Below, piece by piece: positions 1 to 64,000 of a stretch of DNA of 64,000 nucleotides (its first letter is position 1; the number at the start of each line of letters is the position of its first letter). Under the pieces are notes generated by a model. That model worked only from the letters and a program-made list of their open reading frames with translations. It made no database searches and had not been told where the DNA came from. A program made the position numbers and the translations under genes. Origin of the DNA: a virus. Where the stretch lies: positions 96,001 to 160,000 of IMG/VR virus record IMGVR_UViG_3300042892_003815; one strand, written 5' to 3'.

Positions 1-2
1 CC

Positions 3-1475
3 CGTCTTCCTCTAGGTACTGGTGAACAATCTAAATACTTTCTGGCAGTTTTAGAAGCAGGTGATAATTTCTTCCCATCTCAAACTTCTGCAACACAGTC
101 TGGAACACAATCGGATGTAAACACTGATTATATATTGAGTGTAATAAACCCATTGAGTGATATAGAAAAGAAAATTGAAGGTAAAATAGTTTTTATTGAA
201 GCTGGTAATTATATAATTCCTAATAGCACATTAAATGGATTACCGAATCCTTGGACAAATCCAAAAACTAACGTAGTAGTACCAAATAATACCGGAACTA
301 TTACATTTAATGGTGGTAAAAGTACTTCATCTAAAAACAACCTTGCAACTGATGCAATTCTTGCGTTACAAAACATAATTGAGGGTACTTATGGTTTAGC
401 AATTTATCTTAAATATACAGAACCAGCTGGACCTCCAGTAGTACCACCAAGTGATGCACCAACAGGTTCTTCTGCAAGTACTGTGACCGGTGCATCAGAA
501 AGTTCAATTCCCGGTGCAACTGCTAGTACAGTAGGAACACAAGAATTCACTTTTAATGTAGAACAATTAGATATATTCTCAAATGCAGACTTTGGTAATT
601 TATTTATTATTGGACAAGAAGATGAGACTTTATTATATGATGATGGAACAGATATTTATGGTAGTGAATATCTTGAGGATGAGTTTTCAGGATCTGATGA
701 AATTTCTGCGGAATTAATACAGGAAGATAATATAAATATTGAGGCATTGAATGACATCAAAGGATTTAATCCTGAGAGTCCAGATCCTGCTCTATCAACG
801 GATGTTGGTTCACCATATCCAATACCTAAAAATAAACAAGCAAACATTGACGCTATTGTGGCCGCAATGAAGAAAAAAGGAGTAACAAATAAATTTGCAC
901 AAGCCGCAATACTTGCAATTGTTAGTAAAGAGAGTGCCTTTGTTCCTCAAAATGAGGCATCATATGCAAAAACATCTGCAAGTAGAATAAAGTCTATATT
1001 TTCTAAATTTAGAAAATATAGTGACTCAGAAGTTGATAGAATCAAAAAAATACCTAAAGAATTTTTTGACATAATATACGGTGGTAAATATGGAAATGCT
1101 ACGAATGAAGGATATAAATATAGAGGAAGAGGATTTAATCAATTGACATTTAAGGCTGGTTACGAAGAAGCACAAAAAAAGACAGGACACAAAATAGTAA
1201 CAGATCCTGATTTAGTTAATACAATACAAGTTGCCTCGGATTGTCTTGTTGTATATTTTCTACAAAGAATGGCCGAGATGCCAAGTAAATTTAAAACTCA
1301 GTATAATTTCTCAGGTAATATTAATGATTTTAAAACACTGAATGATGCAACTGGTGCAATTTATCATGCAAATGCTGGTTGGGGTAATTCTTATAGTCTT
1401 CTTGTTGCAGATTCAACTGGTGGTAGAAAAAAGGCATTTTCGGCAGCACCAAGTCTTTATAAAAATTTAGCATAA
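3..1475 (+). CDS. Baseplate/tail-associated protein with C-terminal GH19 (chitinase/lysozyme-like) domain; 5'-truncated by window edge
   Basis: Frame is open from nt 3 (RLPLGTGEQ...), so the TTG at 135 is not the true start. C-terminus has GH19 motifs AILAIVSKES and KYRGRGFNQLT. Lies among baseplate genes. Confidence 0.8.
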   Translation, partial: RLPLGTGEQSKYFLAVLEAGDNFFPSQTSATQSGTQSDVNTDYILSVINPLSDIEKKIEGKIVFIEAGNYIIPNSTLNGLPNPWTNPKTNVVVPNNTGTITFNGGKSTSSKNNLATDAILALQNIIEGTYGLAIYLKYTEPAGPPVVPPSDAPTGSSASTVTGASESSIPGATASTVGTQEFTFNVEQLDIFSNADFGNLFIIGQEDETLLYDDGTDIYGSEYLEDEFSGSDEISAELIQEDNINIEALNDIKGFNPESPDPALSTDVGSPYPIPKNKQANIDAIVAAMKKKGVTNKFAQAAILAIVSKESAFVPQNEASYAKTSASRIKSIFSKFRKYSDSEVDRIKKIPKEFFDIIYGGKYGNATNEGYKYRGRGFNQLTFKAGYEEAQKKTGHKIVTDPDLVNTIQVASDCLVVYFLQRMAEMPSKFKTQYNFSGNINDFKTLNDATGAIYHANAGWGNSYSLLVADSTGGRKKAFSAAPSLYKNLA

Positions 1476-1534
1476 AGATATAGTCTAATAAGAACTAAGA
1501 TTATTTATATATAATACAAATATAATTTAACCTA

Positions 1535-3769
1535 ATGGATCTAAGTAAACTTTCTACTTCTACAAGTGCCGAATCAATTGTTGGGGCTCCTCCGAAATAC
1601 TCGTATAAAGCAGGAACTTATACTATTTTTAATAAAGAGACTGGACAAATTGAAACAGTTGATCTTAATAGAATTAGAGGTGATTTAAGATCAAACATTG
1701 ATAATATTATTAAAAATGGGACTCCTTGGCCACAAGCAAGCATTGATAAAGGATTTTTATCTCCATATTTTATAGGACCTAGTAAAGATTTTAGATATGG
1801 TAGTACACCAAAATCAACTGAACAATATACTAGTGGTAATACCGATACCACTAATCCTGAAAATAACTTAGAAGCCACTCCTGATACAGTAAATCAGCTT
1901 AAGATAGGTGAGTATGAGTATGTTGATTGGTTGGGACAACTAATAAAACCAGGTGCAAATTCTACTATTTTAGATACTGATGAGAGATTTAGTGAGAGTA
2001 AAAATTTACCAAAAAACTCAAGAGATCTAAAATCATCTCCTTATAGTACACGTGATCATTACTTATTATTTAACGATACAAGAACTGACTATTTCAAACA
2101 TGGTTTACAAATAATTGATAATTTAACTCCGATTGAAAATCCAGAAAATGGTAAATCAGAATTACGTTTATCACAATTTCAACAAACACCTTTTGAAAAT
2201 AACGATCCTGTTATGTTTGGATTTGAGATTATAATAGATGATATATCTTCTCCATTATTAAATGGATCAGTACTTGACTTTCTAAAGATATATAGTGGAG
2301 TTGATGAGATAAAATATAAAATTCCTGTTTACGAGGACTTCAAACAACAATTTGTGAAATTATTTAGAACTAAAACTACGGTAAATATAAATGACGAACA
2401 AATATCAATTAGTAAAACCAAACCTGGTTATGCAAATACTGATAGTTCTAAGGATCTTTTTAGAGGAGGTAAAACATCATATATGAGTTACTATCTTAAA
2501 AAAATTGGTGGATTAGATAATCTAATAGAATCAAATACTACCGATAAGAAAAAATTCCTAGTTGATTATAGAACCGATTTCATTACTCTTGATTTTAATG
2601 AGGATGTTTCACTAACAATGGGTACTTTGGCACATTTATATAAATTACTATATTGGTCTAAACCAAATGGTAAAAACTTAGTACCTGAAAATCTACTAAG
2701 ATTTAACTGTGATATTATAGTTTCTGAATGTAGAAATTTTAATAGAGTTAGAAAAGCAATAGATGGTGGTAATCTTGAAGTAATTAAAGATAACTTATCT
2801 AGATATGTTTATTCATTAAAGGAATGTCAGTTATTTTTTAATACAATGCCACATGGTGCTGATGTTGATATGTCTAATATCGCTACATATGATAATTATA
2901 GTATTCAATTTGATTATAAATACTCTACCGTTAAGTTTGAAAGATTTATGCCATCTGCCAATTTTGGTAAATATATTGGTTATGATGGTGGTGCTATTTG
3001 GAAAATAGGTAATCCTGGTGCAAGAGTGCAAAGAGGTGGTACACAATCAACTACTAGTGATACTTCTATACCTAGATTTTTTACATCGGGTACTAATACA
3101 ACTAATGACAATGGAGTTAAATCACCTGCAATATTAAATAGATTAGGTGTTAATCTACCAGATAATCCGTTAGGATTTACAACTGATGAGAAAGTAGGTG
3201 ATTTAGAAGCAACTGCTGCCGAAAATAATTTTGACTTAGATAAATTTAAAAGATATGCTAAAGATCAAACTGCGATCAGTGCAGATCTAAGTAAATTAGT
3301 TAAAGAGCAAAATCAAAAATTAGAGTTATTAAATAATCCTAAAACAGTATTAAAAACTACAGCAGAATCTACAATAAAGAACTTTGCTGAGAAAAATAAA
3401 ACAATCGGAGTACCAACATCTCTTAAAGAACTAACAAACAAAAAAGCAGATACTAATCTTGGTAACTTTATTGAAAGATTAAAAGATAAAACTGTAAAAA
3501 GTGCTAGACAAGAACTATCAATATTAGTAAATGGAAGAGTTAGTTTATTGTCAAGAACAATAAATAAACTTTTAATTGATTTTGTTGGTAAAAAAGGAAT
3601 TAGTCCACCTCAAAATATTTATACGGGTCCACAAGATCCAATGGGTATTGCATTGACAAACACAACTGATAGATTCTTCTATGATATTAGAAATGAATTA
3701 GCAAACTTTGCGGGTGGTGCAATTAGTAATGTCTTAAATGGTGGTATTAGTAGTTTTACTAGAAGATAA
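1535..3769 (+). CDS. Putative baseplate/tail structural protein
   Basis: 744-aa ORF between the lytic baseplate gene and the gp5-like gene, with an AT-rich TATATA element upstream; no catalytic motif recognised. Confidence 0.5.
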   Translation: MDLSKLSTSTSAESIVGAPPKYSYKAGTYTIFNKETGQIETVDLNRIRGDLRSNIDNIIKNGTPWPQASIDKGFLSPYFIGPSKDFRYGSTPKSTEQYTSGNTDTTNPENNLEATPDTVNQLKIGEYEYVDWLGQLIKPGANSTILDTDERFSESKNLPKNSRDLKSSPYSTRDHYLLFNDTRTDYFKHGLQIIDNLTPIENPENGKSELRLSQFQQTPFENNDPVMFGFEIIIDDISSPLLNGSVLDFLKIYSGVDEIKYKIPVYEDFKQQFVKLFRTKTTVNINDEQISISKTKPGYANTDSSKDLFRGGKTSYMSYYLKKIGGLDNLIESNTTDKKKFLVDYRTDFITLDFNEDVSLTMGTLAHLYKLLYWSKPNGKNLVPENLLRFNCDIIVSECRNFNRVRKAIDGGNLEVIKDNLSRYVYSLKECQLFFNTMPHGADVDMSNIATYDNYSIQFDYKYSTVKFERFMPSANFGKYIGYDGGAIWKIGNPGARVQRGGTQSTTSDTSIPRFFTSGTNTTNDNGVKSPAILNRLGVNLPDNPLGFTTDEKVGDLEATAAENNFDLDKFKRYAKDQTAISADLSKLVKEQNQKLELLNNPKTVLKTTAESTIKNFAEKNKTIGVPTSLKELTNKKADTNLGNFIERLKDKTVKSARQELSILVNGRVSLLSRTINKLLIDFVGKKGISPPQNIYTGPQDPMGIALTNTTDRFFYDIRNELANFAGGAISNVLNGGISSFTRR

Positions 3770-3782
3770 TAATTTATAAGTT

Positions 3783-5723
3783 ATGAAAGTAGAAGCAAAT
3801 AAAACATATATTGGTGTTGTTGAAGATAATAACGACCCTTTAAAAATTGGTCGTGTTAAAGTTAGAGTTCTAGATGTCTTTGATGATATTGAAGTAAGTG
3901 CTATTCCATGGGCCAGTCCTTGGAAAGATCTTAATGGTAATCAGTTTAATGTACCTGAGAAAGGTAAAGTACTTTTAGTTGTATTTGACTCAGGTGATGA
4001 ACACAAACCAGAGTTCATCTCAGCAGATCACTATAATGTAAATTTGGAAAAGAAGCTAACATCATTATCTACAACTGATTATGTTTCTATGAAGTCACTT
4101 ATATTTGATCATAAGACTCAAATATATGTAAATGATAAAGAAGGTCTAAAAATAGACTATAAGTATAATAATATCAATATTACAGAAAATACGATTGATC
4201 TTAATCTAAAAGACAATAATAGACATGTAAATATCGGAGATGCAACCGCTGGACAACAAGCAATTTTAGGAAATCACTGGATGGACTGGTTTGACGAGTT
4301 TGTTGATAATTTAATGGGTGATAAAGGTGGTCCTTACTTAGGTAATTTAGGTGCTCCAGTTGTTACTAACCCTGCTATGATACAAGTTTTAATGAAGTAT
4401 AAACAATTAAGAGATCCGGTTTTTTTATCTCACCACGTAAATATTGTAGATAATAATAAAGTTTCAACTGTTAAAAATACTAGTAGAGAAGATACACCAC
4501 AAGTTGGTGATGCTTGGAATTCTACAAAGAAAGATAATGATTTAACTTCTAAAACTAATGAAAATTTTAAACCAGTGGATGGGCCTAAACCAGAGTATAA
4601 TGATAAACATGTGGAACCTGCAACTACCCCTGCTGCTACCCCTGCTGCTACCCCTACAACTGCTGGTGCAACCACGAGTACTACCAATGGTGTTACTACC
4701 AATGGTGTTACTACAGGTGCAACCACGAGTACTACCAATGGTACAACAAATGCTATAAATACTAATCCACCTGCAGAGCCATTATCATCACCAACATCTA
4801 ATCCAAAAATAGATACTCTACTTAATTTCTTAAAATCTAAGAAATATAGAACTTATGATCAAATAGGTGTATTAAATATTGTTGCATTCCAATCAAGTAA
4901 AAAGGATAATGGAAGTATTTCAAATAAATTTGATGATATATTAAATGTATTTTATAAAAACCAAAATGGTAATTGGGAGTTATTAGAATATCAAATTACA
5001 ACAATGCCTGGTTATTTTCCAAAAACTGAATTATTACCAGAGGGCGTTGGTCTATTAGCATTAGGTCAATATGCAGATTTGTGTAGATTGGATAATTATG
5101 TATCCGATCCTACTACAACTCCAGTTAAAACTGATAAATGTATAAAGGTTGATGAAGCAACTATACATATAAATGACTCCACAAAGATTTATAATTATAA
5201 ATCAGAGAAAATAAATGTAAAATCAATTGTTTTAATTCATAAGTCAAGTGATGTGGGTTCTGCAGAAAATGTATTTAACTATTCTGGTGGTGCACAAGTA
5301 TTTAAAACAGTATCACAATGGGAACAGTTTGTAACATTATGTGAGAATCAAATTAGTATTGCTAAAAAAGATACATTTACTTATACTTTTTGTAAACAAA
5401 GTGAGTTTGATAATTTTGTTCCAACAAGTGAAACTGTTACATCTACACCAACAGTTGTGGCAACTAATACAACAAGCCCTTTATTAGATTGGTCTGCAGG
5501 TAAAATGGTTAGTAAAGATTTATATATTGATAATGATATAAAAGTTGAATATATAATTACTCAAGATACTAAGGTAGGTACTTATCAAGGTGTTTTAAGT
5601 TCTACAAATGGTCGAGATCTGAAAGGTGAAACTTATATAGATACTAATTTAGAACTATTACAAAAGACTTTAAAAGAGGAAGCACAAAAGGATTTTGATC
5701 AGTTAAAATCAGAAAGAGGTTAA
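3783..5723 (+). CDS. Baseplate central spike/hub (T4 gp5-like OB fold), T/P-rich linker and degenerate L,D-transpeptidase-like C-terminal domain
   Basis: N-terminus YIGVVEDNNDPLKIGRVKVRV...IPWA...VPEKG...VVF is the gp5/VgrG OB-fold signature. Confidence 0.8.
   Translation: MKVEANKTYIGVVEDNNDPLKIGRVKVRVLDVFDDIEVSAIPWASPWKDLNGNQFNVPEKGKVLLVVFDSGDEHKPEFISADHYNVNLEKKLTSLSTTDYVSMKSLIFDHKTQIYVNDKEGLKIDYKYNNINITENTIDLNLKDNNRHVNIGDATAGQQAILGNHWMDWFDEFVDNLMGDKGGPYLGNLGAPVVTNPAMIQVLMKYKQLRDPVFLSHHVNIVDNNKVSTVKNTSREDTPQVGDAWNSTKKDNDLTSKTNENFKPVDGPKPEYNDKHVEPATTPAATPAATPTTAGATTSTTNGVTTNGVTTGATTSTTNGTTNAINTNPPAEPLSSPTSNPKIDTLLNFLKSKKYRTYDQIGVLNIVAFQSSKKDNGSISNKFDDILNVFYKNQNGNWELLEYQITTMPGYFPKTELLPEGVGLLALGQYADLCRLDNYVSDPTTTPVKTDKCIKVDEATIHINDSTKIYNYKSEKINVKSIVLIHKSSDVGSAENVFNYSGGAQVFKTVSQWEQFVTLCENQISIAKKDTFTYTFCKQSEFDNFVPTSETVTSTPTVVATNTTSPLLDWSAGKMVSKDLYIDNDIKVEYIITQDTKVGTYQGVLSSTNGRDLKGETYIDTNLELLQKTLKEEAQKDFDQLKSERG
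4622..4745 (+). repeat. Coding tandem repeats in the gp5-like linker (TPAA, TTNGV, GATTSTTNG)
   Basis: CTACCCCTGCTG x2-3, CTACCAATGGTGTTA x2, GGTGCAACCACGAGTACTACCAATGGT x2; all in frame. Confidence 0.85.
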
Positions 5724-5770
5724 AAATAATATTTCATATTTAATATATAAATAAAAAATAATATTTTATC

Positions 5771-6037
5771 ATGACAAATCCACAATACTTAGTTAATATC
5801 TCTTACGTACCAATGTATAGAGATGGTTCGGTTGGAGTATATGCAACACAATCAAATGGTAGTAGTTTATTAGTTAGTCAATCAATTGTTTATTCTGGTG
5901 GTTACTTTCAAGCAAGTATGCCGGAAGTTAAAATCTATGCAACAGGTTCTTCTTATGCAAGTGCATTAAATAACTTAATGATTATTGCAACTTCATCTTC
6001 AACACCTAATAATGGTATGGAACCTATCGGTCAATAA
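5771..6037 (+). CDS. Small hypothetical, probably virion protein
   Basis: 88-aa S/T/N-rich ORF with AATATATA upstream and a terminator downstream. Confidence 0.6.
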   Translation: MTNPQYLVNISYVPMYRDGSVGVYATQSNGSSLLVSQSIVYSGGYFQASMPEVKIYATGSSYASALNNLMIIATSSSTPNNGMEPIGQ

Positions 6038-6041
6038 AAAT

Positions 6042-6068
6042 AAAAACCTCTTTTTAAAAGAGGTTTTT
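6042..6068. terminator. Bidirectional intrinsic terminator
   Basis: AAAAACCTCTTT-TTA-AAAGAGGTTTTT between convergent genes. Confidence 0.85.
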
Positions 6069-7691
6069 TTATGTTATGTTTCCACTACTTAGTTTAGGAC
6101 CAATATATCTAAAAGCAAATGTTTGTGATGGATTTCTGTCTGCAACGGATTGCCACTTTTTGACAGAGTAGTTTTGTTTAACTGCACCACCGCCACCACC
6201 TGCAAATCCTTTAGAGCTATTTGATACTACATTCCAACTACCATCATTATTTTTAGTATTAATTACAACTCCTATATGACCTGCTTTACTTCCTCTTGCC
6301 GTATTTAATATATCTCCAGGTTGTGCATCCTGCCAAGATATTTTACGATATAAATTACCATTTGAGAACCAACCTGCAAGTTCTCCAGTTCCTTTACTAC
6401 CAAAGTCACCAATAGATTTTGGATTAGATTTTACTGCACTACCTGTTCTCATATTAACACCAAATGCTCTGTAGAACATCATAGAAACTGCCGATGCACA
6501 ACCAAGAGCACCTTGTTCAGTTCCGGCAATATCATATGTTGGATGTCCAATATGACTAATTGCAGATGCTATTAAGTCACCAATCCATTGTGAATTTAAT
6601 AAATTAAATCCTTGCTGGCTTGTATGTGAATACTTTGTTGGTAGTGATAAAATCTTACCGGTAACAACATTACCTGGATCATATGAATCCTCAGTAGATG
6701 TTTCCTGTATTGAACTTGCTGCAGGTTCAACATCTGGGATACTCGCAGGAGCTTCATCTGAACCGACAAATTCAGATTCCGTATATTCATCTATACCTGG
6801 TGAATCATCATAAATAAACTCATCTTCTTCAGTACTAGGATTATTTAACAAATCTTTTTCTTTAACTTTACCAACATAAACTACAAATGATGTTATATCA
6901 CTTTTAACCTTTATTACATCTGGTGGTAAAACTACCGTCATTTTTTCCTTAGGTGGTTCATTGACCACTACTTTTACTGTAGGTGGTACTTCTGATTCGG
7001 GTGTTTTTAAAGGACTTTTATAAGGTATTATAGAACAACTTTCATTATCTGGTGAACAAAGTGCTAACTCTTCATAGTTAGGAACCTTTCTTTTCCAAGC
7101 TTCAATAACATCTCGTATTATTGAAAGATCGGTAACCAAACCACCATAAACTTGAGTTGGTTTATCAAATGATTTATATTCAATTTCTTGACTTTTACCA
7201 AATTGTAGTAAAGATGGTTCATCTATACCAATAATATTAAAAACAGTTTTATCAATTGATGGATTTCTATTTATTTCTTTTCCAGAGTCATCACTATAAG
7301 TTAGACCACCGGCCGTAAATTTTCCATCACTCCAAGATATAAATATTTGTGCACCATTATTCAAGTAATAAGGATCTGCACCATAATCTCTCCATTTTGG
7401 AGTTTTAATTTCCCAAGGATCTTGTATTATATCATAGGTTTTTCCGCCACCATCAATTTTAGAGTTCATAGTTATAAAATCATCTATAAATTGATCATCG
7501 GTAAACTCTTTATAGATGTCTTTCTTTCTATATGTCGTTGCTATCCAAACTGGTCTATCATTATTAGTTCCTACTAATATACGTTCATCTGCACCAAATG
7601 TTCGCCTTTCTTCATATATAGTTACCTTAATATCTAAAGTACCTGAATTCAGATCTCTTCTTCTTATTCTTACCGATTTAATCTCTTTCAT
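6069..7691 (-). CDS. Baseplate-associated protein with C-terminal NlpC/P60/CHAP-like amidase domain
   Basis: Papain-like Cys/His motifs LGCASAVS...QPGDIL...GHIGVV. Confidence 0.65.
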   Translation of the reverse strand: MKEIKSVRIRRRDLNSGTLDIKVTIYEERRTFGADERILVGTNNDRPVWIATTYRKKDIYKEFTDDQFIDDFITMNSKIDGGGKTYDIIQDPWEIKTPKWRDYGADPYYLNNGAQIFISWSDGKFTAGGLTYSDDSGKEINRNPSIDKTVFNIIGIDEPSLLQFGKSQEIEYKSFDKPTQVYGGLVTDLSIIRDVIEAWKRKVPNYEELALCSPDNESCSIIPYKSPLKTPESEVPPTVKVVVNEPPKEKMTVVLPPDVIKVKSDITSFVVYVGKVKEKDLLNNPSTEEDEFIYDDSPGIDEYTESEFVGSDEAPASIPDVEPAASSIQETSTEDSYDPGNVVTGKILSLPTKYSHTSQQGFNLLNSQWIGDLIASAISHIGHPTYDIAGTEQGALGCASAVSMMFYRAFGVNMRTGSAVKSNPKSIGDFGSKGTGELAGWFSNGNLYRKISWQDAQPGDILNTARGSKAGHIGVVINTKNNDGSWNVVSNSSKGFAGGGGGAVKQNYSVKKWQSVADRNPSQTFAFRYIGPKLSSGNIT

Positions 7692-7692
7692 A

Positions 7693-8211
7693 TTATAATC
7701 CTCCTATTGAAAATCTACCATCTACTATTCTAACCGGTTCTCTTGGTGTATCCAAAACAACTGGTGATAGTGAAAAGTCATTCTCTATATAATTTTGTCT
7801 ATTAGGATCAACTCTAGTAGTTTTATTAGGATTATTTTGAACTCCTAACTGTTTAATAACATCATTATTAGTTTGTTCTAGAACTTCCGAATATCTGTAA
7901 GTTTCAAATTGACCCATTGTTGGAAATCTTAAAACCATCCCTTCTTTAATATTTAATGGATTATCTATATTATTTATTCTTAAAATAATATCGATATTCT
8001 CTAGCATTTCATAGATTGAATTTGGTGTTATATTATACATATTTTGAAATATCAAATCAATACGCATTTCATCCGTATCAGTTACAGTATATTCTTGCCA
8101 GTTATCTATAGAAGCAGAATCATTTTTAAAGATAATAGTTGGTTCAAAAAGATTATAAACCCCATCAGTAGTGTTAAACTTAATTGTTTTATATAAAGAA
8201 AATATATCCAT
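7693..8211 (-). CDS. Baseplate wedge protein (T4 gp53/LysM-like)
   Basis: YTVTDTDEMRIDLI...Y...ILRINNIDNPLNIKEGMVLRFP, the LysM-like pattern of gp53/tail-X proteins. Confidence 0.7.
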   Translation of the reverse strand: MDIFSLYKTIKFNTTDGVYNLFEPTIIFKNDSASIDNWQEYTVTDTDEMRIDLIFQNMYNITPNSIYEMLENIDIILRINNIDNPLNIKEGMVLRFPTMGQFETYRYSEVLEQTNNDVIKQLGVQNNPNKTTRVDPNRQNYIENDFSLSPVVLDTPREPVRIVDGRFSIGGL

Positions 8212-8227
8212 TTTTTATTTTTATTTT

Positions 8228-10438
8228 TTAAAGTCTAAACCCCGTCCAATCTATGTTTTGTAATGTTGTTCCTATTGTTGAGTTTGGATCCGGAACTACA
8301 CTTTGTGAATTAACTGATTCTTTTACAGTACCTGCCGCAGTTGCCGCAGTTGAATTTACGTTTGCACCAACTGTTGTAACTGAATTTTGTACATTGGTTA
8401 CTCCATTTTGTGCAGCTGTAACTGCACCGGTAATTGCACCTGCACCACCAGTCACAGTACCTGCCGCGGCTGCCGCTGCATTAGCTGCAGCTGTTGCTCT
8501 GGCTGCCAAAGTTGCCGCTTGACCTTGTCCACTATTTACAGCCGCAGTAACACCATCTAAACTATTCTGTGCATTGGCTAAATTAGTTGCCGCACCTGCA
8601 GTTAAATTAGGAACCCCAGTACTAATATCTGTATTAAAGTTATTTGCAAATGTAGGAACAGGTGGTAATTGAGGACCTGCCGCAACTGTAGCTATTGTAG
8701 GTGTAGTTACCGGTGCAGTTGTTGGGACAGTTGCACCAGCTACACCTGCCACTGATCCAGGTGCCACTGCACCTGCCACTGCGTTTGTTGTAGCACTAGT
8801 ATTTGTAGGATTTGTACCGGAACTAGTTTGTGGTGAAACATAAATCTGATCTTGAAGTCTCTCTCCATGATTTAGATCATTTGTATCCTTAACAATAGTA
8901 ACAACCCTAATAGAACCGGAGTTAAACTTCGCAGCAATTTCTTGTAGACCCCAAGGTCTTGCATTAGTTAAAGTAAATGTTGCTTTTATATTTGATGGTA
9001 AGTCATTAAATGCTAATGTAGCTCCTAAATCCAATGCCAAATCTGAATCCATATACATATCACCTGCACAAAAAACAGGTCTTAAAGGATTACCAATGGT
9101 AATATGCCAAGGTGTTGAAGGTGCTCCACTAAGTGATCTTGCTATACCTTCAAGTGCAATTCTATATTTGTTAAGTTGTCTAGATAGACCATTTTTTAGA
9201 TCATCAATAAGTTTTTCTGCATAGCCTTCTGCACTAATCTCTTCTAATTTAGACTTGTTTTTTTCAGCGGTTTCTTTCTCCCTTTCTGCCTTTGCCTTAT
9301 CATCTTGAGGTGCAAGTGTTTCTTTGATACCATCTATCATCTCTTGTATAGAAGTTATTGCCTTATCTAATCCTTCTTTAATATATTTAACCATGTCTTC
9401 AACAATTGTTTCTGGATAATCCATCCATTTCTTCATAGTTTTTTCAAAAGAACCTTTTAATCCATAGTTATTACTTCTAGATGTCGCAAATGTTAGTATT
9501 TTACCCAGAATATCCTGCCAAGCAATAGTTGGATCAATACCAGATATGAATTTCTGTTCCCACTCACAAATCATTTGTATAGAAACTGTACAATTTAGTC
9601 CTGACCCAGCCGCCTCACTCTTAATGGTTTGTCTTCTTTTTGCCATCTTGATAAGATTGGGATTTCCTGAAGGAAGTGGAGTTTTCATATCATCTTCAAT
9701 AACACCCAATCTCGCCAATACCGTTCTTTGTATTGTTTCAGTAAATCCAGGTAAAGGAACAACTGCAATACCACCACCAATTTTTTGACCAAGTGTTTTA
9801 CCAAGAAAGTCTTCACCTAAAGAGTCTAATACTGATTTAAAATCAGCTTCTGCGTCTTCCCATTTTTCTCCAAATGAGATTTTTAAGAAATCTTCACCTT
9901 GTGGCTTCCATGAGATCATAATAGCAAGTGGTTGTCCAGTTGGAAGACCTTTAAGAAAAATATTATCATTATGTGGTGTTCCAAATCTTCTTGCAATCAT
10001 TAGTCTATTATTAGGAAAAACACCAACATCTTTAAGATATGCAAAGTCAGAAGGTCTCAACTCTGCTTGTGTACCAGATAGTTGTTCAATTATATTTAAT
10101 AAACTTGTATCATATACTGTGTTATTATGTAAACTACTTCTTTTAATACCCTTATAAGGACCAGACATATCCATACCACCACCAGTTGTTGTTCCTAATT
10201 TACCAATATTACCATAAGGTGCAACTGATGCAGAAGCAGATCCACTAAATAAAGATCTAGTACCTACTGATCCGGAAAAATTACCAGTTGTTTGGTTCAT
10301 TTGACCACTAGTCGCATTATTATATGCGTTTACTGATATTTTTCTACTGGCACCACCATTAAATGTTGACATACCATCAGAAGTTGGTAAACTTCTAACA
10401 CCAATAAGACCAAGTGGAGAACCGCCTAAAATAGCCAT
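8228..10438 (-). CDS. Baseplate/tail-tube-associated structural protein with Ala/Thr-rich C-terminal tail
   Basis: 736-aa ORF in the baseplate cluster; WHITIGNPLRP...FNDLP...ATFTL segment; low-complexity C-terminus. Confidence 0.5.
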   Translation of the reverse strand: MAILGGSPLGLIGVRSLPTSDGMSTFNGGASRKISVNAYNNATSGQMNQTTGNFSGSVGTRSLFSGSASASVAPYGNIGKLGTTTGGGMDMSGPYKGIKRSSLHNNTVYDTSLLNIIEQLSGTQAELRPSDFAYLKDVGVFPNNRLMIARRFGTPHNDNIFLKGLPTGQPLAIMISWKPQGEDFLKISFGEKWEDAEADFKSVLDSLGEDFLGKTLGQKIGGGIAVVPLPGFTETIQRTVLARLGVIEDDMKTPLPSGNPNLIKMAKRRQTIKSEAAGSGLNCTVSIQMICEWEQKFISGIDPTIAWQDILGKILTFATSRSNNYGLKGSFEKTMKKWMDYPETIVEDMVKYIKEGLDKAITSIQEMIDGIKETLAPQDDKAKAEREKETAEKNKSKLEEISAEGYAEKLIDDLKNGLSRQLNKYRIALEGIARSLSGAPSTPWHITIGNPLRPVFCAGDMYMDSDLALDLGATLAFNDLPSNIKATFTLTNARPWGLQEIAAKFNSGSIRVVTIVKDTNDLNHGERLQDQIYVSPQTSSGTNPTNTSATTNAVAGAVAPGSVAGVAGATVPTTAPVTTPTIATVAAGPQLPPVPTFANNFNTDISTGVPNLTAGAATNLANAQNSLDGVTAAVNSGQGQAATLAARATAAANAAAAAAGTVTGGAGAITGAVTAAQNGVTNVQNSVTTVGANVNSTAATAAGTVKESVNSQSVVPDPNSTIGTTLQNIDWTGFRL

Positions 10439-10493
10439 AACTAATAATTATTTTTTATATACTATATATAAAATATTACTAATCTCTGATTAT

Positions 10494-10883
10494 CTAATAA
10501 TCACGAATAATTTGTGAATTTGAAAATTTTGATAGATTTGAGAAAACATCATCCATTACTTCTGGATTTCTTCTAAATTCATTGTAGAATATTAGAACAT
10601 TAAAATTGTTTTCTCCGAGTATTTTTTTTAAGTTAAGTAGTTTTTCGATTGAAAATTCGTTATCGAAGTCAGGAATATAATATATGTCCTTCTTTTTATC
10701 TATTGCTTGTTGTATTTTGTTAAAAATTAAAATTTTCAGGTACGTTTTATCATCTGTGAAGTCAACCTCTTCTTCACTAATTATTTTATTTATATCTATG
10801 ATATATTTATTTTTGATGGCGTTCACCTTTACAAATTTATCAAATTTTTTTCTAGTTTTGCAATAGACACAAAAGAACTCCAT
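10494..10883 (-). CDS. Hypothetical protein
   Basis: 129-aa ORF with TATATA element upstream. Confidence 0.6.
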   Translation of the reverse strand: MEFFCVYCKTRKKFDKFVKVNAIKNKYIIDINKIISEEEVDFTDDKTYLKILIFNKIQQAIDKKKDIYYIPDFDNEFSIEKLLNLKKILGENNFNVLIFYNEFRRNPEVMDDVFSNLSKFSNSQIIRDY

Positions 10884-10955
10884 TCATTTTATTTATTTTT
10901 AACAATTTATATATAATTTCGATTAAAGTCCCTTTAATTTTTAATATATAACAAT

Positions 10956-12329
10956 ATGGAAAAATATTCAGATAAATTTTTAAACCAATCAAGTAAGCTT
11001 AAAAATGCAATAGTAGGAATGGAGTTTGAGTTCTATATGAAAGATCTTTCTTTTTATAAAACATTAGAACTACTTAACCAAGAGCTAGACCCAGTAAAGG
11101 TTTGGGGTTTTAGAGAGTATCACTCTGACTTTACACCAGATGATAGAAACTTTAAAATCGAACCCGATTTATCAGGAGGTTCAAACATGGTTGAGTTAGT
11201 AACTGGACCATTAGATTATTTTGATGCTAAGTATTTTCTTGTTAAAATTATTAAGTTTATTCAGACTTATGGATATACTAACGAGAAATGTTCTATTCAC
11301 TTTAACTTATCATTCAATGGAGAAAAAAACTTAAATGACTTAAATATATTAAAACTTATATTAAATACGGATGAAGACGAGATATACAGATGTTATCCAT
11401 CTAGAAAGTCAAATGTTTATGCAAAAAGTATTAAAAACATGATTCCTTTTAAAGAATATGACTTTTTTAATATTCCTATTTCAGTTGTTAAAAATAATTT
11501 AAGATTACCAAATGATAAGTACTTTGGTATAAACTTCTTACATATCAATAATGATAAAGAAACCCAAAGATTAGAGTTAAGATATATTGGTGGTAAAGAC
11601 TATGAAAAGAACCTAGGTCAACTAATTTATTTTATGGATAGATTTATTATAAATGTATTTGATTCTATTGATACCTTATTTAATGCCGAAGATGTTTCTA
11701 AACTAGAAGAGTTTCTAGAAGAAAATATATCTAAATTTAAAAATCTTTCAAAATATGATAATTTTATTGTTGATTTCCCTAGTGTACAAATACAAATAGA
11801 CCAGAATAATAGTTATGATATGGTAAATACTTACTATGATAAAATATATCCAAAATTATTTAGTTTAGTTGAAGCAACACAAGATCTAAAAGAGTGTATC
11901 ATAAACTATGTTATAAACACTCAAATAGTTGAAATAGTTGATGCAAATTTTAAATCAATTTTAACAATTAAAGGATGTGACCTAATAAACTGTAATGTTG
12001 AAGGAATCTTTGAAGATTGTTTTTTCGTTGGATCTGAAATAAAAAACTCACAACTAACAAAATCTAAAATTCAACACTCTGATGTAGACAATTCAAAAGT
12101 ATTCAACTGTAAAGTAGAGCAAAGTGAATTGACTAATTGTTATTTTATGGGTGGTTATCTTAATGGTAATATGCATGCCGGTGTATTCCGTTCAGGTGAA
12201 TTAGGACCTTATGCTAGTTTAGATTCAGATGTTAAAGTTGTTACTGATACTTCCAACTTCTTTGATACTCCATTTGAAGAAGATAGTAAAGGAGATAAAC
12301 AAGGTGATATAAAAGGATTTAAAAAGTAA
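10956..12329 (+). CDS. Putative amidoligase (COOH-NH2 ligase, Amidoligase_2-like) with C-terminal beta-helix-like repeats
   Basis: VGMEFEF, IEPDLSGG..MVELVTGP, CSIHFNLS, KYFGINF, RLELRYIGG motifs; C-terminal 5-residue periodicity (LINCN, IKNSQ, IQHSD, VFNCK, LTNCY). Confidence 0.7.
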   Translation: MEKYSDKFLNQSSKLKNAIVGMEFEFYMKDLSFYKTLELLNQELDPVKVWGFREYHSDFTPDDRNFKIEPDLSGGSNMVELVTGPLDYFDAKYFLVKIIKFIQTYGYTNEKCSIHFNLSFNGEKNLNDLNILKLILNTDEDEIYRCYPSRKSNVYAKSIKNMIPFKEYDFFNIPISVVKNNLRLPNDKYFGINFLHINNDKETQRLELRYIGGKDYEKNLGQLIYFMDRFIINVFDSIDTLFNAEDVSKLEEFLEENISKFKNLSKYDNFIVDFPSVQIQIDQNNSYDMVNTYYDKIYPKLFSLVEATQDLKECIINYVINTQIVEIVDANFKSILTIKGCDLINCNVEGIFEDCFFVGSEIKNSQLTKSKIQHSDVDNSKVFNCKVEQSELTNCYFMGGYLNGNMHAGVFRSGELGPYASLDSDVKVVTDTSNFFDTPFEEDSKGDKQGDIKGFKK

Positions 12330-13087
12330 TGAAACATTTAAGAAGTATAAATGAAGCTTATCAAGTTAGAGAAGTTGAAGATTTTGTGAAAGATCATTTG
12401 GCTTATTTACTAGATGATCAAACTTTTGATATTAAAGTTGAATTATCTGATAATGAATCTCCTAAAAAGTATCGAATAATGTTGTATAAAACTGGTACAG
12501 AAACAACATTAAAATATATGGCAAATGGTTTAAAAAGAGTAGATGTGGATAGATTTGCTTGGTTTGAAGTAAAAGAATATTTTTTACCATTTTTTCACTT
12601 TTTCAAAAAAGAATACTCAATAACATCATTCTCATTTTTCGATAAGGAAAGTAATTATTTAAGTGTAAAGTCTACTGATATAAAAGATAGTTTTAATTAC
12701 AATAGATATATTTATTCGATAAATATGGAAATACATGCAGATACTATATTAGATTATATAAAAGCATTACATGATAAAGAAGAGATAAGAAAAATAGGAG
12801 AAAGTGATAGATTTTCAGTTTGGATGAAAAAATCTAATGTAGGAAGCAGGAGAGTTTATTATATTTTCTTTAAAGTTGTTGTCGCTAATGCAAATAATCC
12901 TTGTAAAGTTTTAAAAATGAATTATGATACACAATCTTCTGCACATTATAATTTTACTATACAATACAATTATTTTAAAACAATTGGATTTAATTCATTA
13001 GATCCACTTTTAGCTAGAAATAATATAGATTTTGGTGATTTTAATCGTGCTTGGTATTATATCGAAGAAGAATATAATAACAGATAA
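12329..13087 (+). CDS. Hypothetical protein with capsid-targeting-like leader; paralog of 39834-40280
   Basis: MKHLRSINE leader; LAYLLDD..F segment. Confidence 0.7.
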   Translation: MKHLRSINEAYQVREVEDFVKDHLAYLLDDQTFDIKVELSDNESPKKYRIMLYKTGTETTLKYMANGLKRVDVDRFAWFEVKEYFLPFFHFFKKEYSITSFSFFDKESNYLSVKSTDIKDSFNYNRYIYSINMEIHADTILDYIKALHDKEEIRKIGESDRFSVWMKKSNVGSRRVYYIFFKVVVANANNPCKVLKMNYDTQSSAHYNFTIQYNYFKTIGFNSLDPLLARNNIDFGDFNRAWYYIEEEYNNR

Positions 13088-13120
13088 TATTTACATTATT
13101 GGAATAAAATATATAGTACT

Positions 13121-14605
13121 ATGAAAAACGTAAAACAATTTAATAAATTTGATTTAATCAAAGAAGAATCTTCACCAAGGCTACCAGTTGATGAAAAATA
13201 CTGGTTGAGAAAAGGTAAAGAAGGTAAAAATGTTGCTCTTTATACTCACGATGATATGGATGGTATTTTCTCTGCAATCGAAGTAAAGAAATACTTACTT
13301 AATAAAGGATTTACTATTGTTAAATATGGTATTCTTAACTATACAGAAGGTTGGAAATATACAACTTTAGATCCTAAACTTATAAATGTTGTTTTAGATT
13401 TTGCTTCTATGCCAGGAGACGAGAGAGATGATCTAATTGATTATTACTTAGATCATCACGGATTATTTAGTGCGGAAGATTTAGAAAAATATAAAAGTTC
13501 ACCAGTACAAAAGAAAAAAACTGCTTCTGCTTATGAGGCAATTTGTCAAGCACTTGGTGTTCCACAAGATTCACTAACATTAGATGTTATTGATATGATC
13601 GATGCGGCTAAATACCAAGATTATGAAATAGATTGGCAAAGACTTTTAGATTTTAATCTATCAGAGATTAAAAAATCTCCTAAAAGAAGATTAGAGTTTG
13701 GTGCTGCATTTAATCAATTTATAAAACGTTCAGATTCAAAAACAATTATATCTGTTATTGAAAACTGTCCTGATGCTTCTATTTACTCTATCTTTAATGT
13801 AATGAAGAAAGTTTATCCAGAACACAATGTTACAATGGGTGGACCTAAAAGAGGTGAAAAGAAAGACTTTATTGAAGATTCTGAATGGAGATTAGGGGAG
13901 ATGCAAAAGAAAACTAGAGGTTCAATGACTTCTAAAAAAACTTATAATACACAAGCTGAGTTTACCAGCCAATTTAAAAATGGTCAATATCTTCAAATAA
14001 ATGGTTATCAAAAAATTGGAGATCTAGTTTTCGTACCAACTGGTACTTGGGCCAATGCTTTAAGAGCTAGAACTATTGTTGAGAAAGACTTTAGAGATGG
14101 TGTTTTAGATAAAGAACCTAACTTTATATTATTACAATATGGATCAACTTTACAAGTTTGTTCATATAAGAAAATGGATGAGATTGAAAATCTTCCTAAA
14201 TTAAGAACTGGTGAAGTTGTAAGTGATTTAGGTAAATATATGACAGACTTATTACAAAACTTCCAAAAACACTTAGGTTATTATAACCCGGATACTTCAT
14301 TAGGACAAGATGAGATTACTGTCTCAGGTGGTCATGGTGGAATTGGATCAATTTCAAACGTTTTTGGAGTTTGTGAGCAAGAACAGTATAAAGGATTAAA
14401 ATATGTTGATATGTTTAAGAATAAAATTATATCAGACTTATCAGGTGTTCCTTTCAATTTAAGTTTAAAATGGAGTGAACCCGCAGAATATTTCAATCCA
14501 AAGTCTCCGGAAATGGATAATAAAGTAATTGCAACTAAAGATGTTACTAAATTAGACAAACAAGGTAATTTAATCAAAAGTTTTGAAAACTTTAAAACAA
14601 GATAA
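13121..14605 (+). CDS. DHH-family phosphoesterase with capsid-targeting-like leader
   Basis: YTHDDMDG, VLDFA and LDHHG motifs; MKNVKQFNKF..IKEE leader. Confidence 0.75.
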   Translation: MKNVKQFNKFDLIKEESSPRLPVDEKYWLRKGKEGKNVALYTHDDMDGIFSAIEVKKYLLNKGFTIVKYGILNYTEGWKYTTLDPKLINVVLDFASMPGDERDDLIDYYLDHHGLFSAEDLEKYKSSPVQKKKTASAYEAICQALGVPQDSLTLDVIDMIDAAKYQDYEIDWQRLLDFNLSEIKKSPKRRLEFGAAFNQFIKRSDSKTIISVIENCPDASIYSIFNVMKKVYPEHNVTMGGPKRGEKKDFIEDSEWRLGEMQKKTRGSMTSKKTYNTQAEFTSQFKNGQYLQINGYQKIGDLVFVPTGTWANALRARTIVEKDFRDGVLDKEPNFILLQYGSTLQVCSYKKMDEIENLPKLRTGEVVSDLGKYMTDLLQNFQKHLGYYNPDTSLGQDEITVSGGHGGIGSISNVFGVCEQEQYKGLKYVDMFKNKIISDLSGVPFNLSLKWSEPAEYFNPKSPEMDNKVIATKDVTKLDKQGNLIKSFENFKTR

Positions 14606-14608
14606 TAT

Positions 14609-15586
14609 ATGAAAGTTTTGTATGGCATTCAACTAACAGGAAATGGACATATAACAAGGTCTATAAAAATAATTACGGCATTAAAATCTGCTGGATTTGA
14701 TGTAGATATTATAACATCGGGTACCAATTCACAATTAAAGTTACCATTTGAAATTAAAAAACAATTTCAAGGTTTATCATTCTTTTATAATAAGAAAGGT
14801 GGGATAGATTGGATAAAAACCTTATTATCACTTAGACTAAAGCAATTTTTATCAGATCTAAAATATGATGTAAGTTCATATGATCTTATAATATCTGACT
14901 TTGAACCAGTATCTGCATGGAGTGCCAAAAGATCTAATAAAAAATCATTAGGTATTGGTAATCAATACTCATTTAGATCTAAAAAAACACCTAGACCTTT
15001 CTTCAAAGATATATTCTCAGAATTATTCATAAAATACTTTGCACCGTGTAAAGAACATATCGGTATAAACTACAAAAAGTATGACAAGTTTATTACACTA
15101 CCTATTATAAATGATGATTTCATAGATAAGAAAGTAACCGATAAGAAATTCTACTTAGTTTATTTACCTTCAATGTCTTCAAAATTTATCTCATATGAGA
15201 TAAATACGTATGGTACAGGAAATTGGAAAGTTTACTCACCTGATGTATTGAAGGATGTAACTGATGGTATAGTAAAATTAAAAAAGTTAGATAAAGAAAA
15301 ATTTAGCAAAGACTTATTAAATTGTTCTGGTGTTATAACTGCATCCGGATTTTCTACAACATCAGAAGCACTAGTATTAGGAAAAAAACTTTGGTCTATT
15401 CCTATTAGGGGTCAATATGAACAACTTTGTAATGCAAAATCACTTAAAAAAATGGGTGTGTTTACTGATTATTTGAATGCCGATAATTTATTTGAATGGA
15501 TTTATAACTATAAAAGTATTAAATATGACTGGAATGATCCAATTGATGATATTGTGAAGAAAATCAATGATTATGCAAAAAGTTAG
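14609..15586 (+). CDS. GT-B glycosyltransferase (MJ1255/VC2487, GT28-like)
   Basis: YGIQLTGNGHITR, IISDFEPVSAW, ASGFSTTSEALVLGKKL..IPIRGQYEQ..NA. Confidence 0.85.
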   Translation: MKVLYGIQLTGNGHITRSIKIITALKSAGFDVDIITSGTNSQLKLPFEIKKQFQGLSFFYNKKGGIDWIKTLLSLRLKQFLSDLKYDVSSYDLIISDFEPVSAWSAKRSNKKSLGIGNQYSFRSKKTPRPFFKDIFSELFIKYFAPCKEHIGINYKKYDKFITLPIINDDFIDKKVTDKKFYLVYLPSMSSKFISYEINTYGTGNWKVYSPDVLKDVTDGIVKLKKLDKEKFSKDLLNCSGVITASGFSTTSEALVLGKKLWSIPIRGQYEQLCNAKSLKKMGVFTDYLNADNLFEWIYNYKSIKYDWNDPIDDIVKKINDYAKS

Positions 15587-16316
15587 AACATTATTTATAT
15601 CAGATGTTCACCTAGGAACTAAAAAATCACAAGCTAATAAATTATTAGATGTTTTAAAAGATTATGAATTTGAAAATTTAATAATTATTGGTGATTTTAT
15701 AGATTTAACTTCTTTAAAGAAAAAATTTTATTGGAATGAAGATCACTCAACTGTTATACAAAAGATACTTAGACTATCAAGAAAAGGAGTCAATGTTGTT
15801 TATTTGTTAGGAAATCACGATCATTTTTTAAGAGGTCTAATAAAAGAAGAACAATTTGATATAAATCTAGGAAATATTCTAATTTGTGATGAGTACCAAT
15901 ATGAAACTTCTAAAGGAGAAAAGATTTTTATTTGCCACGGAGATCAATTCGATGGATTTATAAGACTACATCCATTTTTATATGTATTAGGTGATTTTGC
16001 ATATGAGTTAAGTTTTAAGATAAATAAAATTTATAATAAATTAAGAAGAGTATTTGGTTTAGACTATTGGTCTTTATCAAAGTACTTAAAATCAAAAGTA
16101 AAAGATGCAATTGTATTTGTAAATGACTTTAAATACTTATCAATAAAGAAATTAAAAGAAACGGATTGTGATTCCATAATGATTGGTCACATACATACTC
16201 CCGCAATAGAAAAGATTGATAGTAAGAACTACTATAATACTGGCGACTTTTGTGAGTCTTGCTCTTTTCTATACGAAGATTTAGACGGAAATATAAAATT
16301 ATTTATAATTGAGTAA
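15567..16316 (+). CDS. plcP: Metallophosphoesterase, PlcP / LpxH-like (UDP-2,3-diacylglucosamine hydrolase family)
   Basis: FISDVHLG, GDFID, GNHD, HGDQFD, GHIHTP, YYNTGDFCES; overlaps the glycosyltransferase 3' end. Confidence 0.75.
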   Translation: MIMQKVRTLFISDVHLGTKKSQANKLLDVLKDYEFENLIIIGDFIDLTSLKKKFYWNEDHSTVIQKILRLSRKGVNVVYLLGNHDHFLRGLIKEEQFDINLGNILICDEYQYETSKGEKIFICHGDQFDGFIRLHPFLYVLGDFAYELSFKINKIYNKLRRVFGLDYWSLSKYLKSKVKDAIVFVNDFKYLSIKKLKETDCDSIMIGHIHTPAIEKIDSKNYYNTGDFCESCSFLYEDLDGNIKLFIIE

Positions 16317-16317
16317 C

Positions 16318-16343
16318 AACTTATTTATTTTTACTTCTATAAT
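16318..16343 (+). promoter_or_regulatory. Candidate phage promoter AACTT-N15-TATAAT
   Basis: Same motif and spacing at 32535-32560 and 37933-37958. Confidence 0.5.
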
Positions 16344-16361
16344 TAAAAAAATATATTTATA

Positions 16362-16778
16362 ATGATAGAAAACGGTAAAGTTGTTAGTGTACATTATGTT
16401 GGTAAATTTACTGACGGTGAAGTATTCGACAGTTCAGAAGGAAGAGAACCTCTTCAATTTGAAGTAGGGTCTGGTCAGTTGATTCCAGGATTTGAAAGTG
16501 CAATTATTGGTAAAGTTGTTGGTGATAAAGTTACTACAAACATTACTCCTGAAGAGGGATATGGATTAGTTAGAGAAGACCTTATAGTAAGTGTTCCTCT
16601 TGACAAAATGCCAGGTGATGTTGAAGTTGGTCAAGCTTTAGAGGCACAAGGAGATAATGGTCAATCTGCACAAGTTTTTGTTAAAGAGATAAATGAAGAT
16701 ACTGTAGTTATCGACGGAAACCATCCTTTAGCAGGTAAAGATCTTGTATTTGAGATTGAAGTTATTGAAATTCAATAA
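16362..16778 (+). CDS. slyD: FKBP-type peptidyl-prolyl isomerase (SlyD/SlpA-like, no His-rich tail)
   Basis: VHYVGKFTDGEVFDSS..EPL.F..G.GQLIPGFE...PEEGYG...DGNHPLAGKDL.FEIEV. Confidence 0.93.
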   Translation: MIENGKVVSVHYVGKFTDGEVFDSSEGREPLQFEVGSGQLIPGFESAIIGKVVGDKVTTNITPEEGYGLVREDLIVSVPLDKMPGDVEVGQALEAQGDNGQSAQVFVKEINEDTVVIDGNHPLAGKDLVFEIEVIEIQ

Positions 16779-16779
16779 T

Positions 16780-16807
16780 AAAAAACCCACTTAAAGTGGG
16801 TTTTTTT
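16780..16807. terminator. Intrinsic terminator
   Basis: AAAAAACCCAC-TTAAA-GTGGGTTTTTTT. Confidence 0.85.
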
Positions 16808-16831
16808 ATTTTCTCATTTAATATATAGATA

Positions 16832-17533
16832 ATGAGAAAAATATATTTACTACTACTTTTTATTACAGGTATTTCTTTTGCACAAGAACTTAATTTAGAT
16901 AATAATTTAACTGGTAATACTGTTCAGGCAGATAACAGTACTAGAAGTGTCGCATTTAATTATATTGGAGATAATACTCTTACACTTAAAAACTTTGATA
17001 TTAACTCAAATACTAATTATACGTTTTTAACAGACAAACAAGATGAGTTATTACAAAGATTTAATGTAATGTACAAGTTTCCAGAAAAAAAACTTGACGA
17101 CTATTCATTCTTTACCTATCAATTTAACTCATCTCTAATTAGAAAGATTGATGAAGATCATTGGTTTGGATTAGGTTATGGAGTTAAAAAGAAGATAGAT
17201 TCCACTCTTTCGGTATCAACATCCTATGCTATAGTATTTCAAGATATTCTTTGGAGTTCTGGTGAAAATAAAACATTTTTTAGACATTCTTTAAGAGGTA
17301 AAGTTAAACTAACCAGAAATGATTTTGAAATAGTATCTGAATACTTTTATCAGCCAAATATTCAATACTTTGATGAGTATATTATTATTGGTACTACAAA
17401 ACTTGTAATTATGCCAAAAAATAAACTTAACTTTATTGTACAGGACGTAGTAAACTATAACTCTACTACAGAGGTTAAACTACTACATACTATAAGTCTA
17501 GGTATCCAATACAAGTTCAACAAGAAATTTTAA
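16832..17533 (+). CDS. Outer-membrane beta-barrel protein (DUF481-like)
   Basis: Sec signal MRKIYLLLLFITGISFAQE; amphipathic beta-strands (WFGLGYGV, RHSLRGKV, EYFYQP); C-terminal LGIQYKF strand. Confidence 0.7.
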   Translation: MRKIYLLLLFITGISFAQELNLDNNLTGNTVQADNSTRSVAFNYIGDNTLTLKNFDINSNTNYTFLTDKQDELLQRFNVMYKFPEKKLDDYSFFTYQFNSSLIRKIDEDHWFGLGYGVKKKIDSTLSVSTSYAIVFQDILWSSGENKTFFRHSLRGKVKLTRNDFEIVSEYFYQPNIQYFDEYIIIGTTKLVIMPKNKLNFIVQDVVNYNSTTEVKLLHTISLGIQYKFNKKF

Positions 17534-17543
17534 TATATAGTTA

Positions 17544-18950
17544 ATGAGATATATTAAACTAAATGAAAATATCGCTTTAGCTAAATCCATTCTTAGAAAG
17601 AATGGTATAGCAGAAGATAATGAAGACTATCTTAAAATAAGAGAAATGGTTGGTACTGCATTTAGTTATGTTGGTATTTTAACAAGACTTAGATTTGTTG
17701 ATAACGTAACTGATATGGAAGAATTAAAGTCAATCTTTGAAGTCTTAAAGAATTCTAAACTTGACTTAGGAAAACTTAATAAAATGTCATATGAGCAGAT
17801 CTTAGACACTTTCTATGATCAAATGACTTCTCCTTCAAAAGAAGATTATGAGTTGATTTATAAAGACAATTCATACTCATTTTTTAGAGTTTATACTTAT
17901 AAAGGGATTTTAGAAATTGGTTCACCTGCTTGGTGTTTAAAAACCAAAAAATATTGGAATGAATATCAAGCCAAATTCCCAGAACAATGGGTTGCTATTG
18001 ATAATAGATATGTTAAAAATATAGTTACACCCAACAATAACTATTTTACTAATGCTTATAGAAATACTGGTAAAACCTGGGTTAGATTTGGTATAAGTCT
18101 TAAACGTAATGCAGATGGTACTACTTCTTGGATCGCACACGATGATAATGATGGTAAATGTGAGTTAAAACCGGATAATCATACTTTCTATGGTGTTCTT
18201 TTTACTACACTTAATTTAAGTCATGGTACTAAAAAATCTTTCTATCAAAAATTTACTGATGATCTCGAATATGTTAAAGATGGTATTTTTAAAGTAATAC
18301 CTGGTCAAAATCATATTTGGAATAGATTAGGAGTTAAACCACCACAAAATCTTAACGAAGATGATGAAAATTACTTATTTCTATCTAAGTCATATTCATT
18401 TGTTCCAATTATGTTAAGAATAAGAGAAAGAAGTTTCCCTTGCTTGAGAATTTTTAACAATAATCGAAAAGTAATGCATTTATTTAGTATGGGTGCTGAT
18501 GGATTTGCCACTAAGGCACTTAATGATTATGTTCAAAAACCTCAAAATGTTAGTTATTCTTCTATAAGATTAAAATTAGGTTTAACTACCGTAGATGAAT
18601 TAAAGAAAGATGAAGATTTTGTTTTACAAGTTGGTAAGTGGTTAGTTTTTCACTGGAATAAAGATTATTTCATTGCAATTGATTCTGAACCTGGTGATTA
18701 TGTTTTACCGGTAATGGATCTAGTAGGAAACGAGTACTGGACAAATCATGATAGTGAAAGAGAATTACTACCTATGTTTTATTATATAGATAAAGAAAAA
18801 ATATCTAATTCAGGAGTAAAGTTAGATACCACAGAAAGTAAAGAAATATTAAGACAATTAAGTGGTAAAAAGCCAACACCAATAGAACCTGAGACAACAC
18901 AACAAGAAGAGAAACCAGGTTTCATAAAAAGATTTTTTGGATTCAAATGA
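17544..18950 (+). CDS. Hypothetical protein with capsid-targeting-like leader and WC-motif domain
   Basis: MRYIKLNE leader; GSPAWCL...WNEY. Confidence 0.7.
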   Translation: MRYIKLNENIALAKSILRKNGIAEDNEDYLKIREMVGTAFSYVGILTRLRFVDNVTDMEELKSIFEVLKNSKLDLGKLNKMSYEQILDTFYDQMTSPSKEDYELIYKDNSYSFFRVYTYKGILEIGSPAWCLKTKKYWNEYQAKFPEQWVAIDNRYVKNIVTPNNNYFTNAYRNTGKTWVRFGISLKRNADGTTSWIAHDDNDGKCELKPDNHTFYGVLFTTLNLSHGTKKSFYQKFTDDLEYVKDGIFKVIPGQNHIWNRLGVKPPQNLNEDDENYLFLSKSYSFVPIMLRIRERSFPCLRIFNNNRKVMHLFSMGADGFATKALNDYVQKPQNVSYSSIRLKLGLTTVDELKKDEDFVLQVGKWLVFHWNKDYFIAIDSEPGDYVLPVMDLVGNEYWTNHDSERELLPMFYYIDKEKISNSGVKLDTTESKEILRQLSGKKPTPIEPETTQQEEKPGFIKRFFGFK

Positions 18951-19426
18951 GATACTTAAAATTATACGAGGAACTAACGTTTGAACCAAAAAAGATATAC
19001 TACACTAAAGATGAAGATGATTCACTTATAGTTTATACATTTGATTTTGGTGATTACACTTACTTATGTGAGTTTAGTAAAATTGGTGATAATATGTGGA
19101 GAAGAGATTTCCACACAATGGAAGAGGGATTTGGTACAGTAAATGCAGGTGGTAAAAATGCACTTGACACATATGCTTATATTACTAAGATAACTGAAGA
19201 TTTTATAAATGAATATAAACCAGACTTATTAGTTTTATTTCACACGAGTGAATCAAGATTCAATGTAAATTGGAGATTTATGCAGAATATAAAGATTGAT
19301 AGTGAGTATGAGATTAAACCTCTTAAAAATCCACCATTTAATAATGACATAAAAACAGTTATTTTTAAAAAAGATTCAGAGGATTTAATATATACTGATG
19401 TAGTAAAAAACGAAAAAGATAAATAA
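18947..19426 (+). CDS. Hypothetical protein with capsid-targeting-like leader
   Basis: MRYLKLYEE; ATGA overlap with the upstream gene. Confidence 0.7.
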   Translation: MRYLKLYEELTFEPKKIYYTKDEDDSLIVYTFDFGDYTYLCEFSKIGDNMWRRDFHTMEEGFGTVNAGGKNALDTYAYITKITEDFINEYKPDLLVLFHTSESRFNVNWRFMQNIKIDSEYEIKPLKNPPFNNDIKTVIFKKDSEDLIYTDVVKNEKDK

Positions 19427-20178
19427 TGAAACATTTAAAAAGATTCAATGAAGAATTAAGTCCAAGTACTTATCGTAATGCAGCATGGAAATTAGGTAAT
19501 ATAGCACGTAAAACAGGCAATACTGAATTTAAAACAAGATCAAATAATCTTAGAGATTATGCAGAGGATAAATCTTGGAAAGAAAATATTAAAGAATATT
19601 CAAAGTTTGGTAAAACTACCGTAACTACTCAATATAATAAAAAGGGAGATACCGTTACTGGTGATTTCTATTTAAACTTTTTTTTCGACGATTATGCATA
19701 TGAAGAGATGGTACAAGATTATTTAGAAGAAGAGAAACTTAATGTTGCATTCTCAGTTGGTTTAATACCAGTTGATGTAGAAACAAAAGAGAAATTTCAA
19801 AGTGTTATACCAGAAGGTGATTTTGACAATGGATTCTTTTGGGGATTTTGGGTAGAAGTGGAATTTGAAGATAAAGGAGAAGGATTGGAACTATCAAAAG
19901 TAGGTGTTTCTAGTTATGACTTTAATATAACTGGTAAAATATCATTTACTAGACCATTATGTGGTGCCATTAAAAGACATTTACTATCACTTTTTACAGA
20001 AGATAGTGGATATGAACAAAATAGAAGACCTACATATAAAATTTTAGAAGAAGAAGTTTTAATAAAATCTGGTGCGTCATCAAAATTTGGAGTTGCGATG
20101 GTGGATCTACATAACTTTGTTAAAGATATAACACCAAATACGATAATGAGTTCAGTTGATGATAATCAAACTTGGTAA
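19426..20178 (+). CDS. Hypothetical protein with capsid-targeting-like leader
   Basis: MKHLKRFNEE. Confidence 0.7.
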   Translation: MKHLKRFNEELSPSTYRNAAWKLGNIARKTGNTEFKTRSNNLRDYAEDKSWKENIKEYSKFGKTTVTTQYNKKGDTVTGDFYLNFFFDDYAYEEMVQDYLEEEKLNVAFSVGLIPVDVETKEKFQSVIPEGDFDNGFFWGFWVEVEFEDKGEGLELSKVGVSSYDFNITGKISFTRPLCGAIKRHLLSLFTEDSGYEQNRRPTYKILEEEVLIKSGASSKFGVAMVDLHNFVKDITPNTIMSSVDDNQTW

Positions 20179-20182
20179 TAAT

Positions 20183-20210
20183 AAAAAACCCACTTAAATA
20201 GTGGGTTTTT
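20183..20210. terminator. Bidirectional intrinsic terminator
   Basis: AAAAAACCCACT-TAAAT-AGTGGGTTTTT. Confidence 0.85.
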
Positions 20211-20457
20211 ATTTTACATATGTTTTTATTATTTCAATCATATCATTTTGATAACCATCAAATAAATTTCTTCTATTTAAAATAGAACGAGAAACTCCTA
20301 ATTCATCACTATCATAATAAGTAAATACTTTACCTAAATTGACAAAGTGTTCCAGTCTACCAGTTAGTTTCCAACGAATACATATTATAGTACTACTCCT
20401 CATAATCGTTTTCTTCCCATAATTCACCAACACCCAATACTCTATGTTGAACTCCAT
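20209..20457 (-). CDS. Hypothetical protein
   Basis: 82-aa ORF overlapping the phosphoesterase 3' end and ending at the terminator. Confidence 0.45.
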   Translation of the reverse strand: MEFNIEYWVLVNYGKKTIMRSSTIICIRWKLTGRLEHFVNLGKVFTYYDSDELGVSRSILNRRNLFDGYQNDMIEIIKTYVK

Positions 20458-21145
20458 CTATAGTTGTTACATCACTTCTATGGAAATGTCCGTAATAATG
20501 ATGTGTAACATTATTATACATCTTAATAGTCTGAAAAGCCAAAGTAATCAATCTTCTTTCATCCAAAAGATCCATTTTTAATGCAGGGTCTCCCGCAATA
20601 AATTGGTCTACAAAACTACCAAATCCATTACCATTATCTGGAGGACAGTAATCTGGTGCATTGTGAGTAACTACGATATTAATATCTCGTAAATCAACTA
20701 ACTTATTATCTTCCCAATTAAAGATTTCATCTGGCCACCAACTTTCATTACCTGTTTTGATGTCATATCTACCAATCGCTTGATTCTTAGTTTTACGCAT
20801 TTTACGGTCGATACTTACTGCACCACCAATACATAAGATATTTTTACCTTCTAAGTTAAGAACAGTATAATCTTTTACTAGTTTGATGTTAGTAAATCCA
20901 AATGGATCATTATCAAAGTAAGGTTTGTAATCGTGATTACCACGAATTGCATATAATATAACATTTCTTTTTACAAGTTCAGTGTGTGTAAATTCTAATG
21001 TACGTTTTTCTTTTAATAGTCCATTAAATCCTACACCAAAGTCACCTACTTGAATTATGTAAGCATCCTTAATATCAAATCGTTTAAGATATTGATTTAT
21101 TAAGTTAAAGCTTCCGTGGATATCGCCCAAATATAGGATTCTCAT
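20393..21145 (-). CDS. Calcineurin-like metallophosphoesterase
   Basis: GDIHG, GDFG, GNHD, THNAP, YGHFH motifs. Confidence 0.88.
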   Translation of the reverse strand: MRILYLGDIHGSFNLINQYLKRFDIKDAYIIQVGDFGVGFNGLLKEKRTLEFTHTELVKRNVILYAIRGNHDYKPYFDNDPFGFTNIKLVKDYTVLNLEGKNILCIGGAVSIDRKMRKTKNQAIGRYDIKTGNESWWPDEIFNWEDNKLVDLRDINIVVTHNAPDYCPPDNGNGFGSFVDQFIAGDPALKMDLLDERRLITLAFQTIKMYNNVTHHYYGHFHRSDVTTIDGVQHRVLGVGELWEENDYEE

Positions 21146-21171
21146 TAGTTCTAATTATTTTTTATTATCTA

Positions 21172-21179
21172 CAAAGATA
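21172..21179 (-). promoter_or_regulatory. Bacteroidota housekeeping-sigma -7 element (TATCTTTG)
   Basis: Matches TAnnTTTG, 26 nt upstream of the phosphoesterase start. Confidence 0.6.
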
Positions 21180-21256
21180 CAATTATTATTCGTAAAAACA
21201 ACAATAAACTTATAATATTTAATATATATAAGGTTGTAAAAAATATAATAAAAATA

Positions 21257-21628
21257 ATGGAACATAAAGAAGATTCAGTAACTCTGAAGTTTTTAAAAGA
21301 CACTCTTAAAAAAGGTACTGACTTCGCACAAGAATTTTGGGATGGTACTAAAAGAGAAGCTACTGAAACTAAAATTTCGATTCTAATCATCAGAAAAATG
21401 ATTCAAGATAAAGAAGTAACCGACGGTGAAATTAAGTTCTTAAAAGAGCACTCAATAGATTTGGTGAAGCTTGTGCCATTAGTTCTAATCTCTGGAATTC
21501 CTATCCCAGTTCCTATCACACCATTATTGATTGCGTTAGGTAAAAAATATGGATTTGATTTTCTTCCAAAAGATAATAGACATTGGTTAGAAGATACTAA
21601 GATTAAAGGTAAAGAAAAAGATATTTAA
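21257..21628 (+). CDS. Small membrane-associated protein, possibly LETM1-like
   Basis: DLVKLVPLVLISGIPIPVPITPLLIAL...FLPK hydrophobic, Pro-rich segment. Confidence 0.45.
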   Translation: MEHKEDSVTLKFLKDTLKKGTDFAQEFWDGTKREATETKISILIIRKMIQDKEVTDGEIKFLKEHSIDLVKLVPLVLISGIPIPVPITPLLIALGKKYGFDFLPKDNRHWLEDTKIKGKEKDI

Positions 21629-22608
21629 TCTATAAATTTTATCTTTTCTAATCTATCTAACCAACCAGCTCCATGTCTTTTAAAAGTTCTAGCTTCTTTA
21701 TATCTAGATTCACGATACTTTTTAATAGAATCGAATAATTTACTTTGTTCTAATGAATTAAGTTGTTTAATATAATCTCCTTCAAATGGATTTACATCAT
21801 CTGATATTTCAATGCCATTATCTCTTAAAACACTTCTCAAGATTGACTTCATTCCAGTAATTCCTTGATTTACACAACCATCATAAACAACATCTGCTAC
21901 TGATTGATTACAAAATCTTTCAATTTTTTGATCATCCCAGTATTGATTTTTATAAATATCTAGTGCGGTTTGATAAGATAAGTTCATCATATCTTCTTTT
22001 TTAGGTAGTTTACCTAAGTATTTCATTAAAACTGGTGCAGAAATACCGTATTTGCTACCAATAAATCTTTTTAATTCTTTACCACCCATTTCAAAATCTA
22101 CAAAGTTTCCAGTATCACCTCTATCATCTGAATAATCCCCTTCCGCGAGTGCAACTGCTTTTTGAGAAACTTCAAAAGAAGCTTTCTTAGTAACTTTCAC
22201 AAATTCTTTGACAATTTTGTCATCTACTTTATTATCTACTGCATTAACTAAATAACTAACCGAACAAAATAATAAGAATATACTAGCATAATTTATTAGA
22301 AGTTTTCTTCTAGTTCTTTCTGGTAAAAGTTTTATTTTATCTAATAGTTTATAAAAGTACTTTACTATCTGTTCTTTTGGTAGTTTAGACAGAAACGATT
22401 TTAGTTTATCTAATATTGGTGATGTTGTGTTTGAAGGTTTAGTTAAATCCCATTCAAAAGTAGGACTTACTTCTTCTACTGGTTTTTCAGTTTCCTTTTT
22501 CATATCCCAAGTAAATGTAGGACTAGGTTCGTCAGATTCTAATAATAAAAAAATATCATTTATTATAGATTCAAATAGAAAATCATTATATTTGTGTAAA
22601 TTATTCAT
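21625..22608 (-). CDS. GH108 lysozyme with capsid-targeting-like leader and a transmembrane segment
   Basis: EGDYSDDRGDTG...KYGIS...ALDIYKNQYWD...DGCVNQG...GWLDRL; leader MNNLHKYNDFLFES; hydrophobic YASIFLLFCSVSYLV. Confidence 0.8.
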   Translation of the reverse strand: MNNLHKYNDFLFESIINDIFLLLESDEPSPTFTWDMKKETEKPVEEVSPTFEWDLTKPSNTTSPILDKLKSFLSKLPKEQIVKYFYKLLDKIKLLPERTRRKLLINYASIFLLFCSVSYLVNAVDNKVDDKIVKEFVKVTKKASFEVSQKAVALAEGDYSDDRGDTGNFVDFEMGGKELKRFIGSKYGISAPVLMKYLGKLPKKEDMMNLSYQTALDIYKNQYWDDQKIERFCNQSVADVVYDGCVNQGITGMKSILRSVLRDNGIEISDDVNPFEGDYIKQLNSLEQSKLFDSIKKYRESRYKEARTFKRHGAGWLDRLEKIKFID

Positions 22609-22631
22609 AAACTATATATTAAAACTTTTAC

Positions 22632-23240
22632 ATGAAAAGATTATTATTATTTCCATTTACTCTTATTTATAATACCGTAAAAACAAATATTATAAAAACA
22701 ATTTTTGTAACACTTGCAATTACCGGATTTTATTTTTCACAACGATATACTGAGGATATACATTCAACAAAAACTGCAGACTTTGTAATAAAAGATGGTG
22801 TGAATTATACCTACTTTTTTGCAAAAACTAATGATGGTGAATACTCATCTATGACAACTAAAATTCCTTTAAAGAATAATACTTATAATTATACTGAAAC
22901 ACAAGATGGTTACTACGGATTTCAAGCACTTGGTTGGATATCTGTTATTGTTTTAGTAATTGGATTCTTTGTGGGACTAAGTGATGAAGAGTTATCTTGG
23001 GAATTTGATGAATGTTTAGAGAAATCTTTATCCTTTTTAATCATTTGTGAGATAGAAGATGATAAATTTTATTACATGGCACTTGGTAGATTAGTTAGAA
23101 AATCTGATAGACAATTAAATGGTGGTTATCATAGTATAACAAGAGAATTGAATATTCGTAGTTTTAGTGATATTTTAAATTGTCCTAAGTTTAAAACAAG
23201 ATCCCAAAAAAGAGGTGAATTATTAGATAAATTAGTATAA
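22632..23240 (+). CDS. Hypothetical membrane protein (two predicted TM helices)
   Basis: Hydrophobic segments IFVTLAITGFYF and ALGWISVIVLVIGFFVGL. Confidence 0.65.
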   Translation: MKRLLLFPFTLIYNTVKTNIIKTIFVTLAITGFYFSQRYTEDIHSTKTADFVIKDGVNYTYFFAKTNDGEYSSMTTKIPLKNNTYNYTETQDGYYGFQALGWISVIVLVIGFFVGLSDEELSWEFDECLEKSLSFLIICEIEDDKFYYMALGRLVRKSDRQLNGGYHSITRELNIRSFSDILNCPKFKTRSQKRGELLDKLV

Positions 23241-23265
23241 AAAAGTCCCAAATTGGGACTTTTTT
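23239..23265. terminator. Bidirectional intrinsic terminator
   Basis: AAAAAAGTCCCA-AAT-TGGGACTTTTTT. Confidence 0.85.
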
Positions 23266-23725
23266 ATTTATTGTAGTTTTTCAAAAGATCAACTAATCTG
23301 TGTAATGTTTCATCATCTAGTGAATACCAACCTTCATCATTTGTTATCTCTTTAATATCTTTACCAAGTTGTTCTTTATCAACCCCATCTTCACAAAGCC
23401 AGTGGTATAGTTCCACACACTCAGTTGCTAAATCAAATTGATTATATCCAGTAGCTTCATCTACACTATTAGTTTCTTCTTCTTTTAAATCTCTTAAATC
23501 AGATACTTGACTAGGTTTTCCTTTTTTTCTTCTTCTTTTGATTGGATCTCCTGAACCTAATCCAAATCCAATGTCACCTGATCCACTTGATCCAGGTACA
23601 CCCGGTAATGGACCAACTTGTGCAGAAACAACGGCACCCATTCCCGCAGTATTTGAAGCATTTGCAGTAGCTACCCCACCACCTTCATCTTCAAAAAACT
23701 TTTGATATAATTTTAAATATTTCAT
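23264..23725 (-). CDS. Hypothetical protein with capsid-targeting-like leader (start re-assigned to 23725)
   Basis: MKYLKLYQKFFED directly after AATATATA; Gly-rich N-half. Confidence 0.7.
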   Translation of the reverse strand: MKYLKLYQKFFEDEGGGVATANASNTAGMGAVVSAQVGPLPGVPGSSGSGDIGFGLGSGDPIKRRRKKGKPSQVSDLRDLKEEETNSVDEATGYNQFDLATECVELYHWLCEDGVDKEQLGKDIKEITNDEGWYSLDDETLHRLVDLLKNYNK

Positions 23726-23749
23726 AGTATATATATTAAATAAAAAAAC

Positions 23750-23757
23750 TACATTTG
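23750..23757 (+). promoter_or_regulatory. Bacteroidota -7 element (TACATTTG)
   Basis: TAnnTTTG 4 nt before the ATG at 23762. Confidence 0.5.
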
Positions 23758-23761
23758 TATC

Positions 23762-24109
23762 ATGCAATTAAAAATTAATAGATTATCTTATCAAAAGTTA
23801 TGTGTACATAACACTGTTGAAATCAAGTGTGGGGATAAACACATTGGTTTCTATGATATTAGTACAATATATAAAATAGAAGATGATAACTCTTTAAGAA
23901 TGAAATACTCTGATCGATTTATAATTAAATTAAGTAATATCTATGGAATAAAGAAAAAATTTATTCATATGAAATTAGAAAATTTTGACATAACACTTGA
24001 AAACATTGACTATCAAAATACTAAGATTATTTATGAGATAGAATTTAATGATAAAAATTGGTTCATAAAATACAATAGAGACCTGATAATCAAACAATTA
24101 CTTAATTAG
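23762..24109 (+). CDS. Hypothetical protein
   Basis: 115-aa ORF ending RDLIIKQLLN. Confidence 0.6.
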   Translation: MQLKINRLSYQKLCVHNTVEIKCGDKHIGFYDISTIYKIEDDNSLRMKYSDRFIIKLSNIYGIKKKFIHMKLENFDITLENIDYQNTKIIYEIEFNDKNWFIKYNRDLIIKQLLN

Positions 24110-24163
24110 TAGGAAAAATTCAATATTTTCTTTTAATATATAAAAGAAAAAATATTGAAAGTT

Positions 24164-24976
24164 ATGTTATTAAAAGTAGGTTCAAAAGGGGATGATGTTA
24201 AGAAACTCCAAGAAAAATTAGGTACTTCGGCAGATGGTAATTTTGGTCCAGGTACGGAAAAATTAGTAAAAGAATGGCAAACCGCAAATGGTTTAACTGC
24301 AGATGGCCTTGTTGGAGATGGAACTTGGACAAAGATGTTCGGTTCAGCACCAGTAGCAGCACCAGTTGTATCAGGTTCACTTAAATTAGAGAAATTAAAA
24401 GGACATATTCCTGATTCAGTAATCGCACAAATTCCAGATACTGCTGCAAAATTTGGTATTACTACAAATTTAAGATTGGCTCACTTTTTATCACAATGTG
24501 GTCATGAGTCAGGTGGTTTCAAAGCAGTTTCTGAAAACTTAAACTACTCAGCAGATGGTTTAGTAAAAATCTTTGGTAAATACTTTAATTCTACTACTGC
24601 AGCTGGTTATGCTAGAAATCCAGAAAAAATTGCTTCTAAAGTTTATGCATCAAGAATGGGTAATGGTAATGAAGCTTCAAAAGAAGGTTTTAAATTTAGA
24701 GGTAGAGGTTATATACAATTAACTGGTAAAGAAAACTATACAAAATTTGGTAAATTTATTGGAGAAGATATTGCTTCAAATCCAGATTTAGTTGCAACTA
24801 AATATCCTTTAGCTTCTGCGGCATTCTTCTTTAACTCTAATGGTCTTTGGGCTATTTGTGATAAAGGTGCAGACGACGCAACAGTTACTTCAGTAACAAA
24901 AAGGGTAAATGGTGGTACTATTGGTCTAGCAGATAGAATCAAACACTTCAAAGAGTATTATAATTTATTAAAATAA
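24164..24976 (+). CDS. Endolysin: peptidoglycan-binding domain plus GH19 catalytic domain
   Basis: LKVGSKGDDVKKLQEKLG..ADG.FGP.TE..VK.WQ..NGL.ADG.VG..T (PG_binding_1); LAHFLSQCGHESGGF, FRGRGYIQLTGK.NY, VTKRVNGG (GH19). ATG at 24164 preferred over TTG at 24155. Confidence 0.92.
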   Translation: MLLKVGSKGDDVKKLQEKLGTSADGNFGPGTEKLVKEWQTANGLTADGLVGDGTWTKMFGSAPVAAPVVSGSLKLEKLKGHIPDSVIAQIPDTAAKFGITTNLRLAHFLSQCGHESGGFKAVSENLNYSADGLVKIFGKYFNSTTAAGYARNPEKIASKVYASRMGNGNEASKEGFKFRGRGYIQLTGKENYTKFGKFIGEDIASNPDLVATKYPLASAAFFFNSNGLWAICDKGADDATVTSVTKRVNGGTIGLADRIKHFKEYYNLLK

Positions 24977-24980
24977 TAAC

Positions 24981-25010
24981 AAAAAAGTCGAGTAAATCTC
25001 GACTTTTTTT
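24981..25010. terminator. Bidirectional intrinsic terminator
   Basis: AAAAAAGTCGAG-TAAAT-CTCGACTTTTTTT. Confidence 0.85.
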
Positions 25011-25683
25011 ATTGTAATAACTTCTCTAGTTTTGCATTTCTCATAATACATTCATATCCAACAATAGAAACCTTAGATATAGAATCCATCATCTTTTGTT
25101 TATTAAAAAATCCATTATAAATACTTACATTACTATCACTACTATAAATAATTTTTACAAATAAATTAGGTTGTAATCTAACTATAAATTTCTCTATAAA
25201 TTTGTTATCTTCATCACGTATTTCAATATAAAATGATTGTTCATATTCAGCACCATAGTTAAATTGTGATTTAGTAAATCCTAATTTATCTAAATACTCG
25301 ATTACTAAATCTAGTTTCTTATATCTACAGGTAAGTTTTGTTTCTGTATCATAATATGAAAACCTTGAAGGTAGGTCATTAAAGAAGTTTTCATCACCAA
25401 TATGATAAGTTTCTTTATACTTTTCTAATTCCTGATCTAATTCACCAGTTAAATAAGCTAGTTTCTCTTCTCTTGAAGAAGAATTAGATACAACTTTTGT
25501 GGTTATTTTACCATCGAATATAAAATAAGTTTCTCCAGTTAGTTTTGAGACATCTTCACATCTATCAATTAGTTCCTGTGGAATCTCTTCTTTCTCATAA
25601 ATAAAGTATGTTTCTTTATTTTCTTCTATTTGTGGTTCATCTTCATCAATGAATCCGATACCTCTACCTTGTATTATTTTCAT
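25009..25683 (-). CDS. Hypothetical protein (start re-assigned to MKIIQGRG)
   Basis: The upstream extension in the ORF track is intergenic AT-rich sequence; protein ends RNAKLEKLLQ. Confidence 0.6.
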   Translation of the reverse strand: MKIIQGRGIGFIDEDEPQIEENKETYFIYEKEEIPQELIDRCEDVSKLTGETYFIFDGKITTKVVSNSSSREEKLAYLTGELDQELEKYKETYHIGDENFFNDLPSRFSYYDTETKLTCRYKKLDLVIEYLDKLGFTKSQFNYGAEYEQSFYIEIRDEDNKFIEKFIVRLQPNLFVKIIYSSDSNVSIYNGFFNKQKMMDSISKVSIVGYECIMRNAKLEKLLQ

Positions 25684-25755
25684 AACTATTATATGATAAA
25701 TAAAAAAAAAGGTTTTTAGAATATAATATATAATTAAGTAAAAAAAGATATAGAT

Positions 25756-26097
25756 ATGAAACACTTAAAAACATTTGAATCACATTCAACAAATGAGGAA
25801 TTGAATCTTAAAAATGTAGCACTTGGTGCTGTTATGGCTTTAGCAACTGCTTGTCACAGTGGACATGTAGAAGGTGAGGCATCTGAACAATATAGTGGAG
25901 ATTTAATGGTTAAAAGAATTGAGATGGGTGGTGGTAAACATAACTACTTTAATGTACATGGTAAAGATTCTCATGGAAAAGAAGTAGAATTCTCTACAGA
26001 CAATCTTACTTTTAATGTAGGAGATTCAATACACGTAGATTTTGAGAAACAAGAAGCTTATCCTTTAGATGATAAAGAAAATATTGCACCGTTTTAA
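25756..26097 (+). CDS. Small protein: capsid-targeting-like leader followed by lipoprotein-signal-like segment
   Basis: MKHLKTFESHSTNEE then LNLKNVALGAVMALATAC. Confidence 0.7.
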   Translation: MKHLKTFESHSTNEELNLKNVALGAVMALATACHSGHVEGEASEQYSGDLMVKRIEMGGGKHNYFNVHGKDSHGKEVEFSTDNLTFNVGDSIHVDFEKQEAYPLDDKENIAPF

Positions 26098-26192
26098 CAA
26101 AAAAAAACAAACTATCTTTCGGGAGAATAATAAAAGTGATATTTTTCACTTTTAAAATATAATATATAATTAAACAAAAAAATAAGAATACT

Positions 26193-26873
26193 ATGAGATA
26201 TTTAAAAACGTTTGAATCACACTCGATAAATGAAGAAGAAGGTTCAATAAGAAAATTTTTTACTGGCCATGCTAATAAAGCAGAAGAGGTTGGTACTATG
26301 AAGACATTCTTGACAGAATTAGAAGCTTTTGAGAAAGAAGCTGAGAGCGATGATAGAATGGTATTCAACAAAGAAGCACTAAAAGCCAAAGCCAAAGCTA
26401 ATGGATACAAAGGTCATTTGAAAGAAATCCAAAGTCAATCTGATGGTAAATGGTATGTTACATATATACTAGGACGTACTGATATGGAAGAATTGGCAAA
26501 AGGAGCTTCTCGTAGATATGAGTCAACTGAAGATGAGTCAACTGAAGATGAATCAAATATAGTAAATGAAGAAGAAGGTTCGATAAGAAAATTTTTTACT
26601 GGACATGCCGATAAAGCAGAAGAAGTTGGTACTATGAAGACATTCTTAACAGAATTAGAAGCTTTTGAAAAAGAAGCACAAACTGACGATAGAATGGTAT
26701 TCAACAAAGAAGCACTAAAAGCTAAAGCCAAAGCTAATGGTTATAAAGGTAGATTAAGAGAAATCCAAAGTCAATCTGATGGTAAATGGTATGTTACATA
26801 CATTACTGGTACATCTGATTTCCAAAAATTTGCTAAAGGAGCTGCTCATAGAAGAGATAATCCACTAGGATAA
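26193..26873 (+). CDS. Internally duplicated protein (two ~100-aa units, 112-aa period) with capsid-targeting-like leader
   Basis: NEEEGSIRKFFTGHA...DGKWYVTYI occurs twice; DNA repeat offset is 336 nt. Confidence 0.8.
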   Translation: MRYLKTFESHSINEEEGSIRKFFTGHANKAEEVGTMKTFLTELEAFEKEAESDDRMVFNKEALKAKAKANGYKGHLKEIQSQSDGKWYVTYILGRTDMEELAKGASRRYESTEDESTEDESNIVNEEEGSIRKFFTGHADKAEEVGTMKTFLTELEAFEKEAQTDDRMVFNKEALKAKAKANGYKGRLREIQSQSDGKWYVTYITGTSDFQKFAKGAAHRRDNPLG

Positions 26874-26935
26874 GAAACTTCTTACATTTTTTTTATAATA
26901 TATACTGATGGAGTAAATCCGTCAACCAATGAAAC

Positions 26936-26972
26936 AAAAAAGTCTCACATCTATTTAGAGTGAGACTTTTTT
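26936..26972. terminator. Bidirectional intrinsic terminator
   Basis: AAAAAAGTCTCAC...GTGAGACTTTTTT. Confidence 0.8.
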
Positions 26973-27376
26973 AATACTTCTTTATCTATCTTATCTAGTG
27001 AGTCAATTCCATTTTCGATAATTTTATCTAGAATATCATCTACTGAGGTATTATCTAATCGAAAATCGGTAAATAATTTTGGAGTAACTTCTTTAACTTC
27101 TGGATATATTTTTGCTATTTCACCAGAAATAACTTTATCAGTGACATCTGTTTTTGTAAATTCAAAGTATTTAGACAAAACTGCAGTTATTTTATCTACC
27201 TTATAATCAGGTAATCTAACAAAAATATCGTCATCATTTGTAAATCCTAAATATTCTACATCATCCTCATCTAAACAATTTGATAAATCTTCATATATAG
27301 GATGATTATCATTACTATCTATATCAAATTCTTTAACATTTTCACTAACTATCTTTAAAAAGTAAATCTTGTTCAT
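26951..27376 (-). CDS. Hypothetical protein with C-terminal DUF6576-like motif
   Basis: VDDILDKIIENGIDSLDKIDKEVL resembles the D.ILDKI...G..SL...EK..L motif on Bacteroidota rhomboid C-termini. Confidence 0.6.
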   Translation of the reverse strand: MNKIYFLKIVSENVKEFDIDSNDNHPIYEDLSNCLDEDDVEYLGFTNDDDIFVRLPDYKVDKITAVLSKYFEFTKTDVTDKVISGEIAKIYPEVKEVTPKLFTDFRLDNTSVDDILDKIIENGIDSLDKIDKEVLKKSHSK

Positions 27377-27402
27377 ATGTGTTTATTTGTTTGTTTGTTT
27401 TA

Positions 27403-27433
27403 CAAATATACGAAAAATAATTTAAGTACCAAA
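27403..27433 (-). promoter_or_regulatory. Bacteroidota promoter TTTG-N19-TATATTTG
   Basis: -33 TTTG (27430-27433) and -7 TATATTTG (27403-27410) with canonical spacing. Confidence 0.7.
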
Positions 27434-27489
27434 CTAATCATAACTTTTTTCATAAAAAGATATATAAAATAAAAATAGACGGAAATAAC

Positions 27490-29016
27490 ATGCTGGTAGA
27501 AACACAATATTTAACAAATACAAAGAAATTAGTAGTAAGCTACGTAGATAAGTCGGGCGATATAAAGTTGAAGTATTACAACTGGGACACCCCAATGAAA
27601 TATGTATCTTGTGAAGATACAGATCCACAAAAACATGCCGAATTCAAGTCTTGGGACGGAAAATCAGTAAAACAAATCGAAGTAAATCATCCTGATAGAT
27701 ATGCAGTCTATGAGTTTTTAGATTCACTTCCAGAAAAAGAAAAAACAGAAATATTTGAGTTTAACTTACCAAAGATATTCTTTATAGATATTGAAACCGA
27801 AATCGTTGATGGTTTTCCAGAAGCCGCTGATATTAAAGATGCTGATGGAAATATCACAAAAGAAGGTGCTTGTACACAAGTTCTTTCTATATCAATAGTT
27901 TATGATGATAAGATTATACTTCTTGGTTTAAAAGACATGCCAGAAGATATGCAAAATAGAATTTGTGATAATACAAATAAATACTTTGAGAAATTTGGCA
28001 CAGAATATAAATTCAAATATGTTAAATATGACGATGAATTTGATATGCTTTATGCTTTCTTCAATAATATGATACCAAAGATGCCAATTTTAACTGGTTG
28101 GAACTTCTTAAACTATGACTGGGTTTACCTAGTAAATAGAAGTAGAAAAATATCTAAATGGGCAAATGGTAAAGAATATAAAATCGATCCAGCAGTTTCA
28201 TCACCACTAAAGAGAATAAATAAAATGTGGGGTACAGAATATGAAGTACCTGCACATAGAATGATCTTTGATTATATGCAATTATATGAAATCTGTGATA
28301 CTTCTATTAAAGTAAAAGAATCATCATCATTAGACTTTGTTGCCAATAAGTTGGTCGGGGTTGAAAAGATTAAGTACAATGGTTCACTACAAAAACTTTA
28401 TGAAGATGATTTTGAAACATTTATGTATTATAACGCAGTCGATTCCGTACTTGTGCAGAAAATACATGAGTCAAGAAATTATATCTCAATCATTTATGCG
28501 ATTTCATCATTGGCAAAAATTAGAATTGTCGATGTAGTGTCTCAAATGAATAACGCGTTAGGTTCACTTGCAATTACAGAAGGAGTTTTAAGAAATCGTT
28601 TTAGAGAGATGGATAACATTGTACTCTTCAAAGAAGATAGAGGAGATGGTGACTCTACAATTGCAGGTGGTTGGGTCAAAGATCCTATTGTAGGAATGAA
28701 TAGATGGGTAGTTATTTATGACTTTGCATCACTATATCCGACAACTCAAAGACAATTCTTTATTGCACCAGAAACATTTGTTGGAGTTCAAAATGAAAAG
28801 GATAAAGGTTTCTGTGATAATGGTAGACCTATTGATTTAGAGAAACATGTAGTCTGTGTAAATGGGGTAGTATTTGAGAAGAGATTATCACCAACACTTA
28901 GAATGCTCGAAGATGTGTATGCAGATAGAAAGTTTAACAAAAAGATTATGATGAATAAGAAGGATGAACTAAAAGCAGTAATGGATCAAATAAAAGAACT
29001 TGAAGCAGAGTTATAA
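27490..29016 (+). CDS. polB: Family B DNA polymerase, N-terminal half (3'-5' exonuclease, motif A, first fingers helix) of a split gp43-like enzyme
   Basis: FIDIETE (ExoI), GWNFLNYD (ExoII), YNAVDS (ExoIII), YDFASLYP (motif A). Ends at TAA plus terminator before motif B (KxxxNSxYG) and motif C. Confidence 0.88.
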   Translation: MLVETQYLTNTKKLVVSYVDKSGDIKLKYYNWDTPMKYVSCEDTDPQKHAEFKSWDGKSVKQIEVNHPDRYAVYEFLDSLPEKEKTEIFEFNLPKIFFIDIETEIVDGFPEAADIKDADGNITKEGACTQVLSISIVYDDKIILLGLKDMPEDMQNRICDNTNKYFEKFGTEYKFKYVKYDDEFDMLYAFFNNMIPKMPILTGWNFLNYDWVYLVNRSRKISKWANGKEYKIDPAVSSPLKRINKMWGTEYEVPAHRMIFDYMQLYEICDTSIKVKESSSLDFVANKLVGVEKIKYNGSLQKLYEDDFETFMYYNAVDSVLVQKIHESRNYISIIYAISSLAKIRIVDVVSQMNNALGSLAITEGVLRNRFREMDNIVLFKEDRGDGDSTIAGGWVKDPIVGMNRWVVIYDFASLYPTTQRQFFIAPETFVGVQNEKDKGFCDNGRPIDLEKHVVCVNGVVFEKRLSPTLRMLEDVYADRKFNKKIMMNKKDELKAVMDQIKELEAEL

Positions 29017-29044
29017 AAAAACCCTCATATATGAGGGTTTTTTT
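29015..29044. terminator. Bidirectional intrinsic terminator
   Basis: AAAAAAACCCTCAT-AT-ATGAGGGTTTTTTT. Confidence 0.85.
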
Positions 29045-29216
29045 ATTTTAATGAATCAAGATGTTGAGTAAAGTATTGCCCAAATTTCTCAATACAAAGA
29101 TCATAGATTTCAAATTCATTTGAAAGGCCGTTTTCCAATAATTCATCAATAAAGTTAAAAATTTCATCTGTTGTTGTGTAAACAGAAAATTCGTCGTGGT
29201 GTAAGATATGTTCCAT
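29043..29216 (-). CDS. Small acidic hypothetical protein (57 aa; not in ORF track)
   Basis: Manual translation MEHILHHDEFSVYTTTDEIFNFIDELLENGLSNEFEIYDLCIEKFGQYFTQHLDSLK, ending at the terminator. Confidence 0.55.
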   Translation of the reverse strand: MEHILHHDEFSVYTTTDEIFNFIDELLENGLSNEFEIYDLCIEKFGQYFTQHLDSLK

Positions 29217-29366
29217 ATAAAAAGCTGTAGTTTAATCTATATATCATATAAAAAATATAAAAAACCTTGTTTTTTAATAAAAAACTAAAAATAAATTTAA
29301 AAAAATCATTTTTTAAACAATTACCTTTTATATCATATAAAATGTAACAAAAATATCAAGTAAAAT

Positions 29367-31034
29367 ATGTCATTAAAGAAAGATCTTTCAAAATACAATC
29401 CTCGAAAACAACAACAAGAAGCAATAGATTTCATAGACCAACAATTTAAAAAAGACCCTACTACCAAATTCTTCCTATTAGATATGCCAGTGGGTGTTGG
29501 TAAGTCTCACCTAGCTCTAATGATAGCAGATTGGTATAAAAAAAATAAAAATAAAATGGCTAGAGTTGATATAATTACCAACTCAAAAATTTTACAAGAT
29601 CAATATTCAAGTACTTATGAATCTATTGCAGATTTAAAGGGTAAAGAGAATTATGAATGTTCTTCTTATGCTTGTTCCTGTGCACAAGGATCTGAGTTTA
29701 ACAGACTTAATAAAACTTCTTGTGAAGTTTGTCCTTATTCTTCTGCACGAGAAGGGTATATTAGTAGTGGAGTTTCTTTAACTAACTTCTATCTTTATAT
29801 TCTTTATGCAATGTATAATCAGAAACTAATGGAAGTAAGAGATGCAAGAGTTTTAATTGTCGATGAGGCACATGACTTTGATGATGTGATGAGTTCATTC
29901 ATTTCTATAAAAATAACCGAACTAGTAATAAAAAGATTTAGTTTTTCTAATGAGAGTGATTTAATTGCTAGGTTAAAATCGGTTACTTCTATCAGTGCTT
30001 ATGTTGATTTTCTAAGATACTTCAATAATGAAGTAGTTACGACGATGGAACAAATGGAAAAGGGTATGTCTAAAGCTGACCGAGATATTGTTCAGGATAA
30101 AAGAGATTTAAAAATAAACAAAGTTTTAAGTGGTAAAAACAGTGATGTTAAAATAATGCAATTAGTTACCGATTTGAAGCAATATCAGATGAAAATTGAA
30201 TTATTCTTAACCGAATATAAGGCAAATCCAAATAACTGGGTATTAGAGTCTAGTTATAATGAGAAGTTAAGACAAAAAGAACTTTCGTTAGAGCCTATTT
30301 GGGCCTATGACTATTTAGATAAATATGTTTTCTCTCATTATGATATGGTATTTATGATGTCAGGTACTATTTTAGATAAGAATTTATTTTGTCAATTAAA
30401 TGGATTAGATGTCAGTAAAGCAGCTTATCACTCAATTGAGTCACCATTCCCTGCAAAGAACAGACCAATTATTTATATGCCAATTGGTAAGATGTCTTAT
30501 AAGAATAAAGAAGAAACTTTTCAAAAGTATATTCCTTATATAAAGAAAATTATGAATAAGTATGCAGGTCAGAAAGGAATAATACACACAAACTCATTTG
30601 AACTATCAAACTGGATTCAAAAAGGTATAAAAGATAAGAGATTTGTATTTCATGACTCAACAAATAAAGATGAAATGTTAAAAATGCACTGTGAGACTGA
30701 TAAACCAACCGTTTTAGTTAGTCCAAGTATGGATACCGGAGTTTCTTTAGATGATGATTTAGCTAGATTTCAAGTTATTGCTAAAGTGCCTTATCCAAGT
30801 TTGGCATCTCAAAAAAATAAAATGAGACAAAGTAATAATCCCGATTGGTATGCCTGGAAAACAGTTTCTGGATTTATTCAAATGACTGGACGTTCTGTTC
30901 GTTCTGATAAAGATTATGCAGACACTATTATTCTAGATGGTTCTTTTGGAGATGTGATGAAACATAGCTCACATTTCTTACCTAATTGGATTCAAGAAGC
31001 AATTAAAAGAGTAAATATCAAGGTTACTACATAA
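29367..31034 (+). CDS. dinG: DinG/YoaA (XPD-family) SF2 helicase with Fe-S cysteines
   Basis: MPVGVGKS, C....C.C...C..CPY, IVDEAH, MSGTI, QMTGRSVRS..DYA. Confidence 0.88.
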   Translation: MSLKKDLSKYNPRKQQQEAIDFIDQQFKKDPTTKFFLLDMPVGVGKSHLALMIADWYKKNKNKMARVDIITNSKILQDQYSSTYESIADLKGKENYECSSYACSCAQGSEFNRLNKTSCEVCPYSSAREGYISSGVSLTNFYLYILYAMYNQKLMEVRDARVLIVDEAHDFDDVMSSFISIKITELVIKRFSFSNESDLIARLKSVTSISAYVDFLRYFNNEVVTTMEQMEKGMSKADRDIVQDKRDLKINKVLSGKNSDVKIMQLVTDLKQYQMKIELFLTEYKANPNNWVLESSYNEKLRQKELSLEPIWAYDYLDKYVFSHYDMVFMMSGTILDKNLFCQLNGLDVSKAAYHSIESPFPAKNRPIIYMPIGKMSYKNKEETFQKYIPYIKKIMNKYAGQKGIIHTNSFELSNWIQKGIKDKRFVFHDSTNKDEMLKMHCETDKPTVLVSPSMDTGVSLDDDLARFQVIAKVPYPSLASQKNKMRQSNNPDWYAWKTVSGFIQMTGRSVRSDKDYADTIILDGSFGDVMKHSSHFLPNWIQEAIKRVNIKVTT

Positions 31035-31035
31035 C

Positions 31036-31064
31036 AAAAAAAGACCCAAATTGGGTCTTTTTTT
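31036..31064. terminator. Bidirectional intrinsic terminator
   Basis: AAAAAAAGACCCA-AAT-TGGGTCTTTTTTT. Confidence 0.85.
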
Positions 31065-31082
31065 ATTGTTTATATTTTATTA

Positions 31083-31658
31083 TTATTTACCTTGTTTTTT
31101 TAATATAGCTTTTTGCATTGCCTCAGGAAGTTTTTTCTGTCCAGCAGTTAAACCTTTTTTAGGTTCTTCTTTCTTATCATCTTTAGCGTCTTTAGCAGCT
31201 TTTTTCATAGTTTCTTTTTTATCACCATCTTTATCTAAATCTAAGAAATCTGGTTTACCTTTTCCACCTTTTTTATCATCTTTTCCACCTTTTTTAGCTT
31301 TTTGTTTATCTAAATAAGCTTGGAATCCTGCATTGATTTTTTTCTTTTCAACGATTTCTTCGTCACCCCATCTTCTGATTCTGTTTTCTTCTTGTGAATC
31401 TTCTTCCTCTTCTTCCTCTTCAGAGTGACCGTAGTCATCTTCTTCTTCACCTAATTCATTAGTTTCCTCATCTGCATCTTCACAGCCACAAGGTGTTCCA
31501 TTACAAAACTCACAATTTTGATCATCAAAGTCTTCATCGTTGAATTCGTTACCTTCTTCGCCAAACTTAACCACGTCACTTTCACGTTCTTGTGCGAATC
31601 TACCGAACTTATCCTCTTCTTCAAAACTAAAGTTCTCAAATTTTTTAATGTGTTTCAT
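31083..31658 (-). CDS. Putative prohead core/internal head protein (acidic N-half, Lys-rich C-half)
   Basis: MKHIKKFENF leader; E/D-rich segment; KPDFLDLDKDGDKKETMKKAAKD motif. Confidence 0.6.
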   Translation of the reverse strand: MKHIKKFENFSFEEEDKFGRFAQERESDVVKFGEEGNEFNDEDFDDQNCEFCNGTPCGCEDADEETNELGEEEDDYGHSEEEEEEEDSQEENRIRRWGDEEIVEKKKINAGFQAYLDKQKAKKGGKDDKKGGKGKPDFLDLDKDGDKKETMKKAAKDAKDDKKEEPKKGLTAGQKKLPEAMQKAILKKQGK

Positions 31659-31742
31659 ATTATTTTAAATCTATTTTTAATTATATATTAAATATTTATA
31701 TCACTTTTATCGTTTTTATAATTTTTTTTTAATATATATGAT

Positions 31743-32525
31743 ATGAAAATACAGAAATTTCAACAATATTCACTTCAAGACTCAATGGCATTAGATTTTA
31801 TCAATTCATTTGATGGTTTAATCACTGAATCTGATGAAACCGAATATAAAAAAGTACAAAAGCGAGTTATAAGTGATTTGAGATTAAATGGAAATTTATC
31901 TTTAACATTTGGTACAGGTATCAAAGCATTTTATCCAGTAGTAGATAAACTAATGACTAATATGAAAATTAGCTCTATTGATATTACTGCAGACAAAGTA
32001 GTCCTTCTTACAATATGTGCATTTACAATAGTTTATTTAGAAGAGAAAAAGTTCAAAGATGGTCAAGAAGAGGAAATCTTAACAAAAGATTCTAAGTCTA
32101 TGTTAGAAGAATTAAAGATGATGGGTATCGGAAATGGAATTGTTAAGAAGGTAGTTAAACTATTCAAGTCTATTACTAATATTTTCACAATAATTGGTAA
32201 ACATTTAAACACAGTTACCAAAGGTTTTATTGATATGTTTGCTTATACTGCAATTCTAATACCTATAATGAATGGAATTCTTTACATAATAGGAAAATAT
32301 GATCTAAGTGTAGATACTTTCCTACAAAATTTTGCTGCTTTAGGAATCGGTGTTGGAACTTTAATTGCAAAAAATGGAATAATTTCCATTATTGATAAAC
32401 TTAAAGATAAAATTAGTACAAAAGATAAAAAAGAAATAGTTGATGAGGTCGATACCACTGTTATAAAGAAGGTATCAGACTTTATTACGGAACCAACCGA
32501 TGGTGAAATGATTAATGAACAGTAA
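31743..32525 (+). CDS. Membrane protein with capsid-targeting-like leader
   Basis: MKIQKFQQY...LITE; hydrophobic helices in the centre and C-half. Confidence 0.6.
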   Translation: MKIQKFQQYSLQDSMALDFINSFDGLITESDETEYKKVQKRVISDLRLNGNLSLTFGTGIKAFYPVVDKLMTNMKISSIDITADKVVLLTICAFTIVYLEEKKFKDGQEEEILTKDSKSMLEELKMMGIGNGIVKKVVKLFKSITNIFTIIGKHLNTVTKGFIDMFAYTAILIPIMNGILYIIGKYDLSVDTFLQNFAALGIGVGTLIAKNGIISIIDKLKDKISTKDKKEIVDEVDTTVIKKVSDFITEPTDGEMINEQ

Positions 32526-32534
32526 TTTATAGCA

Positions 32535-32560
32535 AACTTAAACGTAAGATTTACTATAAT
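32535..32560 (+). promoter_or_regulatory. Candidate phage promoter AACTT-N15-TATAAT
   Basis: 20 nt upstream of the helicase start. Confidence 0.5.
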
Positions 32561-32580
32561 AATAAAATTAATCAAAATTA

Positions 32581-33909
32581 ATGACACCACAATTAGAAAA
32601 AGTATTTTTCAATTACATTTTAAGCAATAAGAAGTATTTTGATGTAGTTAAAACTTTCTTTTTTAGAAATTCTGAAATTCAATTTGTTTACGGAGTTATA
32701 CGAAGCTATATGTTAACTAATACTGATACTGGGACACCTACTCCAAGACAGATATTAGATATGGTCTCACTCGAAGACAAAGAAGGTGTTATCACGAAAG
32801 AAATTTTAAAATCCATTTTACAAGTAGATCTTAAAGAGTACGATGAAAAAAACTTCATCGAACCAAAATTTAATGCTTGGATCTTATCCAATCGTTTAAA
32901 AACAGGAACCGTTGATATTATCGACGAAACTAGAAATCTTGACTCTATCTCTGATTTTGAAAAAGCAGTTGAAGCAGCCGCACGTATTAAAGCAATAGTA
33001 GATGAAATGTCTTCTACCAATTTTGTTGACGATGATGATATGGGTGTCGACTTTGACGATGCCGAAAGTCACGTACAAGATAGTTCTAAGTTTAAAGTTA
33101 GTTGTGGTTTCCCAACTATTGACCACATGCTAGGTGGTGGATGGGATATTGGAACTTTCAATGTAATCATGGCAGAAACCAATAATGGTAAATCATTATG
33201 GATGCAAAACTTTGCGGTTAAGTCTGCCGATATGGGACATAATGTACTTTACATTACACTTGAAATGAGTGAAAGAAAAGTAATGAAACGTTTAGGAGCA
33301 ATGCGTTTAAAAATACCCATAAATGATTATGATGTTGTATCAAAGGATATTGACTTAATCAAAAAAAGAATCGCTGGTTTAAGTAAAACTGATGGTGGTG
33401 ATATTTTTGATAAAAAAGTCGGTAAGATATATGCTAAATTCTGGGCAGCCGGAACTGCAACTGTCGCAGACTTTGATAACTATCTTCAAAAGCTTAAAGA
33501 AAAAAAAGGAATTAAAATTGACTTAGTTATAGTTGACTATATTACTCTTGTCGCTGCACCTAAAGGTTCAGGAACAGATAACTTATACTCTAAAGGTAAA
33601 GTTCTATCTGAAGGATTAAGAGCAATAGGAGCCAAATATAAATGTCCTGTGATAACCGGAGTACAAGTAGCAAAAGATGCTTGGAACTCTGCAGATATTA
33701 CATTAGAAAGTGTACCCGAATCAAAAGCAATCGCAGAAACTGCTGATACATTTTTTGCAATTATTCGTACAGAAGAGATGAAAAGACAGAACTTGTATAG
33801 ATTCAAGTTACTGAAACAAAGAGATGGAGATTTCTTAAAGTCCCAGATTAGGTTAAACCTAAACTCAACCTACTTAACTCTAGAGAACGATCAGTTCCTA
33901 GATACATAA
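32581..33909 (+). CDS. dnaB: Replicative SF4 helicase (T4 gp41/DnaB-like)
   Basis: GFPTIDHMLGGG, MAETNNGKS (Walker A), YITLEMSE, VIVDYITL, ESKAIAETAD, LKQRDG. Confidence 0.92.
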   Translation: MTPQLEKVFFNYILSNKKYFDVVKTFFFRNSEIQFVYGVIRSYMLTNTDTGTPTPRQILDMVSLEDKEGVITKEILKSILQVDLKEYDEKNFIEPKFNAWILSNRLKTGTVDIIDETRNLDSISDFEKAVEAAARIKAIVDEMSSTNFVDDDDMGVDFDDAESHVQDSSKFKVSCGFPTIDHMLGGGWDIGTFNVIMAETNNGKSLWMQNFAVKSADMGHNVLYITLEMSERKVMKRLGAMRLKIPINDYDVVSKDIDLIKKRIAGLSKTDGGDIFDKKVGKIYAKFWAAGTATVADFDNYLQKLKEKKGIKIDLVIVDYITLVAAPKGSGTDNLYSKGKVLSEGLRAIGAKYKCPVITGVQVAKDAWNSADITLESVPESKAIAETADTFFAIIRTEEMKRQNLYRFKLLKQRDGDFLKSQIRLNLNSTYLTLENDQFLDT

Positions 33910-33950
33910 ACAACAAAATTATATTTTGTATATAAAAAAATAAAAATACT

Positions 33951-34913
33951 ATGGCAAACAAAATTGTCGATGAAGATGACGACTTCGAGAATGACTTTGA
34001 TAATGAAGATGATGATAACTTTGAAGGACCATCTATGGAAGAGTTTGAGGATGATTCTGATGATTCAAGTGACTCTGGATTAGACTTTGGTGATGATGAG
34101 GATTTAGATATTATCATTGAGATAGATGAAGATGATTTGAATCTTGATATAATACCAGAAGTTGAAAAATCCACTGAATCAGAAGAAGACATTGTACTTT
34201 CTAAACATAAAATAGAAGGAAAACACTCACTGAAATACGATTCGATCTTTAAAGGTAAGAAAGAAGAAGCGGTAGATGAAGATGATACATCAGATTTATT
34301 TTCCGGTTATTATAGAGAAACTATTGAAGTAGATAAAGGTTCTAATTATCATTTTGAATCAATTGATAATGAAATATACATTAGAACAAAATTAGTTAAA
34401 GAAAGAGTTTATTTTGTATTAGGAGAATATACTACGATTAGTTTTCTGAATAATAGAAGAAAACCATCCAGAGTAGATTTTAATAACTATTACTCTTTAT
34501 TAAAAATTCATCTAAAAGATGAGAGTTTTACAAATGTTGAACTATTCAATGAGTTATCAGTATACTTTTCTGATAATTTATTTAATATGTTTAAACTATT
34601 AGATAATAAGTGGCGTAATTTAATTATAAATGAATTACAAGACCATATAGGTAAAAATATCAATTCAAAAGATATTACAAATAGAAATATTTACGAAGGA
34701 ACAGAAATTGAATTTATCTGGGATGATCCAATCACAGAAGAAGAGAAAATTATAACCGGAGTAGTAATGGAGACGGATTATGAGAATAACACTTTTAAAG
34801 TAGATTCTTACGAAAATATTTATCAAGTAAATATTAAACAAATCTCTAAAATTTTAAATAATACAAAGTTTAAGTATAATTTAAACAAATTAAATAACAT
34901 AGATTTTTTATAA
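33951..34913 (+). CDS. Hypothetical protein with very acidic N-terminus
   Basis: First ~80 aa dominated by D/E. Confidence 0.65.
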   Translation: MANKIVDEDDDFENDFDNEDDDNFEGPSMEEFEDDSDDSSDSGLDFGDDEDLDIIIEIDEDDLNLDIIPEVEKSTESEEDIVLSKHKIEGKHSLKYDSIFKGKKEEAVDEDDTSDLFSGYYRETIEVDKGSNYHFESIDNEIYIRTKLVKERVYFVLGEYTTISFLNNRRKPSRVDFNNYYSLLKIHLKDESFTNVELFNELSVYFSDNLFNMFKLLDNKWRNLIINELQDHIGKNINSKDITNRNIYEGTEIEFIWDDPITEEEKIITGVVMETDYENNTFKVDSYENIYQVNIKQISKILNNTKFKYNLNKLNNIDFL

Positions 34914-35012
34914 AAAATATTTTTTATCAATTATAAAAAACCAATAAAAAAAAGAATATTGATTTTTTTAGATTAAAAAGTATTTCAATATATAAAAAAC
35001 AAAAAATTAAAA

Positions 35013-37562
35013 ATGAGCATGATAAAAGTAATAAAAAGAAATGGTAAGAAAGAGCCAGTCATGTTAGACAAAATCTTAGACAGAATCACACAACAAACTT
35101 ATGGGTTAGATCAAAAATGGATTGTTCCTTTTGAAGTAGCACAAAAAGTAATTGAAGGTATTATGCCAGATATTCAAACTTCTGTTTTAGATTCTCTAGC
35201 AATGGAGACTGCAGCATCTCTTACAACAAAACACCCTGACTATTCAACATTAGCGGCAAGATTAGCAATTACAGCATTACACAAAGAAACTAAAAAAAGC
35301 TTTTCAGAAACTGTTTCTGATTTATACAAATACATAGATCCTAAAACTAGAAAACATTCACCGATTGTTTCTAAAAAATTCCGTGATATTGTAAAAAAAC
35401 ACGCAGATGAATTAGACTCTGCAATTGTACACTCCAGAGATCATAACTTTGATTACTTTGGATTTAAAACATTAGAAAAGTCATATCTATTGAAACTTGA
35501 CGGTAAAGTTGCCGAAAGACCTCAATATATGTATATGAGAACTGCACTACAAGTTTGTGGTGAAGACATACAGGGTGTTATCGACACTTATAACTTACTT
35601 TCAGAAGGTTATTATACACACGCAACACCAACATTATTCAACTCTGGGACAACAAGACCTCAATTATCTTCTTGTTTCTTACTTGATACAGAGTCAGATT
35701 CTATTGAAGGTATTTTCAATACACTAAAAGAATCCGCACAGATTTCTAAAAATGCAGGTGGTATTGGTATCTCTTTTACAAAAGTAAGAGCAAAAGGAAC
35801 TTATATCGCAGGAACTAACGGTACTTCAAATGGTATTATTCCTTTCCTAAAAATCTTCAATGAAACTGCAAGAGCAGTAGACCAAGGTGGTGGGAAAAGA
35901 AAAGGTTCAATTGCAATTTATATGGAACCTTGGCATGCCGATATTATGGACTTCTTAGATTTAAGAAAAAACCAAGGTAAAGACGAAATCAGAGCTAGAG
36001 ATTTATTCCTGGCTATGTGGACCAATGACTTATTTATGGAAAGAGTTGACTTAGACGAAGATTGGTCTTTAATGTGTCCTCATGAATGTCCTGGTTTAAC
36101 TGAGACTTACGGTCAAGAGTTTAGAGATTTATATATTGGATATGAATCAGAAGGAAGATTTAAGAGAGTAGTTAAAGCTAGAGAAGTATGGAATAAAATC
36201 TTAGAATCTCAAATTGAAACTGGAACTCCTTATATCTTATATAAAGATTCTATCAATGAGAAGTCTAACCAATCAAACATTGGTGTAGTTAGAAGTTCTA
36301 ATTTATGTGCTGAGATTGTTGAGGCAACAGGAATTACTAAAGTTCAAAAAGAAATTCTTCAAAATAAAGAATTATTAGAAAGTTTAGGATTAGGCTCATT
36401 CTATGGTGAAGAATCAGTAAATGAAACTGCAGTTTGTAATTTAGCTTCTATCGCACTTCCTAAGTTTGTAAATAAAAACAAAACCTATAACCATAACAAG
36501 TTATTTGATGTTGCTTATCAAGCTACTGTAAACTTGAACAAAGTTATTGATGTAAATTATTATCCATCAGAAGCAGCTAGATTCTCAAACTTATTACATA
36601 GACCAGTTGGTTTAGGTGTTCAAGGATTAGCAGATGTATTCTTTTTATTGGGAATTACTTATGACTCTGATGATGCAAAATCATTAAACAAAGAGATTTT
36701 TGAAACTATTTACTATGCTTCGATTAAAGCCTCTTGTGATTTAGCTAAAGTAGAAGGTGCTTATCCAACATTTGCTGGGTCTCCAATTTCAGAAGGTAAA
36801 TTCCAATTTGACTTATGGGGTACTAAACCAACAAAAAGATGGGATTGGGACAAGTTAAGAGAAGACATTAAAAAATATGGAGTTAGAAACTCTTTAACTA
36901 CTTGTATTATGCCAACAGCATCAACAGCATCTATTCTAGGAAACGAAGCAAGTTGTGAAGCACAAACTTCAAATATGTACACAAGAGGTGTTTTATCTGG
37001 TACTTTTATCATTGTAAACAAATATCTTGTAAAAGAGTTAGTTAAATTAGGTATCTGGTCTGATAACATTAGAAGAAAGATTATTGCAGAGAATGGTTCA
37101 GTTCAAAACATACCTGAAATTCCTACTAATGTAAAAGAAATCTTTAAAACCGTTTATGAGATTAAACAAAGAGACGTAATTGATATGGCGGCAGAAAGAG
37201 GAGCATTTATTGATCAAACTCAATCTATGAATATCTTTATGGATTCTCCAAACTTCGCAAAATTGACAGCAATGCACTTTTACGGTTGGGGAAGAAGAGC
37301 TCTTATGAAAGATGAAAATGGTGTTGAAATTATCCCACAAGGAGAAAACACAGAAGTAATCTATGATAAATCTGGTAAGCCAAGATTTTACAGAGAGAAA
37401 AAATCAGCTTTAAAAACTGGTATTTACTATCTAAGAAATAAAGCAGCAGGTGATGCAGTTAAATTCACAACTCAAGAAGAAGTGAAATCTGTTGAAGACC
37501 AAATGGCAGAAATCAGTTGTTCGTTAGACAACCCAGATGATTGTTTAGCTTGTGGTTCATAA
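35013..37562 (+). CDS. nrdA: Ribonucleotide reductase class Ia large subunit (with ATP cone)
   Basis: VIKRNG ATP cone, HATPTLFNSG, LSSCF, SNLCAEI, AVCNLAS, MPTAST, KTGIYYLR, C-terminal CLACGS. Confidence 0.97.
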   Translation: MSMIKVIKRNGKKEPVMLDKILDRITQQTYGLDQKWIVPFEVAQKVIEGIMPDIQTSVLDSLAMETAASLTTKHPDYSTLAARLAITALHKETKKSFSETVSDLYKYIDPKTRKHSPIVSKKFRDIVKKHADELDSAIVHSRDHNFDYFGFKTLEKSYLLKLDGKVAERPQYMYMRTALQVCGEDIQGVIDTYNLLSEGYYTHATPTLFNSGTTRPQLSSCFLLDTESDSIEGIFNTLKESAQISKNAGGIGISFTKVRAKGTYIAGTNGTSNGIIPFLKIFNETARAVDQGGGKRKGSIAIYMEPWHADIMDFLDLRKNQGKDEIRARDLFLAMWTNDLFMERVDLDEDWSLMCPHECPGLTETYGQEFRDLYIGYESEGRFKRVVKAREVWNKILESQIETGTPYILYKDSINEKSNQSNIGVVRSSNLCAEIVEATGITKVQKEILQNKELLESLGLGSFYGEESVNETAVCNLASIALPKFVNKNKTYNHNKLFDVAYQATVNLNKVIDVNYYPSEAARFSNLLHRPVGLGVQGLADVFFLLGITYDSDDAKSLNKEIFETIYYASIKASCDLAKVEGAYPTFAGSPISEGKFQFDLWGTKPTKRWDWDKLREDIKKYGVRNSLTTCIMPTASTASILGNEASCEAQTSNMYTRGVLSGTFIIVNKYLVKELVKLGIWSDNIRRKIIAENGSVQNIPEIPTNVKEIFKTVYEIKQRDVIDMAAERGAFIDQTQSMNIFMDSPNFAKLTAMHFYGWGRRALMKDENGVEIIPQGENTEVIYDKSGKPRFYREKKSALKTGIYYLRNKAAGDAVKFTTQEEVKSVEDQMAEISCSLDNPDDCLACGS

Positions 37563-37566
37563 TAAT

Positions 37567-37595
37567 AAAATCCTCTTTTTTAAGAGGATTTTTTT
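37567..37595 (+). terminator. Intrinsic terminator after nrdA
   Basis: AAAATCCTCTT-TTTT-AAGAGGATTTT. Confidence 0.8.
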
Positions 37596-37607
37596 ATATA
37601 TAGTATT

Positions 37608-37862
37608 ATGAAAATAAGAAAATTTAATGAGGAAATTGGGAATCCAAGTTATCCTAATCCTCACAGACCAATGAAACAATTTGTTTTAACAACAACAAGT
37701 GAAAGTTCAGATCACTATATTTATTTTATTGAACATCCAGAAAAACCTACACAAGAAGAGTTAAAAAAGTTCTTAATTGAACAAGGAAATGATGTTGAAG
37801 ATGGATATTCATATGAAAATGTAGATATGTGTGTTGAAATAAAAGACTTTAAAAGACTATAA
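37608..37862 (+). CDS. Small protein with capsid-targeting-like leader
   Basis: MKIRKFNEE. Confidence 0.65.
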   Translation: MKIRKFNEEIGNPSYPNPHRPMKQFVLTTTSESSDHYIYFIEHPEKPTQEELKKFLIEQGNDVEDGYSYENVDMCVEIKDFKRL

Positions 37863-37932
37863 AAAATCCACCTTGGAAAAAAGCGAAATTTTCAAGGTTA
37901 CTATATACATAAAATAAATTAAAAAAAGATTA

Positions 37933-37958
37933 AACTTTTTCTAATTTAATAATACAAT
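37933..37958 (+). promoter_or_regulatory. Candidate promoter AACTT-N15-TACAAT driving the Ro60-associated RNAs
   Basis: Same spacing as 16318 and 32535; the implied start (~37965) coincides with the 5' end of RNA unit 1. Confidence 0.5.
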
Positions 37959-37965
37959 AATACAA

Positions 37966-38035
37966 TCAGTAGCAAATCATAGAGATACTTCGAAATGGAT
38001 TCTAAAAAACTCTCTAAGATAACTTACTCTGGTTT
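37966..38035 (+). ncRNA. Candidate Y-RNA-like RNA 1 (minimal)
   Basis: 5'/3' ends pair (AGTA/TACT, ATC/GAT, TAGAGA/TCTCTA); TAGCAAA and AGATACTTCG are shared with RNA 2; upstream of the TROVE gene. Confidence 0.6.
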
Positions 38036-38049
38036 TATTTTAAAAAAAC

Positions 38050-38275
38050 GCAAACATAGCAAAGTTCTAAGATACTTCGTATATTATACAACTATCAGCA
38101 AGAACGTATAAAGAGACTGCTTTATACTACCCACCTAAGAACTCAGCTTCTTAGTTATGGTTAAACAAGTCAGGAATTCATAAGTTTCCTTAAAAAGTAT
38201 GAGTGAGATGTTACTTAAAGATCGGCAAAGTTAAGTAGAATTCTTTGTGTCGCTTAGGCTAATATTCTTGTTTGC
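38050..38275 (+). ncRNA. Candidate Y-RNA-like RNA 2 with multi-hairpin insert
   Basis: End-pairing GCAAACA(38050-56)/TGTTTGC(38269-75) and CTAAG/CTTAG; AGATACTTCG motif; internal hairpins GTATAAAG/CTTTATAC, CTAAGAA/TTCTTAG, AGGAA/TTCCT, GCAAAG/CTTTGT. Confidence 0.6.
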
Positions 38276-38286
38276 TAAATTATAAT

Positions 38287-38327
38287 AAGACCAGATTTAC
38301 AGAAATGTAATTCTGGTCTTTTTTTTT
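38287..38327 (+). terminator. Intrinsic terminator between the ncRNAs and the Ro60 gene
   Basis: AAGACCAGA-TTTACAGAAATGTAAT-TCTGGTCTT followed by a T run. Confidence 0.8.
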
Positions 38328-38358
38328 ACAAAAGATGAAATAAAAATAAAATAAAATT

Positions 38359-39807
38359 ATGTCAAAATTTAACACAACCGTAAAAGAACCAAAAACAAAA
38401 ACAATAAACCTAGCAGGTGGCGAAGCTTATTCTCAAACAAATGAATTAGCTTTAGTATCTATGTTACTAACTTCATTTGTGAATGATCAATTCTACAAAT
38501 CTGGTAATGACACATTAAAAGATTTAAGAAGTTTGATTAAGAAAGTAGATCCTGAGTTTGCCGCGAAAGCTGCTATTTATGCCCGTGATAAATTTGGTAT
38601 GAGAAGTATTACTCACGCTTTGGCTGGTGAATTGACATCAGAGTTGAAAGGTAGTGAACTAGGTAAAAACTTCTATGACAAAGTTGTAGTTCGTGTTGAT
38701 GATATGACTGAGATTATGTCATACTACTTAATGCACAAAACAAGTAAAGACAATCCAAAGTTTCCAAACTCTTTGAAAAAAGGATTTGCAAAAGCTTTCG
38801 ATAAGTTTGATTCTTACCAATTAGCAAAATACTCTGGTAAAAACAAAGATCTTAAATTGGTTGATGTAGTCAACATTGTACACCCTGTTCCAACTGATAG
38901 AAACAAAACTGCTTTAGAATTACTTGTTAAAGCAGACTTGAAAGTCACTGAAACTTGGGAAGCTAAACTTTCTCAAGCAGGTCAAGTGGCCGAAAATGAA
39001 GAAGATTTAAGTCAATTAAAAGCGGATGCTTGGACTGATTTAATCACTTCAAGAAAAATCGGTTATTTTGCACTTCTTAGAAACCTAAGAAACATCTTAA
39101 ATCAAGCACCTAATGCAGCTACTGCCGCATGTGAGTTGTTAGTAGATGAGAAAATGATTAGTAAATCAAGAGTTTTACCTTTTAGATTTGCAACTGCATA
39201 TGAAGAAATTAGTAAAATGGGATCTTCAAAAGGAGTTAGAGAAGTATTGGTTGCAATAAACCAAGCGTTAGAGGTTTCAATGTGTAATGTTCCTAAGTTT
39301 GATGGTGATACATTAGTTGTTATGGACGTTTCTGGATCAATGAGTGGAAGACCTTCTGAAATTGCATCATTATTTGGTGCGATTTTGGCAAAAGCTAACA
39401 ATGCAGATGTTTTAACATTTGCGACTAGATCAGATTATAAGTCATATAATCCATTGGATTCTGTTATGACAATTAGAAATAGTTTTAGATACTCTGGAGG
39501 TGGAACAAACTTCAAGTCAATCTTTACTACTGCTAATAAAAAATATGATAGAGTTGTTATTCTTTCAGATATGCAAGGATGGGTTGGTTACACAAGTCCA
39601 AGTGCGGAGTTTAAGCAATACAAGAAAACATATGATGCAAATCCTTATGTTTATTCTTGGGATTTGGCTGGTCTTGGGACAATGCAGTTTCCAGAAAACA
39701 ATGTATTTGCTTTAGCTGGTTTCTCCGATAAAGTTTTTGATGTTATGAAGATGATGGAAATGGATAAGAAAGCTCTTTTCAATGAAATTAAAGCTATTCA
39801 ACTTTAA
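38359..39807 (+). CDS. rsr: Ro60/TROVE-domain RNA-binding protein (TROVE + vWA)
   Basis: NLAGGEAY..., DQFY, AIYAR...GMRS, YQLAKY, ALLRNLRN, LPFRF..AY, vWA MIDAS DVSGSM, GGTN, ILSDMQ. Confidence 0.92.
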   Translation: MSKFNTTVKEPKTKTINLAGGEAYSQTNELALVSMLLTSFVNDQFYKSGNDTLKDLRSLIKKVDPEFAAKAAIYARDKFGMRSITHALAGELTSELKGSELGKNFYDKVVVRVDDMTEIMSYYLMHKTSKDNPKFPNSLKKGFAKAFDKFDSYQLAKYSGKNKDLKLVDVVNIVHPVPTDRNKTALELLVKADLKVTETWEAKLSQAGQVAENEEDLSQLKADAWTDLITSRKIGYFALLRNLRNILNQAPNAATAACELLVDEKMISKSRVLPFRFATAYEEISKMGSSKGVREVLVAINQALEVSMCNVPKFDGDTLVVMDVSGSMSGRPSEIASLFGAILAKANNADVLTFATRSDYKSYNPLDSVMTIRNSFRYSGGGTNFKSIFTTANKKYDRVVILSDMQGWVGYTSPSAEFKQYKKTYDANPYVYSWDLAGLGTMQFPENNVFALAGFSDKVFDVMKMMEMDKKALFNEIKAIQL

Positions 39808-39809
39808 TT

Positions 39810-39835
39810 AAAAACCCACTATTTTAGTGGGTTTT
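39810..39835. terminator. Bidirectional intrinsic terminator
   Basis: AAAAACCCACTA-TTT-TAGTGGGTTTT. Confidence 0.85.
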
Positions 39836-40280
39836 ATTTTTTTATTGATATAATGATTGATCTGATAGCAAATTTCACACCATCTTCAATCTCATCTAAT
39901 TTAACATCTTTGTAAGAAAAAACATGACTTGCAAAAGTAATATTTAAAATTTCATAATTCTTGTCTAACATACTTAGAAATGGTATGAATTGATCTTTAA
40001 TATCATTCCAGTAAAATGTCATCGGTTGATAGGGAGTATCAAAAACTGTTAAAGGAGTATCTGATCTGTAAGTTTCCCTTTCTCTATAAAGTGAAAGTAC
40101 ATATGAATTAGAACTTTCCGATACTCCACCTCCTCCAAATTGAGTACCTTGAGAACAATATCTATTATCTAATACTCTAACCTTAAATGTTGTGTCATCT
40201 AACAAATAAGCTAGATATGTTTCACAAAAATCTATTATTTCATTTTCATTGAAACTCTCAAATAATTTTAAATATCTCAT
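39834..40280 (-). CDS. Hypothetical protein with capsid-targeting-like leader; paralog of 12329-13087
   Basis: MRYLKLFESFNE; LAYLLDD..F.V...W.DIK..FIPF. Confidence 0.7.
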   Translation of the reverse strand: MRYLKLFESFNENEIIDFCETYLAYLLDDTTFKVRVLDNRYCSQGTQFGGGGVSESSNSYVLSLYRERETYRSDTPLTVFDTPYQPMTFYWNDIKDQFIPFLSMLDKNYEILNITFASHVFSYKDVKLDEIEDGVKFAIRSIIISIKK

Positions 40281-41107
40281 AAATTATTATTTTTTATTAT
40301 CATTTTAATGTGAGTTGAATGTGTTATTTTAACTCCAAAGTCTTTACCAACCGTATCTTGAATAAATGGAACTATAAAATCCTGTTCATATTGAATATTA
40401 TAATTTGAGGGAATTTTCTTTTTAACGGTTTCTAATGAAACTGGTAAGTAATTCTCATTTACCTCTCTTTCCCAATTATCTAAATATCTATATTTTAATA
40501 AGAAATGACAAAATGTTCTATAATTATCATCAATAGTTCCCCATCTTTTCTCAAATTGGTCTAAGTAAAAATTATCAGCTCTTTTTCTAACCTTTTTCAC
40601 ATCTTGTCTAAAGTTTTCTACTTCATTTTTATGAATTTCACAAGAAGGTATCATATCTCTAATAGTAATCCATTTGAAATTACCACCAAATACTTGTTTT
40701 TCCCAGAATTTTTTAATAACTGAGGAATGTGAATATGAATAAACTTCGTGAATAACAGAACTTAGATTAAGTAGAGGTGATTTAAAATCTTGTAGATTTT
40801 CAACAACTTGATCCCAATTATCTGTTAGTAAAGCTTCTTCTCCTAATTCATATCTAGCTCTCTTTAACATTGTTTCATCTAAATCATATCCAATTATTTT
40901 AACATTTGGTTTTAATTGTTTTACTTTAGAAAGAAAAGATCCATTGGCACAACCAAAATCTACAATAACATCAAAGTCTAATTGACTAACAAAGAATAAC
41001 TTATCTTGCATGGACTTTTCCATACCTTCAATATATCTATCTAAGTCAGATATTTCAGTTTCACCTACAAGTTCTTCTAAGAATAGTTGCCAATTGAGTA
41101 TTTTCAT
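40277..41107 (-). CDS. Class I SAM-dependent methyltransferase with capsid-targeting-like leader
   Basis: IVDFGCANG motif I, IIGYDLD, LSSVIHEVYSY; leader MKILNWQLFLEE. Confidence 0.78.
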   Translation of the reverse strand: MKILNWQLFLEELVGETEISDLDRYIEGMEKSMQDKLFFVSQLDFDVIVDFGCANGSFLSKVKQLKPNVKIIGYDLDETMLKRARYELGEEALLTDNWDQVVENLQDFKSPLLNLSSVIHEVYSYSHSSVIKKFWEKQVFGGNFKWITIRDMIPSCEIHKNEVENFRQDVKKVRKRADNFYLDQFEKRWGTIDDNYRTFCHFLLKYRYLDNWEREVNENYLPVSLETVKKKIPSNYNIQYEQDFIVPFIQDTVGKDFGVKITHSTHIKMIIKNNNL

Positions 41108-41123
41108 ATACTATATATTAAAA

Positions 41124-41888
41124 TTATCTCCAGATTTTTTCGAGGTTTATCTTAGAAGTCATTTCAACTACTTTACCATCTTTAATAAGTGAGTATCTTT
41201 GAATTGGAGCAAATGTATTTATTATTTTTTTAATCTTTATAATTTCATCTGACTCCATATCAAAATTAAATATTTGTAATAAGTTTTCAATCTCTCTATA
41301 TTTTAAGTGATTTTTATGACCGACAAAATGTGTAAAGTCATAGAAGTAAGAATTATAAACGCCAGAATTCTCCTCAGCTGATTTTACAATTAAAAAGTTA
41401 GTTAAACAGTTCTCAACACCAATTGAAGGTAAAGTATATTTATAACCATTGACTACAAAACATCTTTCTTCATAATCATAATACTTTATTAAATCCCCTA
41501 ATTGAAAGTAGTTAAAGTTTTTAGATCCAAATTCTATTTTTTCTTCTTTATCTTTATTCTTATCAAAGTAAATTAAGTTGATTGGTCTTCCTTTTGTTAA
41601 ACTAACGATTTCTAAAAATATAAATATAACATCAATACTTTTAATATCCTCATATTTATATCCGTCAGAGACTATAATATTCTTTTGAACTATTTTTTTA
41701 ATATAATAGATTACGACACCTAAATCATCTCTAACGTAGTTTTTCTCATAATCAATAATATCCTTTTTACTTGCTGATGTAACAGTTATTTTAAGGTTAT
41801 TCTTATAAAATAAACCTTGTGATGGAAGTAGTTTAATATCTATCTTTCTTTTTCTTATAAATAGTTTTCTAAAGAATTCACTTATCAT
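41124..41888 (-). CDS. Baseplate hub assembly protein (T4 gp26-like)
   Basis: IKLLPSQGLFY...I...ASKKDII...SIDVIFIFLEI pattern. Confidence 0.55.
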   Translation of the reverse strand: MISEFFRKLFIRKRKIDIKLLPSQGLFYKNNLKITVTSASKKDIIDYEKNYVRDDLGVVIYYIKKIVQKNIIVSDGYKYEDIKSIDVIFIFLEIVSLTKGRPINLIYFDKNKDKEEKIEFGSKNFNYFQLGDLIKYYDYEERCFVVNGYKYTLPSIGVENCLTNFLIVKSAEENSGVYNSYFYDFTHFVGHKNHLKYREIENLLQIFNFDMESDEIIKIKKIINTFAPIQRYSLIKDGKVVEMTSKINLEKIWR

Positions 41889-41938
41889 AGTTTATATATT
41901 ATTTTTCAGGGGCTCATGACAGAGTAATATATACTTTT

Positions 41939-42652
41939 ATGATTATAAATGGTGATGGTTATGAAGAATTATTAAAAATAGAAAGTAATTCTATTGATTT
42001 GGTTTTAATAGATCCACCTTATATTATTTCCAGAAAATCTGGTTTTAAAGGTATTACCGAGAATACACCTAAGGAACTAGCTTCAAAGTATAATATTTCA
42101 ATTGATTTTGGTGATTGGGATAAAAAAGAATTAAATTGGGAAGAACTTTTTAAACAATACTATCGCATTCTAAAGAAAGGTGGAACTTTAATTATTTTTT
42201 ATGATATTTGGAAAGCAAATGAATTAAAAGAAAATGCAGAGTTAGTTAAGTTTAAACAACCAAGAGTAGGTAGTTGGGTTAAAAATAATCCTGTTCCAAT
42301 CAATTCAAAATTAAACTATCTATCAAATTCAACAGAATATTTCTTTACATTTATAAAGGATAAAAAACCAACATTTAATTCAGAGTATGATAATGGTATT
42401 TATAAATATCCTATTTGTCATGGAAAAGAAAGATATGAACACCCTACACAGAAACCACTTGAATTGATGAAGGAGTTGATTAGAAAACATTCTAATCCTG
42501 GTGATACTGTTTTAGATTCATTTGCAGGAACTGGTACAACAGGACATGCTGCATTATTATTGGATAGAAAATATATTCTAATTGAAAAAGAGGAAAAATA
42601 TTTTGAAATTATTAAAAAACGTTTACAGAAACTAAACAAAAACGATATATAG
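41939..42652 (+). CDS. DNA N6-adenine/N4-cytosine methyltransferase (beta class)
   Basis: DLVLIDPPY catalytic motif precedes HPTQKP and VLDSFAGTGTT. Confidence 0.92.
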   Translation: MIINGDGYEELLKIESNSIDLVLIDPPYIISRKSGFKGITENTPKELASKYNISIDFGDWDKKELNWEELFKQYYRILKKGGTLIIFYDIWKANELKENAELVKFKQPRVGSWVKNNPVPINSKLNYLSNSTEYFFTFIKDKKPTFNSEYDNGIYKYPICHGKERYEHPTQKPLELMKELIRKHSNPGDTVLDSFAGTGTTGHAALLLDRKYILIEKEEKYFEIIKKRLQKLNKNDI

Positions 42653-42677
42653 TTATATAAAAAATAAAAGTTTAAAA

Positions 42678-43079
42678 ATGAGTATGATAATTAAAAATCT
42701 ACAACTTACTAATGACACAATTGGTGCATTAAATACTTTAATTGAGTTGGATATAAATGCTACAGTTGCATTTAGATTGACAAGAATTATTAAAGAATTA
42801 TCTTCAATTGTTGAAGATAAGTTAAAAATGGAGAAAAAGATCTTAGACAAGTGGGTTGAAAAAGGAGAAGATGGTAATCCGATAGTTCCGACAGGAGAAG
42901 ATGGTAATCCAATTGAAGGTACAGTAAATATTACAAATGTTGATGAGTTTACAAAAGAAATGAGTCAACTAATGGAAGTTGAAACTGAAATTCCATTTGA
43001 AAAAATAGACTTTGAAGATTTAGGTCTAACAACTGCAAAAGTTAAAGATTTAATCAAATTAGAGTTCTTATTTAATTAA
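42678..43079 (+). CDS. Hypothetical protein
   Basis: 133-aa helical/acidic ORF ending at a terminator. Confidence 0.65.
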   Translation: MSMIIKNLQLTNDTIGALNTLIELDINATVAFRLTRIIKELSSIVEDKLKMEKKILDKWVEKGEDGNPIVPTGEDGNPIEGTVNITNVDEFTKEMSQLMEVETEIPFEKIDFEDLGLTTAKVKDLIKLEFLFN

Positions 43080-43082
43080 GAC

Positions 43083-43110
43083 AAAGTCCAACGAAAGTTG
43101 GACTTTTTTT
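43083..43110 (+). terminator. Intrinsic terminator
   Basis: AAAGTCCAAC-GAAA-GTTGGACTTT plus T run. Confidence 0.88.
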
Positions 43111-43159
43111 ATAAAGTAGTTCTGATTTTTTTATATATACATAAAAAGAATTTAATTAG

Positions 43160-44776
43160 ATGCCAGCTACTTTTAGCATAAACTCCGGACAATTAACTGA
43201 ATCAACTAGAAAACCTAATATTTTCAGTGTTTTAAATGATATTCAAGATAATACACAAAAGTTAATATCTCCAAGAGACGTTAGAGATGCTTTTTTATCC
43301 ACTTGGGCAAATTCACCATTTAAAATAACAACTCCTAATTCACTAGCAAATTTTGAATATATTGGTATTGATTCTAATAATCCTGGTAATAGAGATATTA
43401 AAGAAAAAATACTATTAGGGAAAAGAAGTTATGGTAATTTAGATGTGATGAACACATTTCTATTAGGTAGTGATACTGATATATTCCTATTTAATACAAA
43501 ACCAGATTCCGTAACACAAAGTTCAACTAAAATAGGAATTTTAGCAGGTACTAATTCTAGTTTATATCATTATGCACCTTATATAGAATCTAATGTAAAT
43601 ACTAGCGAGACTGCAATAGATTTAAACATAATAAATCCTGCTCTTTCTGGTGCAATAAATATACTTTCTACAACAGGTAGGGTTGCTATAAATCAAGTAC
43701 TTTTCCCAACTGTTGCTGAAACATTTGGATCCGCATCTGATGGTAGAATATTAAGATACCGTGGTACTTATCCATCAGGATATCTTAAATGGGAAGATCC
43801 AACTATAACTCTTAATACAATTGGTACTCCTGGATATGTAACAAACATATACGGTAGTACAGTGAGTGTAAATGGATATCCAATTGAGTTTATAGATGAT
43901 GATTATGTGCCAAATACAATTGGTGGTGTAGAAATGGGTTCGTCATTTTCAGCATCGTCATTTTTTAATGGTACTACTTATCAAAACTGGCCAGTAACTG
44001 AAGTTTTAAAAGAACTTTTATATCCTTATGTACCACCTGTTTTAGAGCTTAGTGTAATAAATACAGTTACAGGTACAACATACGCAGAAGTTGGAACAAC
44101 TGCATCAGTTATTATAAATAGTAAAATTACAACATATCAAAGAAATACTAATGAAAAGATACAAAATTATCAGATTATACCTAATACAAGCTATACTGGT
44201 TTATCTTTTTCTGGTACACCAAGTTCATTTGTAGCACATGTAATAAATACATCAACATATAGTACAGTAGTAGATACAAAAACTTGGACTTTGAATGTTT
44301 CTGACTCTAGTTTAATTACTTTTTCATATAGTAAAACCGCAACAATACAATATGTTTATCCTATTTATTACGGATTTACATCATCAATTATAACTGATAT
44401 AAACTTCAATAGTATAGTATCAACTTTTAATAAGGTTATTTTACCTTATCCTGGGTCAGGAGGATCTTTCTCTTTCCCTTATAATGGTTCTGGATATTTA
44501 TATTTTATTCATGTAAAGGATAGTGTTTGGGAGAATTCAGGTGCACCTGCACAATCTGGTCTACAACAAATTAAAGATCCAAATGGATTTATAACACACG
44601 AAAGAACTGAGCTTATTTACTCTTCTTTTACTTCATCTCAAGTAACTGCCGCTATTGATTTAACACATCCTGCAACAGGTTATCCTAAAGATTTTAGAGT
44701 TTGGAGAACTAAATGGTTATGTGCTTATCCTGGACCATATTCAACAGTACCAGGTAATTTTAAATTTATATTTTAA
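43160..44776 (+). CDS. Tail/baseplate-attached structural protein (paralog A)
   Basis: S/T/N/G-rich; collinear with the next gene (DN..KLI.P+D+RDA.LS; DI..KI..GKRS; G..SWE). Confidence 0.6.
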   Translation: MPATFSINSGQLTESTRKPNIFSVLNDIQDNTQKLISPRDVRDAFLSTWANSPFKITTPNSLANFEYIGIDSNNPGNRDIKEKILLGKRSYGNLDVMNTFLLGSDTDIFLFNTKPDSVTQSSTKIGILAGTNSSLYHYAPYIESNVNTSETAIDLNIINPALSGAINILSTTGRVAINQVLFPTVAETFGSASDGRILRYRGTYPSGYLKWEDPTITLNTIGTPGYVTNIYGSTVSVNGYPIEFIDDDYVPNTIGGVEMGSSFSASSFFNGTTYQNWPVTEVLKELLYPYVPPVLELSVINTVTGTTYAEVGTTASVIINSKITTYQRNTNEKIQNYQIIPNTSYTGLSFSGTPSSFVAHVINTSTYSTVVDTKTWTLNVSDSSLITFSYSKTATIQYVYPIYYGFTSSIITDINFNSIVSTFNKVILPYPGSGGSFSFPYNGSGYLYFIHVKDSVWENSGAPAQSGLQQIKDPNGFITHERTELIYSSFTSSQVTAAIDLTHPATGYPKDFRVWRTKWLCAYPGPYSTVPGNFKFIF

Positions 44777-44782
44777 TAAGAA

Positions 44783-46303
44783 ATGGGTACATTCAGCTTA
44801 AATATAGGACTAATAACTGAAGCTAATAGTAGTCCGCTTCATATTCAAAATAATTTTGATGACATATTATTATTGTTAAAAGATAATGATACTAAACTTA
44901 TTGATCCTAAAGACTTACGTGATGCAATTTTATCAATACATTCAAGTATTCCATTTAAACAAACATCAACACATTCAATCTATCTATCAAGTAATAGTAA
45001 CAGTTATATTGGGTTGGATGCATTTGACCCAAGCGATAGAGATATTAAAAGAAAAATATTTATTGGTAAAAGATCAAATTCTGGTACATTTTCATATAAT
45101 GGATCTTATGATATTATGAATTCTACCTTATTATCAAATGATATCGATATATTTTTTTATAATACTAAGTTAGATACATTAGACAATACAATAACAAGAA
45201 TTTCTATATTAGCAGGTAAAAATAATGGTTTATATTCAATTTCACCTTTTATACAAAGTGGAATAGTATCCGGTGCTACAGAATCCTTATCATTAGACTT
45301 TGTGACAAAAGTAGGTCAAGTAAATATCACAAATGGATATGACTATTCTGCAGGCACATTTTCAATAAATACACTTACTTGGCCAAGTATTTCATATAGT
45401 AGTGCCTCTGCAAGTGATAGCACAACATTATTTTGGAGAGGTTCTACATCAAGTGGTTATTTAAGTTGGGAACAATTGACACTACCATCGATGAGTACAA
45501 TAGGAACATCTAGCCAAAGTTTATCAATTTTAGGTACACCGGTAAATGTCAATGGATATTCACTAGAGTTAGATGATACAAGATATATGCCAATATCATT
45601 AGGTGGTATCCCAATGGGAACTACATTTAGTAATGTTCCAATTGTGGATGTTTTAAGAAGAATTCTTTATCCTTATTTAGGACCATTGTGTTCAATTAGT
45701 ATTGATTCTAAATATTCAGAGGTTGGATTTCCAGTAACCCCTATTTTAACATACACTATAAACAAAAGAACAAATGTAACACTACCAATTAATCTAATAC
45801 AGATGAATCCAGGAAGTTTATTACCAATAACTACATCAGAACATAGTACGGTAACTGGTACGGCAGTAGGTATAATACCAAATAGTTTAACTTCAACGGA
45901 AATTGTTTTCTCAGTGGTTGTTAGTGATGGTATTAGAACTGCAACTGCAAGTACTTTTATTAAAGGAATTTATCCATATTTTTATGGTATAGTATCAAGT
46001 ACAATAACTCCACAATCTTTATTAAATAACTTAACAAAGAAGATTGAATATTTAGGAGAAAAGATAATAAGTGTTAGTGGATCAGGTGATTTTTATTTTA
46101 TGTATGATAGTGATTACCCAGATTTAGCACAAGTTATAGATGATGTTGGAAATGATGTTACTATATTCTTTGGTACTCCAACAATACAAACAAGAATGGA
46201 TCCAAATGGAAATTGGACATCAAAAACTTATAAAGTTTATAAATGGAGTATGATAACTCCGATATTAAATCCAGTGAGTTATAAATTTATACATTTACCG
46301 TAA
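44783..46303 (+). CDS. Tail/baseplate-attached structural protein (paralog B)
   Basis: Full-length similarity to 43160-44776. Confidence 0.6.
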   Translation: MGTFSLNIGLITEANSSPLHIQNNFDDILLLLKDNDTKLIDPKDLRDAILSIHSSIPFKQTSTHSIYLSSNSNSYIGLDAFDPSDRDIKRKIFIGKRSNSGTFSYNGSYDIMNSTLLSNDIDIFFYNTKLDTLDNTITRISILAGKNNGLYSISPFIQSGIVSGATESLSLDFVTKVGQVNITNGYDYSAGTFSINTLTWPSISYSSASASDSTTLFWRGSTSSGYLSWEQLTLPSMSTIGTSSQSLSILGTPVNVNGYSLELDDTRYMPISLGGIPMGTTFSNVPIVDVLRRILYPYLGPLCSISIDSKYSEVGFPVTPILTYTINKRTNVTLPINLIQMNPGSLLPITTSEHSTVTGTAVGIIPNSLTSTEIVFSVVVSDGIRTATASTFIKGIYPYFYGIVSSTITPQSLLNNLTKKIEYLGEKIISVSGSGDFYFMYDSDYPDLAQVIDDVGNDVTIFFGTPTIQTRMDPNGNWTSKTYKVYKWSMITPILNPVSYKFIHLP

Positions 46304-46332
46304 ATGAAAATTAAAAAATATATATATAGAGT

Positions 46333-49300
46333 ATGGCAATTAAAATAACCGATAACTTTCAAGTAAATATTAAAAATCCAATAGACAATAGATTTGTTGT
46401 TGGTTCTCAGTCTATACCAGGTGGTACAAGCAGTATATACCCTACTCCTTTCTATGCATATAGAGATGATATAAGTTCTAATATTGGATTTGTATATCCA
46501 GGTCTTAGAATATGGGATTTCAATGATAACTTACCTTATGTTTGGACTGGAACAACTTGGTCAAATGAAAATATAACAGGTGCATCAGTATTAAGCTCCG
46601 GAACTCCAGCATTTAGTGCAGGTGGTGGTTATCAAAACTATATAACAAAGTTTTATGATACATCAACTGTTCTAACAAAGAGTTTATTTTTTGATAATAA
46701 TGTTCACGTTTCTTTAGGAAGTATTACTTCAGTAAACCCTAACAATTCTGGTGGATTAGCTTCACCGTCACTTAATGGAACTCCTAATGGTTTAACACAA
46801 GGATTACACATAAATGGTCGTATAAGAACAAATGCTGGATTTGTTGGAGATGGTAGTTATATTAGTGGTTTAAATGCTGAAAATATTGGCGGTGGACCAT
46901 TAGGAACTGGAACATTAAAACTACCATTTATTTCTACCAATGGTGTTATTCCTGGTGCTACATATGTACTTACTAGTAATACCACAAACAGTCCTATGAC
47001 ACAATGGCAAGATATATTAAATGTTGCACCATTTTGGGAACCTTCAAATTTACCTATAAATACAACATTACCTAATTATAGTGGAGCCGTTTTATATAGT
47101 GGACAGAATACAAGTGCTAACTATTATGAATTCTTTAGTTTAGTATCAAGTGGTTTACAAATAGATGCTGCAGTAAATGGTAGTGTTAGAATAGAAAGTA
47201 AGGCAGGTCAAAATTTAGGCGGAGGTAGTGCATCAGTTTATAAACAATTAAACCCTACTACTAAAATACATGAGTTTAAAACAATAACTTCAGACTTTAT
47301 GAATATCACTGAAGTTGGTGATGTTATAAAACTTGATAATAATATAACATCTAGTTCTTTGCAAGTAAGTGCAAATGGTCCACACGGTATAACAATTGAG
47401 ATTCCTGCTTCTTTTGAGGGTACAGACTATTATGTAAATGGATTTTATAATCCTAGTCTTACTCAGCTAGGAACTCGTTCTAAACCATTTTCATCACTAC
47501 AAAACTGTCTTGATAAAATACTAAATAGAGGTGCATTTAATGATCCTAATATAAATAATGGTCTACCATATGAAAAATGGGAAGTAAGAACTGGACCAAA
47601 CGCGACAAAACCTAGTTACACTAATGGTTATATTAGTAGTCTACCTGGTAATGGTGCAGTTAGAGTTATTATACAGTCTTATGTACGAGCATTTGAAAAT
47701 CTTGCAATACATGGAGTAACATACTTTTTAGAAAAAGGAGGTTATAACTCACATATTGTAGTTATTCCATCCGCTATAAATGATACAGCTACTGGTCAAC
47801 CATTTGAATATCTTTTTGATACTACACCTCTTGTTGATGCAGCACCTAGAAGTAATCCATATTTTACTACAAATGGTATACCTAATGGCACTCCACTAAA
47901 TAATAATCCTGGAGAGTTAGACTATGAAATTACTTGTGGTTTAGAAGGAAGTGGAACACTTACTTTTGAACCTGGACATACTACTAGAAAAGGTTTTATT
48001 AAACATAAAGGAACTAATAGTTATGATTGGCTTATTGCAAATCCATCAAGTCCGTTAAATACTCCAGCAGTCTTTGCTGCGGCAAGTAACTTTCCACCAC
48101 AACGTGGTTCTTATTTTTCACTAGGTAGTGTAGGTGGATACATAAGTTTTAATATGTATCCGTTACCAACAGCAGCATCACTTATAACAACTGCACCGCA
48201 TATATCTGGTACAGTTTCTATGACAATGGAGGATGGTAATCCTTATAATAGAGAAGGAACTGATATGATTGGATTTTTAACAACTTCAACACCCACTTAC
48301 GGATTTATACAAGTAGAAGGTAGAAACTCAATGTTTTATCAATCTATGTGGCTAAATGGTACTATGGTATTGACTCCAATTGAACAACATATGATTTTTT
48401 TGAAAGATTATGGAAGTATATATTCTGATAATGGTAGGATTTATATGAGAAGAAATTATCAGAATGTAGTTTTTAGTAGTGTAGAGTATGTGTCAGACAG
48501 ACTAAATAGTCAGGCGTTTGGTGCAAATAATCTTAGTGCGGGAAATAATGGTAATTACTTTAGAGTAATTAGTCTTGGAAATACAAATCCTACTAGTACT
48601 GCAGCCGGTTCTTGGAAAGGTATAGCACAACCAACCTCTTGGAGAAAAGCAATAGGTGGTGCAACCTCACCAACCCCATATCCAACTATTTCAGTAGGAG
48701 ATGTTTTTAGATCAAATGGTACTCCAGCCACAGGAACTGGTACAATCGCATTTTGTGGTAAGAGATATCTTCCATCAACCCATGTACATGATATTTATTT
48801 AAAAAATGGTGGTTCGTTACAACATGGTGGAGATTTTTATTCACAACAAAACACTGGTATGACCGAAGGAGGAGCAGATTCATTTGTATGTTTGGAAAAT
48901 AGTATTGTATCTACTGGTGATACTACACATCCTAATCGTTATGGTAGAAGTAGTACTTTTTGTGAGTTTTCCGCAAATGGTGGTGGATATGTAACTAATC
49001 TACACTATAACTACTATATTAAATCGATTTTGCATACATCTTACGGTGACTATTCCGATAACTCAGTATCATTTAAAAATCTAAAAATAGACTCTAGTAT
49101 ATTCAAGGGTGTTATTAGAGTAGAAGATAATTTCGGAAATAATTGGAATAAACTAGCATTTGGAGGAACTTTTAAAAACTGCTATATTGGAAATATTCGA
49201 TATGGTGGAACTGCAATAATGCCATTTTCAAATATGCCGATCTATATCGGTGATGGTAATTATGGTCCAGTAGGGAATCGTAAGATAGTTATTGGTGGAA

Positions 49301-49440
49301 CAACAATAGATTTACCGGGTGGTTTTATAAATACGAGTATACCAATATTTGGAAGTACGTCATCTGCATTTAGTTCTGGTTTATCAGTTGGTAATATATA
49401 TAGAGATACTACTGGAAATTTAAAGATGCTTTTACCTTAA
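46333..49440 (+). CDS. Tail fibre/tailspike-like protein, possible beta-helix receptor-binding domain
   Basis: 1035 aa, G/N/S/T-rich; YYVNG...GTRSKPFSSLQ resembles a beta-helix cap. Confidence 0.6.
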   Translation: MAIKITDNFQVNIKNPIDNRFVVGSQSIPGGTSSIYPTPFYAYRDDISSNIGFVYPGLRIWDFNDNLPYVWTGTTWSNENITGASVLSSGTPAFSAGGGYQNYITKFYDTSTVLTKSLFFDNNVHVSLGSITSVNPNNSGGLASPSLNGTPNGLTQGLHINGRIRTNAGFVGDGSYISGLNAENIGGGPLGTGTLKLPFISTNGVIPGATYVLTSNTTNSPMTQWQDILNVAPFWEPSNLPINTTLPNYSGAVLYSGQNTSANYYEFFSLVSSGLQIDAAVNGSVRIESKAGQNLGGGSASVYKQLNPTTKIHEFKTITSDFMNITEVGDVIKLDNNITSSSLQVSANGPHGITIEIPASFEGTDYYVNGFYNPSLTQLGTRSKPFSSLQNCLDKILNRGAFNDPNINNGLPYEKWEVRTGPNATKPSYTNGYISSLPGNGAVRVIIQSYVRAFENLAIHGVTYFLEKGGYNSHIVVIPSAINDTATGQPFEYLFDTTPLVDAAPRSNPYFTTNGIPNGTPLNNNPGELDYEITCGLEGSGTLTFEPGHTTRKGFIKHKGTNSYDWLIANPSSPLNTPAVFAAASNFPPQRGSYFSLGSVGGYISFNMYPLPTAASLITTAPHISGTVSMTMEDGNPYNREGTDMIGFLTTSTPTYGFIQVEGRNSMFYQSMWLNGTMVLTPIEQHMIFLKDYGSIYSDNGRIYMRRNYQNVVFSSVEYVSDRLNSQAFGANNLSAGNNGNYFRVISLGNTNPTSTAAGSWKGIAQPTSWRKAIGGATSPTPYPTISVGDVFRSNGTPATGTGTIAFCGKRYLPSTHVHDIYLKNGGSLQHGGDFYSQQNTGMTEGGADSFVCLENSIVSTGDTTHPNRYGRSSTFCEFSANGGGYVTNLHYNYYIKSILHTSYGDYSDNSVSFKNLKIDSSIFKGVIRVEDNFGNNWNKLAFGGTFKNCYIGNIRYGGTAIMPFSNMPIYIGDGNYGPVGNRKIVIGGTTIDLPGGFINTSIPIFGSTSSAFSSGLSVGNIYRDTTGNLKMLLP

Positions 49441-49444
49441 TAAT

Positions 49445-49476
49445 AAAAAAAGAGACTTTTGAAAGTCTCTTTTTTT
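49445..49476. terminator. Bidirectional intrinsic terminator
   Basis: AAAAAAAGAGACTTT-TG-AAAGTCTCTTTTTTT. Confidence 0.85.
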
Positions 49477-50158
49477 ATTCTTCTAGTTTTTCAAACCACC
49501 AATTGAAGTAAATATAATTATCTCCAACTAAGTTATATACATCTGAATTGTGTTTAATAACTATTTTATCATTATGTGATCTAATCAATTCAACTTCAAT
49601 TCCTTTTTCCATTCTTAATTGTTTTCCAGTTTCAACTGAATAACAAAGAACTTCATCATTTAAAAGTTTATACATACCAGGTTCTGGTTTCAACCAAGTT
49701 TTTAATGTTTTGATAATTAAACCTTTGATTTTAATAATCCATTCTTTAGGTTGATATAAATCCGCATCTTTAAAAACTTCTGATGTAAAGTCAGGTGAGT
49801 CCGACATCATATCTTCTATAACTCCCCAGTATTCTTCTTCACCAATAGTAAATGCTATATAAATATCATATTTTAATGAAGTTGATTTAACTATTCTTAA
49901 AACTTTTAATCTTTTAATATCTTGCTCTTCTAATGCTAATTTACTTCTAAGTGCTTTATAAGCATTAGTTCCTTTTAAATTATACATAATGTCATTGATA
50001 CGTGACATAGCCTGTCTAATCATATCTTGATTCTTATCAAAAGCATTTATAGACAATGATGGATCATCTACGTGTGTCGATGCTTGAACAGAATCAGAAT
50101 TCATTCTTTGAAGGTTAAATTCTGTAAATTCTAAAATTAGTTTATTTTGTCTTTTCAT
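49475..50158 (-). CDS. Hypothetical protein with capsid-targeting-like leader
   Basis: MKRQNKLILEFTEFN. Confidence 0.65.
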   Translation of the reverse strand: MKRQNKLILEFTEFNLQRMNSDSVQASTHVDDPSLSINAFDKNQDMIRQAMSRINDIMYNLKGTNAYKALRSKLALEEQDIKRLKVLRIVKSTSLKYDIYIAFTIGEEEYWGVIEDMMSDSPDFTSEVFKDADLYQPKEWIIKIKGLIIKTLKTWLKPEPGMYKLLNDEVLCYSVETGKQLRMEKGIEVELIRSHNDKIVIKHNSDVYNLVGDNYIYFNWWFEKLEE

Positions 50159-50162
50159 ATTA

Positions 50163-50174
50163 AATATATATATT
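50163..50174. promoter_or_regulatory. Palindromic AATATATATATT element shared by divergent genes (candidate bidirectional late promoter)
   Basis: Perfect 12-bp palindrome in a 35-nt divergent intergenic gap. Confidence 0.55.
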
Positions 50175-50193
50175 AAAATTATAATCCGATAAA

Positions 50194-50511
50194 ATGAAAA
50201 TAAAAAGATTTTTTGAAAGTGATCAAGTAGATATTTCCACAGAAAGAATAACAGAAGTTATGGATGAATTAAAAGACTTCATTGCTAATATAGAAGATAG
50301 ATCCAAAAAGATAGATGCACTAGGTACTGAATTAAGTAACTATAGAAATAGTTCTACTAAAAGTAATGATCAAATAGATGATTCAATTGCAGCTTTACAG
50401 ATAATTAAAAAAGATTTAGATGATTGTGTTGATAAATTAGATACGGTCGTAAATAATTTAGATTCATACAATGTGGACGGGAGAAAGTATCTTTATACTG
50501 AAAACAAATAA
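50194..50511 (+). CDS. Coiled-coil protein with capsid-targeting-like leader
   Basis: MKIKRFFES; heptad pattern. Confidence 0.65.
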   Translation: MKIKRFFESDQVDISTERITEVMDELKDFIANIEDRSKKIDALGTELSNYRNSSTKSNDQIDDSIAALQIIKKDLDDCVDKLDTVVNNLDSYNVDGRKYLYTENK

Positions 50512-50531
50512 TAATTAAATAGTATAATACT

Positions 50532-50669
50532 ATGTCATTTGCAGCGGGTTGGCCAGGAACCAATAATAGAGATAATCATCAGTATAATACTGGTTGGATG
50601 ATGTGGTTAGGTTTAAGACCTTCACGTAGAAAGAATAAAATTAAACGATTATTTAATGTTAGTAGGTAG
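50532..50669 (+). CDS. Small hypothetical protein (45 aa; not in ORF track)
   Basis: MSFAAGWPGTNNRDNHQYNTGWMMWLGLRPSRRKNKIKRLFNVSR; overlaps the next ORF by 14 nt. Confidence 0.45.
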   Translation: MSFAAGWPGTNNRDNHQYNTGWMMWLGLRPSRRKNKIKRLFNVSR

Positions 50670-50886
50670 AAAAGGTAAAGAAGTGGAACCAGGTTATATT
50701 TATACACCTTATGTAATGGCACAAAGTATAACTACTATCCAGTATAAACACTATTTTAGAAAAAGTAAGATTAGAAGATTACTTGGAATACCATCAGTAG
50801 ATAGTATAATAAAAAGTAGATATGCAACTAAAAAAGTAAATAATAATTTTTACACAACAATAGATATAAAAAAACCACTCAATTGA
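50656..50886 (+). CDS. Mini-protein resembling the C-terminus of a T4 gp23-like major capsid protein
   Basis: LVGRKG...EPGYIYTPYVMAQ...IKSRYA, compared with gp23-family VGYKG...AG..YAPY...KTRY. Confidence 0.45.
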   Translation: MLVGRKGKEVEPGYIYTPYVMAQSITTIQYKHYFRKSKIRRLLGIPSVDSIIKSRYATKKVNNNFYTTIDIKKPLN

Positions 50887-50895
50887 GTGGTTTTT
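50868..50895. terminator. Bidirectional intrinsic terminator
   Basis: AAAAAAACCACTCA-AT-TGAGTGGTTTTT. Confidence 0.85.
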
Positions 50896-50898
50896 ATT

Positions 50899-51429
50899 TT
50901 ATTTAGTAAATTTCAATTTGTAAAGAGTTTTATAAATTAAAACAACAATATCATCAATTATACTATGTAAGTGTGTATCTTCTGCAGAGATAGCTTTTCT
51001 ACCATGTTTTACAAATTCCACTAAAGATTCAAAGTATTCTACTTTTTCTTTAGTTCTTGTAGTATTAGTATCGATTACGTCATATCCATCAACAATACCA
51101 TATTGTCCTTGATATGTTTCGATTAAATCATCAATAAGTTCTAAAATACCTTCATAGTACTCATTTAATGCAGTATGTGCAGCGTGAGAACCTTGTTCAC
51201 CATTTACTTGTAAGTGGTAAATATGAGCCATCTCTCTTGATTCAAATAGTTTAGAGAAAAGTGAAACTGCACTTCCTGCATTTTCTCCTTCTTGTGGTTG
51301 TGGTTCTGGTTGTACAATTTTACCAGTTTGATCAACAACATTTTCTGGTTGTTGATCTACTTGTGGTAGATTAGCAGGAGCCACTTCTTCTTGTTCGTAG
51401 ATTTTTCTTATAGTAGAAAACTTTTTCAT
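50899..51429 (-). CDS. Ferritin/Dps-like protein (DUF5856-like) with capsid-targeting-like leader
   Basis: AHIYHLQ...SHAAH.AL.EYYE.I..LID.LIE.YQG.YG four-helix ferritin pattern. Confidence 0.7.
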   Translation of the reverse strand: MKKFSTIRKIYEQEEVAPANLPQVDQQPENVVDQTGKIVQPEPQPQEGENAGSAVSLFSKLFESREMAHIYHLQVNGEQGSHAAHTALNEYYEGILELIDDLIETYQGQYGIVDGYDVIDTNTTRTKEKVEYFESLVEFVKHGRKAISAEDTHLHSIIDDIVVLIYKTLYKLKFTK

Positions 51430-51510
51430 AATAAATTATTATTTTTTGTTTATATATTATTTTTCGATATATAACTTTTAATATATATATTAAAATTTAG
51501 AACATTAAAT

Positions 51511-51705
51511 ATGAAATTCATTAAAAAATATCAAATGTTTACGGAAGAGGTTGTAATAGATACACCTACTGCACCAGTAAAACCGATTTCTACAGAAGAA
51601 GATATATTGGAAGCATCAGAAGTTGATGTGATTGATAGATTTGCAAGACTTTATAAAGACTTACCAAAAGAAGAAAAACAACAAATAAATAATTACTTTA
51701 AATAA
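51511..51705 (+). CDS. Small protein with capsid-targeting-like leader
   Basis: MKFIKKYQMFTEE. Confidence 0.6.
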   Translation: MKFIKKYQMFTEEVVIDTPTAPVKPISTEEDILEASEVDVIDRFARLYKDLPKEEKQQINNYFK

Positions 51706-51706
51706 T

Positions 51707-53431
51707 ATGAGAAAATTTTCAGATTTTATAAAAGAAGAAATAGATTTAAGAGGTAATAGAGGTATTCCAGGCGACTTTATGAGAAATTCAGAGGAAGAGG
51801 CTGGGAGAAATCTAGGTGTTAGAATTGATGATGAGAGTCAAATGAGAACTATTTGGCCACAGTTTCAACAATTGATGAACCAATCTATGCAACTAATGAT
51901 GCAAGGTCCTGATGGTAGACCATTAGGTAGAGAACAAATGCAAACAAGACTTGTGGCACTTCAAAACTTAGCAAAAGATGTTATTATGGATGAGTATGGT
52001 GAAATACTTGAATCATCTGCAAAACCAGTAGAACTTGATATAAGATTAGTAAATCCAAATGAAGTTATAAGACAAATCTCAGATTTAAGAGATGTTCCAC
52101 AAAATGCTAGAACACCACGTGAAGATGATACACATGAAGAAGATGAAGAAGACCAAACTGAACAAGATCAACAAGATAGTGATTGTGCAGATGGATCTTG
52201 CTCTAGTGTTGAAGGTGTGGATGAACCTACAGAAGAACCAGAAGATATAACTGGTAATGTTTTGACTGCATCATTAAAGAAGAAGATTCTTAATATGTTG
52301 ACTCAAGGTGAAGGTAAAGCAACTAAAGATATTATTAAGTTCTCACCACTTGTTGAGAATGGTTTACAACAAATATTTGGTGCAAATGGTGCAAGAATTT
52401 TAAGAATTTGGTCAGATATGTCTGACACTGCCGATAAAATGGACTGGGTTATTCCAATTGCAAATAAAGCATCAATGATGAGTAATAATCCAGGTGGAAT
52501 GGCTGGAGCAACAGATGTTACATGGGAAAGTTTAAATAACAGTATTTTCTCAATTGAACTATTGAAAGAAAACCAAAATTTTAATAAAATTACTATTAAA
52601 GCAGTCGGTGTTGATTTCCCAATGTTGATTCATGAAACAGTTAAAGGTATTTACTTGTTGATTCAATCTGCTGCTATTAAAAAAGATAAAGAGTTTGCTA
52701 AAAAAGTAAAAACCGCAACTTCATCATTTATGGATGAGGCACAAGATTTTAGATATGGTGTAACTGCACAAGCAATGTTTAATGATTTTGTAAATGCTTG
52801 TAAAGATTCTCAAAAGTATAAACAAATGAGAACTAGAATATTTAGACTTTTGGCTAATGATAAAGATAAACTAACTTCAAAAGCAATAGAAATTTCTAAA
52901 ACTGATAAAGACTTAGGTGCTATTATTAAAAAAGATGCAGATCTTGCCTTATCTGATAATAAATTCTTAGAAGTATTTAATAGTTTATTCTCAGTTTTTG
53001 ATAAAAAGATGGAGGCAGGTAAATTGGTATTCTTTATAAATGCAGAAAGATTTAATCAATCAGAAGCGAAATTAGTAATTGAAAAACTAATTACACATGT
53101 TGTTGAGACAGAAGAAGATTACGAACGTTCTCTAAGAGAATGGGAGATGGAACAACAATTTGGACCTAAAACTAATTATGATGAACCAGAAGTTCCCGAA
53201 ATGGCAGGAGAAGAGAATAGTACTCCAACTGAAACAGAAGATGATGGTGTTTATTCTGATGAAGACTTATCAAAAATGAGACAGAAAGATATACAAGAAC
53301 TTGTAGATGACGCCTTAGATAAAGGAGATTATACAGAGGTTCAAAGACTTACTAAGTTTCTTAAAGAAGGAGCTGAAATCTATTTAAAAGAAATAGAAAG
53401 AATAAACGAAAACCAACACACAAGAAGATAA
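51707..53431 (+). CDS. Large hypothetical (probable head-internal) protein
   Basis: MRKFSDFIKEE leader; acidic linkers. Confidence 0.65.
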   Translation: MRKFSDFIKEEIDLRGNRGIPGDFMRNSEEEAGRNLGVRIDDESQMRTIWPQFQQLMNQSMQLMMQGPDGRPLGREQMQTRLVALQNLAKDVIMDEYGEILESSAKPVELDIRLVNPNEVIRQISDLRDVPQNARTPREDDTHEEDEEDQTEQDQQDSDCADGSCSSVEGVDEPTEEPEDITGNVLTASLKKKILNMLTQGEGKATKDIIKFSPLVENGLQQIFGANGARILRIWSDMSDTADKMDWVIPIANKASMMSNNPGGMAGATDVTWESLNNSIFSIELLKENQNFNKITIKAVGVDFPMLIHETVKGIYLLIQSAAIKKDKEFAKKVKTATSSFMDEAQDFRYGVTAQAMFNDFVNACKDSQKYKQMRTRIFRLLANDKDKLTSKAIEISKTDKDLGAIIKKDADLALSDNKFLEVFNSLFSVFDKKMEAGKLVFFINAERFNQSEAKLVIEKLITHVVETEEDYERSLREWEMEQQFGPKTNYDEPEVPEMAGEENSTPTETEDDGVYSDEDLSKMRQKDIQELVDDALDKGDYTEVQRLTKFLKEGAEIYLKEIERINENQHTRR

Positions 53432-53446
53432 AAATAAATTAAATTG

Positions 53447-55522
53447 ATGAAACTTTTTAAATACAACCAATTTCTAAATACCGATGTTTTAAATGAAAAC
53501 TTGGATAAAGCTAAGAAATTTCTAAAGGAAAGATATACTTTACTAACTGCCGCTAAAGAACTTGATTTACTTCAAGGTGAATTGGCTGCACAGATTGAAC
53601 ATAAAGAAATTAGATCTGTTAGATTGATTGATTTTCAACCAGAAGCAAGAGAACAAATTAAAATGAAATTGAGAGACATTTCAGTTACTCCTGAACTTCT
53701 TAAAACATTTGATAAAACACCTGAGTTTACTGCAGTAAGAACATTAAAAACAAAAGTTAAAGGTTCAAAAGGTGAGAAAGAATTTCAATTAGATAGAGAC
53801 AATATTGGTTGGCTATCTAACTTTACTTACTTCTATTATTTTGAGAATGTTCCATTAGAAGATTTATCAGTAGTTTATAGAAGATTATTACAAAACAAAG
53901 ACATTTTACAAAATCTTACAATCGAAAAGGATAAAGGTGTATTTACAAAAATACAATTTGATGCTAATTTTATAAATGAGAATGTATTTAATAACATTGA
54001 GTTACTAACTGACGGATTAGATAGATTAGAAAGTTCAAGAAAGATTAAAAAAATGTATGATACGTTAACTCCTGAGTTAAAAAAATCATATGACGATGCA
54101 TCTGACTTAAATAAGAATAGATTCTTATCGGTTGCGGTTGGTTTCGAACAATTAGGATTGAGAAATGATGGTACTGTTGATGAGGCAAAGAAAAAAGAAG
54201 TATGGGATAGTTTCTTTGGTAGAATGTCACCAGACACAAGACCATTAAAACCAGATGGTAGTCCAAATCCAACTTTTGGTAAAATAGTTTATCAATCAAC
54301 ATTAAAAAGATACGAGAATATACACGCATTCATTATTGCAGCAAATGGTCACTTAGCATCTTATGAGATGGATGGATTCACTAAATTCAATGAATTGATT
54401 ACTACTTGTAACTCAAGACTAGGTGCTGCAGGTGTTGAGAAAGTTTTCAATGAAAATGGTATTCTTATTTTAGAGGTAAACTCATTTGCAGCCAATCAAA
54501 TTGTAAATGGACACACCTCTCACTGTATTAAGGATAGTAAATATCAATGGGATAGTTATGTAGAAAATCATGATAATAAACAATACTATATTTATAACTT
54601 CCACGTACCATTGAGAGATGATTTCTCTACAATTGGTATTACAATTGAACCAGGAAAAAGAGTTAGAGCGTGTCATAATAGACCGGATCACTCTGTTGGT
54701 ACAGAACAATTTAAAAACATATTAAAAAAATGGGAGAATGAATATAACATTGATAAAGATTTATGGTCATTCTTCTTACCAATGGATGGTGAAGAAATTA
54801 GAAAAAGACAAAAAGCCAAAGAAGCTAATAGGGAAATTGTTAAACCTGGATTAAGTATGGCTAAAATTATTGAATATGTTACTGAATATGGTGCAGACAT
54901 CAATAAAGATAACGCAAAATGTTTATTTAATGCTGTATCGGAAGATAACTATGAAAAAGTAGAATTGATCTTAAAATTAGGTGGATTACCTAACTTAGCA
55001 AAAGGGAAAGATGCTCCTATTTCAAAGGCAACAAATCTTAATATGATTAAACTTTTAGTTGATTACGGTTCAGAGATGACAAGTGATGTATTTAAAAGTG
55101 TTGTTCCTGATACAGAAGCATTAGATTATTGTTTAAAAGCAGGTTTAGATCCATTATTTAGTCATAATATGCCACTTAGAAAATGTTTCCAAGGTAACTA
55201 TGAACAAATGCCTGGTTATCCAACTGCTAAACAAAAAGGAGAACCTTACTGGGAATCATTCTTAATGATGATGAAATATCTTGAAAGAAAAGATGTTGTT
55301 CAAACACTTTTAAATAAAGGTGGTATGATCACTAAATGGGCAACTGACTATGGTAGAACAGAATGTTTAGAATATTTTGAAAAAACAGGAGTTTATAAAA
55401 AATACAATGATAAAGAATGGAAAGATTTATTTGAATGGGTAGAAATTGCTAGAATGAGTAGTGATAAAACTAAAGAAGAAACTTTAAAATTTATCAAAGA
55501 ATTAAAAGAAAGAAATTCATAA
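53447..55522 (+). CDS. Hypothetical protein with capsid-targeting-like leader, HC/WC-motif domain and ankyrin-like repeats
   Basis: MKLFKYNQFLN..VLNE; TSHCIK...WDSY; YGADIN....LFNAV....YEKVELILKLGG. Confidence 0.65.
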   Translation: MKLFKYNQFLNTDVLNENLDKAKKFLKERYTLLTAAKELDLLQGELAAQIEHKEIRSVRLIDFQPEAREQIKMKLRDISVTPELLKTFDKTPEFTAVRTLKTKVKGSKGEKEFQLDRDNIGWLSNFTYFYYFENVPLEDLSVVYRRLLQNKDILQNLTIEKDKGVFTKIQFDANFINENVFNNIELLTDGLDRLESSRKIKKMYDTLTPELKKSYDDASDLNKNRFLSVAVGFEQLGLRNDGTVDEAKKKEVWDSFFGRMSPDTRPLKPDGSPNPTFGKIVYQSTLKRYENIHAFIIAANGHLASYEMDGFTKFNELITTCNSRLGAAGVEKVFNENGILILEVNSFAANQIVNGHTSHCIKDSKYQWDSYVENHDNKQYYIYNFHVPLRDDFSTIGITIEPGKRVRACHNRPDHSVGTEQFKNILKKWENEYNIDKDLWSFFLPMDGEEIRKRQKAKEANREIVKPGLSMAKIIEYVTEYGADINKDNAKCLFNAVSEDNYEKVELILKLGGLPNLAKGKDAPISKATNLNMIKLLVDYGSEMTSDVFKSVVPDTEALDYCLKAGLDPLFSHNMPLRKCFQGNYEQMPGYPTAKQKGEPYWESFLMMMKYLERKDVVQTLLNKGGMITKWATDYGRTECLEYFEKTGVYKKYNDKEWKDLFEWVEIARMSSDKTKEETLKFIKELKERNS

Positions 55523-55527
55523 AAAGT

Positions 55528-55553
55528 AAAAACCAATCATTAAGATTGGTTTT
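55528..55553. terminator. Bidirectional intrinsic terminator
   Basis: AAAAACCAATC-ATTAA-GATTGGTTTT. Confidence 0.8.
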
Positions 55554-56265
55554 CTTTTTTTATTACCATATAGATTAGATACGCATCATTTACATCTTCA
55601 TAAGGCTTCTGTATCTGTTTAGGTTCTAATATGTCTGTTTTAATAAACTTACAATGTTTAGCCCAATAATCATCTAAACAATCATTATCAACAATTGCTA
55701 AGAACATATCTGTCTTAGTGAATTTTCCACCAGGTATTCCAAGTGGGTTTCTCCATTCTTCTTTAATAGTGATTTTCTTTTTACCTATCTCTTTAATAAT
55801 CGGTGCATAAGTCAATTTACAAGATTCTAACTTTAATGTAGAAGGAGAAAGTACAAAAATATCTTCTGATATTTTATCAAATAGTTTCTTTCTTAAAATA
55901 GTAGAAAAAGTAACTAAATCAATAATATCTCCAGCAGCAGATGAAAATGAATAACCTTCAATTCCAATTTTAGTAGGTTTATTAGTGTCAATATTTTCTA
56001 ATATGTCACTAATAATGGTATCACTAATTTTATCATAATCTTTTAGTTTTACTAATTCACCTTCTGAATAATCTTTATATTCACGATACTCAATAAATTT
56101 ATAAGTAATAAATTCTTCTGCTAAGCCAAACCACTTTGTGATTCCTTTTTTACCAAATACTTTAGACTCTCTACAATAGTTGTAAATTTTAAATGTATCT
56201 CCTGATGAAACAACCAATGCGGTTGAAATAAGAGATGGGTCAATTGCTATAATGTTATATTCCAT
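55540..56265 (-). CDS. ruvC: RuvC-like Holliday junction resolvase
   Basis: IIAIDPSL.STAL, IGIEGYSF, K...G...K..M, DVNDAY acidic catalytic pattern. Confidence 0.72.
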   Translation of the reverse strand: MEYNIIAIDPSLISTALVVSSGDTFKIYNYCRESKVFGKKGITKWFGLAEEFITYKFIEYREYKDYSEGELVKLKDYDKISDTIISDILENIDTNKPTKIGIEGYSFSSAAGDIIDLVTFSTILRKKLFDKISEDIFVLSPSTLKLESCKLTYAPIIKEIGKKKITIKEEWRNPLGIPGGKFTKTDMFLAIVDNDCLDDYWAKHCKFIKTDILEPKQIQKPYEDVNDAYLIYMVIKKENQS

Positions 56266-56302
56266 AAACTATATAGTAATGCTACATGTTTTCCTTTTTT
56301 AT

Positions 56303-56333
56303 TTTGTTTATTAAAATAATTATTGTATATTTG
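56303..56333 (+). promoter_or_regulatory. Bacteroidota promoter TTTG-N19-TATATTTG
   Basis: -33 at 56303-56306 and -7 at 56326-56333; implies the true start is ATG 56350. Confidence 0.7.
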
Positions 56334-56349
56334 TAGAAATAATAAAAAT

Positions 56350-56802
56350 ATGACGGGTAAGAAATTAAATCATTCTGATGCACTTAAATTTATTTTCGCA
56401 GGTAAATCAACATTTACCGTTATCAATACTCAAACTGATAACAGATTTACATTCTCTTTAAAACTATCAAAAACTAGTAATCTATTTTTTGTTAAAGTTT
56501 TATCTGGACCTGATACCTATACTTACATTGGAACTTGTGCAAATGGATACTTTAAACATTCAAAAAAATCTGTTATTTCTGTAGATGCACAATCTGTAAA
56601 AGCTTTTAATTACATTCTTAATAGACTAAGAATGAATACTCTTCAAGATTTTGTTGAGATATGGCACGAGGGTAAATGTGGGAAGTGTGGTAAAGCTTTA
56701 ACAGTACCATCTAGTATAGAGAACGGATTAGGACCAAGTTGTCTTAAAAAGCTCTCTAAACAAGAAAAACGAGATAAGTTTTTAGAACTAATTTTAGCAT
56801 AA
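56350..56802 (+). CDS. DUF6011-like zinc-finger protein
   Basis: CGKCGKALTVPSSIENGLGPSC. Confidence 0.72.
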   Translation: MTGKKLNHSDALKFIFAGKSTFTVINTQTDNRFTFSLKLSKTSNLFFVKVLSGPDTYTYIGTCANGYFKHSKKSVISVDAQSVKAFNYILNRLRMNTLQDFVEIWHEGKCGKCGKALTVPSSIENGLGPSCLKKLSKQEKRDKFLELILA

Positions 56803-57335
56803 TGACAGTATCATTCTTTTTTACCATACTATCATTTTTAGTAATGATTATTGTATCAGTTCTAACATATAGATTACATAGGAAAAAAAAACTAATAACA
56901 TTTGATGTACAACAAGGTATCAAATGTTATTCGTGTAAACAGGATATTGTACCAGATATAGAACAAAATCAACTAGATAAATTTAATCAACTTAGTAACA
57001 TATATACAAGAATTTCACAAGATGAAAAGTCACAAGATTTTAAAATGTGTATGTCTTGTAGTAGAGACGAAAAGTTACAAGATCTGACTAGTAAATTTTT
57101 TATAAAAAAACAGAATATCAACAATATTAAAAGATCACTTTACTCTAAAAAACTTGATAAGATGTTTATCTTATTTCTTTTTATAATGATTTTTGGGCAT
57201 GTTATTGATTTTACTATCAGATATTACTCTGATTTAAAAACACCATTTGGATCTTTATTTACAATACTTTATTGGCTTCTTTGGTATAAGAAAAGTACTT
57301 TAAGTTATGGAGAAAACAAAAAACCCTCAAATTAG
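56802..57335 (+). CDS. Membrane protein with CxxC...CxxC zinc ribbon
   Basis: N- and C-terminal hydrophobic helices; CYSC and CMSC. Confidence 0.62.
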   Translation: MTVSFFFTILSFLVMIIVSVLTYRLHRKKKLITFDVQQGIKCYSCKQDIVPDIEQNQLDKFNQLSNIYTRISQDEKSQDFKMCMSCSRDEKLQDLTSKFFIKKQNINNIKRSLYSKKLDKMFILFLFIMIFGHVIDFTIRYYSDLKTPFGSLFTILYWLLWYKKSTLSYGENKKPSN

Positions 57336-57349
57336 ATTTGAGGGTTTTT
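57318..57349. terminator. Bidirectional intrinsic terminator
   Basis: AAAAAACCCTCAAAT-TAG-ATTTGAGGGTTTTT. Confidence 0.85.
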
Positions 57350-57429
57350 CAGGGTCAACCGGTTAGTTGAACTTCCACCACCTTATTTTGAGAAATAAGG
57401 AAAAATAAACTATAAACTACTACTACTTA

Positions 57430-57603
57430 TTACTGAGCTTTAGCTTCATTAACCGATTCCGTTCTGTAAGGAGTTACTAATTTTTTAATTTCTCCTAATG
57501 CTTTACGAGCATCTGCATCAGATTTTTTAGTTGTTTTGTTGTGGTTTGTATCAAATTGTTCCCACAAAGTTTTTAACTGTTCGTAAATTTCTTGTTTTGT
57601 CAT
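57430..57603 (-). CDS. Histone H1-like Hc1-family nucleoid protein (start re-assigned to MTKQE)
   Basis: ARKALGEIKKL...YR..S resembles Bacteroidota Hc1-family proteins. Confidence 0.55.
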   Translation of the reverse strand: MTKQEIYEQLKTLWEQFDTNHNKTTKKSDADARKALGEIKKLVTPYRTESVNEAKAQ

Positions 57604-57657
57604 AATAATTTTATTTTTTTTTGTTTTTAAACCCACTTATTTAAGGGGTTTTAATTT

Positions 57658-64000: not shown

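What the first reader, a model, noticed from the sequence alone, without database searches (positions are those of the whole stretch)
37933..39807. Phage Ro60 with two tandem Y-RNA-like RNAs, one carrying a novel multi-hairpin domain
Seen: a ~500-nt ORF-free region before the TROVE gene, organised as promoter (37933-58), RNA1 (~37966-38035), RNA2 (38050-38275) and terminator (38287-327). Both RNAs pair their 5' and 3' ends into a long interrupted stem and share TAGCAAA in the internal loop and AGATACTTCG at the top of the stem. RNA1 has only a ~25-nt loop. RNA2 encloses ~180 nt with at least four hairpins (38106-27, 38135-54, 38172-90, ~38225-48) and no tRNA-like D/T arms. Established: bacterial Ro60 (Rsr) binds Y RNAs encoded beside it through a conserved terminal stem; the variable domain tethers effectors (PNPase in Deinococcus) or mimics tRNA (YrlA). 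My recollection that the GxUACUUC motif is a Yrl-type signature needs checking. Inference: a phage Ro60 RNP with two interchangeable RNA adaptors, RNA2 being an undescribed effector scaffold (RNA repair/decay, decoy for anticodon nucleases or other RNA-targeting defences). The terminator between RNAs and gene would give an excess of RNA over protein.
Basis: partly seen in the sequence, partly recalled or inferred. Interest (0 to 1): 0.86.

Follow-up and report, generated by a model that had tools for sequence, protein, structure and literature searches.

The report
Megaphage Ro60 with two Y RNAs
A giant freshwater phage encodes the RNA-binding ring protein Ro60 preceded by two small partner RNAs of the known bacterial Y-RNA type. 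The larger one carries a conserved, pseudoknotted domain where other Y RNAs carry a tRNA look-alike.

Summary
A 496-nt ORF-free stretch (37863-38358) lies before a 482-aa TROVE+vWA (Ro60) gene. It holds RNA1 (37964-38034), RNA2 (38050-38275) and a strong terminator (38289-38327).

- **Conservation:** both RNAs stand upstream of Ro60 in all 81 related loci (65 distinct sequences) with Ro60 at least 68% identical.
- **Structure:** the end-pairing stems covary. In RNA1, 9 of 10 pairs of the inner stem show compensatory changes.
- **Family:** a covariance model built only from phage RNA1 finds same-strand elements upstream of rsr in dozens of bacterial loci. There the UACUUCG motif precedes classic tRNA-like YrlA modules. 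So these are Yrl-type Y RNAs, and the motif is a true family signature.
- **Prior knowledge:** phage Ro60 with two upstream Yrl RNAs is already published (mycobacteriophages; Thermus phage phiLo).
- **What is new:** RNA2's 173-nt insert has no tRNA-like arms and matches no Rfam family. It has no counterpart in 80 bacterial rsr loci.
- **Expression:** metatranscriptome contigs cover both RNAs and the gene.

Ro60 binding and the insert's partner are untested. Verdict: a new variant of a known kind, of moderate interest.

The parts
37930..37940 (+). Conserved upstream box TTAAACTTTTT, a possible promoter element for the RNA1-RNA2 transcript
   Evidence: The box lies 26-50 nt upstream of RNA1 in most relatives. 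It is not over-represented in the window, and the sigma-70 scan does not call it. Its function is inferred.
37964..38034 (+). RNA1: short Yrl-type Y RNA (YrlB-like hairpin). P1 37964-69/38029-34; 5' internal-loop strand 37970-75 (UAGCAA); P2 37976-85/38011-20; UACUUCG 37986-92; 25-nt loop; 3' internal-loop strand 38021-28
   Evidence: In alignment A2 (58 distinct sequences), P2 is 94.9% paired and 9 of 10 pairs show compensatory changes. No shuffle of 500 reached the observed values. Model R1 scores 78 bits here and 54-30 bits on elements upstream of bacterial rsr genes.
38050..38275 (+). RNA2: Yrl-type frame (P1 38050-56/38269-75; loop strand UAGCAAAGUU 38057-66; P2 38067-71/38253-57; AUACUUCG 38072-79; 3' loop strand 38258-68) around a 173-nt effector domain
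   Evidence: Across 60 distinct sequences, P1 is 92.5% paired with AU/GC/GU/UA exchanges. P2 is 97.3% paired with GU/GC/AU at its middle pair. On alignment A5, all 35 pairs tested are 96.3% paired, against 51% or less when the partners are slid.
38079..38089 (+). Small A/U hairpin directly after the motif
   Evidence: It folds in the window. Relatives have a hairpin of different sequence at the same place. It was not counted formally.
38106..38127 (+). P3 hairpin (8 bp in the window; 3-4 bp with a conserved 12-nt loop in most relatives)
   Evidence: -5.7 kcal/mol, z -5.1. The middle pair covaries: CG 17, UA 5, AU 5, UG 3.
38129..38161 (+). P4: basal helix 38129-31/38159-61 plus variable apical hairpin 38135-41/38148-54
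   Evidence: A basal pair switches C-G (18 sequences) to U-A (13), and another switches A-U to G-C. The apical part differs in length and sequence between relatives but stays a hairpin. z is -2.5.
38172..38190 (+). P5 hairpin (5-6 bp, 9-nt loop)
   Evidence: The stem is invariant where present, so covariation says nothing. It is absent in some relatives (L044, L053, L065), so it is an optional module.
38201..38223 (+). P6 hairpin 38201-06/38211-16, with its loop (38207-10) pairing to 38221-23: an H-type pseudoknot
   Evidence: P6 has two pairs with compensatory change. For the pseudoknot, 88% of cells are paired, against 52% or less when slid. Its exchanges are GC/UA, UA/CG and GU/GC/AU, and its covariation score is 0.44 against 0.19 shuffled. 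In the window itself only 3 pairs form.
38223..38252 (+). P7 hairpin (38224-30/38243-51 with a 2-nt bulge)
   Evidence: 99.6% paired, and 3 of 7 pairs show compensatory changes.
38289..38327 (+). Intrinsic terminator: 12-bp stem, 6-nt loop, nine T
   Evidence: -18.4 kcal/mol, z -6.0. It is present in all relatives, with a varying upper stem and loop.
38359..39807 (+). Ro60/Rsr gene (TROVE + vWA with a DxSxS metal site), 482 aa
   Evidence: Pfam TROVE and vWA; PHROG 850 at 1e-45; solved phage Ro60 9KOP at E 2.7e-25 over residues 13-475. D323, S325 and S327 are invariant.

Best explanation
This is the Ro60 ribonucleoprotein locus of an uncultured freshwater megaphage. The record is 190,950 bp, estimated 33% complete, with 29.5% G+C. 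Its closest bacterial Ro60 homologues are in Bacteroidota.

Two Yrl-type Y RNAs are made upstream of, and on the same strand as, the Ro60 gene. They probably come from one precursor that ends at the terminator. Each pairs its 5' and 3' ends into a stem interrupted by an internal loop. The conserved loop strands (UAGYGA on the 5' side, a U-rich CU stretch on the 3' side) and the UACUUCG element form the family's presumed Ro60-binding frame.

RNA1 is a minimal, YrlB-like hairpin. RNA2 uses the same frame, but where YrlA RNAs carry a tRNA-like module it carries a 173-nt domain of five helices and one pseudoknot. By analogy with known Y RNAs, this domain is the effector or tethering module. It would dock an unknown partner onto the Ro60 ring, or gate access to it.

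Shown here: the gene's identity, the conservation, the covarying structure, family membership of the frame, strict linkage to Ro60, and presence in RNA libraries. Inferred: Ro60 binding, processing, and any effector.
For: **Ro60 gene:**

**Linkage to Ro60**
- Both RNAs are present in 81 of 81 loci (65 distinct sequences) with Ro60 at least 68% identical.
- A pattern from the RNA2 pseudoknot hit 13 viral contigs. In all 13 the Ro60 gene follows on the same strand within about 130-160 nt.

**Covariation**
- RNA1.
- RNA2 stems P1, P2, P6 and P7.
- P3 and P4.
- Pseudoknot.

**Family membership**
- Model R1, built from phage RNA1 only, gave 81 matches at E up to 1. Eighty are on the rsr strand and upstream of rsr in bacterial loci, scoring up to 54 bits.
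- In those loci the same frame encloses T-arm, acceptor-like stem and D-arm, which is the YrlA layout.
- More distant phage loci (Ro60 47-49% identical) have 2-4 such modules, some tRNA-like.

**Literature**
- Yrl RNAs lie near rsr on the same strand and share a 5' motif and YUAY. YrlA and YrlB come from one precursor (PMC4201824).
- Phage phiLo Ro60 binds two upstream Yrl RNAs (PMC12135203).

**Expression**
- Metatranscriptome contigs from four studies cover RNA1, the RNA1-RNA2 junction, RNA2 to 38255, and the Ro60 ORF.
Against: - No binding or transcript-end data exist. The RNA-library contigs could include DNA carry-over and cannot show ends or levels.
- The window's own 5' loop motif is UAGCAAA, which departs from the published GNCGAAN0-1G and from the clade consensus UAGYGA.
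- Model R1 matches RNA2 only weakly and with a wrong 3' partner (12.3 bits). RNA2's membership therefore rests on shared motifs, position and covarying stems.
- Single-sequence folding energies are not better than shuffles.
- A Ro60 subclade at 65-67% identity lacks both RNAs next to the gene.
Confidence: 0.8

Rival explanations
1. The structured region is a cis-acting leader of the Ro60 mRNA. In this reading RNA2, a ligand- or protein-sensing aptamer with a pseudoknot, controls read-through of the terminator at 38289-38327. It would not act as a free Y RNA.
For: The layout of structured domain, then intrinsic terminator, then gene 31 nt further on is that of attenuators. Pseudoknotted conserved domains are typical of riboswitches. 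No separate promoter for Ro60 is established; there is only a weak consensus match at 38325-52.
Against: The framing stems and motifs are homologous to bacterial Yrl modules, which are free Ro60-bound RNAs (PMC4201824). No antiterminator pairing with the terminator arm was seen. RNA1, with no sensing domain, has the same frame. No Rfam riboswitch or leader reached threshold.
Confidence: 0.07
2. RNA2's insert is only a degenerate, expanded tRNA-like module. RNA2 would then be an ordinary, divergent YrlA and not a new kind of domain.
For: The insert sits exactly where YrlA has its tRNA-like module. In one phage subgroup (L010, L083) the 3' closing segment shares a 9-nt stretch with the D-arm of the tRNA-like module of L025.
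Against: Neither the Rfam tRNA model nor ARAGORN finds a match in the window or in relatives' RNA2. The tRNA model does find the tRNA-like modules of L025 and of bacterial loci. No T-loop or D-loop sequence is present. The covarying helices and the pseudoknot do not map onto a cloverleaf.
Confidence: 0.08
3. RNA2 is an independent phage non-coding RNA, a regulatory sRNA or ribozyme-like element, that merely neighbours Ro60.
For: Its large domain has no known relative.
Against: Linkage to Ro60 is strict (81 of 81; 13 of 13) and orientation is the same. The domain is enclosed by the Yrl frame shared with RNA1.
Confidence: 0.03

Closest known systems
Bacterial YrlA/YrlB Y RNAs next to rsr (Salmonella Typhimurium, Mycobacterium smegmatis; Chen et al. 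2014, PMC4201824)
   Same: They are encoded upstream of Ro60 on the same strand, two or more per locus. The 5' and 3' ends pair into an interrupted stem. A conserved 5'-strand motif is followed by YUAY. A modular variable domain sits at the top. RNA1 resembles the short modules in Flavobacterium and Chitinophagales loci (L117 1214-1286, L121 1225-1292).
   Different: None of the RNAs here has the tRNA-like T/D-arm module that the 2014 study found in at least one Y RNA of every species. RNA2 carries a 173-nt pseudoknotted domain instead. The window's 5' motif is UAGCAAA. RNA1's loop is A-rich, not pyrimidine-rich.
Thermus phage phiLo Ro60 with Yrl1 and Yrl2 (PMC12135203; PDB 9KOP, 9L5Y)
   Same: A phage-encoded Ro60 (homologous over residues 13-475, E 2.7e-25) with two Y-like RNAs directly upstream of the gene. 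Binding was shown there in vitro, and a complex with host PNPase was reported.
   Different: The phiLo RNAs are described as short stem-bulge-stem RNAs identified by a CGAA motif. No large structured effector domain is described. The host and phage lineage differ. Nothing has been measured for the megaphage.
Deinococcus radiodurans Yrn1 in the Ro60-Y RNA-PNPase machine (RYPER)
   Same: The working model is the same: the Y RNA stem binds Ro60, and the distal module tethers an exoribonuclease or gates the ring (as summarised in PMC4201824 and bioRxiv 10.1101/312249).
   Different: The partner is unknown here. The phage records encode no PNPase. Four of five encode an RNB-family exoribonuclease elsewhere in the genome, which is only a candidate.

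Membership tests
Ro60 / Rsr protein | TROVE (HEAT-repeat ring) domain | tested here: met
   PF05731 at E 5.3e-20 and 72 bits against a cut-off of 23. Full-length match to the solved phage Ro60 9KOP.
Ro60 / Rsr protein | C-terminal vWA domain with a DxSxS metal site | tested here: met
   VWA_CoxE scores 26.9 bits (cut-off 26.4). vWA_Ro60 scores 21 bits, below its cut-off. D323, S325 and S327 are invariant in alignment A4.
Bacterial Y RNA (Yrl type) | Encoded within a few kb of the Ro60 gene, on the same strand | tested here: met
   RNA1 ends 325 nt and RNA2 ends 84 nt before the start codon, both on the + strand. The same holds in 81 of 81 relatives.
Bacterial Y RNA (Yrl type) | 5' and 3' ends pair into a long interrupted stem | tested here: met
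   Covariation for RNA1 and RNA2.
Bacterial Y RNA (Yrl type) | Conserved 5'-strand motif GNCGAAN0-1G (PMC4201824) | tested here: inconclusive
   The window has UAGCAAA in both RNAs. Relatives have UAGCGAUAG or UAGUGAA, and bacterial loci have UAGCGA, GGCGAU or CAGUGA. The position is the same and the YGA core is shared, but the match is not literal.
Bacterial Y RNA (Yrl type) | Conserved YUAY just after the stem | tested here: met
   Relatives have UUAC within GUUACUUCG. The window has AUAC, so UAC is kept and the first Y is A. The same UACUUCG stands in bacterial YrlA modules.
Bacterial Y RNA (Yrl type) | Similarity to accepted members by a sequence-plus-structure model | tested here: met
   This holds for RNA1: model R1 finds bacterial modules at up to 54 bits, E 6.5e-10. 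For RNA2 the match is only weak (12.3 bits). Rfam has no model that detects even the clear bacterial YrlA modules, which hit only the tRNA model.
Bacterial Y RNA (Yrl type) | Bound and stabilised by Ro60 | not testable with these tools
   This needs co-immunoprecipitation or a gel-shift assay.
YrlA (tRNA-like Y RNA) | T-arm and D-arm forming a tRNA-like module | tested here: not met
   No tRNA model or ARAGORN match in the window or in relatives' RNA2. Modules of L025 and of bacterial loci do match.
YrlB-type short Y RNA | [quoted passage not shown] | tested here: inconclusive
   RNA1 is a long interrupted hairpin. Its 25-nt loop has 11 A and only 11 pyrimidines.
Intrinsic terminator | Stable G+C-containing hairpin followed by a U run | tested here: met
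   12-bp stem with 5 G-C pairs, -18.4 kcal/mol, then nine T. The simple scan missed it because of one internal mismatch.

The most novel reading that the evidence does not exclude
RNA2's pseudoknotted domain is a new class of Y-RNA effector module. It would dock a partner other than PNPase or tRNA enzymes onto Ro60. The partner could be, for example, the phage's own RNB-family exoribonuclease or a host RNA-targeting defence protein. The result would be a megaphage-specific RNA surveillance or counter-defence particle.
Probability: 0.3. Interest if true: 0.75.

Novelty: new variant of a known kind. Interest (0 to 1): 0.55.

Why it matters
**What is at stake**
- Y RNAs are thought to work as adaptors: a constant Ro60-binding stem plus a variable module that selects the partner.
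- So far, the bacterial and phage modules described in the papers read here are tRNA-like or simple stem-loops.
- This clade puts a different, well-defined fold into the same frame: five helices and a pseudoknot, with optional inserted hairpins.

**Why the clade is worth study**
- It is abundant. More than 4,000 Ro60 homologues were found, and runs from at least a dozen lake and wastewater studies hold half or more of the stretch.
- It gives a clean comparative data set for asking what Y RNA modules recruit, and why giant phages carry Ro60.

**A side result**
- UACUUCG is a family-wide Yrl signature across Bacteroidota, Verrucomicrobiota and Sericytochromatia loci. This gives a simple handle for annotating Y RNAs that Rfam does not detect.

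Tried and rejected
- **Rfam:** nothing at gathering thresholds in the whole window. At E up to 10, the only matches in the region were chance ones over the terminator (L20 leader 25 bits against a cut-off of 58.7). Nothing turned up for RNA2 of six relatives.
- **Consensus folding:** RNAalifold on the 3' domain predicted no pairs, because the helices are weak and A/U-rich and the alignment has gaps. The helices were then tested by hand-specified structures.
- **Kissing interaction:** a pairing between the two GAAUUC palindromes (P5 loop and P7 tip) was considered and dropped, because the P5 loop is not conserved.
- **AUAG/CUAU pairing:** AUAG in the 5' loop strand could pair with CUAU about 20 nt after the motif. 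There are some compensatory cases (L010 against L029), but the pairing is inconsistent across groups, so it is left open.
- **Search for the RNA2 domain elsewhere:** an nhmmer profile of RNA2 found only the 5' frame in 80 bacterial rsr loci. It found no second copy in the 190-kb phage record.
- **RNA-library gaps and depth:** no contig covered 38256-38421, and contig depths differ between the RNAs and the gene. Neither can be read as transcript ends or relative abundance.
- **RNA-repair or PNPase context:** no RtcB or PNPase gene was found in five related phage records.
- **Review paper:** the 2020 Annual Review on bacterial Ro60 was not held.
Full report
**The sequence itself**

Window 38359-39807 (+) encodes a 482-aa protein with a TROVE domain (E 5.3e-20) and a vWA domain. 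It matches PHROG 850 'RNA-binding protein' at 1e-45. It also matches the crystallised Ro60 of Thermus phage phiLo over residues 13-475 (E 2.7e-25). The DxSxS metal-site residues are invariant among relatives.

The 496 nt before the gene hold only two ORFs of 20 aa or more, 38 and 31 aa. AGATACTTCG occurs exactly twice in 64 kb, at 37983 and 38070. Each copy is preceded by TAGCAAA.

The terminator at 38289-38318, followed by nine T, folds at -18.4 kcal/mol (z -6.0). Whole-RNA folding energies are not better than shuffles (z -0.7 and -1.2). The case therefore rests on comparison with relatives.

**What genome this is**

The window lies in an IMG/VR virus record of 190,950 bp, judged 33% complete. 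It has 29.5% G+C and no tRNA gene. Relatives include a 634,780-bp uncultured phage record (Ro60 75% identical) and IMG/VR contigs of 385-483 kb rated 95-98% complete.

DNA runs that hold the stretch come from lake water and wastewater. The closest Ro60 proteins in prokaryote genome bins are from Bacteroidota, at 56-60% identity. Notes from other agents also suggest a Bacteroidota host. I did not test the host itself.

**Conservation and linkage**

Ro60 searches gave 31 viral loci and 80 metagenome loci.
- Every one of the 81 loci with Ro60 at least 68% identical and enough upstream DNA has both RNA1 and RNA2 on the gene's strand. These are 65 distinct upstream sequences (nhmmer E below 1e-5).
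- A pattern taken from the RNA2 pseudoknot hit 13 viral contigs. In all 13 the Ro60 gene follows within about 130-160 nt.
- The record holds one copy of each RNA.
- A subclade at 65-67% identity lacks both RNAs. It has a tRNA gene array and a small ORF before Ro60 instead.

**RNA1 structure**

The 58 distinct RNA1 sequences align without a structural guide.
- RNAalifold finds a 10-bp inner stem in which 9 pairs show compensatory changes.
- With the 5-bp terminal stem added, 91% of cells are paired, against 28-56% when the 3' partners are slid.
- No shuffle of 500 reached the observed values.
- In the window the stems are 37964-69/38029-34 and 37976-85/38011-20, around a 25-nt loop that begins with UACUUCG.

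**RNA2 frame and domain**

Frame, across 60 distinct sequences:
- The terminal stem (38050-56/38269-75) is 92.5% paired, with AU, GC, GU and UA exchanges.
- One subgroup has an entirely different, still complementary, stem sequence.
- The 5-bp inner stem (38067-71/38253-57) is 97.3% paired, with GU, GC and AU at its middle position.

On a 33-sequence alignment of the window's own groups, 35 specified pairs are 96.3% paired, against 51% or less when slid. Ten pairs show compensatory change.

The helices inside the domain:
- **P3 (38106-27):** the middle pair covaries as CG, UA, AU and UG.
- **P4:** one basal pair switches C-G (18 sequences) to U-A (13). The apical hairpin varies in length.
- **P5 (38172-90):** conserved but invariant, and absent in some relatives.
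- **P6 (38201-16):** two compensatory pairs.
- **P7 (38223-52):** three compensatory pairs.
the P6 loop (consensus GAUGG) pairs with CUAUC six nucleotides downstream. G-C switches to U-A in seven sequences, U-A to C-G in four, and G-U to G-C or A-U. In a more distant subgroup GAUG/CAUC becomes GAAA/UUUC. Over 42 distinct sequences, 88% of cells are paired, against 52% or less when slid. The covariation score is 0.44 against 0.19 in shuffles. In the window itself only three pseudoknot pairs form.

Between the conserved elements, relatives insert one to three extra hairpins. RNA2 therefore ranges from about 200 to about 290 nt, and the window has the minimal form.

**Is it a Y RNA?**

The literature sets these criteria. 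Yrl RNAs lie within a few kb of rsr on the same strand. They have a 5' motif GNCGAAN0-1G, then a conserved YUAY, then a variable module. In YrlA that module mimics tRNA. YrlB-type RNAs are simple hairpins. In M. smegmatis both come from one precursor upstream of rsr (PMC4201824).

I tested these criteria on fetched bacterial loci.
- TACTTCG occurs upstream of rsr in about 58 of 80 loci, often in 2-5 copies, and downstream in only one.
- Reading the loci shows the same frame as in the phage: terminal stem, UAGCGA-like strand, inner stem, GUUACUUCG, then a U-rich CU strand on the way back.
- In those loci the frame encloses T-arm, acceptor-like stem and D-arm.
- A covariance model built only from phage RNA1 gave 81 matches at E up to 1. 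One of these is the window's own RNA1, on which the model was built.
- Eighty matches lie on the rsr strand, and those in bacterial loci lie upstream of rsr. They score up to 54 bits, and many span tRNA-like inserts.
- More distant phage loci (Ro60 47-49% identical) carry two to four such modules, some tRNA-like.

RNA1 is therefore a member of the family.

RNA2 shares the frame motifs, position and covarying stems with RNA1. The RNA1 model, however, matches it only weakly (12.3 bits).

The window's UAGCAAA departs from the clade consensus UAGYGA and from the published motif. That criterion is left inconclusive.

**Is the RNA2 domain new?**
- Neither the tRNA model nor ARAGORN finds a match in the window or in relatives' RNA2.
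- The same tRNA model does detect the tRNA-like modules of L025 and of bacterial loci.
- No Rfam family matches.
- Rfam's silence on Y RNA identity means little, because it also misses the clear bacterial YrlA modules.
- A profile of RNA2 finds only the 5' frame in 80 bacterial rsr loci.
- Among 50,697 phage records, only the 634-kb relative matches.

The published phage cases are mycobacteriophages, CcrColossus and phage G with tRNA-like Yrl RNAs, and phiLo with short Yrl1 and Yrl2. A review of jumbo phages mentions TROVE proteins only 'with a tRNA-like partner'. I found no description of a Y RNA with a large pseudoknotted module. The library is incomplete, and the main review was not held.

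**Expression**

Six metatranscriptomic runs hold parts of the stretch. Assembled contigs from four of them were laid on the window.
- They cover RNA1 (37921-38048).
- They cover the RNA1-RNA2 junction (38024-38114).
- They cover RNA2 up to 38255 in two studies. One of these contigs continues 5' into a strain variant of RNA1.
- They cover most of the Ro60 ORF.

Contigs cannot show ends, strand or level, and DNA carry-over is possible. This shows presence in RNA libraries and is compatible with a joint precursor, no more.

**Mechanism**

- **Best-supported reading:** a promoter upstream of 37964 drives an RNA1-RNA2 precursor that stops at the terminator. A conserved box at 37930-40 may belong to this promoter. 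Ro60 binds the frame of each RNA. RNA1 acts as a minimal Y RNA, and RNA2's domain tethers or gates a partner.
- **How Ro60 itself is transcribed is unresolved.** It could be by read-through or from the weak promoter-like match at 38325-52.
- **Candidate partners are guesses.** The related phages encode no PNPase and no RtcB. Four of five encode an RNB-family exoribonuclease far from the locus. That lead came from another agent's note, and the fifth phage has Ro60 and both RNAs without it.

**Rivals**

An attenuator or riboswitch reading fits the terminator layout, but not the homology to free Y RNAs. A cryptic tRNA mimic is not supported by any detector or by the helix map. An unrelated neighbouring ncRNA is contradicted by the strict linkage and the shared frame.

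**Verdict**

The real finding is a new, well-supported Y RNA variant. Its tRNA-like module is replaced by a conserved pseudoknotted domain, and it is abundant in freshwater megaphages.

Noticed in passing
window 38289-38318 versus 37964-69/38029-34: The terminator stem carries the same CCAG/CUGG core, and similar 3' flanking letters, as RNA1's terminal stem. Model R1 matches it as a 'stem only' hit. In L029 both changed together to UCAG/CUGA. This could reflect duplication, a shared processing site or chance.
   Followed up: partly
L093, L095, L097, L099, L108 (upstream of Ro60): A Ro60 subclade at 65-67% identity has no RNA1 or RNA2. Most of these loci instead hold an array of 2-7 tRNA genes, a G+C-richer unassigned stretch of about 215 nt, and a conserved small ORF directly before Ro60. 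L099 shows only the small ORF and was not scanned for tRNAs.
   Followed up: partly
L115-L194 (bacterial rsr loci), e.g. L124 640-1440, L153 330-1330: Bacteroidota, Verrucomicrobiota and Sericytochromatia rsr genes are preceded by up to five tandem Yrl modules, each with UACUUCG. Long arrays of ordinary tRNA genes are often present as well. Rfam detects only the tRNA-like parts.
   Followed up: partly
G000:C1:51859-52833 (outside the window) and related records: An RNB-family (RNase R/II type) exoribonuclease gene is present in 4 of 5 related megaphage records. RtcB and PNPase are absent from all five.
   Followed up: partly
L080 (between terminator and Ro60), L022 and L039: Some relatives carry insertions of 100-190 nt between the terminator and the Ro60 start. 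In L080 the insert contains tRNA-like T-arm sequence, but ARAGORN calls no tRNA.
   Followed up: no
window 38325-38352: A promoter-like match (TTTACA, 16 nt, TAAAAT) ends 6 nt before the Ro60 ATG, and no Shine-Dalgarno sequence is visible. This would imply a leaderless or very short-leader mRNA if it is used.
   Followed up: no
window 38173-38180 and 38238-38243: The palindrome GAATTC occurs in the P5 loop and again at the tip of P7. The P7 copy is conserved in relatives and the P5 copy is not.
   Followed up: partly
window 37869-37900: A 10-bp hairpin lies just after the upstream 84-aa ORF and is conserved in part in relatives (L013, L045). It may terminate the upstream transcript.
   Followed up: no
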